From Lophium mytilinum (lineage: Eukaryota), in NCBI GenBank assembly GCA_010093605.1, contig MU004194.1, forward strand, positions 658,323 through 722,322: a stretch of DNA of 64,000 bases, in the 5' to 3' direction. A program made the translations under genes and the position numbers. Below, one piece after another: positions 1-64,000 of this stretch; position 1 is the stretch's first letter, and each line of letters starts with the position of its first letter. The notes beneath the pieces are model-generated. The model was not told the origin of the DNA and did not search any database. It was given only the letters and a program-made list of their open reading frames with translations.

Positions 1-523
1 CGTCGAGAAGTACAAAGGGGAGGTAGAATGGGAAATGGAATGAATAGCTTCCCCGCAAAATCAGCTATGAGCAGGGGCAACCGACTTTCAAGGGTTCGAA
101 AGCAGGGGGACGGTGGGTGGTCTGATTGGCTAAATCCAGAGCATACATACAGGACCGCCTGGACTGCCCGCATGTGGTTAACCACTTAATTGATCAAGGT
201 ACACTTACGGAGTATACGTGAGACCCGCATCAACTCGCGCCCTTTTCGAAGACACAGTAGCACGAGTATTACAGGCATTCTATACATGCATCTATTGTGA
301 GTCATGTATCAGAGTCGCCTTATATATTTGACGATTTATCATCCTTCTCTCTCCTCATATATCCAGCTATCCTTTCTGTCAAGTAGTCAGTCCTCACATT
401 CATCACCTTTCAATTAGCCTATTCGCTTAGTACCAATCAACCTTTCCGTTACACACCAAAAACTCATCAGCATACCCAGACATAACTCATCCTTACCACA
501 TCTCAACTCCTCATCCTCCCACC

Positions 524-1321
524 ATGTCCTCCAGCCCCCTCAACACCCTCGCCCAGACCCTCAAATCCCTCCACCGCCCCGGCGACCCCCTCATGCTCAC
601 AAACACCTACGACGCTCTCACCACCCGCATCATCGCCGCCAACCCCCTCGCGCCCGCCCTCGCAACAGCCAGCTACGCCATCGCCGCCTCCGCCGGCCTA
701 GAAGACGACGCCCTCGACCTCCCCACCAACCTCGCCGGCATCCGCGCCATCGCCGCCGTCGCTAACGAGTTCAAGAAACCGCTGACTGCCGACTTCCAGG
801 ACGGCTATGGCGACCGGCTAGAAGAGGGCGTGCGGGAACTAATCCAGGCCGGGGTCGTGGGGATGAATTTAGAAGACTATGGGCGCGAGAAGGGCGCGCT
901 TTACGATATCGCGACCGCTTGTGGGCGTATCAAGGCGGTCTTGAGGACGGCGGGCGAGCTCGGGGTGCCGGATTTCGTGGTCAATGCGCGCACGGACGCG
1001 CTGCTTCATGGGGGGAGTGTTGCGGATGCAGTGGAGCGGGGGAGAGCGTATTTAGCGGCTGGGGCTACGACTGTTTTTGTGTGGGGCGGGAGGGCGAGGG
1101 GAGGGATTCGTAGAGAGGAGGTGAAACAGCTAGCGGACGCGTTTGGAGGCATGTTGAATGTGAGCTTGAGGTTGGACGAGGTGGATGAGAAAGGGGGGAA
1201 GAATCTGACAAGGAGGGAGCTGGGTGAGCTTGGGGTGGCAAGGATATCGGTGGGACCAGGATTGCAGGCGAAGGCTATGGCGGCATTCAAGAGGGAGGCG
1301 GAAAAGGTTTTGGGGGTTTAG
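524..1321 (+). CDS. PEP mutase / isocitrate lyase superfamily protein
   Basis: Single 265-aa ORF with family motifs ALATASYAIA, PLTADFQDGYG, GMNLED, VVNARTD, RGRAYLAAGATTVFV and GVARISVGP. No KxCGH catalytic loop after LED. Confidence 0.85.
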   Translation: MSSSPLNTLAQTLKSLHRPGDPLMLTNTYDALTTRIIAANPLAPALATASYAIAASAGLEDDALDLPTNLAGIRAIAAVANEFKKPLTADFQDGYGDRLEEGVRELIQAGVVGMNLEDYGREKGALYDIATACGRIKAVLRTAGELGVPDFVVNARTDALLHGGSVADAVERGRAYLAAGATTVFVWGGRARGGIRREEVKQLADAFGGMLNVSLRLDEVDEKGGKNLTRRELGELGVARISVGPGLQAKAMAAFKREAEKVLGV

Positions 1322-1552
1322 CTGAAGGTTTGAGTAGGATGTGATGCGAATGTGGTAGTGATGTATGCAATTACGGCTAATATACAAAGAGCACGCTTGT
1401 TATGACGAACAAGAAACAATGCCCCCAAAACGACCAAAATTCAAGCGAAATCATATATGTATTAGAACCAGACTATCCCCTTTTCGTACCCCACATGTTG
1501 CTAACTTGGAACGCGTGTTGTCTTGTCGTCCAGGCATGCGATGAGAAGCGAT

Positions 1553-2304
1553 TTACTTGCAAGCCGCCAGAAGAGCGCCGAAGTTGACGAAGACCTTGCT
1601 GATGATGAAAAGGTAAATTTGGAAGTCGATCTTGATACTCGCGATGAACTTAGCGACAACTGCGCCAATAGCAAGCAGGAACGAGATGTATCCGTGGAGG
1701 AACAGGGTAAAGGTCCAGCCAAGCAGTTCGATGATGGCTGCAGAGGCGTTAGTGAGCATTTAACGGAGTTATTGGAGAGTAGAGACATACTGATCTTGAG
1801 GACCGCAGCCGCGTACAAGAGCGTGTAGATTATTTCAATCCACACCTTGATAGCAAGGGAGACGAGGAGCTTGAAATCGATTTCGATGAGTTCAACGAGC
1901 TTCAGCTGGTAGATCTTGAGGGTTGCAAGGGAGAAGGCGGCGATAATCTTCTGGATCTGCACCTGGATGCCAGCGATGATTTCGATTTTCTTGGTGAAAT
2001 CGATGGAGATGCTCTCGCATGAAGAGATAGTAACATCTATATGTTGTCAGCAGGCGGCCGTGTGGATCAAGAACGTTTTTATGGGCATACTGATGGCCGC
2101 GGTATAGCTGAACACTTCTTTTACGAGCCCGTCTACGATAACAACGATCTCCGGAAGTGTTCGCTCCTGAACAGCGACGGCGGAAGCATCACGTTGCTCA
2201 ACCTCTGCAACGGCAACATCGCGGGTCTGGATGGAAGTCGGGGCCGCGAGGGAGCTGACGAACAGGCTCGAAAGAGCAAAAAGGGAGAATGCTGAGAACC
2301 TCAT
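1553..2304 (-). CDS. Secreted, highly aliphatic hypothetical protein (3 exons)
   Basis: Signal peptide MRFSAFSLFALSSLFVSSLA. Introns GTATGC..CTGAC..TAG (2090-2037) and GTATGT..CTAAC..CAG (~1790-1738) join three ORF-track fragments in frame, ending LLAACK*. Confidence 0.75.
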
Positions 2305-5119
2305 CTTGACTGACTTGTGTTTTGGTATAAACGAATGAATGTGGTAAGTAGAAGAAGGACTGAAACGAGTGACTGAGGTGAGCAAGAAGCTACGATACCT
2401 GATTATTGTTTGATGGTGTAGGAAGGAAAGGGTGGGCGATTGAGCATTCTATATACTGTTTCTGATATTTGCAGCCACATGTTGCCGGGGTCTGGAGATT
2501 TGCATAACAGAATCCAAATGCGAGAGATGATCCTTTCCGTTCACTAAGTCAGACCCTGAAACCTGAGGCTTCTGGGCTCCAGGGCATCCGGGGGCCTGGT
2601 GACCGCTTGGACGTCTTCAAGGGCTAAAAATGTTTTGAGTTGATGTGTTCAGCACCCGAAGCCCCATGTGGGGAAACAATACTTCACATGATAAGGGGAA
2701 ATCGCCCGGGGCTAACAGTTGTGGCAATTGATCGGAGTGAATAGTCCTGCGCTGAGTGGTGATAGGTGAGGCGGCGTTGCGGGTCTTCCCATGGCGCCGT
2801 CGAAGCGTGCTGAACGGGTTTGTCAATCATATGAAGATCACACATCACTTCCTGTTCCTGACAGCCCGCAGTGGCCAACATGGTCAGGGCTGGCTCAGGT
2901 ACCAGGAACAGATTGTGCCGCAAACGGGCCTTCATGTTGTTCGATGCTCCGGATGGCCTTTCTGTTTCCTCTGTCCAGCTTCAATTTGCAGGGTCATCCT
3001 CGAGACTGATGGCTCAGCCCAGGATGAACGTTTGCTGCGACGCATAGTCACTGAGAGAGCCTAAGAAGGGCTTTTTTGACTCTCATCCTAAGGATTGAAT
3101 ACTGGCAATTCCGATATATCGTAACTCGCGGCCAACAAAGTCTAACGAAAGAGGGCAGCGCAATCGTGGCGCCGCGTGTGCACTCGTTCAGCGCACATCA
3201 CACATAGCCTCGGATGGGTCGGCACGGGCGGGGGCCATGCGGTGAATACGGGCTTTCGGTGAGTTGTGAAGTGGTGGTCAGACTTCGGAGTACTCCGTTC
3301 TTTGCCATGTGAGTCGCGTGAGAAAAAGGGGAGTGCTCGTGGTTGTTGTTGAGGAGGAGGATCGGAAGGTGTAGACGATGGCCCGGGATGGACTAGCTAG
3401 GTCCCGCCCCCTTCACGTGTCTTCAACTGTACATGTCCACCGCTTTTCTGTACTCGCCATTGCTAACTCCAAGAGATGTGAACTGCACTTCTGCATGTAA
3501 CCCCTACGCCAATCCCTACACCTGTTCGTTCCCCACCGTTCCACGTTACACCAACGCCGCCTGAACCCCCCTGCCCCGGTCTGCCCTACATAGGAGATCT
3601 CTTGGCTCTCCCTGTAAGGCTTTTCTGTCATCATTTTTCTCACTTTGACCCTACCAATACTAGCTTCCTTGGAGACCCTAGTGTATTGTGTCCGTAGTTA
3701 TCCGACACGTCCGTCGTCTGACTTACATTCTCAACGAAGACGCCGAGCGTCTTCATCTTACTTCTTGATGCTAAGACAGACTTTCTCTCTCAAAATCTAA
3801 CCATACGGAGTGTCGTCAAGAGAGGCCTCTGGGTGGACTACGATACACGTGTATTGACGCTTGAAGCTTGGTAGGTTGGCTAGTAGATCTTGATGTACAC
3901 GACTTTGTGTGCTCGTGAATATCGGGCTGCCGCGACCGACCCTACCTACCTGTGGGTTCTTCAAGCACATGACGAGCCGAGCTTGACTACTAATACGCAA
4001 TACTAGGTTCAGTTGCACAAGCTTTGTCAAGTATCCGACTCCTCTTAGTGATCAAAAGCTCCCGGACAGTTGGAGCAGTGGACAAGAACTTCCATTACAG
4101 TCACCATCCACCCTGAAAATGAACACAGTCAACTATATGTGGTTACTTATATTACGAATCTTCAATTTGAAACTCGATAAACTTCCGTCAATCTTCATCT
4201 TTCCACTCCCGTATCAACAAGTTCGTACATACACGTAGATCCACCCACTTCGCCAAGATGGTTTCCTCCTTGCCCTCCTTGGCTCTTCCATCTACTTGGC
4301 CAAGGCGTAGACCATCTACTATACTTCCAACTTCCTAGCCTCGCATCTCTGTGAAAAGTAGGTTTCGACACAGTCAGCATAAACTCACTCATTAGTTTCA
4401 ACTCCGAAAACCTCTCCCAGGGCCTCTCCTTGGCATTCGACTCCCCCGACCAATTGTATCGCTCCCGTACCTTGCATACAACAGCCTGCTCGCCGCTAGG
4501 GATGTTGGTGCGGAGTGGGCTAGGTCTGCGGTGAAACATAAGTCTCCAAGGTCAAGGAACCCGTAGGGGAGGAGCCCTCGACGTAGGGGCAGTCACTGCC
4601 AACAGCCCGTCAACTTTGCCCCTTAGTTCATGAGTGGAAACATATATATTGACCCGTTATATTAAGAAATACGCCATCCCCTGGTGATCCTGTTAGAGGT
4701 GTTCATTAACTCGAATCCCACTCCATATACCTGGAAAAAGTTACGGCATACAATCGTCAAGAGACTGAGGGTGGTCATGGGATTACCACATCCAGGTTCT
4801 CATGCATCGCTATCATTTTCTCAACGCTAACTAGCTTCGAAGGCTCTTGAGGCTCGTTGGAGTAGGCTCAGAATTGTTGATACCCGGAATGCGGTCGTTC
4901 GGAGGCAATTGGCTGACAGAGTACGTCTTGTTACCAGCAGCAAAGACGTCGCGTTTGCTCCGCTGCAATGTTGCGCACAATTAGCGTTCATATTGATTTT
5001 AATGAGCGCATTTCACTGCTGTTCTCCAAGCAACGAGGTCGATATAGCATCTGAAAGAAAACTGTCCGCCAAAACGCTCAATCCAAAACCCAAACCACCC
5101 ACACTCAGCAAACCTTCTC

Positions 5120-6153
5120 TTACTTGAACTCCTTCGTCCTCTCCTCACACCACCCGCAAACCCATCCGCCCTCCCCTTCCCCCCCTCCTCCACACTTTTA
5201 CACGCCTCCACTAAGTTCCCCCTCAACTGCGGATGCCTCCGTCCCCACGGCACCACATACGCCCCCTGATCCCCCTCCCCCAGCTCCCCACTCAACCCCG
5301 CCCACAGCGCCGTATACGCCCCGTACCTACTCTCATACAACAACGGCCGCACCGTCAGCACCACCAACCTCGGCATATGCTGCGTCAGATTCGTAGTCAA
5401 GTTCCCCGGATTCTGCGTCACACTCAACACGCCCTGCTTCCCGACCTGCCGCGCGAGGGCGGCCGCGTGGTACCAATTCCCCAGCTTCGAGACCGCGTAC
5501 TTGATCTGCTGGCTTTGTTTCAGGTACCAACCCAGCTGCTGCTCCTCCGACCCGGCCCCCGCGGGCGTGGGCGCGGGCGCGAGGTCGGCGGGATCCAAGC
5601 CGCCCACGGGCGCTTGCGTGTCGACGGCGATCGAGGACGTCCACACCACCCGCACGCTGTGGGGTGGTGTCGCGGGGTCTTGCGCTGCGGTCACGAGGGA
5701 GGGGAGGAGTAGCTGGGTTAGGAGATACGGCCCTAGGCAGTTCGTGGCCATCATTAGCTCCTCGCTCTGCGCGGAGGTGCTGCCGAGCGGGGCGAGGGAG
5801 ACGCCGGCGTTGTTGAAGAGGACGTGGAGGTGGTTTTCTTTTGCTTGGAAGGCGGCGACGGCGGGGGCGATGGTTGAGAGGTCGGAGAGGTTGAGGTTCA
5901 GGAACTAGAGACTGCCGGTCGAAGGGGAGGTGGGGACGGCGTCTTGGATGGATGAAATGGCGGTGCTGCCGTTGGCTTCGGAGCGGCCTACGATGTAGAC
6001 GCGGTCGCCGGCGGCGTAGAGGATGTGGGCGAGGGCGAGGCCGATGCCAGAGGCGCCGCCTGTTATTAGGAAGACTTTGCCGGTTTGGGAGGGGAGGTTC
6101 TTTTCGGTGAGGGTGGGTGTGGGTGGCCACATTTGTGACCATGTTGTGCCCAT
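5120..6153 (-). pseudogene. Short-chain dehydrogenase/reductase (retinol-DH/WWOX-like) with an in-frame stop and a 3' frameshift
   Basis: Motifs TGGASGIG, LFNNAG, TNCLGPYLLT and YAVSK (YxxxK). In-frame TAG at 5905-5907 (GSL*FLNLNLSD). The family-like ending WCEERTKEFK* lies in a shifted frame after ~5155. Confidence 0.75.
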
Positions 6154-7225
6154 GATGAATGATGTTAGCTGAGCAGTGAGGTGTAGGGGTGATGGGTAGA
6201 TAGGTTATTGAAGATGCGAAGTTTGTGTGCCAATGGGGTATTCTTATAGTCAGATTTCTGAAGCCAGATGGGGATGAGGTTCAATCTTACAGTATTCTAA
6301 CCTCCGCGATCGTCGTTCTGATGGCTTTTCGGGTAAGAATTGAAAGGCAGTTTTGAGGCGCTAATCACCAGCATTAAATCGATGTCTGCTCATTCCATTC
6401 TTAAGTCAATATTTATGTTCAAAGCCTTATATATTGTGTATAGTATACGCTCTCACGGAGGTCTCGAGTGTACCGATATTGCTTGTGAATCATGAATTGG
6501 TTTACATTTTAGTTGCTTTTTATCGAACCGCAAATCGGCCCTTTTTTCTTTACCAGAAGAGGTGAGGTCGTAGGTATGGACCAATCAGTTTTGAGCGTGT
6601 AGGAAAGCGTATAGGCGTAAATCATGAGACACGAGTCAAGATGGACATATCAGGATCGAGCTAGGAGATTAATAAGGGCCATGTTGGTACAGTACAAATT
6701 TGAGACCTTCACTCATAAAGTCTCCTTGCTATTAAGCATCGGCTCCGTGGATAGTTCACTGTGCTTAGCTTTCTCCTCTACGGACAACTATACGTACGGC
6801 TTGATATATAGCCGTTCGTGCGGCCTCAACTACGGTTCACAGCTGAACTCACGAGAGCGTTTGATACTACTAAGGGAGCTAGATAAGCGGATAGGAGGCT
6901 CTTGCCGGACCTCCATGCTAATTAGAAGATTATGAGATCCAGAAAGTAGGTATGCAGGTATTAGCGCCTTAGCAGAAGGGGACGAACAACTTAGCGACGT
7001 GTGTTGATCACAAAGTTGACTTATATAGTAAGTCTTCTATCAAAGATACTCGAGTCGTTACGTTGTCAAAAGTCAGCTCGTATTAAAGCATTTCCAGTCA
7101 TCGTAACGTTTAGCTATACTTATTCCAGCAATACTCTGGTTTGTTCGTGATGTCTTGCCCACCAGATCCTCCTTTACGAGTTTTCGATCTCTCTTTCTCA
7201 ATTCCTCCTCCTTTCAACGCCCAAA

Positions 7226-8119
7226 TCAAAGCGCAATAGGACAAAACCCCTTAGTCTTCCCCTGCTCATTCTCCACACATACCTGAAGCAACCCATAATC
7301 TCGACAGCTCCCATCATCACCACACGCAAAAGCCTTGTCCTCGCACACGCCCCCGGCGCACGACAACACCTGCGAGCAATACCCACAATACACGCCCGTT
7401 GGCGTACCTTTTTGGCACTCGCACGGCGCCTTTTGCGGAAGACAAGTCAGCGGGATACGCGTCGGACACGTGAACGGTAGTAGCGTCGAGGGTGTCGAAG
7501 ACCTCGTGGGCTTCGTAGGCGTTGCGTGTCGAGTAATCGTGATGGTGCGTGTCCGTGTACGGGTGATGGTGGTGTGGACGGTCTGAACGTGAGGCGGAGT
7601 AGGGAGGAGAGAGATGGTAGTAGAGTTCGGGTACGGTATGGGTACGGCTGAAGGAGCGGTCGGGTAAGGGAGTGGTCCATTTGACGCAATCGTACCGTTC
7701 GTAGAAAGTGTGGAATTGTTGTCCCCATCGGACACTAAGAACGCGCTCCATTCTATGCTTTTAACGCGAGGCACATCTCTGGTGGTGTTCTTCATGTAAC
7801 ATGTCTTTGTGATGTCCTCGTACGAGACGCCCTTGCATCCTTGCGTCGCGTCGCAGAGGTCAAGGCAGACGGCAAAAGTCGAGGCATTGTGATTGCGTAA
7901 GTCGTTAAGAAAGAAGTCGAGGCCGCATAAGATTTGGAAGTTAGATCCGTTGCCAGCTGTATAGGTTGTGTCGTTAGACGACGGGCAGGTTGGGTTTGGT
8001 AACAGAGGGGGTCGGGGCGAGATGCGATTGTCTATGTTAAGGGAGTCTGAGCTGCTTTGGGAGGTGACTTTGATGGTAAAAAGACTGAAGAGTGTTGCTA
8101 AATGAATGAGGCGAGACAT
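7226..8119 (-). CDS. Secreted protein with PAN/apple-like domain, Pro/Thr linker and Cys-rich C-terminus
   Basis: Signal peptide. Apple-like pattern FQILCGLD..CLDLCDATQGCKGVSY..CYMK. T/P-rich linker. 12 Cys in the last ~80 aa. Confidence 0.75.
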   Translation of the reverse strand: MSRLIHLATLFSLFTIKVTSQSSSDSLNIDNRISPRPPLLPNPTCPSSNDTTYTAGNGSNFQILCGLDFFLNDLRNHNASTFAVCLDLCDATQGCKGVSYEDITKTCYMKNTTRDVPRVKSIEWSAFLVSDGDNNSTLSTNGTIASNGPLPYPTAPSAVPIPYPNSTTISLLPTPPHVQTVHTTITRTRTRTITITRHATPTKPTRSSTPSTLLPFTCPTRIPLTCLPQKAPCECQKGTPTGVYCGYCSQVLSCAGGVCEDKAFACGDDGSCRDYGLLQVCVENEQGKTKGFCPIAL

Positions 8120-10592
8120 TCTCAATAATCAATTGACTCTGAATTTATGTGAAGGACTGGTAACGCTAACAGTGTGGAAGTCTGCGGGTGGCTTTCGCGA
8201 GATATATACGCCTAATTGAAGGGCAGTACTTATGGCGGCCATGGCAACAAGGGCAGCAAGGCGCGTAGATACATGTCTCCTTCTTAGATATCTCCCCAGA
8301 TTTGCGCGTTTTCCTAAAGCGTTCGCCGTGGGTGTGTGAAACTGTCGCTAGATGAGGTTAGTAGTTAAAGCAAGGGATGCTTCGTGACCCCCTCTTGCAA
8401 TGCGACTGAATCTTGAAGATACTTTGCATTTACAAAGACAGACTAAGAGGTCAATCTTATTCTTCGCCCTGGAGAAAGTGAAATAAGACAAGTCTCGTGA
8501 ACAAGAGGCATATGACCTGGAGTTTTCTAGTTTTTAAAGATAAAATAATAGTGCTCTGATCGGAGTCGCCATCACGGTAGTGAGTATGAGCACTCGTATC
8601 ATACGCAAACATCGATATCGCCGGTCGGTATCACCCACTAGGTAGAAGATGCAAAGCAGGAGGGTGAAAGGAAAGGATGATGATCGTGACATGTGAGGCA
8701 TCTGCACTACCTTACAACTTGCGGGGAGAAGCACAGGAATGCTTTCTCAGGTCGAGGTCCAGACCATGGCAACACAAATTTTTCAGGATAATGCTCGACT
8801 TTGGAGTGCCTAATGTCTCGGATAAGAGGAGTTTCGAGAATTCCAAATTATCCGAAGCAACGCTGAAGATGGGCCTAAATTAGAGTAAGGGTTGCAACTG
8901 ATCAAGCAAAGCGGCATGAAAAATATCAAGCCCCAATAGGTGGCATGAATAGAATGGTCAAGAAAGTAAGGCTCTCTGGTTAGTGAGACAATGAGGAATT
9001 AGAATTAAGTAGACGAGGAGATGGTTAAATCCTAGCAGAAGTAGAGGAGCACGTGAGCCGGTAACATGTCATACTGTAGGAAGTAGGATCACATACCTCG
9101 ATGAATCAGGCCCGCAGTGTCGAACAACGGCACTCCGCATTGATTCCCGTCTGCCTCGTGCCGACTCTCGGGATGCCACGATTGAGGCAGGATAGTACGA
9201 TACCCAAGGCGTATGCCCGGCATTCACGAGTACTCGACATAGGACACCGAGGAATGAGCTTGAAGCTGAATACGTAAAGGCACCCAAACTCGAAAGCTGA
9301 GCGATACTCGTGACTCTCATATTGCTCAGCCTAATTTCCACCTGAATATAAAGAGTGCTCCCTTATGAACCAGCCACCTGACGATTCGCCATTACCGAGA
9401 AATCCGGAAATCTTCTTTCGAACGGCTGCTTTGCAATACGCCAAATGAGCAGGGTTATTTTTACAGTGCTGACACTACACCTAAGCATATTTTTAGCGGG
9501 CCACGGCGGGACCGAATGGCAGCGCGCCATCTCTGATCCTGCGGTGCCGCGGAGGCAGGGTGGCAGGGAGAGGGAATTTGTCAAAGAGACGGGCGGTGCT
9601 CATGTTTTGATTTCTGAACATGAAGCCCCTGCATGTCTTGTTTGCATCGTTGGCCTTGCGAGACGTTGGCCCTCGGAAACAACACTCCCGTGGTGTTTCA
9701 TGTAGCGCGGTGGCATGGACGCGTATAGTGCTGCGGCATCATTTCGCTTGCCAGAGCGGACTGGGGAATTTCTATGGGAGGGCAGGAGTTCAGGCGACCA
9801 GCTAGTGGGAGATTGAGGTCTTAACGTGCTGTAGTGCTGAAGAAACGAAAGCTCCATCAGTTCACCAAGCTGAAGGACGGTGCGCTCTAGTGCCCTCGCC
9901 GAGCGACTTTTTCGAGTCTTCCCCTCTCGAGCTGAGAAGCTGTTGGTGTTTTAGGAATTTAGAGCCATGGTAGCGCGCTGTGGTGTTGGAGCAGGTAGAG
10001 TCCAGACCCCCCGCTGGCTAAGCTCCATGGCCCACCAGCTAAGCTTTCTCCAACGGGGCGCGCTGCGATGACCAACCCCAGCGGGCTGTCACTCTGTTTT
10101 TAGCAGCATGCGTTTGCCCGCATCGGGGCCTGAAGCTCACCTCAGCCTCCAGTAGTGCTTACGGCGCCCAATCACTGCACCTGTCCACCACAAGCTTCGC
10201 TGGACAGGGCCGCTACTGTGTTTATTCGGATAGCGCCCGTCCGGCGCTGCCTATTCGCGGTTCGTTTCATCGCTCACCGTGTGCGCGGTGCTGGGTGGAG
10301 GCGATCGGCTGGCATCAGCATCCAGGGATCAGAGCCGTAGTGCTCAGCCCTCCCTTCAGGCACACCTCCACACCGCTGCGCCGCTATCATGGGCGGGAAC
10401 CCGCTGGGCGAGCCTCATTTGCGCTGTATATAATATCCACTGGGTAGGCCGCTCTGACAAAATATCCTTCCACTACATCATCGTCATCTCCTCAGTCTAC
10501 TCACTGTCCTTCGCTGCAGACCTCCATATATTCCATTATCTCCTTTCGTCTGTATCGCTTTTCTTAGTCGACCACCCTAATCAACCTTCGAC

Positions 10593-11714
10593 ATGCGTTC
10601 CGTCTTTTCTATGGCTGCCGTCGCCGGCATGGCCCTCAGCTCCTTCGTCTCCGCTGCTCCCATCGAGTCAAGAGACTCTCCCGCCTTCCCCCTCGCAGAC
10701 GGCTTCCCAAATCCTTCACATGACCAGATCCTGGCCATCCAACAGCGAGCGGGGGGCACTCTCCCCAACGCCAAGCCAGGGCCTCCAGTCAGCCAGGATG
10801 GCCTAATCAGCTTGCGTCTCATCGCCTTCAACGAGCTCTTCGAGGTGGCCTTCTTCACTGAACTCCTCACCAACCTGACCAACAAGGTTCCGGGATACGA
10901 CCTCGGCAACGGACACCAGTTCATTCTCGAAGCCATAGAAGCTGTCCTTGCAGTAAGTCCTTCTCTTCCTCCCACCTGTGGTCTTTACTGATATCCCGCC
11001 TAGCAAGAAGAACTCCACGCCCTGAACGCCAACGGCGGCCTGGTCGGCAACCACGTTGACCCCATCCTCCCCTGCAAATACAGCTTCCCCGTCTCCAACT
11101 TCAAAGACGCCATCGCGCTCGCCGCCACCTTCACCGACGTCGTCCTCGGCACTCTGCAAGACGTGCAGTTCAAGTTCGCCGCCTCAGGCGACATCGGCAA
11201 CGTGCGCGGCATCGGCTCGGTTGTAGGCCAGGAAGGCGAACAGGAAGGCTTCTACCGCCTCCTCCAGACCAAGGTGCCGTCCGCACTGCCCTTCCTCACC
11301 ACCTCGGTGCGCGACTTCGCCTTCACCGCCATCCAAGGCTTCGTCGTCCCCGGCAGCTGCCCGAACATCGACACCATCAAGCTCAACACCTTCCAGCCCC
11401 TGAACATCCTCAGCACTCTGTCCGCCAAGTCGCAAACGATCGAGTTCACCTTCGATGCGACTAAGGCCGGCACTGACGAATACTCGACGCTGAAGTTGGT
11501 GTATATCAACCAGCAGAACAACCCCATTCTGGAGACCATCACTGTCATCGAGAGGGACGGCAACATGGTCAAGGCGAGCGCGTACTTCCCATACTCCGAG
11601 TTCGAGATGAACGGCCTGACCATTGCGGCGATTGCTAAGGGCAATAACTTTGCGAATGCGGACGAGGTGGCTGCCGATGCGATTTTCGGGCCTGGCTTGA
11701 TCGAGATTAACTAA
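10593..11714 (+). CDS. Secreted ferritin-like protein, late sexual development (LsdA-like) family
   Basis: Signal peptide, LIAFNELFEVAFF, intron 10953-11003 (GTAAGT..TAG), then QEELHALNAN, GQEGEQEGFYR and PFLTTSVRDFAF. Confidence 0.8.
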
Positions 11715-12136
11715 GGGGTTGGATTGAGTGATTGGTGTTGTAATTACTTAGGGGTTTGGCTTTTTTTGGATTTTGGCATAGCATTGGCGTCTTTGGGACC
11801 GGGGGATATCCTACGACTTCAGGGGATAGATTAGTCTGTACCTTCTAAACACTCGCTACAGTGTTGAAATATTATTGATTGTTTCGATTCTGAGGACGTT
11901 GCTTTGTGATGCTCGTGGATCTTGTCGTATGGTTGTCCAGTGATCAAATCTTATGCTGCTAGGCTAAAACGTCTTCCTGAACCTCATTGACAAGGACTTC
12001 GACGTGGTTTCGTTGCAATGCTTATCATCTGTGATCTTCTTGACGTGTAGCCAAGACATTTCAGAAACCATGAGGCATTTGGCACCATCTGACCAATGAG
12101 AGCGCACGAACATGAATAGAAATAGAAAAATTGAAA

Positions 12137-13483
12137 TCACCACTCATCAATCATCTCGTTCCCGCTCTCACTCTCCACCTCCATGGCCTTGCGCGCCGCC
12201 TCTGCACCAGCTACGGGCAGCATTTCAACCCCTTTTCTTTTCAGTTCCTCCCCCACCTCTTCGGGATCAAACAGCCCTACTTGAAATAGCACAGACGCCT
12301 GATCCCAATACACCCGCTCATGGTGCAGCTTTCCGCCTCTTAGGCCTACAATACTGACGATGACGATCTCTACCTTTTTGTTTGTGGGTGGTATGCCTGG
12401 AAGGATCCAAGGCATCTCAGTTGTGTGTTTGAAGGTGATATGTAGCTCGTCGACAATGCGATCGACGCCAATAGTACGGGAGAGGAGGCGCATGAGGAAA
12501 GAGGGTGGTGTAGAAGGAAGGAAGAAGTCCGTGTAGAAGCGGCGCAGTTCCTCTCTCCCAATACCACCCGTCATCGTAGGCGTATAGTTAACATACGGTT
12601 TCGGCGACGTCGTGAACGTCTCTAGTAGCTTATCCGCGTCTTTGGAGTGGAACTTCGCTGTCGCACGCTGTCAGCCCTCACCATCTCCTCATATTTAAAG
12701 ACTACCTATGCGTAGGGGGTCTTGACAAACCTTCCACATTCTCCTCCCACGTCCTCTCCAACTCCACTTCAGCCCCAAACCCCCTCCTCACCATCCCCAG
12801 ACTCCTGCCCCACGCCACCGCATCCGCAACTCTATCGTACTCATCCAAGTCGTGCTCCGCGAACCCCACATCCACACCCTCGTACGTATACGTCGGGTAG
12901 TCGATCTTGCTCTGCAACCCTCCCGCCCCAATGCCCGGCGTAACGCGCTTCTGCACCGTCCGCCGCTTGCCCTGGATGCCCAGAATCTCCGGGCGGCGGC
13001 TCACCCCCACCGTGCCGCCAGCGAGGTGCACCAGGACGCGAAACGAGGAGCTGAAGCGCTGGCGGGGGTCCGGGATCGATGAGGGGTAGTACGCGACAAG
13101 AGAGCAGAGTTTCGACGTCTGGGTCGAGGGCTCGGCGTAGACTTCTAGACAGACAGTCGCTGCATCGCCGAACGCTGTCACACATCCCCGTCAGCTTTAT
13201 GTGATCGGGTGCTGTAGTCGTGGGGATAGGGAGTAGTACCTACGATCGCGTACCGCTCTCCAATGCTCATCCCATCACCTAGATGGTGTAGCTGGTTCAC
13301 GTACCCCTTGCCGCCCTTCCCAAACGGCACGTAGGTCACTTTGAACCCCTCTTCCTGCCATGCTTTCAGCGTCTTTTGGTCGAATTCGGACACGTCGTCT
13401 GTTTCGGCGGTTATGTAGAGGCGGGGGGTTTCGGGGTTGAAGCTGAGCCAGCCGTTGCTGTTGGCGATGAATTGGAGGGCCAT
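12137..13483 (-). CDS. Dienelactone hydrolase-like + SnoaL/NTF2-like domain protein (3 exons)
   Basis: Motifs LVAYYP, GFAEHD, PTMTGGIG, SRTIGVDRIVDE, PWILPGIPPT and HERVYWDQASVL. Introns 13239-13175 and 12730-12658. Confidence 0.8.
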
Positions 13484-14018
13484 GGCGGGAGGCGGGAAGG
13501 GTCGGCGATGGTAATAGGGCTTAGAGGAGGGTGTCTGCGTGGAGACTCCATGGTGGTGTATGTAGAGAAACTTGCTTGGGATGACGTCGAGGATCGCATG
13601 GGTTGCGTGGAGGGGCGGAGTGGTGTTGTGGGGCATGATCAACCCTCGGAGTTGCAGAAGAATTGCTAAGAGCGTGCACATTCGGTCTCCTTTTTGATCG
13701 TGATTATGACGGAAAAGCACTTGTGACTATGACATCGGTTTCATCAAATGTCAGTACCTATGTCAATCATTGTATGGTAAAATTCCGCTTTCAAAGCTGT
13801 TGAAGCTTGCTAAGTTTCCTCTGCTGAACGGAATACACAAGTCATGGATTCAAGAACTCTGATTTTGATACCATAAGACGCGAAGAGGTCATAGAGAACT
13901 TCTTTGTATGGGATCATGCATCAAATGTCACAGTACAGTCCTTGAAACTGCCTTACCGAAGATCTCGATCCATCTCTTGCTCCCAAATCCACTCCCGGCT
14001 CTGAGACACTCAAACCTA

Positions 14019-16411
14019 TTAGACATCAAACTGCACCACAACAATTGACCAAGCAGGGACATTCCAACTCCACCTCCTCTCCCTCGCCTGCGTCACGTTC
14101 GCAACCTTCGGCACTACCACCTTCATCTCATCCTCCGTATTCTCAGCATTCTCGTCCACATTCACAATAACCGTCGCATTAACACCCCTAATCTCCACAT
14201 CCAACACCACACTCAACGGCACCGCCGTTGCCCCAGCATTAATCACCTTCAAATAAACCTCCGTGTCCTCCCTATTAACGCTACTCGCCCAAAACAGCGG
14301 CCCAAAATCTCCCTTCGTGTTCGTCACAGGCAGAGTCTGGGCGCCACGGAAACGCGCAAAAAGCCACTGCTGCCAGTAACTCGCACTCAGCAGCGTCTGC
14401 GCCGGGTCCGCAGTGAAGGCAATCATATCCGGGACCCAATTGTACCAGTTCAGGTTCTGCAAGCTAGGTGCGTAGGAGCTCATACGGACGGTGTTGGGGT
14501 TTCGCTCGCCGCCGAGGGCGTACACCCCTTCTGCGATCGCTGATACCATCTGCGGGAGGGGGAGGCCGGGCGCGGACCAGTTGACAGCGCCGTCAGGCGA
14601 GTCGAGCTGCTTGACGCTGTACTCGCCGAGCAGGACGCCGACGTCTGTATTGTTGGTCGCCTGTTGCCAATTGTCGTAGAAGTCGAAGTTTTCGAGGAAG
14701 TAGTGAGGTTCTTCGTAGTGATGCGTGTCCCACATCCCACCCGTTGGGATCGAGATGTTATAGTCCGCGTTCTCGTTGTAGGCAGTGCTGATGAGCGTGA
14801 TTTCTGGGTATGCGGCTTTGAGGCCGTTGTAGAGGTAGTAGAAGCGGTGGGGGTATGTGCTGCTAAACCAGTCCTCGTTACCGATCTCAACGAATTGAAT
14901 CTTGAAGGGGGTGGGGTGGCCATGGGAGGCGCGAAGAGCACCATATTTAGTTGTGGTCGGGCCGGTGCAGTATTCGAGCTCGTCCAGCGCTTCTTGGAGG
15001 ACTTCATGCATACGAGACTCAGGGTAGGAGGCGCCGTCTTCCCCCCAGATGTCGAGAGAGAAGCCGGAATAGACGGCGAGTACGGGCTCGATTTCCATGT
15101 CCTCTGTCCATTCGAGATACTCGAGGAGGCCTAGTCCGTCAGTATTAGCATAGTTCCAGTTAGCGATTGAGCGTCCTGGGCGGTTCTTGAGGGGACCAAT
15201 GGTTTTCCACCATTTCCATCTTGTTTGGGGGGAAACGCCTTCTAGGTTGTTTCCTAGATAATAATCAGTCAGAATTCGCATGTTTCTCGTGGGACTCATA
15301 CCTCCTGGGAACCTCAGAAACTTAGGCTTCATGTCATACAACGCGTTTGCAAGGTCCTTCCGTAATCCATTGGGTCTGTCCTTGAAAGTCTCTGGGAACA
15401 GGCTGATAAGATCAAAGTAGAACGTCTGACCAGCCACCTCAGATGCATCCATAGTAACGGCAAACGTATTGTTCGAGTTTGGTGCCCTTGATTCATTGGA
15501 GATGGTGGCATTAAGTTGAATGTAGTCCAAAGTATCGACTTTTACCGTAGGGAGCTCTGTACGTGCCCACACTTCGCCAGTCAAGTTTGATCGTAGCGAT
15601 ACTGTGAACGTGGTGCTATTGCCTTTGTACCGCGGATAGTTCGCAAGTACATAGAAAGATGCCTTATATTTCTGTGGGCTGATGTCCATTCCCCACCATC
15701 CTATCTGTTTAGTATAGATATTGACAATCCATGGGAAGTGTAGGACGTACCGTAATTTATAAATCCAACCTCACCAGTCGCGTTAACTGGTATGTCGACT
15801 TGCAAAACGGTTGGAAGCGCATCTGAAAGAGGGTGCAGTATGTCCAGACTCAACCTGACATCTCCAAGAGGTGCCCATCCTGTCAGCACTGGTCCACCGG
15901 GTACGAGAGGATTCTCAGATGGAAGGATGAAGTTTCCCGAATAGCCTGGTATAGTACCAGTGTTTATGCTGGAGCCTATGAGGTCAGCGCCGGAATGTAT
16001 TTGATATGTGTTATCTCGGGTTCACCTTGAAATGCTCGGTTCGTGATCAGCTCTGCGTAAAGACCTCCATCGCCCGAATGCTAGAACAGTCCCCATATCA
16101 GTCCCTGAACCAGTTGAGAGATGTCGGTCACATACGCTGATGTCCTCAAACATGAGCCCATAGAGATATCTATGCATGTCAGTAAACGGTCAGTGAGGTC
16201 GGCCTCGATCTACAACTCACGGCGCAGTATCATTCCTCCTTTGGGTCTCCTTGGTAGATATCTTTAGTTCTACAGCCGTCACATTCCCAGTGTCGTTAAG
16301 ACTTCTGGGATACGTAGTGATTTCCCGGAAGGTGCCAACTCTTCTAGCAGCACAAAACGGCGACAAAAAGGCCGTCACGGCAGCAATTGCGACGGCGAAT
16401 GACGTCAGCAT
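14019..16411 (-). CDS. Secreted alpha-L-arabinofuranosidase, GH51 (multi-exon)
   Basis: Signal peptide MLTSFAVAIAAV. Motifs YGLMFEDI, SGDGGLYAELI, FLRFPGG/NNLEG (split by an in-frame intron ~15255-15300), VEIGNED and LGEY. Confidence 0.92.
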
Positions 16412-17182
16412 ATTTGCAGAGAGCGATAGAGACACGGAAACATACTACAATGTCAGTGTTGGTGCCTTCTAAAGATATCATAAAGACACAGACGGCAAAA
16501 TTAATTCGCGGCCCCTCATGATGGGCGAGTATCGTCCAGGATCATAACGAGCTAAGCTGCGGAGACATCGACCGGTAGAGACTTCAGATGCAGGAACGAA
16601 GGAATATATTAAACTATATTCAAAAGCTTTGGGTACCGAGATGCTATGCTTGAAATGATGATATGAGCAAGGATTGCGGATAAATAGATCACAGAAGCGA
16701 GCGCCTGTGGGGTTGAGCTACGAAAAGTGATTGCATCCGCAGCGGCATTACGACGATCTAGCTGCTTGGAGGTCAAGCATACTCGGTGGAAAGCATGCCG
16801 ATTCAGATATATTCTTCCGTCCATCTAACAGCTTGGGCGGTGGAGGACGCGGGAACTGGAATTGAAGGTTGCCTAGGAGTGACACTCCTACAAATGTACC
16901 TCCGGAGAATTTCCAAGGATCGTCCGCATGGACTAGATTGATTGGATTTGAGGCGTGAAAACAGATTGACCAAGTGTTCTTCACCTGGTTTGTACTCAAC
17001 TGACGTGACAGCTGCTCTAATTATCCTGACGTTTGCACATGCGGCTATAAACCAAGACGCACTAACATTACCGTACACCTCCAGCTTGCCATCATTGTGC
17101 TGGCCTAGTCTACCCCATATGCCGTGACGCTGAAATTTCAGAAAAAAGAACGCCGTCCGATGCTGGATCATGGACACCTAGT

Positions 17183-18788
17183 CTAGTCCGAACTTGCAAT
17201 CTCTCCCTCATCGTCGTCGTCGTTAGTCCTTTCTACAATTAAGTTTCCACTGCGCCCGATGCGGTCTTTGATAGACCCGCCCGCGCTCAGCTCATATGCC
17301 TCGCGTGGCATAGGAGAAACCAGTTTGAACTTATATTCAAGCTCAAAATCCTCTGGCTTGGAGACTTTCTCAGTCATCGGCTCTTCTGACTGCAGTATAT
17401 CGTAGCACTCAACGAAAGCATAGAGCTCTTCGATGGGCTTTTCAGCTGCAAACTTGCGCACGATACGGTCCCCTGACGGCATGCGCAAGCTGATACGCAC
17501 AACATCTTTGACATCCGGGCCTGGCTCATCAGCGATCGAAGTTGCGCGCCACTTGCGCCACTGGGCAAGATTCAAGGCCTGTTGTTCTTTGGCTGCTTCG
17601 CGATCTAGCGCCTCTTTCTCTTCTCGTGCCTTCCGCTCCTCGGCCTCTCGCTTCTGGCGTGCTCGTTCGCGATCTAGAGCTAGCGATCGTTCGTAGGCAC
17701 TATTTTGTGACTCTCTCAGGTTCCTCGAAGCTTGCAATTCCGCGCGTTGAGCTCGGACTCGGTTCAAGGGCTCTGCAACAGCCTGGATGCCCTGTTGTAA
17801 CTTGGCGATGTACTGTCCTGGAGGAGTTGGTCCAGCTATCCGGATAGCAATGCCCATTGATGTTGACGAGACTTGGGGAGTGTGTGCAATCAGGCTCGTA
17901 AACGGAAACTTAGTGCAGTTCAGCGCTGCAGAAACTTGGAATGCTTCTGAGTCCTGAACGTTGCCGGCCCAGAGGATAATCTTGTTCTCCGGGTCCTTGA
18001 TGAAGCTCACAACATCCGGAGCTAGTAGAGTCTCTCGGATGAAAGACGAAGTCATATCATGCTCTGGTGACACCAGAACGATCATGAGATATCTAAGCTC
18101 TTTCTTGGCCAAGTCGAAGGCCTGAGCGTATCCATTTTCAAAGAATGGCAACTCGTGGCTGCCGTACTCCTCTTCAAACTCCCGGATGAAACGGGCAGCA
18201 GTGTCTCTGGTATTCAGTGGCCGACGCCCGCTTGTATTTCGCCTAGGTGTCTGCGCGGTTGTTCCTGCGGTGAGCCGAGTCCACGTACGCGGTAGAATCG
18301 GGAACAGATATCCAACGAAGCGGAAGTATTTTGATAGCAGCGAGTAGACCAAGCTGAAAGGTGTGAATAGTATCGTCAGTAGCAGTGGGGCCTGGCTTGT
18401 GATTTGGCTCTCGGGTTGGGGGACTATACGTGGGGCGGATTCAAAGCGTCTATTACTTGAGGATGACGATCGCGGGGTTGCAGCGAAGCCATTCATAAGC
18501 GTTTCTTGACGACGAGGGTCTTGTGGGGGAGGTAGACTGGAGCTTGCTTCGGCAACCGGGTCAGAAGCAGGTTCGCCGTCGAAGAATCTCGCGATAGCAA
18601 TCTAATCTGAGTCAGTCATCTCGCCGGGACTTCACTTTAGAGGAAAGACGCACCTGCACGTTCCACTGGCAGCGCTGGAGAAGTGGCACGGCAGCTTCTA
18701 GAGCTTGGTCGGTGACAGCTGTGAACTGCTGCAAGGCCAGCTGCTGGTCTTCGGTGAGTTGGGCGATGTCGGTGCCGGAGTCGGCCAT
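17183..18788 (-). CDS. UBA-like/UAS/UBX domain Cdc48 adaptor (FAF2/Ubx2-Ubx3-like)
   Basis: N-terminal LQQFTAVT..LLQRCQWNVQ|IAIARFFD across intron 18653-18602. UAS segment FFENGYAQAFDLAK, coiled coil, and UBX segment RMPSGDRIVRKF. Confidence 0.9.
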
Positions 18789-19950
18789 GGTGATGGTTTT
18801 GACACAGCTCAGGGAAGCAAGCCGTGGTCGCGTAGGAGGGATGTAGCGGAGAGGAAGAATAAGAAAACGCGTTCTGCGTGCGTGCCTGGTGTGGAATTCT
18901 GGAGCTTGCTGCAACCTGTCACTCTTCAACATGTCCTCCGCCACAAATGCCAAGCGAAACTAACTCCGCAACGGGGTCCGGCGGTGGCAGAATTGGCGTT
19001 GTCTACCGCGGACTGCACACCTCGAGTGGCACTGTTTGAGCTGACCGGTGAATTGCCGATGCGGGTGAATGGTCGCCAGTAAACATTCACGCCGCCGCTT
19101 CGTCCCTCATTGTCCTCGCCCACGATAGCTCCGCTACGACGCTAGTTGTCGCCCTCCCCACAACCGTGCTTCTTCTGCTTGGTGCTTTGCGGCTTTTGTT
19201 TTCTTTGCTGCTGATGCTGATGGAGAATAGACACCCTTTGTCATTGGAAGTTGGCTTTGCCGCGTGGTGGTACGCGGTCTGCTCGCCGTAATGTAATCAC
19301 TCCATTCACCCATTGCACAAGATATCCTCCAATCTAGCTCTTGGGAACATAAGTGCCCGTGAATGTAATGCTGATAGCCTCCAGCATCTTGTAAATGCGC
19401 AACACGGTGACTCTAGCTCGCATCCCTCGACTGTCGAGCTCTATCCCGGCCCCGGGCCTCGAAACATCGAACCTACCCTTGACAAAGGTCCTCGTTGAAG
19501 ACTACTAAGGCTACTACGCGGGCTCTTCACAGCCCATCAATGCTCACTGGATCTACTTTCGCGCGACACCGGGAGGAACAGAGATACTCGATAAGAAGCT
19601 GCTTCTCTGCGTAGGCGCATCCGTGCAATACAGAAACCCGGGAATACAGCATACGAACAGGCCCTGAAGGACTGCAGGCGCATACCTAAGGAATACCAAG
19701 CCAGCCCGAAGTATCGTGCATTGCTGCAGAGTGGCAGAATAATTAGGTCCAGCGTCTTCAGCTGACAACCACCACGCCAAGACTTCACTATCTCGCCTAC
19801 TCGATCACATCTCACTGCTTCTGTTTTTTGTTCACTATTAGTGTCTCTTTGTATGCCGTTCGGATACAGTGCTTCGCCATCCAGCCTCAGGAGAAAAAAC
19901 TTAGAAACTGGAGACCCCACATATAAATCAACGTTGACGGGCATGAATTA

Positions 19951-22340
19951 ATGGCAACAACATACGGGAGCGCGTCGGGTGACTCGCGGCGGGGGGTATC
20001 ATCTCCTCGACCGAAAGGCCGTGGTATGACGCATCCACTATCGCGAAGCTGTGCAATCGGTTCTTATCCTCTAATGTTTCTTGTGTAGAGACGAAGAATG
20101 TTTTCTGCCGAAATGTTACAATATATGGCCACTGTCGGTTCAAAGATAGTGAGTATCCTGCTCAGTTTTCAGCAACGAAATCCCCCGTCACCATGGCACT
20201 AAGCTTCCTCGGCTCATTGGCTAGCTCGCCTAGAGCTCTCGTTCTACTTCTTCAAACAACACCAATCACCTCCACCCCTACTACAGCCTGCCACGCCGTG
20301 CCCGACTACCAGTGCTTTGTGTGATCTACCATGGGCGGCTTCACTGACTGGAATCCTTTAGCCTGTCCCTATGAGCACGACGCGTCGAAGCTGAAGAACG
20401 CGTCGACTCAGAACGAGAATATCAAGAAACGCTTCAACGTCGACTCGCCCGCCTTCACTCCACTTCAGCCGGCCACCAATGGTGCCACAACTTCCGCAGC
20501 GAGGGGCGCAGCTATCTCTCCCAAGGCAGCTGGCGCCGCGATCTTCACTCCAAAAGCTCAGAGATCCAGTAAGTCAACCGTCTCACTGCTAGCTACTGTT
20601 TCGGTCTCGTACTTAATTGCAGAGTAGATAATTCTACCCCTCTCCACGTGAAGGAGCCCATAGAATGGCTTCCCCAAGACTACTCGGAGTTCGTCCCTCA
20701 AAACTTCGACGCTCAGCTAGTATGTAGTTCCACAACTTGTCTGTCCTTAAGCCAGTATCTAATTACTTATCTGCCAGGCCGATGCTGCTGCAACATCACA
20801 ATTATACGATCCGTTCAGCACTTCCACTGTTTCGGGATCTACTCACCCTAGCGCCGCATTGAATCCTTATGCCCAGGACGCGTCTGCACTCACTGGAGCT
20901 GCATTCTACCAGAACTCCAACACCTTCCAAACCTCACCAGCTCATCACCTCTACTGGCCAATTGGACCGCAACCGTCGAATTTGCTCGCGTATCAACGCA
21001 CGGCGCATGATTTCTTTATTCCGGAAAACCTGAGGGAAGAATTGCACAGAAAGTCCGAAATCTCACGACAGGTCTTGCCCAACTCATCACTGCCCCCCCT
21101 CGAGCAGTACCACTCTCTCGTCTGCTTGGACACGACACAGCAGAAAAATCAGGCTCTACTTGGTTACCAGAGCTGGGTCTATAAGGCTGTGTCTAGCAAA
21201 GACGGCAACACCTACGCGCTCCGGAGGCTAGAGGGGTTCCGCTTGACGAACGAAAATGCTATCCGTACCGTGCAGAGCTGGAAGCGCGTGTACAACGGCG
21301 GAGTTGTAACGATCCATGACGCCTTCACGACCCGCGTTTTCGGCGACAGTTCACTCATAATTGTGACTGACTATCACCCTTGCTCAAAGTCCCTCGCAGA
21401 AGAACACTTCCGACCCACGGCTATGCCGCGGTATCCAGGAGCTAGACCAGTGACTGCAGTACATATCCAAGAGCAGGCTCTTTGGGGTTATATCGTGCAG
21501 ATCGCGTCAGCCTTGAAGACAATCCATGGAATGAACTTAGCTGCTCGGCTTATAACCCCATCCAAGGTCCTACTGACCTCCAAAAACCGTGTCCGGCTCA
21601 ATGCCTGCGCCATACTCGATGTCGTACATTACGACAACGCACGCCCTCTTGCCGAACTTCAAGCAGACGACTTCATGCAGCTAGGCCGAATGATCCTGAG
21701 CCTCGCAACCAACAACCCGAATGTCCAGCTCAATATGCAGAAATCCTTTGACCAGATGCCACGAACCTACAGCCCGCGACTCAAAGACTGTATTCTCTGG
21801 CTGGTTGCTCCCGTGCCCGCCAATACCACTCCTGCATCACCCACCACTGGCGTAGCCTCACCCCAGAAGGATATCGACACGTTCCTTCCTTACATTACTG
21901 ATCAACTCACCACCATGCTCGACAACACGATTCACGCCGAAGACACTCTTACAAACGCTCTCGCACGTGAACTCGAGTCCTCGCGCCTCGTGCGCCTTCT
22001 AGTCAAACTCAACTTCATCAACGAGCGCCCTGAGCTCGACGGCTCCCTTCCCGGTGCCTCAGCCTCCACCGCCGCGAACGCCTGGTCTGAGACCGGCGAG
22101 CGCTACTACCTCAAGCTCTTCCGCGACTACGTCTTCCATCAGGTAGATGCGCAGGGCCATCCTGTGACGGACCTTGCCCATGTGCTTAACTGTCTCAACA
22201 AGCTGGATGCTGGGAGCGAAGAAAGAGTGAACCTCATTACTAGGGATGAGCAAAGCGTACTTGTTGTCACCTATCGAGAGCTCAAGCGCGGAATGGACAG
22301 TGCGTTTCAGGACCTTGTGAAGGCAGGCAACAGGAGGTGA
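19951..22340 (+). CDS. PAN3: PAN2-PAN3 deadenylase subunit Pan3 (multi-exon)
   Basis: Exon 1 MATTYGSASGDSRRGVSSPRPKGR. CCCH finger CRNVTIYGHCRFKD|CPYEHD. PAM2-like FNVDSPAFTP. Pseudokinase region, then WSETGERYYLKLFRDYVFHQVD and LNKLDAG. Confidence 0.95.
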
Positions 22341-23441
22341 GAGATGCTGACAGGGGTCTCCTCATCGCCAAGACAAGCCTTCCGGGTCGTTCAAATAGCA
22401 GTGCGATCCTTGTATGCTCACTTTGCTCTAGGTCCCTGGGATGGGAATCAGAATCGGAAAGCGAGTAAACGGTCGAGCGAAGATGCTTGGTTTTTTGTTT
22501 TTTGTTTATTTACTTTGCAGCTTGGAGGGAATGATTGAGAGGAATCCCTGACGGAACGACCGATTGGAAGCCCTGGAAGGACGACTGATTGAGAGTCCAG
22601 AGGGAGGAGGATTGATACATGTGTGTAGACAAGGGCGGAACTTGGTATGTGTTGAATAGGACAGATTACGAAATCAACTCTATAGCTTTCATGTTCAGTC
22701 GTATGGCCTGTGATTTGATACTACGAGACTTCGATCTATCGTGAAACTTGCTGTGGAGCAAATGAGAATCATGAGTAGTCATTTGGAGTGAAGCTTGCGA
22801 CGCTGCACGCCTCATAATCATGATTGAACATAATAAAACGCGTGGAACTATAACAAGATTGGTCTAGGAACCCTAGCCTTTTTTATAATTTGCCCTCCAT
22901 GCTTTCAAAGATGTCGTCTGGGCGTACTGAGAGAGTGCTCTTCAGGCCAGAGAGACATCTGTTGAGGTAAAATAGTGCAGATGTTACTGATGAACAGTCA
23001 CGTTCAACTTCTGGACTACATGATAGATTAAACCACGACATACTGGCGATACTTATAAGTGCAAAGGTAGGTAACTGGGTGGCAAAGGTCATCCACATCT
23101 CAGGCATCGCCAAGGGCGCTAGGTGTGAGTGACGTGTGACGCCATCAACCCTCCTGCGCGCTCTATCACTTGTTGAAACTATATCCAGCCAGCCACTACT
23201 AAGAGGCAGTGACGATGCCGCCTGATGATCTTATATCGCGACACCGCCCTCCTCGTGCTCCACGCCCTTTCCCACGACCCCCTGATCCAACCACCTTGAG
23301 CATCTGCATCTCCTCTACGACCCCGCGACCTAACCCCAAGCCATACATACTCGACCACGCACCCTCAACCCCAGGAACACACGCAAGGACCACGTTACCC
23401 AGATCACGCTCCCTAAACAAATACACCACCTACATATCATC

Positions 23442-24677
23442 ATGGCCCCCGAAAGCATGGCCGCGATGGCTGGACAAACCAGGCAACGCATGCAGCAGAA
23501 CGAAGAAGACCGTCAAACCCGCTCTCTAGGGGACTTCGCAGAAATCGAAGCCGCCATGCCCGCGCTTACGAGCCGCTTTCAGTTCTCCCTCAAGGACAAC
23601 CTCTCCTCGTACCTCGGATCCAAGAACCCCTTCTACAGCTATGTTGACCCTGAGAAGCACAAGGTGTGGGTTCTCGACAACACTGCCTACGAGCTGAATG
23701 GCCAAGCTGGAGATTGGCACGCGGAATTTGTTGCAGCGATCTTTCTCAAGGGAAGCGGCAAAGATATAAGCAAAGTTGTGGCAGACATTGCGGAGAAGAT
23801 TGGCCTGGCAGGCGACGAGGAAGCTGAAAAGACCATTGCGAAGAGACTCCAACCATTCCTGGATGCCATCGTACCGGCACGCGCGGTCAATATCAACTTC
23901 TTGGGCAACAACAAACTCAGACTTGGACCCAGTGGACGGGATGGCGTCAGCAGCGATGTGATTACCCTTCCCCGGGGACAGTATCAAGACGGCCAAATCT
24001 CGACTTCTAGTGCCATCAAAGCAGATGCCATAGACTTCAAAACTGTTTTTGCGAGCCCAAAGGGCTGGGCCGTTATTAGCGATATCGACGATACTATTAA
24101 GAAAACGTTGACATCTTCAGCCGTCGGGATCTTGAAGACAACATTCGCAGAAGAGCCAGAAGCTATCGCAGGCATGCCGGAGCTGTACAAACATATCGTA
24201 GAGAAGCTGGATGCACCCCCCTTCTTCTACCTCTCCGCGTCTCCGTATAACCTTTACCCCTTTCTCCATGACTTCAGGTCGGCGTACTATCCTCAAGGCA
24301 CTATGATCCTAAGAGATGCATCGTGGATGAATCTTGCTGGACTTTTGACGAATCTGACGCAAGGGACGCAAGCGTACAAGACTGATCGCATCGAAAAGAT
24401 CCACAGCTGGCTCCCAACTCGAAAATTCGTCTGCCTCGGCGATAGCACACAGACCGATCCGGAGAGTTATGGAGAAATGTATCGTAAATTCCCCGACGGC
24501 TTTATCGGCGCAATCTACATTCGAAAGGTCACAGGCGTGGCTGAGATGGATGAGAGTAAGAAGAACAGCTCGGAGAGGTTTGAGAAGGCGTTCAAAGATG
24601 TGCCACAGGATGTGTGGTATGTTTTCGAAGATGCGAATGAGCTCTATGCGCAAGTGGACAAGCTGGTATCAACATGA
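23442..24677 (+). CDS. App1-type phosphatidate phosphatase (DUF2183)
   Basis: ISDIDDTIK (DxDxT) motif, FFYLSASPYNLYP, LGDSTQTDPESY and IYIRKV. Confidence 0.88.
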   Translation: MAPESMAAMAGQTRQRMQQNEEDRQTRSLGDFAEIEAAMPALTSRFQFSLKDNLSSYLGSKNPFYSYVDPEKHKVWVLDNTAYELNGQAGDWHAEFVAAIFLKGSGKDISKVVADIAEKIGLAGDEEAEKTIAKRLQPFLDAIVPARAVNINFLGNNKLRLGPSGRDGVSSDVITLPRGQYQDGQISTSSAIKADAIDFKTVFASPKGWAVISDIDDTIKKTLTSSAVGILKTTFAEEPEAIAGMPELYKHIVEKLDAPPFFYLSASPYNLYPFLHDFRSAYYPQGTMILRDASWMNLAGLLTNLTQGTQAYKTDRIEKIHSWLPTRKFVCLGDSTQTDPESYGEMYRKFPDGFIGAIYIRKVTGVAEMDESKKNSSERFEKAFKDVPQDVWYVFEDANELYAQVDKLVST

Positions 24678-25664
24678 GTGATTGATGTATGCATGGTAAC
24701 ATGGTGGGATTTTGTTTGCGGCGATCATTTTACGCTGAATGGATGAATCAACGAAGCGCGTATATAGTCAGTTCTAACTAGTAACCTAATTCAATCAATC
24801 GTATCCCTACAACGACACTGTTTTCCTGCAAAACAATGCTGAAGTCAATGTAGTTGCCTCACGTGACTCGGCCTTCTGCAGATCATCCGAACCTCCTACA
24901 CACACCTATACACTCCAACCCACCGCAAGAAGTCCACGAACATCACTCTCATCTTGTAGATGACCATAAGCAGTTTGTTTTTCGTTCTGAGGAAGTCGCA
25001 ACTGACCTGCGCCTCTACCTCTTAGGCGCACACGTATCCGACGTCATTTGACGGAGTCCGATCACAGTAAGCGGACGTGTTTCATGGACGATTCATGTCC
25101 GTTCCGACACACCAACTCCTTGCTTAGATGCACGAATAGTCTCACACAACTAGTTGGGTCGCTTGCAGGAGTAATGGTGACTTTCCTATTCGATAGTCGC
25201 TCCGGACCTGAAGAACGCGGGTGTGTATCTTGAGTGGTGCTAGAATTTTGAAGTCTATGACAATATCAAAGACTCAACATTACTCACTAAGAAGTACTGA
25301 AACGAGAATGGTGGTCGTACGGTGCTGATTTTGATCATTGTTTCCCAGCATTTCTCATTCTGCGAGGCTTCATTTCCTGTACGAAAACTTGGAGATGTCT
25401 TTTTCAAATATTCCGGACTTTCCCACGTCTACTGCATAACCCAGGACTGACCAAGCTTTCCATCTTCTCCCGCCAACACCGCCCAGGACTCTACGCAGGC
25501 AGTGGAAGCCCTGTCAGCCACGGACATGTCGATCTCTTGGCGCCCCCATGCTCGCACCTCTTCCGATGCTTATATAGATCTTGGAGTACTTTTCTGTCCA
25601 AGCAAACACCTCACCCATCTCTTGTTTTCCTATTCCTCTCTTAATCTCGTTATTCTAGCCCAAC

Positions 25665-27367
25665 ATGGCTTCGTCAGACGTGTTCCAGGCGATCACAGAC
25701 GTCGTCTCGAAAGAGAAGGTGATGTTTTGGGGCAGCATCTTTGTAGTAGCTGCTGGAAGCTACTTTCTCAGCTATGTGATGAATGCGCAGGCGATGTCGA
25801 AGATCCCGATGATCGGGAAAGAGATGGGAAATCAGAGGCAAAGGGAGAAGATTTTCTTGGGCAGGGCGAAGATGCTACTACAACAAGGTTATCACAAGGT
25901 ACGGTTCTGAGTGGATCTTGAGTAGAACTTAATTGCTAATGCTTTGATTGCAGTTCAAGAAGAACGGTATCTTCAGAATCACTACCGCTGAAGGAACTCG
26001 CGTCATTATCAACCGCAAATTCTTGGACGAGATTAGAGACATGTCTGATGATATTATCAGCTTCGAGAGCGCTCTTGAAGAGGTTAGCTGCTACTTTTCG
26101 AGCAGTAGTCTTCAATACTAATTCTTCATAATAGACACTCGAGACTAAGTACACTACTATTCCCACGGACGAGTACCTCATCAACCACTGCGTCAAGGCC
26201 GATTTGACTCCAGGTCTTGCGAGGCTGACAGACGCCATTGATGAAGAGGTCAAACATGGCATTAGCACCGAACTCCCCCAGTCTACCGACTGGACTGCCA
26301 TTAAGCTTAGCCCAAAGCTACTCCGAATGGTCGCCATGATCTCTGGCCGCGTCTTCATCGGCCCAGACAACTGTCGCAACGAGAGCTGGATTAAGATCGC
26401 CGTAGACTATACTCTCAACGTCTTCACTGGCCAGCGAGCTATCAAGGCATGGCGCCCAATCTGGAGACCTTTCGTTTACCGGTTCCTACCCGAGATCCGC
26501 GAGATTCACGCTCGTCGCGAAGACGCTAGGAAGCTCCTCGTACCAATCGTGCAGCAACGAGAAGCTATGAAGGGCAAGTGGGGTGACAACAAGCCCGACG
26601 ACATGATGCAATGGATGATGGACAAGGCCGATGCATGGAACGTGAAGGGTGATGAACGTCAAGCGTTCCAGCAGCTCACTCTCAGCATGGCTGCCATCCA
26701 CACCACCGTCATGTCCGTCACACAAGCACTATACGATCTCGCTGCCATGCCCCAATACATCCAACCCCTCCGCGACGAGGTCAAGGAAGCCCTCTCTCAA
26801 TCCGGCGGTAAATTCGACAGGAACGTCCTCAGCAAGCTCCACCTCATGGACAGCTTCATGAAAGAATCCCAGCGCTACAACCCCCCCGGCTTCAGTAAGC
26901 TCGCCCCGTGCCCACCCCTAAAGAGTCCCCACTAACCAACCCCAGCCTCCTTCCGCCGCAAAGTCCGCCGCGGCGTCTCCCTCTCCGACGGCACGTACCT
27001 CCCCGCCGGCGTCACCATCGAAGTCCCCTCACACGCCATCGCGCGCGACCCCGAATTGTACCCGGACCCGGAGAAGTTCGACGCCTACCGCTTCTACAAC
27101 ATGCGCAAGGAGGGCCACAAAGACGCGGACCGCCACCAGTTCGTCGCCGTCACGCCCGCGAGCCTGCACTTTGGGTACGGGAAGCACGCGTGCCCCGGCC
27201 GCTTCTTCGCGGCGAGCGAGATTAAGTTGATTCTTGCGAATATGCTGCTGCAGTACGATATCAAGGTCGACAAGCCCGAGGAGGGGCGGTACAAGAACAT
27301 CGAGTTTGCGCACCAGAACATCCCGGATCCGAGGCGGGATTTGCTGTTTAGGAAGTTGAGGACTTGA
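25665..27367 (+). CDS. Cytochrome P450 (ent-kaurene oxidase-like group, 4 exons)
   Basis: N-terminal TM helix, AAIHTT (I-helix), KESQR (ExxR), FDAYRF and heme motif FGYGKHACPGRFFA. Introns near 25899, 26083 and 26895. Confidence 0.92.
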
Positions 27368-27555
27368 CGGGGGAATTAGGTAGGAATGGGAGAGGGGGGG
27401 TTTGTGGAGTAAGGGAGCTCGTAGAATGTATCAAATAGAAGCGTTCTTGGATTTGAGATAAATGCCCCATGCTCACTACCTACTAAATTGCACAGTCTTA
27501 CCATATTGGTTAGTTAGTAAAGCTTCCACTTCTCTACCTTCCGCTGCTCCCACAA

Positions 27556-28575
27556 TCACTTCTCGACCCACGTCTCAACCCACTCCTCGCCCCTCTTCAC
27601 AACCACCCGACGCACCAGCCTCTCCCTCCTGTTGCCGACACCTCCTGTTCTCATGCGTAGGTCCATCCGCCGTGACTCCTCGTCGAATTTCTCCATCGAC
27701 TGCTGCAGCGGCAGCGGAGTCGTCCACCACAAGCGCCACCGCTCCGGATGCTGTGCTACAGGGTCCAAGAGCGTATTCCCGGCGGGGATGAGGTGCAGAG
27801 GTCGAGGAACTGATTGGGGTGCTGGCGGAGGAGGAGGCGCGTGGAAGATGGAGGACAAGAGTGAGGTGAGAGTCGGGGTATCGGCGGGCTGGAGTTGGGG
27901 GATTGGAGAGGGCTGGAAGTGTCGAGGCCCTGATTGTCGGTTGGAGCGGGGTTGGGTTGCGGTTATGCTCTGATGGGGCCGTGTAACGGGTTGATGTGTT
28001 GCCCCAGGGCTGCCATAGATTCGTTCCCTGGAAGGTGGTGGCTGCTGAGGTCGTCTTTCGGGGGCTGTTGTCTCTCTATGAGTCGACGAAAACGAGAGGT
28101 GGGCGTTGGATGGTCTGCTGGATAGTCTAGAGGCTAAGGATATCGTAGCAGGTGTAGAAAGTCGAGGAGTAAAATCTGGTCTTCCTCGTGCGGTTGTTGA
28201 GTCTCCGGAAGATTGTGCGGGCGAGGACTGGCGGTGAGATGGTCTGATGGGTGTTGAAGGACGAGAAGCAAAACCTGGTCTACCTGGAGTGGTGGGTGCG
28301 CCGGAAGACGGTGCATGCGAGCGTTGCGGGCTGGCTGGCCTAATAGATGTGGGTATTGTCCTAGAGGGAGTTGATGGTCTAGGGGGCGGCTCGCGAGAAC
28401 GAAAGCGAGGGTGGGGACTAGAGCTTCGCTTTCGTGATGGTCGATATCGCAATTGTTCCTCGGTAAGGCTGAAGCGAACTCTCTTCTCACTACTACTCGT
28501 TTTCTTAAGAATGGATTTGGGTTGGGGAGGAGTGCTCGACGGCCCTCCAAGGAAGGAAGCTAGGGTAGAGAGCAT
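27556..28575 (-). CDS. Hypothetical disordered Pro/Ser/Arg-rich protein
   Basis: 339-aa ATG-started ORF with KSILKK..RVRF near the N-terminus, internal repeat GRPxFxxRxSTP, and a Trp-rich C-terminus. Confidence 0.6.
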   Translation of the reverse strand: MLSTLASFLGGPSSTPPQPKSILKKTSSSEKRVRFSLTEEQLRYRPSRKRSSSPHPRFRSREPPPRPSTPSRTIPTSIRPASPQRSHAPSSGAPTTPGRPGFASRPSTPIRPSHRQSSPAQSSGDSTTARGRPDFTPRLSTPATISLASRLSSRPSNAHLSFSSTHRETTAPERRPQQPPPSRERIYGSPGATHQPVTRPHQSITATQPRSNRQSGPRHFQPSPIPQLQPADTPTLTSLLSSIFHAPPPPPAPQSVPRPLHLIPAGNTLLDPVAQHPERWRLWWTTPLPLQQSMEKFDEESRRMDLRMRTGGVGNRRERLVRRVVVKRGEEWVETWVEK

Positions 28576-28909
28576 TGTTGCTCAGTATGGTTGAAGATTT
28601 TGATTATCTTTTTGCGGCTACTTTTCCAAGAATCTATTCTATATCTTGATTGTTTATAAAGTGAGAGACCGTGGAAATTGACTGTTGATTTGGCGGAAGT
28701 ACGCTGTAAATGACACGTACAGGACAGCTCATCGACATCAACTCAAAGGACGGTACCTAGGTAGTCCGTTTTTCCTGCCCCTTCGTGGCTGAAATGGTCG
28801 AGTGTAGAGTGGCTAATGACGCTGTGAACACGAGGATCGCCGAGTGAAGGGCAGGCTTGACAACTAAGTATCGCCGATTTCGCGAAAGCTCAATACAAAG
28901 GGTCGTCGC

Positions 28910-30804
28910 TCAGGCAGCCACTGCTCTCACTTCGGTGATCCTATCTGCCGCAGCGCTATCCACACCCCTCTCGATTCCTGTTCCTGCTCCGCCATCCACA
29001 ACCAAGAGACCTCCAACGTCGATTGGAGTACTACCATTTGCTCCTCTCATCGTGTTCAGTTCCAGACTGCTGCGATCGCTCCGTGCGCCCTCGCTACCTG
29101 CTGGGCTAACACCGGAGCGTGAAAATAGCTTCCGCAAGTGGTACATCCAACTCCGCGCCAGAGGGCGGTGATGGAAAGCCGACTGGATGTCCTCGAGAGA
29201 GCGGCCACGTGTCTCTGGCATGTAAGCTGTAAGGACAAGGACGGTGCCAAGAGTTAAGAAGCCGAATAGGAAGTAAGCGCCGAATGAGGATTTGGCGAGG
29301 AAGATTGGTGTTGTAAACGCGACAAGCCAGTTCGTCAACTGCAATGTATAAGCATGAGTGCATTTAGAGAGGAAGTAGAACCTACGAAGTTGACACCCTG
29401 GGCAACGCAACTTGCGGCAGCTCGCGTTCGGGCAGGTTGGATTTCACTGGCATATAACTTTGCCGACACGGCCCATGTGAAGGCGTAAGTCAGGGCAAAA
29501 GCAAAGATCAACACTACTACCACCCATCGTACCGGGCCTGTGGAATGAACACTCTTTGAGGCGTAAAGACTCCCAATAACGATCATACAGAAAGCTAGGC
29601 CAGAACCCCCTACGAGAATAGAGGTACGACGACCCACGCGATCAGCAACCAGGAAAGCTGGAATCGATACGGCGAATATGAGGATTGCCGAGACTCCGGA
29701 TGCAAGGAAAGAAGCGGACTGAGACGGGAGTCCGGCTTGCGCGAAGAGAGTGGGCGCATACTAGATATTATGGTTAGCTTGCATGTTATTGTTTATTTTG
29801 TAGGGTTGACGAACGAATAGTACGCCGTCTATGCCACTCAGTTGCACCATTCCGAGAATGAACAACGCAAGCATGGTACGAGCGCGGTACTGTCGGCGGA
29901 AGATTATGAGGAAGCCTTCCAACGTCGAAGGCGCAGCATGAAGTTCATTAGTCGAGTTGAGGAAGTCTTTCTCCGCCTCGACGCGAGACAGGTTTAGTCG
30001 ATCGCTCTCTTTCAAGGCTTCATCCCGTTTACCAGAGAGCATCAACCACCTCGGAGATGTTGGTAAAAACCAAGTAGAGACTGCAAGTGTCAATGCGAAG
30101 GCGGCTTGGACGATATATGGTAGTCTCCAGGAGATCGAGGATGCGATCTTGGTTGATCCGTAGCATGTGAAGTACCCAGCACAGAGACCTGTCTACATTA
30201 GATTGAGCGATTCAAGCAAGCAGATTATATCTTACCAACTGTGGTAGCAAGCTGCGAAATGGACACGAGGACGCCACGGCGCGCACTCGGAGAGATCTCG
30301 CTGACATATCTAGGGACACCAAATCAGTCCCGTAGCCAGATCAATCTCGATAATCTACTCACACGTAGCAGTTACTGAGCCAGAGCCCTTCTCCAAGTCC
30401 GCCCAGAGCTCGTCCAGAAAGAAACATAGGCAAGTGATACGCTCCGCCTTGGAGGGCTGCCCCGACAGTAAAGACAAGGGCGCCTGCCATGATGATAGAT
30501 AGATGTCCATATCTATTCGCTAATTGGCCCGCAAAGAAGGATGGAAAGGCTCCGGTAAGCATGATCAGGGATACAGTGAAGCCTCGCATTATAGGAGTGA
30601 GCTCTCCGAACGTATCCTGAAAGAACTTCATTTCTGTGACCGAACCGATAGAGCCGGTATCGTAACTAGGCTATGTCAATGATATGAGATTGATGTAAGG
30701 AGAATTGACTCATCTCACCCGTTGAGAAAGCCGCCAATCGATATGAGCGACGAGGCTACAACATAGCCGGGAGGGTTCACTATCTTCTTGAACACGGACG
30801 CCAT
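28910..30804 (-). CDS. MFS sugar porter (multi-exon)
   Basis: GGFLNG|YDTG, YVSEISP, PTSPRWL, QLSGIDGV, DRVGRR, YASEIQP and PETRGRSLEDI. Confidence 0.92.
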
Positions 30805-31532
30805 GATTGAGGCGAGTGTAAGGTTATGGATGAGTTCTTGTGTCAATGGTGGATAAATTGCTATATTGGCAGTCTGGTTGCACACGTTGAAGTGTTTATA
30901 GGGCTGCGGATCGCATTACAAATGCACCATCCCTGGTGTCCGTGACGTACGGTGAGAAGATGATAAGGATGTCGCGTGGAATTGTGGGGTTCTGGTTGGA
31001 CGGTGCTGCGGCCTTTGTTGGAGGTTGGAGAGGCGGGGTGAACTATCCGGGGTGCCCTATTCGCGTGGACGATCGGGGAGAAAGGGCTAGACTCAGCTAG
31101 GCATCTTATACGACAACTCTCCCGCGTATGCTCGCCTTTTTTCTAAATGCGGAGAAAGATTACCATTCTGACAGCCTGATGATGCGTTAGTCTTGTATTG
31201 TCCACACTATCCGTCGGCGGACCAATAATTAGACACATTGCAGAAGGTGAATGCTTGTGACTCATAGTAGGCTTCGCGTCACGAGAATGATGCTAGGCAT
31301 CGCGCTGATAGAGATGGGTGAGCGGGTACTGTTCTTGAGTATCACTTTGGAGACTACGCACACTGCCAGGAGCAGCCCTGTTGCTAGAAGGTCATGCGAT
31401 GGAGGCATCTTGGATTTCTGCAGCGTGCCATTTGATAATGCGACTTTACTTCAGAAGCACCATATGGACACTCGTAGCAGTGGCAGACGAGTGTTCAAAG
31501 TGGTCTCCCATGAAACATTCGGACTAGGACAT

Positions 31533-32660
31533 TTAGAAGGAGCCAAGCACTCCCAGCTCCCCAACCAAAAATGGATACTCGTACACCCGGTTTCGATACA
31601 CCATGATCTCGTTAGGCGCTTGGTCCATAGCATCAATCTTAGCCCTCCAATTTCGAAGTCTGAGTTTCCAGGCTTCAAGTCCGTCTTTATCTGTCCCTAT
31701 AAGCTTTAGACCCTCGAAACCTTGGTATACCATGGCGGAAGTCCACAAATGCCTTTTCCACTCTGGTCCCGTCCAACGTCGCCATCTTCTGTCTCTTTCT
31801 TCGTCAAGCTCCTCAAAGTCGCCTCCAACGGATTCGCGAAGCTCGGCCCAGGGCAGATCCCAGCGGGTGCTTTCTAGTAGATGCTCAAGCGATAGATGAT
31901 GTTGGTATTCAGTCCAAGGATACACATCCTGGAGTTCCCCAGGCTTCGGCAAATATGGACCAATAGCCAGAACGGCACGACGTGGATCGATCGCTGGTTT
32001 GGGCTGGTGGTGTATGCACCTCCAATCAGGCATACAATACTTCACATACTCCAGGCGCGTGTCGAGGTCTGCACCCATGGGAATGGTGCCGGATGTAAAG
32101 TAAGAGTCGAACGCATGACCAAAGAGCTCACCGTAAATTGCCAAGTGGAAAAATGCTTCTGGTGGGTCAGAATTGATGGTGTATGCATCATCAACACCAC
32201 CGGACCAGAAATCGGGAGTCGCGGTCCACTGATCACCAACAGATTTGTCAATGAGATCGGTGACTGGGTTGATGGTGGAGAAACGTAGAGAATGTAGTTC
32301 TCGAATTCGCTCCAACGTCAATCCGGAGTGGTCTAGGCAAAGGTCCATCAAGGCGTCAATTCCACCCTGAAATGCTTTCCGCAACTCTAGCGTATTGCTG
32401 TGGCTCAGAGCTGCCCATGCCGATAGCTGACGAGCGGTGGCCGCAATGAGAAAATGAGGAGAGGGACGGAAGAAGAATCGAGACGCAGCGGCGGCGAGGC
32501 GAAGTATGGTCCGCGGTGATGTTCTAGAGAGGCAGTTTCGAAGAGCTCTACAGCTTGAAGTGAGATTGGTGAAGTCTTCGATATTATGAAGATAATCAGG
32601 CAACAAGATGAGAATGTCTGCTGGGAGCGAAAGAAGTTGTAAAGATTGAGAGCCCGACAT
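31533..32660 (-). CDS. Hypothetical protein with N-terminal F-box-like motif
   Basis: 375-aa intronless ORF starting LLSLPADILILLPDYL..NLTSSCRALR. Confidence 0.7.
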   Translation of the reverse strand: MSGSQSLQLLSLPADILILLPDYLHNIEDFTNLTSSCRALRNCLSRTSPRTILRLAAAASRFFFRPSPHFLIAATARQLSAWAALSHSNTLELRKAFQGGIDALMDLCLDHSGLTLERIRELHSLRFSTINPVTDLIDKSVGDQWTATPDFWSGGVDDAYTINSDPPEAFFHLAIYGELFGHAFDSYFTSGTIPMGADLDTRLEYVKYCMPDWRCIHHQPKPAIDPRRAVLAIGPYLPKPGELQDVYPWTEYQHHLSLEHLLESTRWDLPWAELRESVGGDFEELDEERDRRWRRWTGPEWKRHLWTSAMVYQGFEGLKLIGTDKDGLEAWKLRLRNWRAKIDAMDQAPNEIMVYRNRVYEYPFLVGELGVLGSF

Positions 32661-33554
32661 ATTGATGACTTGGTAGATCGAGATTGCGCCTTGTGACTAG
32701 GAGATACTTAAATATCAGACAGATACAGGGCTTCTTTAAACAAAAGGAGAGGAGTGAGGAGAGGATATGGTAGCTGTGGGAGGATTGACCGGCCCGCAGG
32801 GACGCCCCTGAGGCTTGCACTGCACGGCCACACCTAGTCTCCAGGCCGCGTCTCGCCACTCATCTCAACCATTCCCTGCCATTCCTTCCCATTTGCGACA
32901 CCACCATGGCCATCCACATCCAAGACCATCGGGTTTCGAGTAGAAGAAGTGCCTGTGGGCATGAAAGTCTCGTCAAGTGCACCGCGACCCCAAGGACCAT
33001 AGGCATTGCGTCTAGAATATTCCAAGCCAACTCGACTTGCTCAACCACTTTCCAAGCTAGATGAAGTTGAGAAACTCGAAGGAGTTCCATTAACATGAAA
33101 CCTACGGAGCCGCCGTCATGCAAGAGTATATTTATAGAAAGTAATGCTAACTGCTAACCACTCAGTGTTTGCACTCTACAAAAACTGTTGTTTAGCCCCC
33201 GCAGTCTTATGTCGATCATGCGCAGCCCTACCAGCCCGGAGGCAATGCAACCCCAAAACAGTCAGCACGGCAAGACTTATCTACAATCTGATTGGTAAAT
33301 TGCTGATTGGCTTGAGGCTTAACATGATACTGTGCGCCATGTGGATTTGTACCTCGCAAGAGCATTGCAATAATCACAGCCACCTCAGCTCTGTCCTACA
33401 AAAGACATCCCTGATATGTGCCTAACGAATCCTAGTCGTTGTCGACTGGGTCTTGATTTATTTACCTATCTTCAACGCCCTTGAATGCTCCTCATCTTTC
33501 AGCCCTTTCTCGTCCTAGTCAAGTAGGACTTTTGATCTTGACGGGAACACCGCG

Positions 33555-34497
33555 ATGAACCCAGCATTGTCCTCGCGGCAGGTCGCCCAGTTTGACCAAA
33601 ACCAATGGTACCAGATCACCGTCGATACCTCCGACTCCCTTTCGATGGCCGGAACTGAGCTTTCCGAGCACCGGGCGGGCTCTGTGTTCTTCCAAGTTAC
33701 AAACACATCCGCGCCATTGCAGCGTTGGCAATTGTTTCCATCTAAGAATTCAACCTATATACTGCGCAGCCAATCTGGCCCGCAAGGATATCTGGGCGCT
33801 TCGGCGAAGCCTAGTACGAAAAGCGAGCAAGGCGGTACAACCGCGATCATGTCTAACCATTCTATTGCGGACAATGGCGTCTTCTGGCATGTCAATACTT
33901 TCCACGACGGCCGTTCCTATCTCAATAACCTTGCCAATGGCACGGCATGGAATCTGATGGTGAAATCAGCTGGGTCGATGGCAATGACATCTGATATCAA
34001 AGGAGAACAGGATAGACAGAGTTTCAGTTTCACGAAGCTTGGAGCTATCAATGATCCGAAGTATTCGACGATAATCGTAAGTTATTTCTCAGTGTGGTCT
34101 GACGACAGATCGCTGACCGAAGTTTTATTAGAACCCGGGAGATTCCACTCCTACCAATCATCCAAGTCCTTCTTCATTACCTTCTCAGACTTCTGGCCAC
34201 TCTAGCGGTCTTTCCACAGGCGCATACGCTGCGATTGGAGCCTCGATTGCAGCCGCCATCATCGCATTCGTGGTTGGACTTCTTTTCCTCTTTCGGCGAA
34301 GGAGACGCATGCAGAAGCACGTGCCGGAAAAGGGGATCGACACTGGCGGTGTTTTACCGCATGAATATCCAAATATCCCCATCTCAGAGCCACAGCCAGC
34401 TCATCCGCTCTACGAGCTTCAGTCGAATGAGTTGGCAGAGATGTACGTTCCTCCCACTGTATTGCCAGCCCATGAAGCATTGCAAAGAGGGACTTAA
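33555..34497 (+). CDS. Ricin-B/beta-trefoil-like ectodomain + single TM protein (2 exons; true start uncertain)
   Basis: QxW-like repeats (QRWQL, VFWHV, QSFSF). Intron 34077-34131, then a Ser/Thr stalk, TM segment GLSTGAYAAIGASIAAAIIAFVVGLLFLF, stop-transfer RRRRR and a tail containing YEL. Confidence 0.7.
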
Positions 34498-34662
34498 GTT
34501 TGCAAAGAGGGCCTTAGTACAGCCATTATGAACGGCTTCGATGAAGATACTGGGTTGAAGCTCTACTCGACTATGATAGTCATAAGGAATGAAGATATAA
34601 ATTTCCGCGCCTAATTATACAGGTAAGGTCTACAGCTATCGTAGACCCATAGAAAACGCTTG

Positions 34663-35644
34663 CTAAATGTTGTCTGTAGCGACCGTGTTCTCGATCGCCC
34701 ACTCCTTTATCGCTTCGAAATTCCTGCAGACGTGGTCGGTGTTGAAGTCGGGCCAAGGATCGTCGTATTCGGGCAGCATCGCAAAGGTGAAGACTCCGAC
34801 GTCACTTGAACACATCAAGTTCATGCGGAGAATCTCGATGCAATGGTCTAGAAACAGATCAGCAGCTGCTTTACGCCTAGCCTTGTTGAAGTGAAAGAAC
34901 GCCATACCTAGATGCATACGAAGCTTCTCCGGTGGGTCGGAAAGGTCACCACCCTTTGACTCGTAGTGGTCCTTATAGGTGACCTTCCGAAGAAGATTTA
35001 AGCAGTGGAGTTGGTGAAACACTTCCAAACCAATCCGGAAGCCATGTTCTCCAGTACGTGGATCTGTTACGCCCAAGGAATTCATAGGCTTTCCAAGCGC
35101 CTTCATCTGCTCGTGTGATACCATCTGGTCGCCGACTACGCAAAGGATGAGTGCATGGCCGAGTTCGGGGAGGGAGTAAACTCACTGTCGAATGAAAGAC
35201 CATTCCACGCCTCATCTACGTCGTCGCCCATTCCCTGGTACGCAGATGAGACTGCACCCTTCGTTATATTGAAATGGACATTCTCGTATCGAACTGCCTC
35301 CGAAGCCGGGGCTATTTCACTTAATCAGCTTTTCTAACTCCTTGAAGGTGATCTGACGGCTTCTACTTACACCATGCGGAGAACTTTTCAACGAACATTT
35401 CCTCGGTTGGTTGGCCGAACCAGCTGGACACGAAGAACGCCGCTGATATCGAGAAAAGGGCGGCGTGTGTGTACCACATCCATCTAGGTGTCTTCCGGAT
35501 AATGACTGTCCGCTGCTCTGATCCTAACCCATCTTCCAAAAGGGTAGCCGATGAATCATCACTCGACATGCTGATTCTCTTCTCCTCATCGTGGACCACT
35601 TCATAACCCTTGTTCTCGAACCCAGGCTTGCTGGACTTCATCAT
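34663..35644 (-). CDS. DUF3328 / UstYa-like oxidase (4 exons)
   Basis: N-terminal TM. Motifs SPASEAV, VDEAW, VFHQLHCLNLLR, HLDHCIEILRMNLMCSSD and HVCRNFEAIKEWA. Exons 35644-35371, 35311-35186, 35135-34908 and 34847-34663 splice in frame. Confidence 0.93.
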
Positions 35645-37033
35645 GGCTGCGACTGGTCGGTGGACTTGTCAGGTGGAAGAGTAGGAAGAATGGGTGTAGG
35701 AATAGAACGACTGCCGGCAGTAGCCATGGGAGGAAGGGCCGCGGTGGGGTATTATGCCATTCGACAAGCGGCAGGCGTCTATAGCGACGTGGGGCTCGCA
35801 GGTTCCAAGTTATGTTTGATTGGCATTCTGGTTTCACAGGCGTTGGAGATAGCAAAGAGCGACAGGCCGGCAGTGGGACCCGGGCGTATCGAGGATTCCA
35901 TACATCCATCCTACTTACCTCAAACGGTACACCCGCAAGTCCTCTCACTGGTGGCAATAGCCCGCAGCCGGTTCGAGACGTCCAATGTGAGCAATTCCAC
36001 TGTACAAAACCGACCGAAGCACGATCTGATTGGGCCCTCGCCTGCCACTTCCTAAACGCGGGCCATAGTTGACGTTCCAAGCCTGGGACACGAGGAGTCG
36101 CAGAAGGCTAACCAGCACGGCTGCAAATCATGCGGCGAGGCTGCGTCGGTTCGCCATGCCTGGCCTTTGCACAAGACATTCAGGCGCCGGGGCAGTTACA
36201 GAACTCCTAGCGCAGATCACGGCCGTAGTCTTCTTATGCCCTCTCCGGCGGCCTAGTGTTGAGCCTCAGGCGGAGGATGTTGCAGCTTGCCAAGGACGAA
36301 ACCCTTCGGGGAGTATCCCTAGCGCCGATCAGGAGCCCCTGACGCTCCGCGACGCGCTCGGCTAGGCTTCCCGTCCCGCCTCTGCCTGCCAAGCACGCTC
36401 CGCAAGGCGTGAAAAAAAGTGGCACACTCAAGCTCCGCTGGTCAGTTCAACACCGTCTAAGGTGGCCCACAGCGCTATAGGGCTTGCTAGAGCTGATCTT
36501 TTGTAAGCAATAAGAGCATACTGGAGGACCTCAAGCAGTGCTAAATTAGGGTATGCAAGCACAGAAACGCGTCGATGGGAAGCAACAGTATACACGTGCA
36601 TGCGCCCATGTAAAGTGCCACTGTTCCTATGCCCTGCCTGCCCCGCCCCTTAACTCCCGGAATGCTGGGCAAAAGCTTGGCCTCCCGCCCCATACACCAG
36701 CAGCTATACCCGTCATCCACCAGTGTTTGACGGCACGTCACAGACTGCGCTCTTTTCTGCCCTCGCGCATTTACTTGGCGTAGTTTGGCGCCTAAGGCCT
36801 GGTGCTGCGTGCCTTGTATGATCCACATCTCATCGCTACTGGCAATTCCGTGCCTGATTCGGCTGCTTCTTCCTTCACCACCTACAGGCTCCACAACGCC
36901 TGGCGGGAGTTGGAGGCGAGAAGGAGAAGGAGGTAATGAAGGGGCCGGCGCTTTGGGCTGCGCGCAGAATTGCTGATCGGCTAGAAATCACTCACTGATG
37001 GACTTACCGCGGGTGGACCACAGGTCTATCTGA

Positions 37034-37040
37034 TATAAAA
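37034..37040 (+). promoter_or_regulatory. Putative TATA box of the HHK-repeat gene
   Basis: TATAAAA ~190 nt upstream of ATG 37227, followed by a CT-rich tract. Confidence 0.5.
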
Positions 37041-37226
37041 TACCCAGTCTTCTCGGCGCTTCTTCTTTTCGACATCCCATTCATCATCTTCGTCTTCTGT
37101 CTTCAGTGTTCTACTCGGTCCTGGTGTCCTGTATCCATCCGTTCTTTCTTCGTTCAATTCATTCATTTCAAATCTCATATTATCTGTCTTTACTGCTGGC
37201 CAGTATTTACCTATCACTCTTTCATC

Positions 37227-37755
37227 ATGCATTTCACTACCTTCACTCATGCTCTGACCATTGGGCTGCTCGCTGCCTCGCCCCTCGTTGTGGCTCATGA
37301 CAACACTGGTGCTCTGGAGATTGCCAAGCGCTTCGTCGTAAGCTACTATTACTTCTTTGACAACCACTCAATACTAACATCTCCAGGGTGGTTCTGCCAA
37401 CGTTGCCTCCGCTTGGGTGGCCTCCGCCCGCGCCCTAGAAGCACGTGAACCGCACCACAAACAGTCAAAAGGTGGCAACGCAGCCACCGCCGGTGCTGCG
37501 GCTAACGGAACCGCTACCACTGCCACCACTGCTACCACCGGAAAGAAGAACTGCGCCAGAGACCCACATCACAAAAATTCAAAAGCGTGTGCCCGGGACG
37601 TCGAGGAGGTTGAACTGGAGGCCCGCCACCATAAAGGGGGAAATGCTGCCGCCCCAGCAGCCTCAGCTGCACCGGCGACAGCGAGCACTGCTGCTACTGC
37701 GAATACGAAGTGCGCCAGACACCACAAAGGGAACGCTGCGAAAGCCTGTGCTTAG
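37227..37755 (+). CDS. Secreted 159-aa HHK-repeat protein; candidate protease-processed RiPP precursor
   Basis: Exon 1 37227-37337 has the signal peptide and a KR site. Intron GTAAGC..CTAAC..CAG 37338-37386. Exon 2 37387-37755 is in frame and carries four HHK...CA(R) units. Confidence 0.85.
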
Positions 37756-38185
37756 ATCATGACAGGGGAGCATTAAGGAGCTCCCTTGGGCGGTTATGGG
37801 AAGGGCATGAACTGGTTGATTGGTTGATTGGTTGGCAAGTGGGTTGGTGGAAGCTTTAGTTCGCAGCTTTCGGAATTGTATGATATTCGCAGGCGTATAA
37901 AAATTAACGAGAAAAATGACTATCCCCTGATCCGATATTGCAGTGAAGCACTCCTCCTTTGACTGGCAGGTTGACGTCGTCCGAGGTCCTGCGCTGGACA
38001 CCCCGAACTATCCTTGCTAGGCTTTGATCTTGCTCGCTCAACACCACTGAGAGGAGTAGCCCAGCTATTTAATAGCATTAGCCAGTAAGTCAAGGAGCAG
38101 TCTGATTTACACTGCTTGGAAGTTGACATCGTCCCTGAACTTTCAAGATATATGGGGGTACCCAGTGCAATTTTGCTGCAGTGTT

Positions 38186-38449
38186 GACGGCGTCTGAGGT
38201 CCTCTAATGCTCTGAAAATACTCGAATTACGATGTCAAGTCTACGCCTCTCAATTCGTGTAGTGCTCTAAAGCATTCTTGATACCCACTTGATAGCGTCT
38301 GGAGTACCCTGATGCACGAAAAATGATCTACCTAGGATGTCACACTCCATGCCTCGTGATTCGTGTAGTGCTCTAAAGCATTGTAATGTACCCTCTTAAT
38401 AGCGTCAGGAGGGCTCTAATGCACGAAAAATGATCGAGTTACGATGTCA
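38186..38449. repeat. Diverged tandem repeat, ~105-bp period, ~2.5 copies
   Basis: TTCGTGTAGTGCTCTAAAGCATT twice, ATGCACGAAAAATGATC twice, and GATGTCA three times at ~105-bp spacing. Confidence 0.8.
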
Positions 38450-38787
38450 TGTTTTAGTAAGGTTCGTGAGGCCAGAACGATTTCCTAAATGAAGGTACAG
38501 TACTAAAGCATAAGTTTGGGCATACAGATAGGATTTATTACCGCTTAGCTCGAATCTTGTTCACTCGACAACACTGTGAGGGGTGGCCTGGCTACCAGGT
38601 AGCCGGTTGGTCAAGAAGTAGCCCAATGCTCGCCCCATAAGCCTTAACATTGCGTTGGAGTAGCTCTAAGTTCGGCCACTTCGAAATACCATTTCATGAT
38701 TGCTACGTTGGAAGCTAGTTACCACCGTCAGGGGTGCCCCCGCCAGCAAGTAACTAGATTGTTAAAAGGCAGTCTAATTTACAGTGC

Positions 38788-39447
38788 TTGAACCTTGATA
38801 TGCGATTATTTTGTATCGCTTGGTTTGCATATGCTAACGACCTCAGCGATGTCCGGAAGAAGATGATGCGCCGCACGGCTGCCCTTGTCACCTATCACAA
38901 CAATCGTTCAGGTTGTGAACAGGCACAGACGGTTGCTCGATGGGCTGCGGTGAAGGAAGAGATGGAGCGCAGTGGCACCCTGTGGTGCGACTACTGTCAC
39001 AAAACTGACCATACGGCGGCCAATTACTTCGGTACTAGGCCGGAGCTTCTACAGGGATTTAAAGATCGTCAGCCGGCTCAGGCTGTTGGCCAGGAGCGCG
39101 AAGCTGTAGACCATCGACTACGCGATGCTAATAACGCCATTTCCATAACGATGCCCGCTACAACTATCATCAGCCTGGTCCGGAGCGCCGTCCGATCAAT
39201 CAAGACCGAGACAGAGACAGGCGTTCATACACAGACCGAGTCCGAGACAGAGACCACTATGCGGATCGAGACCGAGACCGAGACTACTACGCGGATCGAA
39301 ACCGAGACCGAGCCTACTACACGGATCGATCCCGACGTCACCGACATCATCCGTACTAGGAGTGTTTGTGAATGGACGGGTTATGTAACCTACCCAGCAT
39401 CAGTGCGAGCATGTTCTTCTTCTTCAATCATGCGGGTACTTATATAG
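38788..39447 (+). pseudogene. Degenerate zinc-knuckle protein with 30-bp repeat tail (probably frameshifted)
   Basis: CDYCHKTDHTAANY matches C-x2-C-x4-H-x4-C with the last Cys replaced by Tyr. The tandem 30-bp repeats read as an RD-rich sequence ending RHHPY* in another frame. Confidence 0.45.
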
Positions 39448-39465
39448 AGAATCAAAACTTGTGCT

Positions 39466-39950
39466 GGTACTATTACACCAGTTATAGGTTTGGGTACACC
39501 GAGATATGACTTCTTTGGCTTCGCTGTTGCGCCTTTGATACCACTGTAAGGAGCACCCGGTGTAGCCTGTCTCTAGTTAGTCAAAGGGTAGCACAGTTTC
39601 CACTGCGTTGACTCTTACATCATATCTTGAGTTTCTAGAGCTCTTCGAGGTACCTCAAGCGGTGCTAGGTGAACGCACACAAGCCTAGAGCGTGTACAGT
39701 ACTACATTATAAGTTAGGCACACAGACATATGCCTGCTCAAGCTTCGTCGTTGCTCTCTCTACACCGCTGTCAGGAGTGCTCCAGGTAGCTCGTCTATGA
39801 ATAGTCAAAAAGCAGGGTAATTTCTAATGCGTTGACTCTTACATTAACAAGCTTCAGAGATCGTCGGCGTACCTCACCCAGTTGTAAGGAGTGCCAACAC
39901 CTATGTCTTGGTACTGCATATCGCCAGTTTACAAGTTTGGGTGCACACCC
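39466..39950. repeat. Diverged tandem duplication, ~225-bp period
   Basis: TGCGTTGACTCTTACAT at ~39604 and ~39828. GTACT..AGTT..GG..CAC blocks near 39466, 39698 and 39910. Confidence 0.6.
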
Positions 39951-40280
39951 GTTTACCACTAGAGGAAGCCTGATATGAAGGGAGTGCCTGAAAGCAGCAG
40001 TTCGCTGGCGAACATTAATCAATCGCGAGCTGTTTGCAGGCTATGCGTTACAGTGCTAAGTCATAACTATAGGAATACATATCTATAGATTATCCCTGCA
40101 TAGCTCTAATCATGTTCACTTAACATCATCTTAAGGATTAGCCCAGCCAGTAGAGACGGGTGTGCAAAGAGATTTGACTTGTCACTGCTTCAAAATAAGA
40201 GCTACTCGAACTCTCCGAATATCTGAGCTTAAGCTGAAGTGCTGATACTTCGACTCCAACTTTGATTCAGCTATCGAAAC

Positions 40281-41924
40281 TCAAAAGGGAATCTCGCCAC
40301 GACTTCGCGTGCAAAAATCGCATTTGCAATATGGTTCAATGATTGCAAGGTCAGCATCTAGTGGATCAATGTCAGATCCAACCACTGCTGGCTGGTGGTC
40401 GCAAGTTTCCCTCATCCTTGGGACATCTGGTGCCATGTCTGCAAGAAGCCGTTGAAAGATGGAGAAAACGTAGTCTCGTGGCAAACCTCTATGTTCGAAA
40501 TTTCGGGGAATCTTATCCTTTGCCAACACGTTGCGACCGCGGAAAAGGTACCGCTCCCATTTCCAGTCCTCAAAGTGTAACACTGAACGTGCTGCTATGC
40601 GCCAGGATGGCGTGTCCCGCAGCTGTAAATTGCAGAAGGCCCGTTCCAGCGGCGATTGAGGGAGCGGAGAGAACCCAAATCGAGGTGCTATAAGCCAAAG
40701 CTGATCTAGATCCCAGCCATTCGCAAGTTGCTTGAATACAAGGTCCCAAACGTCGGGATCGGCACCTTGCAGAACGACATAGCCCAATCCCAGCCGGCGA
40801 ATCGTTGGAAACATAGCAAGCCAGCCCATGAGGTCTTCCTCTGTCGTGCGGAACCCACAGTTCGAGTTTGGGAACTGCAAGCGGAGCTCTTGCAAGTTTG
40901 ACAACGCGATGATGCTAGTAATCTCTCGGATTGGACGAGGAAGATCGGGTATGTGACCCTCGGGACACTGGAATTGTACTTCGAGGGATTCGAGCTGACT
41001 TGCTGCATTAAGGAAGCGCCGCAAGCCTCCTACATATTGGCTAGGGGTCTCCTCATACCAGATTGTTATAGACAGTTTTCTGAGGTTCTTGAAGGCGCTT
41101 TCTATGAGACCTCTTCGTAAGTTAACCAGCATTGGCAATGAGATACCGAGAGTGTCGTCTGCCGGAGTAAGAAAGCGCTCGAGCTTCACTTTAGCGTGGA
41201 TGAGAGCTACGAGAAGGTTCAGAAGAGCTGTGTTCCGAGCTGGATGCATTCCGGGATTGTAGAAACGTCTGGGGTAGTGGTACCTGTCATGCATAGTGTT
41301 CCTGAACAACGTGAAACTACGTAGCTTCTTTTCGTCAACGACCCAGCCCGGGATGTGACCAGCACCTTGTGGGTTAAGCCGAATTTCTCGAAGCTTGAAG
41401 AAACTCGAAAGGATAGTGACGAGATCCATTAGTAACGCACCGGACTCCCAGAACTGGTCTTGGTCTTCGCGGCATGTTTTGAATTCAAGGCCATGCGAAA
41501 TGTATTCGGGGTCCGCTGGATTAGGAACCGTCACCATGGCGAGGCTATACCCGACTCTGACTGGGCCTTCGAATACTGCACGATTTGAAAAGCGGGACCC
41601 ATTGAAAGAGAGGGTTTTCACCCATGGGCGAACCCGTTCGTCCTTGGAGATGCGCTTGAGTTCATCAATACTAGATCGAGTGAAATAGAAAGGTCTCTCG
41701 GCGATGACTTTTGCGAACGACCCCCAGCATTGGCTGTGAAACGCACAAGATATCAATCGCGCATTCAGTATGTCGGCTCGGGATTCTTTGCTTAGCTTTG
41801 GAAACCTTTCAAAAGGAGTTGACTGGTAGTCCTCTAAGCCAGCAAACACCCCGGGTAATAACTCAATGGGCAGTCTTCGGAAAAGAGTGCGTCGGACTTC
41901 CGTGGGAAGAACAAGATTACTCAT
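40281..41924 (-). CDS. Hypothetical F-box-like / LRR(RNI)-like protein
   Basis: 547-aa intronless ORF. RRLPIELL..NARLISCAF near the N-terminus, then repeated LxxLxL (LRKLSI, LESLEV, LQELRL, IRRLGL). Confidence 0.7.
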   Translation of the reverse strand: MSNLVLPTEVRRTLFRRLPIELLPGVFAGLEDYQSTPFERFPKLSKESRADILNARLISCAFHSQCWGSFAKVIAERPFYFTRSSIDELKRISKDERVRPWVKTLSFNGSRFSNRAVFEGPVRVGYSLAMVTVPNPADPEYISHGLEFKTCREDQDQFWESGALLMDLVTILSSFFKLREIRLNPQGAGHIPGWVVDEKKLRSFTLFRNTMHDRYHYPRRFYNPGMHPARNTALLNLLVALIHAKVKLERFLTPADDTLGISLPMLVNLRRGLIESAFKNLRKLSITIWYEETPSQYVGGLRRFLNAASQLESLEVQFQCPEGHIPDLPRPIREITSIIALSNLQELRLQFPNSNCGFRTTEEDLMGWLAMFPTIRRLGLGYVVLQGADPDVWDLVFKQLANGWDLDQLWLIAPRFGFSPLPQSPLERAFCNLQLRDTPSWRIAARSVLHFEDWKWERYLFRGRNVLAKDKIPRNFEHRGLPRDYVFSIFQRLLADMAPDVPRMRETCDHQPAVVGSDIDPLDADLAIIEPYCKCDFCTRSRGEIPF

Positions 41925-42810
41925 ATTGGGCTGCTGCCAAGAGTCTGAATGAATGTTCTCGATTTTTAGTGCACTAAGAATCTGGTTGATTCTGAAAACT
42001 AGACCTATAATAGTACTTTGGCTTAAGTATACTTAACATAACGGAATTTGAAGTGAAGGTACACAACGTCACCATGAAACTTGTCAGTGGCTTGAGCAGC
42101 CTTGTATGTGAAGCGACAAACCACCGGGGCATGACAAGTTGGTTCATACGTGACATTGCACAGCTCATATTCGAACGCAGAAGTTCGCTGGCGAGCACTG
42201 ATAGTAATCCGTTTGCAGGAGGTGCGTTACAGTGCTAGGCCATGAGATGTCCTTCGGCTGCATCCTTGGCTGCTTTTCGAACTGTGTTTAGCACTCGCAG
42301 AGTTGTACGCGCTGTCAATGACGGCCCCATCCTAGAGCAAGGCTGCAGTTGACGTGTGCGCGTATGCCGCTGCTTGGGGTCTCTCAATGTATTTTCGGAA
42401 CTCTGGAGGAGATAGAAAGCCTTTACATTGGGGGAAGTGAAAAGTCGTTGAAGCACTTCCAGCAGTGCCAGACAGCTGCACACACTGGAAGGAGTGCTTG
42501 ATAAGTATGTCACTTTTTCCATGCCCAGCGTGGCGTTTTCGGCGGCTTTCCACGAGGTAAGGTGACATCCAAGCTGAGGCGCGGATTTTGAAGCTTCCAT
42601 GAACGAGATCTGTCCTGCGGTTGATGGAGTCAAGGTATAGCTTGAATAGCCGGTCTTTCATGAAGGGGGATCAAGAGCCCTCGATCGCTGTCACGAATGC
42701 GAGACAGCGTTCTCAAGCCACGACGAAGACTTTGATACGCAACCACGCCTCTTGCCCGGACAAATTCTGCACTCTTTGGTCAGCCTCGTTGAACATTCGT
42801 AGCATCTATG

Positions 42811-43709
42811 TTAGCGTTCCTGTAGAGAGAGAGTCACCATACCATCTAACCCAAAAGCCTGCCAAAGCGTCGCCACGCTCCCCGCCACCACAAACCCGAG
42901 CGGCATGATCTGGCCCACCGTCCACGCATCCTCCGACTGCGCGAGGAGCGGCTCTAGCCACGGGTAGATCCAGAAACTCACATACAGTCCGGCCCCAATG
43001 CCGATCGTTGGGATAGCCAGCAGAACGAGGATGGGTAAAGTTCGCCAGGTTTTGATATCAAAGTTCCAATACCGGCGTTGAGCCGGACTCCATGATTCGC
43101 GGTTACAAACGCTTACGGCTATGCATAAGGAGATGCCGACGGTCCACAGTATCCACATAGGCCAGTACCGCTCGTGCGCTAGACTCTGCGGATAGCACTC
43201 CGGTTTCTCCGCGATGGCGCTGGTAAGCTGGGTTTGGTAGTCCACCATGACTAATATCGCAAGCACGAAATACGCCACGATGACAGGAATCTGAAATACG
43301 GTCTCCGTGAAGTAATCTGGCACAACGATAGCGGTCAAGACGGTAGACCACCCGCTTAGTCCGGCGGTGTTGAGGATGAAGTGGACGTGGAACCAATCCT
43401 TGCTCTCGCGTTTCGATAGCGCGATGGAGAGCATAACGATAGCAGCAGCAACTTGCAGTGCATTGAGTTTCGAGACTGCGTCTTCGATTTTGGCGATAGT
43501 GGACCTCTTGGTTCGGGCGCGAGGGATTGTCCAGATGAAGGAGAGTGCGAGAATTAGGAGGACGGGGATGACTACGGAAAGGCGGACCTAGGGAACATGT
43601 TTCAGCTGAAGCCGACTGGAAGAAATGCCCTTCTAGAGCTTACACCTGGACCAGTGAGATCTGGGTCGTCGGCAAGTTTGCAATGATGATTTGTACGCAC
43701 TAGTGACAT
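42811..43709 (-). CDS. Multi-pass membrane protein of unknown function (3' end uncertain)
   Basis: Exon 1 MSLVRTNHHCKLADDPDLTGPG, intron 43643-43588, then VRLS. Several TM helices and WTVGQIM, resembling the DPDIxGxGVR..WxxGQ pattern of fungal membrane proteins. Confidence 0.7.
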
Positions 43710-45875
43710 TGCCGCTCCGTTCAGATACAGCACCAAGATATAAGATTTGGCGCTTCCTGCAACTGCGTGGAGCACCCCGATAGACTTTTAAAACTCCAGG
43801 TAAGATGTGAAGGCAACAGTAGCGGATATTAAACTACCTTTGAACGAAGCTAATCCCACTGGCTAAGGTGCTCCTCACAGTGGCGTTGAACGACCAAGAC
43901 TAGGGCCGGAGCAGTGCTGTATCGGTGTGGTTGAACTTATGACCTAGTACTGTATGCATTGCGTGGTTTGAAGATGAAAAAGCTAAAAGTTTACGAGAGA
44001 CTGACGTTCTGTGAGAAGAAGGACGACAAAATGCTGTTCTTATAAGGATCTTTTGATCGTGAACTGCTCATATGACTTTGCGAATGACGGTTGTCTCTGT
44101 TGCCTCAACTGCGGCTCAGAGACGGCCTCCATAAGGCGGCGCATGGGGTCGAAGACATTTTGTAAGTAACGGGGAGCAAGTGAGGCGGCGAAGCTGAGAA
44201 AAAGCAAAAGCCACCAATGTTTCAGAGTTCCAGATCTAGCAGCTTGAACGCCATGTGGCTTTGTGGCTGTCCAGTAGCTGGACGCTAGGCTAAGAAGGTA
44301 TGCCTGAAGCTGTAATAAGCGTCCAGCAACTGCCAAAATGCTCTTTACTTCGGGTTTCTTGAGGAAGTGGAGACGAAAATCGGGCAATGTCATAGAATGT
44401 GTTGAGATTTAGTCAGTAGACGGCAGGCGACTATGTGTACTGTGTATAATCAGCAAAATTTTGACGGATATAATTCGTTACTTTGCAGGAATATATGTTC
44501 AATGAGCATAGTACTGAGCCATTAGTAGCAGTGAGTGAAGTAGCAGTGTGATTTGCGATGCATGGAGCCTGACGTTACACCTAGGTGTTTGAAATCTATG
44601 GGGGGTACCTCAAACAGTGGTAAACAGGTGTGCACCGACTTATGCCATGTCCCTGTACGTGGCCATTTCGAGGCATCACGCGGATTGCGTGAAATGAGAG
44701 CACTATTCGCCGAACAAGAGGGCGACGAGAGCTGGAGGATGACTATCCATTCTAGGACTACGACATGGACCATGGAGATGATGCAGAAAGCGTTGTTTTC
44801 TCAAATGATGGAGGTGGTGTTTGAGAGATGATAGCCCTGTAGCTGAGTAAGGGACGAAGTCTTCGGCTCTCCGCGATCATGTGAGATGTTCGGAACTTTG
44901 CCTGCGAATGGAAGGCGTCATATATTTAATATACAGACTGGAAACCCTCATATCCAGTATCTAATGCCCAAAATCATGTTGTAAGGTTTGTCACACCTAC
45001 CTTAATCACCTATATCACGTGAGTGAATGAGGCATTTTGCGGTAGTTGGAGTTGAATAGCCACCAACCATCACCAAATATCTCCCCAAGCACTATTTCGC
45101 TACCGGCAGCTAAGAATTAATCAACTCATCGCCATGGATATAAATCAGCCGGATAGTCCCTCCTGAAGCTGAAACATCTCTTCTCGCTTTTGCTTGCCCT
45201 TGCTCGGAAGATGAAATAAGGAGGTCGAAGGACCCGGATACCACACCCAGAATGCACCCCAGCCATCACCTAGACAGCAGTCTGTGCGCTCGCTTTCACC
45301 CCAACTTCTGAAACCTGTTGATATTGATAACAAGGTAGTTCGATTGGAAGGGCTCCAATTCGCAGTCTCCCTAGCTTTATATCTCATTCAGGTTTCTGGC
45401 AAGGCACCTGGGCGCCTCGGACACCGACAAACAGGTATACGCAGGCTTGCTGTACAGCAGCGCCACCCGGCCGGGTCCAAGATACGAGAGTCCCGGAAAC
45501 GTCAGAGTAAACTGAACGAGCGGCTGAGCGCCAAAGTCGAGCTCTCAAGCATTGTAAGCTCAGTTCCCATCAATCACAAAGCATGAAGAGAGATAAGCGG
45601 AGTGAACCAATATCATTAACATTATAACTCCTCCACGACCACCATTTCGACCCCACAAGGCCCTAGAAACCGACATTTGCTGAAAGAACATGGACGAAAG
45701 GCTCAAAAACTCCATATATGCACCCGCCGCCACCTCGTTTATACAATAAGCCCGGAAATGCCCACGCCAGCTCCATGGGAGTCCAACGGGTTTAGACAAC
45801 AAAGAGATTCGTGTCACATAACCACTGTTCTTAGGTTAGTAAACACACTTCGCCACCTCAGCTGCAGCCGGTAGG

Positions 45876-47918
45876 CTACGACCTCGGCGCGTCAATCAGC
45901 ATCGACATCGGCTCGGAACGCCTCTTCAGGCCCGAGTCGCCCATGTCGAAGGCCGTGATCGAGTTCTCGTACGTGTCCCAGCTCTTGCAGCCGTTCTTGA
46001 AGTCGTCGAGGCTGCCAATGGAGCCTAGAATCTCAGACTCCCGTTCTAAGAACTGCAGACCAAGACCTGCGGAGATGTGGAACGGAATGTGGCAATGCAT
46101 GAGCCACGCGCCAGGGTTATCAGACTCAAAGGCGAGAATGAGGTAGCCGTTGGCGGGCAGTGTGGCGGTGTCACGGCGAATGGGGTTGGTGAGGGAGAGG
46201 GTGGACACATCACCGCCCCACTGGCCGGAACCTTGGCCGAGAACGTAGAAGTCGTGACCGTGGAGATGGATGGCTGGGAAAAGTATTAGTATTGGGGTTC
46301 ATGCATATTAGGATGATGGTTACTTACGATGTGGCAGAGGTGGGTCGTCAGCGGCAGCTTGGATCATCCAGTATTGCCAGCCAGCGCCAACCGTATAAAC
46401 ATTGTCTGTGGCAGGGAAGCTGGTGTTGCCGTCAATCACGTACTGCAGAGTCGGCTTTTCCCAGTCAATGAGGATGGCAGTCGAGTTGATGAGCCATTGC
46501 ACAAGATTGTTCTTGGCGGCAGTTTGACTGAAAGTGAGTCCTAGCTTCTTGGGCAGCTGGGACGGGACGTTGGTCTTCACATATGGCACGACGTTGGTCT
46601 CGTCGCCGCAACCCGTAGGTAGAGTGATACCGGAGGAGTTCGGGTTGCCAGCGGGAGCACCGACGTAGGAAAAGATGCTCCTGATGTTAGCGGCGTTGGC
46701 GTTGGGGCCGTCGCATTGGCCTCCACCCGTGCCAACGCGGAGCCAGTAGTTGGCGACAGTGTTGTTGGCATTGATAATGACGTCGTATCGTTGTCCTGTT
46801 AAGAGCGGATTAGCGTCGGTTCGGGAAATGGAGTGGGTCACGGGTGTTTCACGGGATCACGCGATGAGGTGGGGGTATTGGGATGGGGTCTGTGCGCAAG
46901 GATTGACTTACCAACGCCAAGCACGATCGAAGTCGTGGTGTAGGGCACGATCGGAACGAAATCTGCAGCGATAACCGTGAAGGGATGGCTGTCGAGAGAG
47001 ACGTGGAGGAATTGGTTGATTCCGGTGTTCACAATGCGCAGAAGATGCTTCTTCCCGGGTGTCAGGGTGGTCTTGGCGTAGGCGCCTCCCGAAGAGGAGG
47101 TCATAGACCCGTTTACGAGGATGTTATCAGAAGTCGGTGGGCCACCAGCGTGCAGTGCGGCCGCATTGACAGTGAAAGCGGGTGTGTGGAACCAATCAGT
47201 GATTGGCAATGGTCCAAGGTCGATATCGTAATTGGCGGTAGCAGGTCCGTTGATCTGGATGGTGCCGACAATTCCTTCCGCGTATTGGACAGAGTAATGA
47301 GAGTGATACCAGGAAGTGCCGTATTGCGTAGCTTGGAATGTGTATGTCTTCGTCTGTCCCGGAGCAATCGGGCATTCAGTGAGACCGTTCGTGCCATCCA
47401 TCTGGTTGCTGTGCAGCTGACGCAGACCGTGCCAATGGATGCTAGTGCCGTTGTTCTCGAGTTGATTGATGACAGTGATGCTTAGAGTGTCGCCCCAGTC
47501 TGCAGTGATAACAGGCCCAGGGTACTGGTTGTTAATAAGCATCATGGGCCTCCCGAAGCCATCGGGAGCGAAGTTTGTGACATTGGTGATGGTTAGGGTG
47601 TACTATCCAGCGTTAGAACCACTGATCCCAAAATCTGAAGCATGGTAGCCTTACTGTTCGCGTAACTCCTGTGGTGGGCCACTTCAAGTCCATGTCGGTA
47701 GACACACTGTAGCCATTGGACCAGCAGCTTCGTGTCCGGGCGGCGTTCTTGCAGGTCGAGTCGCGAAGATGAATATCAGAAACCTCGCTGAAGTGAGAAC
47801 TGTCACGCCCTGAGATGCCGTCCCTTTTCCATGGGACCTCGACTCTGGGGAGAGCGGCGACGAGGAGGGAGGGTGCAAGCAAGGCCAATAGGCCTGCTTG
47901 TTTAACGATCGCAAGCAT
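45876..47918 (-). CDS. Secreted laccase / multicopper oxidase (AA1), multi-exon
   Basis: Signal peptide. Copper motifs HWHG, WYHSH, HP|IHLHGH and HCHIPFHISAGL. C-terminal DSGL followed by a short extension. Confidence 0.95.
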
Positions 47919-50900
47919 TGTTGATTATGATTAGGCACCACAATATAACCAAACAACCTCTCTGCAGAAACGAATGCAGCAGGGAGGATAAAGAGATAGA
48001 CGAGATAGACAAGAGGAGAGGAGCACTATGGATGAGAGTAAAAATCCAGCTGATGCAGGACATGCAGCGAGCTTAATACTCGCGTACTCAGCGGTCCTCG
48101 CCATGCCATGCCCAAAGCGGCGATTGCTCGCCCAATTCCTGCGGGACCCATGCATCTCAGACAGCGGAGGCCGCTAAGGCTCGAGTCTAAAATATTGGCT
48201 GTGAGGATTCTGCACCGCCAGGTCCGTCACGAACGGGTCGCCTGGACGCCGAGCGGACGGCACGACGGGGGTGTGGATGGGGTGAGCGCGCTGGGATCGC
48301 CAGATACAGCCTCGATGCCGGCTACGCGCGAATCATGATCAGAGCTACCCCGACGAAGCCTGCTTCAAGGCCCTAGGCTGGGTGCGGTCAGCAGGATACG
48401 AAGACCAAGGCGGGAAGGCTTCGGTGAGTTCGTGATAGCAGCCAGCCAGCGCGGTGAGCTCCAGCTGCGGAGAGCTGCGGTCTGGACATAGGGCTGTAGA
48501 TCCAAACAGAATCGAGACAGCACTGGGGTTATTAGCCAACGGCGAGCTGCCAACGCCACAAGGATTGCGGGAGGCCAGAGGCTGGATCGAGTCAGCGAGG
48601 CGCACCTTTGACATCTGCAGGCAGGTGTTGCAGGACGTTGACAGGGAGTGGCAGGCCGACAGGCGGGCACGTCGGCAGCAGAGTGGTCGAGCGTGGCCGT
48701 CAGTTGGTCGTCAGTGGTGTTTGGTGGTGAGAAGAAGCTCTGCGAGCCGCATCAGAGCTATTCCTGGACACAGACTACGCCCCAAAGCGGCCGCGGGGAA
48801 CAGGGTGCGGCAAGGATCGAAGCCGCCAGCGTAGCGTACCCGGCGGAGAGCCGATACACAGCGTCTTGGGGCTTGGGACGCCTCGCAGACATCGCTTGTT
48901 GCTGACAAGACTGACAAGACCCGTGGAGACCCACGGCCTCCTCGTCCGCAGCACCGCACTGGCGTGAGCAGCGGCACAACGGCGGCGGCCCTCATGACGT
49001 GAAGGCCCCCCAAGATCGCCCGACTAGAAACCCAGGCACCCCGTAAGGACCTGCGCAAGCAGATTACTGCACCCTGAAAGTCAGTCTGTGGCAGTGACGC
49101 ATTATTATTCATGGAAACTCGGCAGCGCGACTTGCACCCTCGGCCCTGTTGTAGCACTCCAGGAACCCGGAAGCGGGACTTATGAGAGGGCAGGCATCCG
49201 CGCCTCGGGACCGCATGCCATGTACCCGTATTCTCTTCCCAGCTTGCCGCCTGCCTGGCCATGGCATGGCAAATGGCCTGACATCACTGCGCAGGGCGGA
49301 CCTCTGGGAGGGGAGTCCGTCTTGTCGATTGCTTGTTTTCTCCTCGCTCGCCTGCGCCGCCTGGAGCCTGCTGCGAGTGATGGAGAGGCGCTGATCTGTT
49401 TTCGGGACTGCGTTGGGCCAAGTGCCCACCGGAAACTTATCGTCAAATCGCTGGGTAGGCGCCAACGCCACAAGGCGGAGCTGAGGCCTGCAGCAGCTCG
49501 AGAAATTCTGCAGTCCTGATTGGACGTTGGGAGCAGTGCAGGTTTTTGATCCAAGCAGGCTAGCTGGCTTGGGTCGGCTTCGCTAGGTGCATAAAATCAA
49601 TAGCTCTTGCATCGACTCTGGGGACGCCATGCACAGCGTGTCGTGGCGTCGAAGTGCCGAGCGTCGTCTGTGGGATCATTGTTCCTCCGGCAGAATTTAG
49701 AGTTGATGCCCCGGGGCCACGGTACGCAGCCTCGCGTGGTCATACAGCCTGAACACCACAGCAACTCAATCTCGCTTTGCAGTCCCAGCAATCGACTTCC
49801 AACTGAGATTGTGACACTGCTTCACAAAAAGCCGGTCTTGTTCCGGAGACTTTTCAGAAGCATGGGCTCCATCTGGAAAGCCGATTCCAGATTCGGTAGC
49901 AAAATGCTGAGGCGTTAGTAGTGCGTGAATCACGGCGTGCATTTGACAGACGCCGAACAGTGGTCTGCATCATAGACTTCTGTGGCCCAGTATCCACTTT
50001 GCGTTCCAGTCCAGGGAAGCCGCCACTTTGAAATCGTATGCCGAATATTTCTCCCGTGCTTTACGTACTATCGTAGCCTGGGAGGCTGCAAGTTGGCATA
50101 CGGTAGCAGATAGATGTACACATAGAAATGTCGAAGCGAAATATTTGAAGATGCAGCAGCCAGTGTAGCCAGAGCAGTCCCATTCGTGATCCTCGAAGTG
50201 CGGAATGCGAGCGTTACTGTGAAGTGAGTGTCGCGCACAAGCTACGCCGCAAGCTCGCCGTTCCTGCATGTCAACCATGGTTGAGGTCTCCGTTAAGAGC
50301 TGCCGTCCACCCAGGTACCAAACAACACGCAGCACACCACAGAGGTTGACGGTACCTGTCGAACGGCGGTGGAGCCGAGGGCATTCCCACGCGACATGGT
50401 GCCATGGAAAGAAATGACCCCAAAAGCTGTACCTGCAGCAAGTCCCGGACCCCCCCAGCCTCCTGTCGCACATGCATGACAACAGAAACGAGATAGAGAT
50501 GAGACATAGCAAGGGCATCAGAAGCCTATGGGACGCCTTGCTCCGCCTGCTCGAGGTTCAGAAAGTTCTAAAGAAAGCACCGGACCTTCTCCGGAACTCC
50601 CAACAGAAATTGGACATAAGGCAAGCAGCCGCAGCAACATCCACAGCAGAAGGTCAAGGCGTCATAAATCGTCCCGACTGTGGGTTTCCGTACATATAGG
50701 GCTGCAGCTGTCAATGTCGTGATGGCCGGGCTCCTCCTTCAGTTGTTGTGCGTTGCACATGTGAACACCGCTTTTTCTGACAGTCGGTTAATGGCAATAC
50801 ATTAGGGTTCTTGGGATTTCGTTTTCCCACCGTGCCTATAAGATGAAAGACGTTCCCGACATCAGTGGTGTGATGATCTGCAAAATCTCATCCTCCACCG

Positions 50901-51021
50901 CCTTGTCAGCTTGGTTAACGGTAAAGTAGCGATCGTCTCTCAACGACCCTAACCACGTGGAACGCCTCACCTAACGGTAATATACTGATCGCCCTTCATG
51001 CAAGTAACCATAGCCACATTT

Positions 51022-51135
51022 CAGTCCCCCCCCCTGCTCGGACTGGACACGACCGTGCGTAGAACAGGGGATTTTACATACAAAAACCCTTGTTTTGCGC
51101 ACGGTGGTGTCCAGTCCGAGCAGGGGGGGGGACTG
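51022..51135. mobile_element. 114-bp palindromic element (MITE-like or hairpin)
   Basis: 54-bp inverted arms (CAGTC9TGCTCGGACTGGACAC... / ...GTGTCCAGTCCGAGCAG9ACTG) around a 6-nt loop. No clear TSD. Confidence 0.6.
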
Positions 51136-52571
51136 TCATATCCGGCATGCATGCGAAACGTATGGCCTTGGCAACGGTTGTTGTCATATGAGTCGATCGT
51201 TCCCCACGTGAGGTTCAAGCAGTAGGGTTCCCTTTCGCTGAAACACAGCTTGGTCCCAGTCGCGGTCACAATGAACAACATCAATATCCGTGTCACCGGT
51301 AATTGCGACTTGCAGTCGCCGAGCGCACGGGAGAGGCTCTGCGTAGAAGAAACAACCGTTGAAGTGTGATGTGTGCTGTACGACACGAGAACAACATGGT
51401 GTACTTTGATGTACAGCCACCGAACACAAAGACTGGCATGTTAGCGTCCATGCTGTGAACGCAAGGCCATCGATACCCCGAGTTCTCAAGGCCTGCCTTC
51501 CAACCTAGAGCTGCCATGGAGTCGGACCTCCAAATACTCAAATCCGAACATCGTGCTGACTCACTGAAAAAGAATTGGGGACTCCATGAAGATCGCAAGG
51601 AAGAAAAGACTTTGCGAGAGATTAGCCTTGGGACCAAAACAGAAAGCACATGCTCGTGTGCGCAAAGACGTTGACAAACCAAGGAAAGGGACTCCACTCC
51701 ATCATTCGACCAAATACTCATCATCAGTCCTAGTGTATGGGTCCAAGAATCTTACCTCTTGTCACTCACGACATACTTACCTATCCCGTCGGAGATGCCG
51801 GCTGCAGTGAAATCCGCTCCGCATGGAAATATTGAAAGCTGCAGTCATCGCCGAGCATCAACAAGCGTACCATCTCTCCCCACGAATCATCCAATCAACC
51901 GCCACCATGTCAGCCCTACACCGGAAGATTTTCCACGATAGTTAGTATATGCACCTGTAAGCAAAGCCGACCGTTCCGTCGCTGCCTAGACGGAGTTTTC
52001 CTACAATTCCATCACGGAGGCAACCGAATGGAACAGTTGTATTTCTATTCTCGTAAGCTTGAACCCCCAGACTGCGATAATTGCCGCAGGAACTAGACCC
52101 CAATGGCGCGGATCAGGCGTCCCTTCAATGTTGGGGGCCGCTTCGGAAAATGAGGCACAGCCCTACGGATGACAAGAGGGTGTGGGGCTGCGCCATGTGA
52201 TCAGCTGCAGAACGTGGAAATTCTGCGAGAGGACGTGTCCTGGGGTGGTTGGATGGCGATGGGAGTGGAAAGGTTGCGTTTGGGGCGGAGCGGAGATTTG
52301 AGAATGTGGTCGAGTTGGGTTAGCGTGCACGTGATCGTAAACTCCTATTCACATCGATGCAATTCGCGTGCACGTTTGAAAGTTCTATGAAGGGATAGCA
52401 TTTGTTTCATCTATAGTCGTACACACAATATCATTTCATCGTTAGGGAATGAACATCCGTCCAGGCCCGGCCGTGCCATAAAGGTAGTCCCATCGCTTCA
52501 ATGGTTCGCAAACACTCTGCCACTTGGACGCGTTGGAAAGATTTCCTCGTCTTTCCTATCATGGTGCACGT

Positions 52572-53513
52572 CTACCAAGGAAGCTGAAGCGGGATAGGCA
52601 GCCTGTCTTTCGGTCCCAAAACAGCCTCTGCGGATCCGATGTCACTGCTCTCAAGTTAGCCATGTGGAACGAGTGAGATAGGAAACAGGTTCACATACGC
52701 AGCTCCTCTGGGGGCCCAGAACTCTCCCGTATGCTCTATACCAAAGGTCTTGATCCACTTGACTAGCGATTCTGCTGCAACATCAGGTGTCACAGCTCCA
52801 CCAGAATCCCAGAACTTGTCGAACCCCACCCCTTTCGTCATGTCCGTTCTCATAAATCCAGGGTGCACAATGCCCACCGCAACCCCTCTATCTTTCAGAT
52901 CCACACTCAACAACTTCCCGCTCATGTTCAGGGCAGCCTTGGACGCGTGATGGCCGTAGTTCCCTCCGCCATCATAGACCAATTTGATGCTTCCGCCCTC
53001 GCTGGACACAAGTATGACCTTTGCACCCTGTGAGAGGAGTGGCTTTGAGGTCGAGGATGGCGTGTAGTTTCCAAGCGCAGACACCAAAAGGGTAGGCCCG
53101 ATGGCGCACGTTTTGTACATGGCCAGCTGCTTGTCGAAGGAGGGCTCCTCGAAGGTTTCCGTTACGAAGTAACCTGCAGTTATGACAATGATGTCAAGGG
53201 AGGTTATGGAGTGGGCTTCGAGGTATTTGATGAGGTTTGGACCAGCATCGGGGGTGGAGAGGTCGATGGAGGGGATGTAAGAGAGGTTCTTGTCTAAATG
53301 AAAATTGCTTTAGTATTCGCTCCTGAAAGATAGACTAAAGCTGTAAAAGGCTCAACTGAGTATTTGGGGAACGAAAGAAGCTCATCGCGTACCGTCAGAT
53401 GGGGGATTCGAGCTCCGAGCTGTAGCATAGACCTGATGGCCGATTGAGGTGTACTGTTTAGCTACGGCAGCCCCGAGGCCACGCGTGGCTCCAACTATCA
53501 GGACGTTGGGCAT
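52572..53513 (-). CDS. Short-chain dehydrogenase, CsgA/C-factor-like (3 exons)
   Basis: MPNVLIVGATRGLG, VSSEGGSI, YGHHASKAALNM and HPGFMRTDMT. Last exon DIGSAEAVLG..PLQLPW*. Confidence 0.88.
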
Positions 53514-54010
53514 TTTGAAGGTGTCAATTGGGCGGGTTGTGAGAGTCTAATTGGAGGAGGGCATGTTGATATGGGTAGGAAGCACGAAATTATACGAGCG
53601 ATGACGCGAAGCTTGACGCAGCTTGACGCAGCTGCACTTATCGATAACAGCTATCCCTTGCTCCTTCTCACATCCCTCTTTCATGAACTTCATCAAAGAA
53701 ACCTCTTGTACAATAGAGCTTCTATCCTGTGCTCAAGGTAACTGCAAAGATGTGGTTTACTGATGAATACAGCCCACGGGCTGCGGCCCCGCACTACTTT
53801 ATCCGCTGATGACGTTCACGAACCCATCCCTGAACCATCTCCACGCCTTTCATCCATCACAATAACTACAATGCCTTCCTTCTTACTTCAACAAAAGCCC
53901 CTCGTGGCTCCGACTTCCGGCAGGTTGAAAGCAGTCACTGTTTGCGTCCACATGAGATGACCCGTTCCTCACATTCAGCACTCATCAAGCCAAACTACCG
54001 CCCAAAACCG

Positions 54011-54895
54011 ATGCCCTCCCCATTCACCCGTCGCATCCGTCCAGCTCCCATCTTGACCATCTCAAGCCTCATGGCCATCCCCGTGGCTCTCACCGCCATG
54101 TCTAGCTCTACTCCCAAAGCAGCCTCCACCTCCACCTCTACATACCCCACAATCCAATACAAACCCCGCCACACCACCTGGCCCTACACCCCCGCCGACT
54201 TCCTCCGACAAGACCTCACACCCGACACCTCCTTCTACGCCTCCCCGCGCTTCGTAACCCACATCGACGACCACGCCATCGCCGCTCTGAAACGCTACTA
54301 CGCCGCCGTCCTCCCCCGCCGCGGCCGCATCCTGGACTTCTGCTCGAGCTGGATCAGCCACTACCCTCCGTCCCTAGAATCGGCGGTAGAGAGCGGAGAG
54401 CTAGTGGTGGTAGGGCTGGGCCTGAATGCGCGCGAGCTAGACGCGAATCCTGTTCTAGGCAAACCGGGTGCGCCGGGGCGGATAGTGAGAGATCTGAACG
54501 AGGACCCAGACGTATCGGTCGCGGTCAATAGCGGGGAGCTGTTCGACGCCGCGACGTGTGTCGTGAGTATTGACTATCTCACGCGGCCGGTGGAGGTGCT
54601 GCGGAGTCTGGCGGGGGTGGTGAGGCCGGGTGGGCGGGTGCATTTGGTGGTTAGCAATCGGTGTTTTCCGACGAAGGCGGTGCGGAGGTGGTTGAGGATT
54701 GATGAGGATGAGAGGCTGATGATGGTGGGGGATTATCTGTATTTTGCGGAGTGGACGGATATCGAGATTGTGGATTTGAGTGGAGGCGAGGAAGAGGAGG
54801 AGAGTGCGTCGGGGGTTGCTGGATTGATGAGATGGGCGGGAATGGGAGGGCATGACCCGCTTTGGGTTGTTAGAGGGGTTAAGAAGGTGGATTAG
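54011..54895 (+). CDS. Class I SAM-dependent methyltransferase (start uncertain)
   Basis: FYASPRFVTHIDD, ILDFCSSWISH, GLGLNARELDAN, CVVSIDYLTRP, SNRCFPTK and DPLWVV. Confidence 0.85.
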   Translation: MPSPFTRRIRPAPILTISSLMAIPVALTAMSSSTPKAASTSTSTYPTIQYKPRHTTWPYTPADFLRQDLTPDTSFYASPRFVTHIDDHAIAALKRYYAAVLPRRGRILDFCSSWISHYPPSLESAVESGELVVVGLGLNARELDANPVLGKPGAPGRIVRDLNEDPDVSVAVNSGELFDAATCVVSIDYLTRPVEVLRSLAGVVRPGGRVHLVVSNRCFPTKAVRRWLRIDEDERLMMVGDYLYFAEWTDIEIVDLSGGEEEEESASGVAGLMRWAGMGGHDPLWVVRGVKKVD

Positions 54896-55252
54896 GAGAA
54901 GATGGGATGAAACTCGGAATGCGCCGCCTGGAGAGCTTCGATATAATACCTTCGGAATCAAGGAGCTGGAGTTGACGCTGAGAGCTCATGCCGGCTCCCA
55001 GCGTGTTGGATAGACGGTTTTAGAGGCGGATCACTCACACCTCCTAGAGAGAGGTACTTTGATGTGATATCTTTGACCCCAGATACCCAGGACAAGATTT
55101 ATCGTTCGTAGTAGCTATGTAAATAGGCATTTGTTAATTGTAATATACAGCTTCCGCAAACGCCTAGACCTCCCGTTGACGCATGTGATAGAGAAAGTCG
55201 AAGCAAAGCATGTCAAAAGAAAGCTGAAGCAAAGAGTGTCAGCATGACACGT

Positions 55253-56412
55253 TTAGTGCAGTGTCCTCAGTCCCTCCTCGATGGCAACCCCAAGGGCACC
55301 GCATCCGAGCACAGTCCAAAGCCATTGGTTGCTCAATTCCTTCGCAGCGGGCCAGAACGAGTTCTTCTCGGTGCGGAATTGCTCCAGCTGTTTCAGCTTC
55401 TCGGGGTCCGATACGGAGTATCGACGCGTCTGGCCGGCTTCGTTCTCCTTGTCTCCTCCAAAGTAGCGCAGGAAGAGGTAGTTGGCAAGAGGGCCGAGGA
55501 GCTCAACGGGTGCAAGCATATCAGAGCCATAGAGAAGTACGATGAAGGAGAGGTGGACGAAGGTGTCACCGAGGTAGCTAGATTAGTTAGCTTTGTATCA
55601 CATCAAACGACAGTGTGTCAGGCAGGCACTCACTTCGGGTGGCGGACAATGCTCCAAACGCCCTCCTTAGTCAGACCGCCCTTGCCTTCTTTCTTGTGCT
55701 GGTCCAGTTGATAATCGGCGATAGTCTCAAGCGCAAGTCCGGCAGAGAAGATGCCCACGGCGGCCATCTGGACATACGGGTGATAGCCCATCAACACGGC
55801 ACCCTCGTGTCGGAAGGGCGCGGTGAAGGGCAAGCTGATGATACTTTGGATGAGAGCTTCAGGGAGGAAAGTTGTGAGGAGAGATTTGGCCCAGAAGTCG
55901 TCCTCTTTCTTGACTTCATCGTACCTCGGATCATCCTTGCCACGCTTGATGGAGCGAGAGGCAACGCGGTAGAAGAGTCGGCCGCCCCAAAGTGTGACGC
56001 CGGTCAGCACGAGACGTTCGTGCCAGGACAATCGATTCAGAGCTTGGGAAAGGGTCAATCCGGCGTACACACGGCGTCCAACGGCAGACCACCACGCATT
56101 GGCGACCTGTCCGCTGGGCCAAATCCAGTCTTTGGCTTCAACGCGGTTTGTGTACCGGGCAGCTCCCCAGGCAATGACAGCGAAGCCGGAGTGCAAAGCT
56201 AGAGATGGGGCGAGGGTGTCTTTGAAGATACCAACGTCGAAGAGCGAGGCAGACTCGACGTGGGTCTTGGAGTGAAAGGAGTCCTGGGTAGTAGTGTTGT
56301 GCTGGTTCTGGTTGAGGTAGAATTGATGCGGTTCGCGGTCCGCTACTTGGACCTCCACAGCAGGGACTTTGCCCTCTTTGATGCCGGCGCGATCAAACCA
56401 TCCAGACGCCAT
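55253..56412 (-). CDS. DUF1295 / steroid 5-alpha-reductase-like membrane protein (2 exons)
   Basis: WGGRL, DDPRY, ETIADYQL and GVWSIVRHP|NYLGD, with an intron at ~55633-55579. Confidence 0.88.
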
Positions 56413-57436
56413 GGTTGAAGCTTTGAAGGTGAGGAGAAAAAGGGAAGAAGCGCGGGTCAAGGAAGGGCGGCAAGGCGTGTTTATTCGACATCAGCTTCCC
56501 CGCAAACTGAAGCGGCACAATGATGTAACCACCAGGTAACGCGGGGTGCAGTCGCCTGATTGGTTTCATTGTTATTTTTTCATTATTAGTGCTGCTGTTT
56601 ACAGTTTCCCATTCCTACTGTTGCTGATGGCATATTTGAGGTGTGCACTGTATCCTCTCGAGCACGTCGAGAGTGAAGCGCAAGGGTGGAGTGAGGGGGA
56701 GGATTTAGGACGGTGGTCTGTGCGCAAGCTCAACCTCACGCCAAGCATCGCGAGCTTCCATCCCATCTCTCCTCCACCAATATGCCTCCCGTAGCTCTTA
56801 AGGTAAGCGCATTCTCTTTCACCAATATACAGACGGCTAACTCAGTGCGTGAAGAAATCAGATGCATGAATACAACTGTTTTGCACCTCAGGGGACCCTT
56901 AGCGCGTTATCATGAGTGACAACCGACATATGCTGCAAATCCTATCTGCCATGCCGTGCGAAGTATCGTCCTTCGGTCTCACGTTCTCTTCTCATTTCTC
57001 TGTCAATGCAGAAGACCGACCAGCAGCGTCTATGACGCATCTCGGGGGGCTTGGAAGTTGCGCCCCAGGTTGAGGCGCATCTTTTCATCTCATCTCATCT
57101 GCCCTACCTACAGACTCTCCACAATGTTAGCCAAGGGGCTGCCCAAGATTATGCGCTATTTTCTAGACGTGAATAGTCACTTCTACTGTGCGCTGTTCTA
57201 TTGTTGCCCGCGCTCAGAACATCAATTCACCTGCAGCGGTGGCCCGCGCTTCTTCCAGCCATCGATTAAAACTTCTTAAGACCGCCGCGGCTGAGATTTT
57301 CCTACAAGTACCCACCGCCCACTGTCACAGCACCTCACACCTCGCACTCTCTATACACCTCCAAATTGGCCCCATCTCCCATTTCATTTCCAGCAAAATT
57401 CACTCCTCCGCACCTGAACAGCGACATCGCGACACC

Positions 57437-59082
57437 ATGGCGGATCGTCCCAAGCGCGTTGTACAAAAGCCGCAGCGCTATATCGACGAGATTTCGAAGG
57501 ATCGTGGCTCTGCGACTCCAAAGCCGGTCAAGCAGACCAAGAGAAAGAGAGGACCTACAAAGGTACGTTCCTCTGGTATTCCTTTCCCACGAGAAACAAG
57601 GCGCTAACTATATTCCAGGGCATTCAGCACCCGAAGAACCTGCAATCCCTTGGCTCTGCGCCTTTGGGCCAAGCCCTGCTCACCACTGCCGACGAACCCG
57701 AAGCCAAACGACCTCGCCGTAGCGGAACCAAGGATGCTAGCGAGACCAAGAAGAAGAACCCGACCGCGAAGCCACGTAAAGCTAGCTTGTCGACCGCCAA
57801 AGAGACGGGCCGCTTGAGTCTCATTGTCAAGTTGAAAGTCCCTAGTCTTAAAGCCGCAAAGCCAACAGGCGAGTCGAGCGTGAGCGGTGAGCCCAAAGTC
57901 ACCGGAGACGACGATTCACGTGTCAGCAATACCGGTCGCGAAGGTTCTTCAGCGGTTGCAAACCACGGCAAACTCGCCGCAAAGCTCACTGGCTTGCGCC
58001 GCGATTCCGTACAGTCTCTGAAGCCGCTTCGTCTTGGCCATACCGACGCCGTTCCCTATGCCGCTACCGGCGTCAAACCTCCCAGGGACACAGTGTCCCC
58101 GCATCCGTCTTCCGCCAGCAACTACGCCCCCAAATACAACCCCGAGAGCTTCGATCCGACCGTTACGCCTCGCCAGAAAGAGCCGCCCTCGTTTATTTCT
58201 ACTCATGTCGACGCTATCCTTGAGCCTACTACACCTGTCCAGCTTAGCAGCCGCGAAGATTACGACACGGACCAGGACACTCCTGTCTCGTCCGTCGAAA
58301 AAGAACACCATGACATCATCCTCCTTGACGACGCCTACACCCCCGATGAGGATCGCGGCGAAACACCCATCGGAAGCCTACCCAGGGCCACCGACTCACC
58401 GTACCTGTTCGATGAGACCGACTTTGCCGAGGACGAATCTCACGGCCTCAAGCTCTCTGGCAACAGCCCCACCCGCGCCCGCAATACCCTCATCCTGAAT
58501 CTCAGGGCCGAACGCGATCTGATCAACATTCAGCGCAAGAAGATCGAGCGAGACATGGAGGTCAGGGAATTCATTCGCCAGAATCCGAAGTGGGACCGCT
58601 GGGGATTCTACGAGAACCAGAAGGAGATGGAGAAGAAGGGCGCCGTCGGAGCCGCGGATGGTCCGAAGTGGGATGTGAATTCGAAAGAATACAAGTCGAT
58701 CTATGATGTGAACCCAGGAACATATGACATGTCCGTCACGTTCATGGATAGACCACGCGACTTGACTATCATTCGCCGCGAGCTGTCATACGCCAAGGTA
58801 CGATATAGGTACAACTGGGCCTACCTTGCCAAGTCCTTCAGAGATGAGCTGCCTATCGTCACTATCGGGTTTGAGGCGGAGATTGTGGATATGATTGAGG
58901 CAGTGGGTTTCCCCAAGAAGCTGTGCGATGATGTAGATGGAGATGTCGAGGTCGTCGAAGATTCCAGTTCGGATGATGACGATGAAGAGGAGGACAGCTC
59001 AAGCCCAATTCCTATGGACCTTGACGGCGAGTCCGACGAACCTTATGTCTTCAAGTACTGGGCTGAAGATGATGAGGAGTGA
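57437..59082 (+). CDS. Hypothetical protein, basic N-terminus and acidic C-terminus (2 exons)
   Basis: Exon 1 57437-57562 MADRPKRVVQKPQRY. Intron GTACGT..CTAAC..CAG 57563-57618 joins in frame to the 472-aa ORF. Contains LIVKLKV. Confidence 0.7.
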
Positions 59083-59200
59083 GCATATGCGGAGGAACGA
59101 CGACGTCAAAAGCTGAAGCGAAATGTCGGGTCTATATAAGCATGGCTGTTGAGAAATGGCGGATGTTAGGCTTCGAGGATTCAGCTTGATATTACTTCTG

Positions 59201-59286
59201 TTGCTGCTCAGTATGGTTGTCATGACTACTAGCAGCCTGATATTCCTTTCATTGCTGCTCAGTATGATTATCATGACTACTAGCAG
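59201..59286. repeat. Tandem duplication, 51-bp period
   Basis: TTGCTGCTCAGTATG.TT.TCATGACTACTAGCAG at 59201 and 59252. Confidence 0.8.
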
Positions 59287-59883
59287 TATTCTATAACATG
59301 ATGCGAACAAAATTGAACGACCAGCTTATCCCATCTCTGCAAATGTGCTGTAGCAAATGCTTAATCGGTGACACCAATTGCCTAAGGACCTCCTCAAGTT
59401 GCCTACCGGTACACTAGCAGGAGTAACGTGCCTTGTCACAGCTATCCATACACTTGCCTGCTACTGTGTGAGGGGCTTCAACGTACTAAAAGAAACCTGG
59501 GACAGCGCGTACACTTCTATTCCGCGTACGCCAACCTAGCACCGTCCAGAGTTCCCTCGTAAATTTGAAAAGTGTCCAAATTGCTGAAACGCTCTCTCAG
59601 ATGGAATTTTGAAACTGCTATGAGGCTCCTCATGCAGCGGCGAACGAGTGTATGACCATCGGTGACGAGGCATCGTAGGCGCTTTTCGCCCACTGGACGG
59701 AGACAATGGGTGTTGTAGGAAGACTTCCACAAACACTTCTGATCCGAGGACACGACAGTATCATATGGTAATTTGACATTGCGTATATTGAAGTAGTCAA
59801 CGTGTGCATCCCCACCAAACACTCATATCGTGAACTCATGACGCACTTGCAACTCGGTGACTCGAACGATGAAATTGACCGCC

Positions 59884-61383
59884 TTAAGGCGGACCATACA
59901 AGCCTTTAGTAGACTCCATCCACATCATGAACCACGGGGACCCCAACTGCCTCTCCTGAGGCCTCGGGCGAAACTTCAGACCTTTCTTGATCTCTTCAGC
60001 ACCAAGTTCCAACGTGTGGACCATAGTCCCGTCCATACAAGGGTAAGACCAGCGTTTTTTCTGGAAAGCTTCCCAATCATACCCACTTATGGGTTGGAGG
60101 TTAAACAAGCTGCCGGTTTCACTAGACCTTAGATTCGACATATGAAGCTTCGTGAGCGCTGGCATGCCCGACAAATGCGAGAAAATCGGTTCCCACGCGC
60201 CTGTGGTGAGGCGCACCTCTCTCAGCTCGAGGTGGTTGATCTTGGGGTGTTTCTCCAGAAAGAGCAGTAGGGATTCAGCTGTCGTGGGCACGCCTCTAAG
60301 GAAGCACTGCTCAAGCGCTGGCAAGTGGACTTCGCTGGCCACTGTATTGAAGATCCGGTCGTAACTCTTCACGGACCCCTGCAAGGTGCTGTAGAGATGC
60401 AGATCAAAGGCCTCGAGATTTGGCATGAGTTGAAGCAACCGCGCGACACCGGGGAAGTTGTCGTCTGCTAAAGCCTCCGGGTCGTCGGGCTTCAGCAATC
60501 CCGCACCCGAGCCGCCGAATGCTTCGTGGTAGACTCTTTCAACGCCTTGGAGACTTTCACGGGCTTCGAGAATCTTCGAAAAGTTGCGTACGACGCGAGT
60601 CGATATGCTGAGGGCTAAGTTTTTAGTGTGGACCCCAGCATTGGCAAAACCGGCGGTTTTAAGAGCAGCTATGTGATCTGTGATCTCCACGGAGGGGATG
60701 CTGCAGCGAAAAGTGTTGCGGTAGAAGGTGAGGGTTTCGACTCTGATCCCGCTCTGCGCAATTGCTAGTGTAGTGGATGTGAAGACCTGGGTTGCGCGTA
60801 CCCAGATGGCATACCACTCTCTGGTGGCCTGTGTACTGACGGACTTCCCTGGTGCCTGGATGACGGAGGCGTCAAGATCGATCAAGTCCAGTTTGCCAAA
60901 GGCGCGAAAAGCTGACCCCAGCATGGAAGTGGTTGAGCCGTCGGACTGGTTGCTCGACTCCTCAATTCGAGCATGGAGCCATTCGAGGTCGGACTTCGCT
61001 TCCTGGAGCTCCTCTTCGGTGCATGCTGGCTCGGTACTGCTCATGAAAGGGCCGTTTCTAGTAGTAATTCGTTTTCGTTTTGTAGCCAATATACGTTCAA
61101 GCTCCGAGGGATCATAGATGACGGCTTGAACTATGACATGCTTTACAGCCCCACCCAATTCTGTATGAGAAGCGATTGCGTTGAGCTTCTCTAAGCTCCC
61201 CTTCGTCAGGTCTGTTGACTGCGTCTTGAAGAAGCTCTTAAAATGTGGCCCTATGCAAGTACTGCTGAGGTCTTTGCAGCTCAGTCGGAGGTTTTTGAGA
61301 GAAGCCAAGTCGAGACCGGAGATGATTCTCTCAACGACCTCAGATGGCAAGCCTAGAAGAGGTGGATTCGACGAAGTCTCCAT
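59884..61383 (-). CDS. F-box-like + LRR/RNI-like hypothetical protein
   Basis: 499-aa intronless ORF. LLGLPSEVVERIISGLDLASLKNLRLSCKDL at the N-terminus, then LxxLxL repeats. Confidence 0.78.
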   Translation of the reverse strand: METSSNPPLLGLPSEVVERIISGLDLASLKNLRLSCKDLSSTCIGPHFKSFFKTQSTDLTKGSLEKLNAIASHTELGGAVKHVIVQAVIYDPSELERILATKRKRITTRNGPFMSSTEPACTEEELQEAKSDLEWLHARIEESSNQSDGSTTSMLGSAFRAFGKLDLIDLDASVIQAPGKSVSTQATREWYAIWVRATQVFTSTTLAIAQSGIRVETLTFYRNTFRCSIPSVEITDHIAALKTAGFANAGVHTKNLALSISTRVVRNFSKILEARESLQGVERVYHEAFGGSGAGLLKPDDPEALADDNFPGVARLLQLMPNLEAFDLHLYSTLQGSVKSYDRIFNTVASEVHLPALEQCFLRGVPTTAESLLLFLEKHPKINHLELREVRLTTGAWEPIFSHLSGMPALTKLHMSNLRSSETGSLFNLQPISGYDWEAFQKKRWSYPCMDGTMVHTLELGAEEIKKGLKFRPRPQERQLGSPWFMMWMESTKGLYGPP

Positions 61384-62310
61384 TGTTATGGACTGGCGCG
61401 GCTTGAATTGCTTGGATACGACGACGATACGAGGAGAAAGTATAAGACAGATATAGAAGTAGTACTTAGACTGAGAGTGGTGGATGGGAATGAGAAGGGC
61501 TGATGCCTGGTAGCACTGCCTCCCAACTAGACTTTAGTTCCTATTCTTAACGCACCTATAGAATAGGCTATTGCTGATTCTGAGTCATACCGAAATCTGC
61601 ATTAGAAAGTAGGAAAGTCGTTTCAAGATGTTTCGTAATGATGTTTGATGGTTAAGGTCGAGCTTCGCAAGACTCAGGATGGATTTGACGTAGGACGAAC
61701 AAAGCAACCCTTGAAACAGCTGGCGGGCGTGGCTCTTTCGCGCCCTAGGCGCTTGTGTAGCTAGCTAAATAATGAAGGAGCTACATGTTAAACAAAGCAG
61801 GTCTCGGCGCATCGAACATGCTCAGGTGTCGAACTTCGAGACGAAATCGGATTGGTTTCTAGAGAGCGCAAACCACGTGACTACAGATGTCCACTCCTCC
61901 TGTTATCACCCTCACTCGTGTGAGGTCTGTGCATGTCATCTTTGTTTTGCATAAGGAGCTTCCGGGATCTTGCAACAGTGTCAATAAAATAGAAGTTCAT
62001 CATATTAAAGAACCTTGGATTCGCTGTGCTCCATTAGGTAGTCGTCGGTAGCTTAGAGAAACCATCTTGAAGCGCTATATTCATTGGTTTGCATAGGTGA
62101 AACGAGCTCAAAGCGTGAATTCTAGAATAGACTTAAATATGACGTAGATGTATCTGCTTAACGAGCCTGATCGAAAGGACTTCTAGTACAATCACTATTT
62201 GATGAGCAATCTAGTAATATTTCACATATCTCTAGTCATGTACGGGTATAGTACAACCACGTCCTCAGCCCCCCAACTATCTATATCTACACATACCCAC
62301 CAGTTCCATC

Positions 62311-64000
62311 TTACTCATCTACATAGCCCAACAGCTCCCCAACCTTCACCTTTTGCCCCTGCTTAATCTTCCAGCTCCACCCCCCGGGCCTGTGACCTTC
62401 AACATATCCTTCATCGAAAGTCGGCCGGCGGCCCTTCGGTGCTTCAAAGACAAGTACAATCGTACTGCCCAGCTGGAAGCCACCCATCTCCTCCCCTCTC
62501 TTCAGCGCATGACCACCAAGGACAGAGCTCGCGTTCTCGTACGTAGCCTCAGAGAACCCAGAATACAGCTCTCCACGTTGCGCCGCCTCCTCGGCAGCTC
62601 TATCAGCCGCTGTGTCTGTATTCAGACTATTTGTACGCAGTTCGCGATCGAAGTTGACCACGATAGAACCGACGTTAGTCGCGCCTACGGGGGTGTAGCT
62701 GAAGAAGCCCCAGCGCCAGCGACCAAGAAGCACAACGCGCTCGTTTAAAGTGAAGAGACCCGGCAGTGTGCGTTGTAGATATGGCGATACGCTGTACAGC
62801 TCCCCGGCGAAGTGGCGGCGGGATTCGACGACCCAGGAGGCCGGGGAGTGGAAACGGTGGTAGTCGCCCGGCGCAAGGTAGATAACGCAGTAATAAAGCG
62901 CGGTGGGATCCTTGGAGGCGGTCGGTGCCCACCAGGAGCGTGAGGCCTCGGAGAGAGCCAGGTCGGCGCGGACTTCGGCTTCGGAGGAGGCACGGGGGGA
63001 TGTCGATTGGTCGACTGGCATCTCTCCGGGTTCGTTGCCTTTAGGTTGGGGGCTGGAGAAGAGATTGGGTAGGGTGTACGAGATGCCGTTTATCTGGGCG
63101 AATTCTTCGTCGGCGCGAATGATCTCTTCATCGCCGGTGCGGGCACGGGAGTCACTAGGCTGGGCCGAGTTCGGGGATGAGGCGATATTTGAGGTTGGTG
63201 CTGAACCATTTGAAGACTTTGGACGAACAGAGCCTAGGAGTGCATCTAGGCTGTACGTTACGCCTTTTACTTGTTCGACTTCGCCATTGTCAATGATGCC
63301 GAATTGGATCACTTTGCCATCGGCTGGTGAGACAATGGCGTTGGGGGAGGGGTCGATGGGCCGAGAGCCAGGTTTTAGGGTACGGTAGAAAAAGGACGCG
63401 AGATTAGGGTAGGTATGGAGGTCAGGTTCGTCGACTTCTGAGAGACTGGACTGGTATTAACACGGTTCGATTGGGTGGAGAGTGTTAGGTAAGGCTTACT
63501 TCACACCAAATATAAAAGAGTAGAGTTTGAAGCCGGGCACGCGAAGGTAGTATGGTATTTTTAGTTCATTGAAGCGACCCCATATCCTCGATAGTGCTTT
63601 CAATGGTAGCGTGGACATTATCTGAACTTGCCTAGAGGCACAATTGTCAGGTTCATGGCTTGCGTAAAGCTGAGGCTGGCGGGACGTACCATGGTCCACT
63701 CGGGCGTATTCTCTCCCTCTTCTTGGGCTTACCTCCATCTGGTCCACTCCCATAGCTACTCCTCTCCTCCTCCTGCCTCCTTTGCTCCCGTTGTTGGACT
63801 CTGTAGAACTGGAAGAGACCAAGGAATCCAATGCCGAGGCCGATTGGTATGGGCTTCCACTCAATCTTGGTAGACTTCAGAGCAGCATTCAGCCGTGACC
63901 GAAACGACTCCTTTTTCTGCTGTTGTTGCTCTTCTAATAGGGGTTTCGTCCAGGCAAAGGTCCTGGAGGGCGCATGGTTGCGGACATGTGCGTTGCGGCG
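62311..64000 (-). CDS. PSD1: Mitochondrial phosphatidylserine decarboxylase proenzyme (5' end outside the window)
   Basis: YLAPGDYHRFHSP, LNERVVLLG, VGATNVGSI and autocleavage motif FQLGST. TM WKPIPIGLGIGFLG. The frame stays open to the window edge. Confidence 0.95.

Follow-up and report, generated by a model that had tools for sequence, protein, structure and literature searches.

The window analysed here (the whole 64-kb stretch of DNA, from Lophium mytilinum) contains a divergent gene pair, both members of which are spliced. One gene encodes an oxidase of the UstYa/DUF3328 family, and the other a repeat protein that we refer to as the precursor. The features of the pair are as follows.

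34663..35644, minus strand: UstYa/DUF3328 coding region, four exons, 270 aa, stop at 34665-34663
35644-35371, 35311-35186, 35135-34908 and 34847-34663, minus strand: UstYa exons, the sole GT-AG model with an open frame
34848-34907, 35136-35185 and 35312-35370, minus strand: UstYa introns, skipped in RNA contigs of runs X1 and X2
35016-35002, minus strand: HQLHC motif of UstYa
34914-34908 plus 34847-34840, minus strand: HLDHC motif of UstYa, split by intron 3
34609..36279, minus strand: spliced UstYa RNA contig (run X1 record 2, 1,502 nt, no differing letters)
35645..37226, no strand: intergenic region of the divergent pair, 1,582 nt from ATG to ATG
37227-37337, plus strand: precursor exon 1, with the hydrophobic N-terminus, a single dibasic Lys-Arg and the first two pro-region residues
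37338-37386, plus strand: precursor intron, 49 nt, GT..AG, skipped in the X1 RNA contig
37387-37755, plus strand: precursor exon 2, 122 aa, with the pro-region, four cores and the stop at 37753-37755
37444, 37558, 37624 and 37717, plus strand: starts of the R...HHK sites of the precursor
37019..37908, plus strand: spliced precursor RNA contig (run X1 record 4, 841 nt, no differing letters)

A preliminary description of this DNA had reported an intact four-exon DUF3328 gene with both HxxHC motifs (HQLHC and HLDHC), placed head-to-head with its neighbour and 1.58 kb away from it. These points are borne out by the unique GT-AG model, the introns seen in RNA, the ATG-to-ATG distance given above, and a match to Pfam PF11807 (UstYa) that scores 129.8 bits where the cut-off is 25 (E 1.8e-37, with exons 3-4 translated together with intron 3 between them). 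The His and Cys positions of the HxxHC motifs are invariant or nearly so among 32 UstYa orthologues. By hydropathy only, the protein has a single hydrophobic stretch (Kyte-Doolittle 19-residue maximum 1.18), which peaks at residues 34-52 in the numbering of the annotated 245-aa protein, or approximately 59-77 of the 270-aa model, and whose relative position corresponds to that of the helix in CctR, the cyclochlorotine hydroxylase. The NCBI annotation (P0127, 245 aa) begins the protein at an internal Met; based on the orthologues and the RNA contig, we favour the upstream ATG at 35644 as the start.

All four introns of the pair (three in the UstYa gene, one in the precursor gene) are supported, because the X1 contigs skip exactly those segments. 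The UstYa contig implies a leader of about 635 nt 5' of the ATG at 35644, from which the true 5' end cannot be fixed, and the intergenic part that lies outside both main transcript contigs is at most about 740 nt (36280-37018). The contig depths are 14.9 versus 6.9, and contig data of this type cannot rank expression. Run X2, a soil metatranscriptome, contains spliced UstYa transcripts of a close relative (21/433 and 2/390 differing letters); it covers UstYa only, and the missing precursor cover carries no evidential weight.

The spliced precursor is 159 aa long and is identical both to the sequence originally proposed, including its intron at 37338-37386, and to NCBI protein BU16DRAFT_584294 of L. 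mytilinum. Its N-terminus resembles a signal peptide, with the hydropathy maximum at residues 5-23, and this N-terminal architecture recurs in relatives. (In the relatives, by our reading, frames open just past a splice-acceptor-like position ahead of the exon-2 start G-[GS]-[GS].) The conserved pro-region terminates in Leu-Glu-Ala-Arg, directly before the first core. Four cores follow, every one starting with His-His-Lys, together with one acidic spacer, and this division, which had been drawn from the single sequence, fits the pattern seen across the family. Two of the four HHK units are preceded by Glu-Pro or Asp-Pro. Kex2-type Lys-Arg sites do not flank the cores: the only Lys-Arg of the protein follows the signal peptide, and the cores have Ala-Arg at their borders, which are single Arg sites. 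Counted from the sequence, the core lengths are approximately 35, 9, 30 and 11 residues once the C-terminal Arg is removed. The two long cores consist of low-complexity Ala/Thr/Gly sequence, which at 30-35 residues is unusual for a RiPP core. The protein contains no Tyr, as had been claimed, and has 4 Cys, 11 His and 43 Ala among its 159 residues. The motif R(XP)0-2X?HH[KTR] has nine matches in the six-frame translation of the 64-kb window, four of which are in precursor exon 2.

The precursor has no Pfam match, and a word-based homologue search with exon 2 returned only the query itself (one match among 1,054 candidates). Together with the high Ala content, these results are what one would expect of a lineage-specific low-complexity orphan that neighbours UstYa by chance, or of a mis-annotation. 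An exhaustive search, however, found an orthologue in Mytilinidion resinicola (E 9e-94), where precursor KAF2816114 and UstYa KAF2816113 have consecutive accessions on one 3.07-Mb contig. Two other proteins, P0123 (1,281 aa) and P0125 (2,097 aa), align with precursor residues 11-38 only and were treated as low-complexity matches; P0124 is a paralogue.

In a metagenomic fungal set, the UstYa profile found 79 loci, each of which was divided into four quadrants. A quadrant was scored positive if at least two R(XP)nHH[KTR] motifs occurred in one stop-to-stop frame. The upstream opposite-strand quadrant, which is the position and strand of the Lophium precursor, was positive in 23 of the 79 loci, and each of the other three quadrants was positive in 0 of 79. 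Where at least 2,400 nt of upstream sequence was present (32 loci), the motif rule gave 20 positives and inspection added five (L004, L005, L041, L049 and L051). Beyond Lophium, the pairing is thus seen in these loci, in Mytilinidion and in the four catalogued genomes described below. BLASTP of the Lophium precursor (P0001) against the frame at L012 gives E 1e-07. The orphan or mis-annotation reading is refuted by the spliced RNA contig that covers the gene, the Mytilinidion pair and the 23 independent loci, and we give it almost no weight. Both genes are real, spliced and transcribed, and the pair is divergently conserved across distant fungi.

The remaining seven well-flanked loci lack a His-His partner (L009, L010, L045, L029, L038, L054 and L056). 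L009, L010 and L045 are identical to each other, and these three and L056 share one UstYa subclade with L022; therefore some close UstYa relatives work without such a precursor. UstYa identities across the paired loci range from 32 to 63%. BLASTP of P0122 against the L018 frame gives nothing significant (E 1.1), and between precursor subfamilies the resemblance is confined to the motif level. All His-His-Thr loci fall into one UstYa clade with 99% support, a single trait change on the tree, and enzyme and precursor type thus diversify together. Several of the His-His-Thr loci bear a second UstYa gene, which Lophium does not have.

Other neighbours of the Lophium pair do not accompany it. Window frames of at least 90 aa in the 24-48 kb region beyond the pair have no relative in any of the 79 loci, so what is conserved as a unit is the two-gene pair and not a larger cluster. 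A P450 (25-27 kb), a transporter (28-30 kb) and a multicopper oxidase (45.8-47.6 kb) were rejected as cluster members on the same result, each being without a relative in all 79 loci. A functional connection between UstYa and the His-His precursor is likely, because their divergent pairing is kept far beyond the Lophium genome.

A common signature surrounds the cores. It was derived from 141 His-His sites from 18 loci plus P0001 and P0122, and 138 of these sites have an Arg at most 12 residues upstream. The linker between Arg and His-His is 0, 2, 4 or 6 residues long (42, 71, 19 and 6 cases, respectively), with no odd lengths, and consists purely of X-Pro/Ala dipeptides in 137 of the 138. P4 is Leu, Val, Ile or Met at 124 of the 138 sites, and P2 is Lys or Arg at only nine. 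The third core residue is Lys in 87, Thr in 45 and Arg in 5 of the 138. Cys is not conserved across the family, and most relatives have none. Conservation had been claimed for His-His-Lys and for Cys; it stands for His-His and falls for Cys and for Lys, which alternates with Thr, and across the family His-His would be the only invariant core residues.

The dipeptide linkers imply that the mature peptides would start with His-His. In the maturation of yeast alpha-factor by Kex2, Ste13 and Kex1, the precursor is cut after a basic residue, X-Ala/X-Pro dipeptides are trimmed, and the basic residue at the C-terminus is lost. The present signature resembles alpha-factor in the stepwise removal of X-Ala/X-Pro dipeptides that it suggests, and differs from it in that the cut sites are mostly single Arg. 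The rule ([Leu/Val/Ile]-x-x-Arg, X-Pro/Ala dipeptides, His-His) gives exact peptide masses to seek.

The pair is real and biologically interesting, yet it is of a kind that was catalogued in 2020. The preliminary description had presented it as a new system; it matches two di-histidine types of Kex2-processed repeat protein (KEP), #15 and #6, that were catalogued computationally and linked to DUF3328 in that year (Umemura 2020, PMC7329392, of which part was available). In the passages available, types #15 (G-8) and #6 (G-3) have a di-histidine motif accompanied by Pro; DUF3328 is near 45 of 49 type #15 and 57 of 64 type #6 precursors, and the other 4 of 49 and 7 of 64 have no DUF3328 within 15 genes (PMC7329392). 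UstYa orthologues TLD13617, EMD85981, EHA54043 and EMD62336 adjoin the type-15 entries TLD13616, EMD85980, EHA54042 and EMD62335 (consecutive accessions), and all four entries are flagged as DUF3328-near in the accessible table (PMC7329392). Of six precursor-profile matches compared with that table, five belong to type 6 and are likewise flagged; the profile E value of 8e-17 for P0001 is discounted, since P0001 was in the profile. On the enzyme side, the window UstYa falls in one 24-row group (support 86) with the B. maydis and B. sorokiniana UstYa proteins, whose neighbours are type-15 KEPs; the P. grisea UstYa sits in a different tree group. On the precursor side, type-6 proteins P0200 and P0193 and profile match P0216 share the N-terminal plan of the Lophium precursor: their signal peptides are alike, a dibasic site and [YF]-V-G-[GS] come next, and ...Glu-Ala-Arg stands immediately ahead of the first His-His.

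The Lophium precursor also departs from the two types, in that its cores are flanked by Ala-Arg rather than Lys-Arg, are rich in Ala/Thr and have Cys-Ala ends. The KEP detection rule looks for repeats between Kex2 dibasic sites, a pattern that the Lophium precursor does not have, and neither Lophium nor Mytilinidion occurs in Table S2 (0 occurrences each), which lists accessions without sequences; Supplement 3 of that paper holds only type S-1 sequences. The X-Pro/Ala trimming rule, the single-Arg site with aliphatic P4 and the co-diversification of enzyme and precursor were not found in the passages available from PMC7329392. The passages found from the lichen, Venturia, Trichoderma and Le Marquer papers do not mention the family. 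In the literature searched there were no mass-spectrometric or genetic data on any family member, and the searchable literature gave no product or function of the pair; MGG_08830 and MGG_08831 had no match there, and MGG_08832 is mentioned in one unrelated paper.

According to the same available passages, 78% of KEPs have no DUF3328 nearby and most are thought to be unmodified (PMC7329392). By this precedent, the precursor could be an ordinary processed repeat protein whose products are linear cationic His-His peptides without modification, e.g., for antimicrobial or signalling roles, with UstYa merely co-regulated or acting elsewhere. The cores are indeed Lys/Ala-rich and do not contain known UstYa target residues, and the partner is missing in one UstYa subclade. 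Against this, the head-to-head adjacency persists while all other neighbours change, the pairing spans the full range of UstYa identities given above, and the precursor type tracks the enzyme tree. Without a direct functional connection, such persistence and tracking would be difficult to account for, and we regard the unmodified-peptide explanation as unlikely.

The dikaritins (ustiloxin, phomopsin and asperipin-2a) are alike in having a signal-peptide precursor with repeated cores, a UstYa/DUF3328 neighbour and processing in the secretory pathway, as far as the passages available describe them (PMC7329392). In dikaritins, a core comprises 4-6 residues between Lys-Arg sites and is cross-linked by a Tyr ether, and ustiloxin and phomopsin also need a tyrosinase. 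To our knowledge, all characterised dikaritins use a core Tyr, and we know of no DUF3328 peptide substrate that neither uses Tyr nor is non-ribosomal. The Lophium precursor, in contrast, has no Tyr, single-Arg sites and cores of 9-35 residues starting with His-His, and neither a tyrosinase nor another tailoring gene is conserved alongside the pair in the 79 loci.

A further comparison for the enzyme is CctR, a member of the same Pfam family with the HxxHC...HxxHC arrangement and four conserved Cys, in which one membrane helix lies at the N-terminus. DUF3328 enzymes were only recently shown to be binuclear copper oxidases, and the available part of that work describes CctR as a single-pass membrane protein that forms dimers, depends on dioxygen, has a binuclear copper centre and is located in the Golgi, endosomes and vacuoles (PMC12435403). 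The binuclear copper centre, the homodimer and O2-dependent catalysis are established there for CctR only (PMC12435403). CctR differs from the window UstYa in acting on a non-ribosomal cyclic peptide, without a repeat-protein partner. The window UstYa is approximately 50% identical to proteins with propagated "cyclochlorotine biosynthesis protein O" names, which are not CctR itself.

Taking these comparisons together, we consider it probable that the pair is a widespread two-gene fungal module in which a lumenal UstYa oxidase modifies His-His peptides cut from a secreted polyprotein; the proteases, the cell location, the peptide as UstYa substrate and the chemistry are what we infer. UstYa would be anchored in the membrane with its catalytic domain in the lumen of the secretory pathway, which the polyprotein would enter. 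Cleavage would take place on the C-terminal side of the Lys-Arg that follows the signal peptide and of single Arg residues whose P4 is aliphatic, a Ste13-type dipeptidyl aminopeptidase would trim in X-Pro/X-Ala steps, and a carboxypeptidase would probably take off the C-terminal Arg. The predicted result is several peptides all starting with His-His, four in Lophium, each ending in Cys-Ala. UstYa would then oxidatively modify the peptides before secretion, most probably at or beside the invariant His-His-[Lys/Thr] N-terminus. The preliminary description had suggested His/Lys/Cys cross-linking, hydroxylation or halogenation as candidate reactions, and a promoter common to both genes. The module comprises two expressed genes and occurs in at least five Ascomycota classes, including major crop pathogens and industrial fungi, and a family with an exposed N-terminal His-His as its sole invariant core would broaden the DUF3328 substrate range.

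More tentatively, the pair may define a chemically new fungal RiPP class, in which a dicopper UstYa acts on an N-terminal His pair and not on Tyr; we hold this to be possible, though doubtful. One possibility under this proposal is an imidazole-to-side-chain cross-link from His1 to residue 3 (Lys/Thr), a counterpart to the ustiloxin ring that joins Tyr1 to residue 3. A second would be some other His-centred oxidation, yielding a copper-binding or redox-active secreted peptide. If true, the new class would extend over dozens of genera, among them Botrytis, Pyricularia, Bipolaris, Trichoderma, Talaromyces and lichen fungi.

Peptides with a free N-terminal X-His unit, such as the tripeptide Gly-His-Lys, bind Cu(II) strongly. 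Trimming would leave such a free X-His motif, since the signature exposes exactly His-His, and the peptides might accordingly be copper handlers, which either chelate Cu(II) once secreted or supply the binuclear site of UstYa with copper. DUF3328 enzymes do need copper, in the part of the CctR work available (PMC12435403). Yet the characterised DUF3328 enzymes function without such a partner, the number of copies in each precursor is more in keeping with a product secreted in bulk than with a chaperone, and the multicopper oxidase of the window is not conserved beside the pair, so that we find a copper-handling role quite improbable as the explanation of the pair. It is compatible with the module that we prefer, as a peptide modified by UstYa could still bind copper.

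The UstYa/DUF3328 oxidase gene and the divergent gene for a secreted His-His repeat precursor were found as the preliminary description had them, with the spliced precursor sequence exact and both named HxxHC motifs present in UstYa. The two start codons are separated by 1,582 nt. The gene models, and the contigs that cover them in X1, a public RNA run, are as follows.

35644-35371, 35311-35186, 35135-34908 and 34847-34663, minus strand: exons of the UstYa/DUF3328 gene, the sole GT-AG model with an open frame (270 aa)
37227-37337 and 37387-37755, plus strand: exons of the precursor gene (159 aa)
34609-36279, minus strand: cover of the X1 contig for UstYa
37019-37908, plus strand: cover of the X1 contig for the precursor

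UstYa exons 3-4 match the Pfam UstYa model (PF11807; E 1.8e-37, 129.8 bits, cut-off 25), and the precursor agrees in every residue with a Lophium mytilinum protein in NCBI, BU16DRAFT_584294. All four predicted introns, i.e., the proposed precursor intron and three in UstYa, are skipped exactly in the X1 contigs; both genes of the pair are transcribed and spliced. The public UstYa annotation (P0127, 245 aa) begins at an internal Met and leaves out 35570-35644. The RNA contig extends upstream of that start, and orthologues retain the 25 residues missing from the N-terminus, among them a conserved Tyr and an acidic patch; translation therefore more likely begins at the ATG at 35644. Judged from the same contig, the UstYa leader (35645-36279) would be unusually long, at about 635 nt. 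X1 depth peaks (236-394) at 36332-36585, where contigs match for about 30 nt with unrelated sequence on either side; the peak is probably a short shared element rather than expression of the locus.

Relatives of the window UstYa at approximately 40-55% identity occur in Dothideomycetes, Sordariomycetes, Leotiomycetes and lichen fungi (222 matches at E <= 1e-10 among 260 candidates). Using a profile from 32 aligned relatives, we retrieved 79 loci from metagenome contigs, oriented them with UstYa on the plus strand, and searched every stop-to-stop frame for R(XP)0-2X?HH[KTR], with at least two motifs required in one frame. In this search, 23 of the 79 loci, counted without de-duplication (L004/L005, L018/L019 and L074/L075 are visibly identical), have such a frame in the upstream, opposite-strand quadrant, and none of the 79 has one in any other quadrant. 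Upstream sequence of 2,400 nt or more is available for 32 loci. The rule scores 20 of them as positive, and five others, with units that are single or frame-split, were recognised by inspection (L004, L005, L041, L049 and L051); the remaining seven have no His-His partner (L009, L010 and L045, which are mutually identical, L029, L038, L054 and L056). In the 64-kb window itself, the six-frame translation contains nine occurrences of the motif, four of them within the 122-aa precursor exon 2. We consider chance or artefact a very improbable account of the pair.

The divergent pair is thus conserved, and its conservation across loci supports the proposed functional pairing of UstYa and precursor well; that the products are nevertheless unmodified linear peptides is unlikely. 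Between 24 and 48 kb of the window, no other frame that reaches 90 aa has a relative in any of the 79 loci, and the conserved unit is therefore the pair and not a larger cluster.

The Lophium precursor is not an orphan. With it as query, a word-based search returned only the precursor itself, while an exhaustive profile-free search returned five proteins at E <= 0.001. The Mytilinidion resinicola precursor (P0122, 317 aa, E 9e-94) shares its architecture, but with ten His-His units; the accession of this precursor (KAF2816114) directly follows that of the UstYa orthologue (KAF2816113), and both lie on a single 3.07-Mb contig. The two UstYa proteins are 98% identical over 244 columns (tree output), whereas the precursors differ two-fold in length, a pattern typical of repeat precursors. 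Another Lophium contig encodes a degenerate paralogue (P0124, KAF2494632.1, 199 aa) with the signal peptide and pro-region of the precursor; its middle is rich in Gly, Ala and Gln, and its only unit has His-Lys-Lys where the precursor has His-His-Lys.

One processing signature holds throughout the precursor family. Our survey took in 18 non-duplicate loci together with the Lophium and Mytilinidion proteins, 141 His-His sites in all, and at 138 of these an Arg lies no more than 12 residues upstream. The linker from Arg to His-His is 0 (42 sites), 2 (71), 4 (19) or 6 (6) residues long and never odd, although the selection pattern permitted odd lengths, and 137 of 138 linkers consist of X-Pro/X-Ala dipeptides alone (Glu-Pro 44, Asp-Pro 12, Ser-Pro 8, Asp-Pro-Glu-Ala 6, plus others). 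Even-numbered X-Pro/Ala linkers are the signature of Ste13-type dipeptidyl aminopeptidase, as in alpha-factor maturation, and mature peptides would therefore begin exactly at His-His. At the Arg site, 124 of 138 cases have Leu, Val, Ile or Met at P4 and only 9 of 138 have Lys or Arg at P2, and no Lys-Arg flanks the Lophium cores (segments beginning His-His), so the earlier reading of the core-flanking sites as Kex2 sites does not hold. Nor are Lys and Cys the conserved residues that the preliminary description took them for: His-His is followed by Lys (87), Thr (45) or Arg (5), and Cys is absent from most of the named relatives read directly (Didymella, Talaromyces, Botrytis, Trichoderma, Fonsecaea, Pestalotiopsis and one lichen fungus). 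Most of these share an N-terminal plan of similar signal peptide, dibasic site, [YF]-V-G-[GS] and a short pro-region ending in Glu-Ala-Arg right before the first His-His.

We propose that the precursor would enter the secretory pathway, be cut after Lys-Arg and [Leu/Val/Ile]-x-x-Arg sites, and be trimmed two residues at a time down to His-His, with removal of the C-terminal Arg. Lophium would then yield four peptides of about 35, 9, 30 and 11 residues (counted from the sequence), each ending Cys-Ala, and lumenal UstYa would oxidise them, most probably at the invariant N-terminus. The Lophium precursor contains 11 His, four Cys and no Tyr. A role of the peptides in copper handling is quite unlikely, and would be compatible with UstYa-oxidised His-His peptides. 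The family is a tractable problem, and with the trimming rule it can be tested directly.

The system is not new, contrary to the first claim. Umemura 2020 (PMC7329392) classified 7,878 Kex2-processed repeat proteins (KEPs), of which types G-3 (#6) and G-8 (#15) have a di-histidine motif accompanied by Pro, with DUF3328 genes nearby in 57/64 and 45/49 cases, respectively. The link to our family is direct: in Pyricularia grisea, P. oryzae, Bipolaris maydis and B. sorokiniana, the accession of the UstYa orthologue immediately adjoins that of a type-15 entry of Table S2, and five of six precursor-profile matches checked there are type 6 with a DUF3328 flag (PMC7329392). Two guessed Grosmannia neighbours, and any Lophium or Mytilinidion entry, are absent from the table (PMC7329392). 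A literature search, which lay outside subscription journals and about 1.7 million PMC articles where a product report could exist, found neither the core strings nor a product characterisation. The Lophium pair adds a new and somewhat atypical member to this catalogued family, differing in its lack of Lys-Arg beside the cores and in cores that are Ala/Thr-rich and end in Cys.

The UstYa tree has 59 rows, namely five named proteins and the 54 loci in which 150 or more residues matched; 25 loci of short cover were omitted. One clade (99% support) contains all ten His-His-Thr loci, the His-His-Lys loci lie elsewhere, and the tree shows a single change of the trait; since relatives share labels, this is weak evidence that UstYa and precursor type co-evolve, as would fit a substrate-enzyme pair. 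In another subclade (L009, L010, L045, L056 and L022; 100% support), the 6 kb upstream contain no His-His repeat frame, with only 1,383 nt available for L022; the subclade may have lost its partner or use a different one.

The window has one UstYa gene. A family of frames lies beside the main UstYa gene in 14 loci, and three of four frames taken from two neighbouring-frame families match UstYa in Pfam. A second, more distant UstYa-family gene lies downstream on the plus strand in L004, L005, L014, L033, L034, L047 and L073, and on the minus strand in L041, L043, L044, L046, L051, L067 and L068. A fatty-acid-hydroxylase/sterol-desaturase-like gene, absent from the window, lies downstream on the plus strand in L013, L022, L058, L074 and L075 (the L074 frame matches PF04116 at E 4e-25). 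In none of the 79 loci is the pair accompanied by the laccase-like multicopper oxidase gene that lies 8 kb from it in Lophium (45876-47602, minus strand). Two copies of a stretch of about 60-70 nt, some 110 nt apart, lie shortly after the precursor at 38230-38450 and are followed by a frame (38758-39447) with a zinc-knuckle-like Cys-His pattern, Thr-Glu repeats and no Pfam match; together these may be a mobile-element remnant. Core spacers are conserved and Trp-rich in five relatives (P0193, P0200, P0216, P0221 and P0192) and come in two types, with Phe-Gly-[Pro/Ser]-Trp units in pairs or with a unit of His-Trp-Ala-Asp-Leu-His; they may serve as recognition elements or give rise to second products. 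That of Lophium is short, acidic and without Trp.
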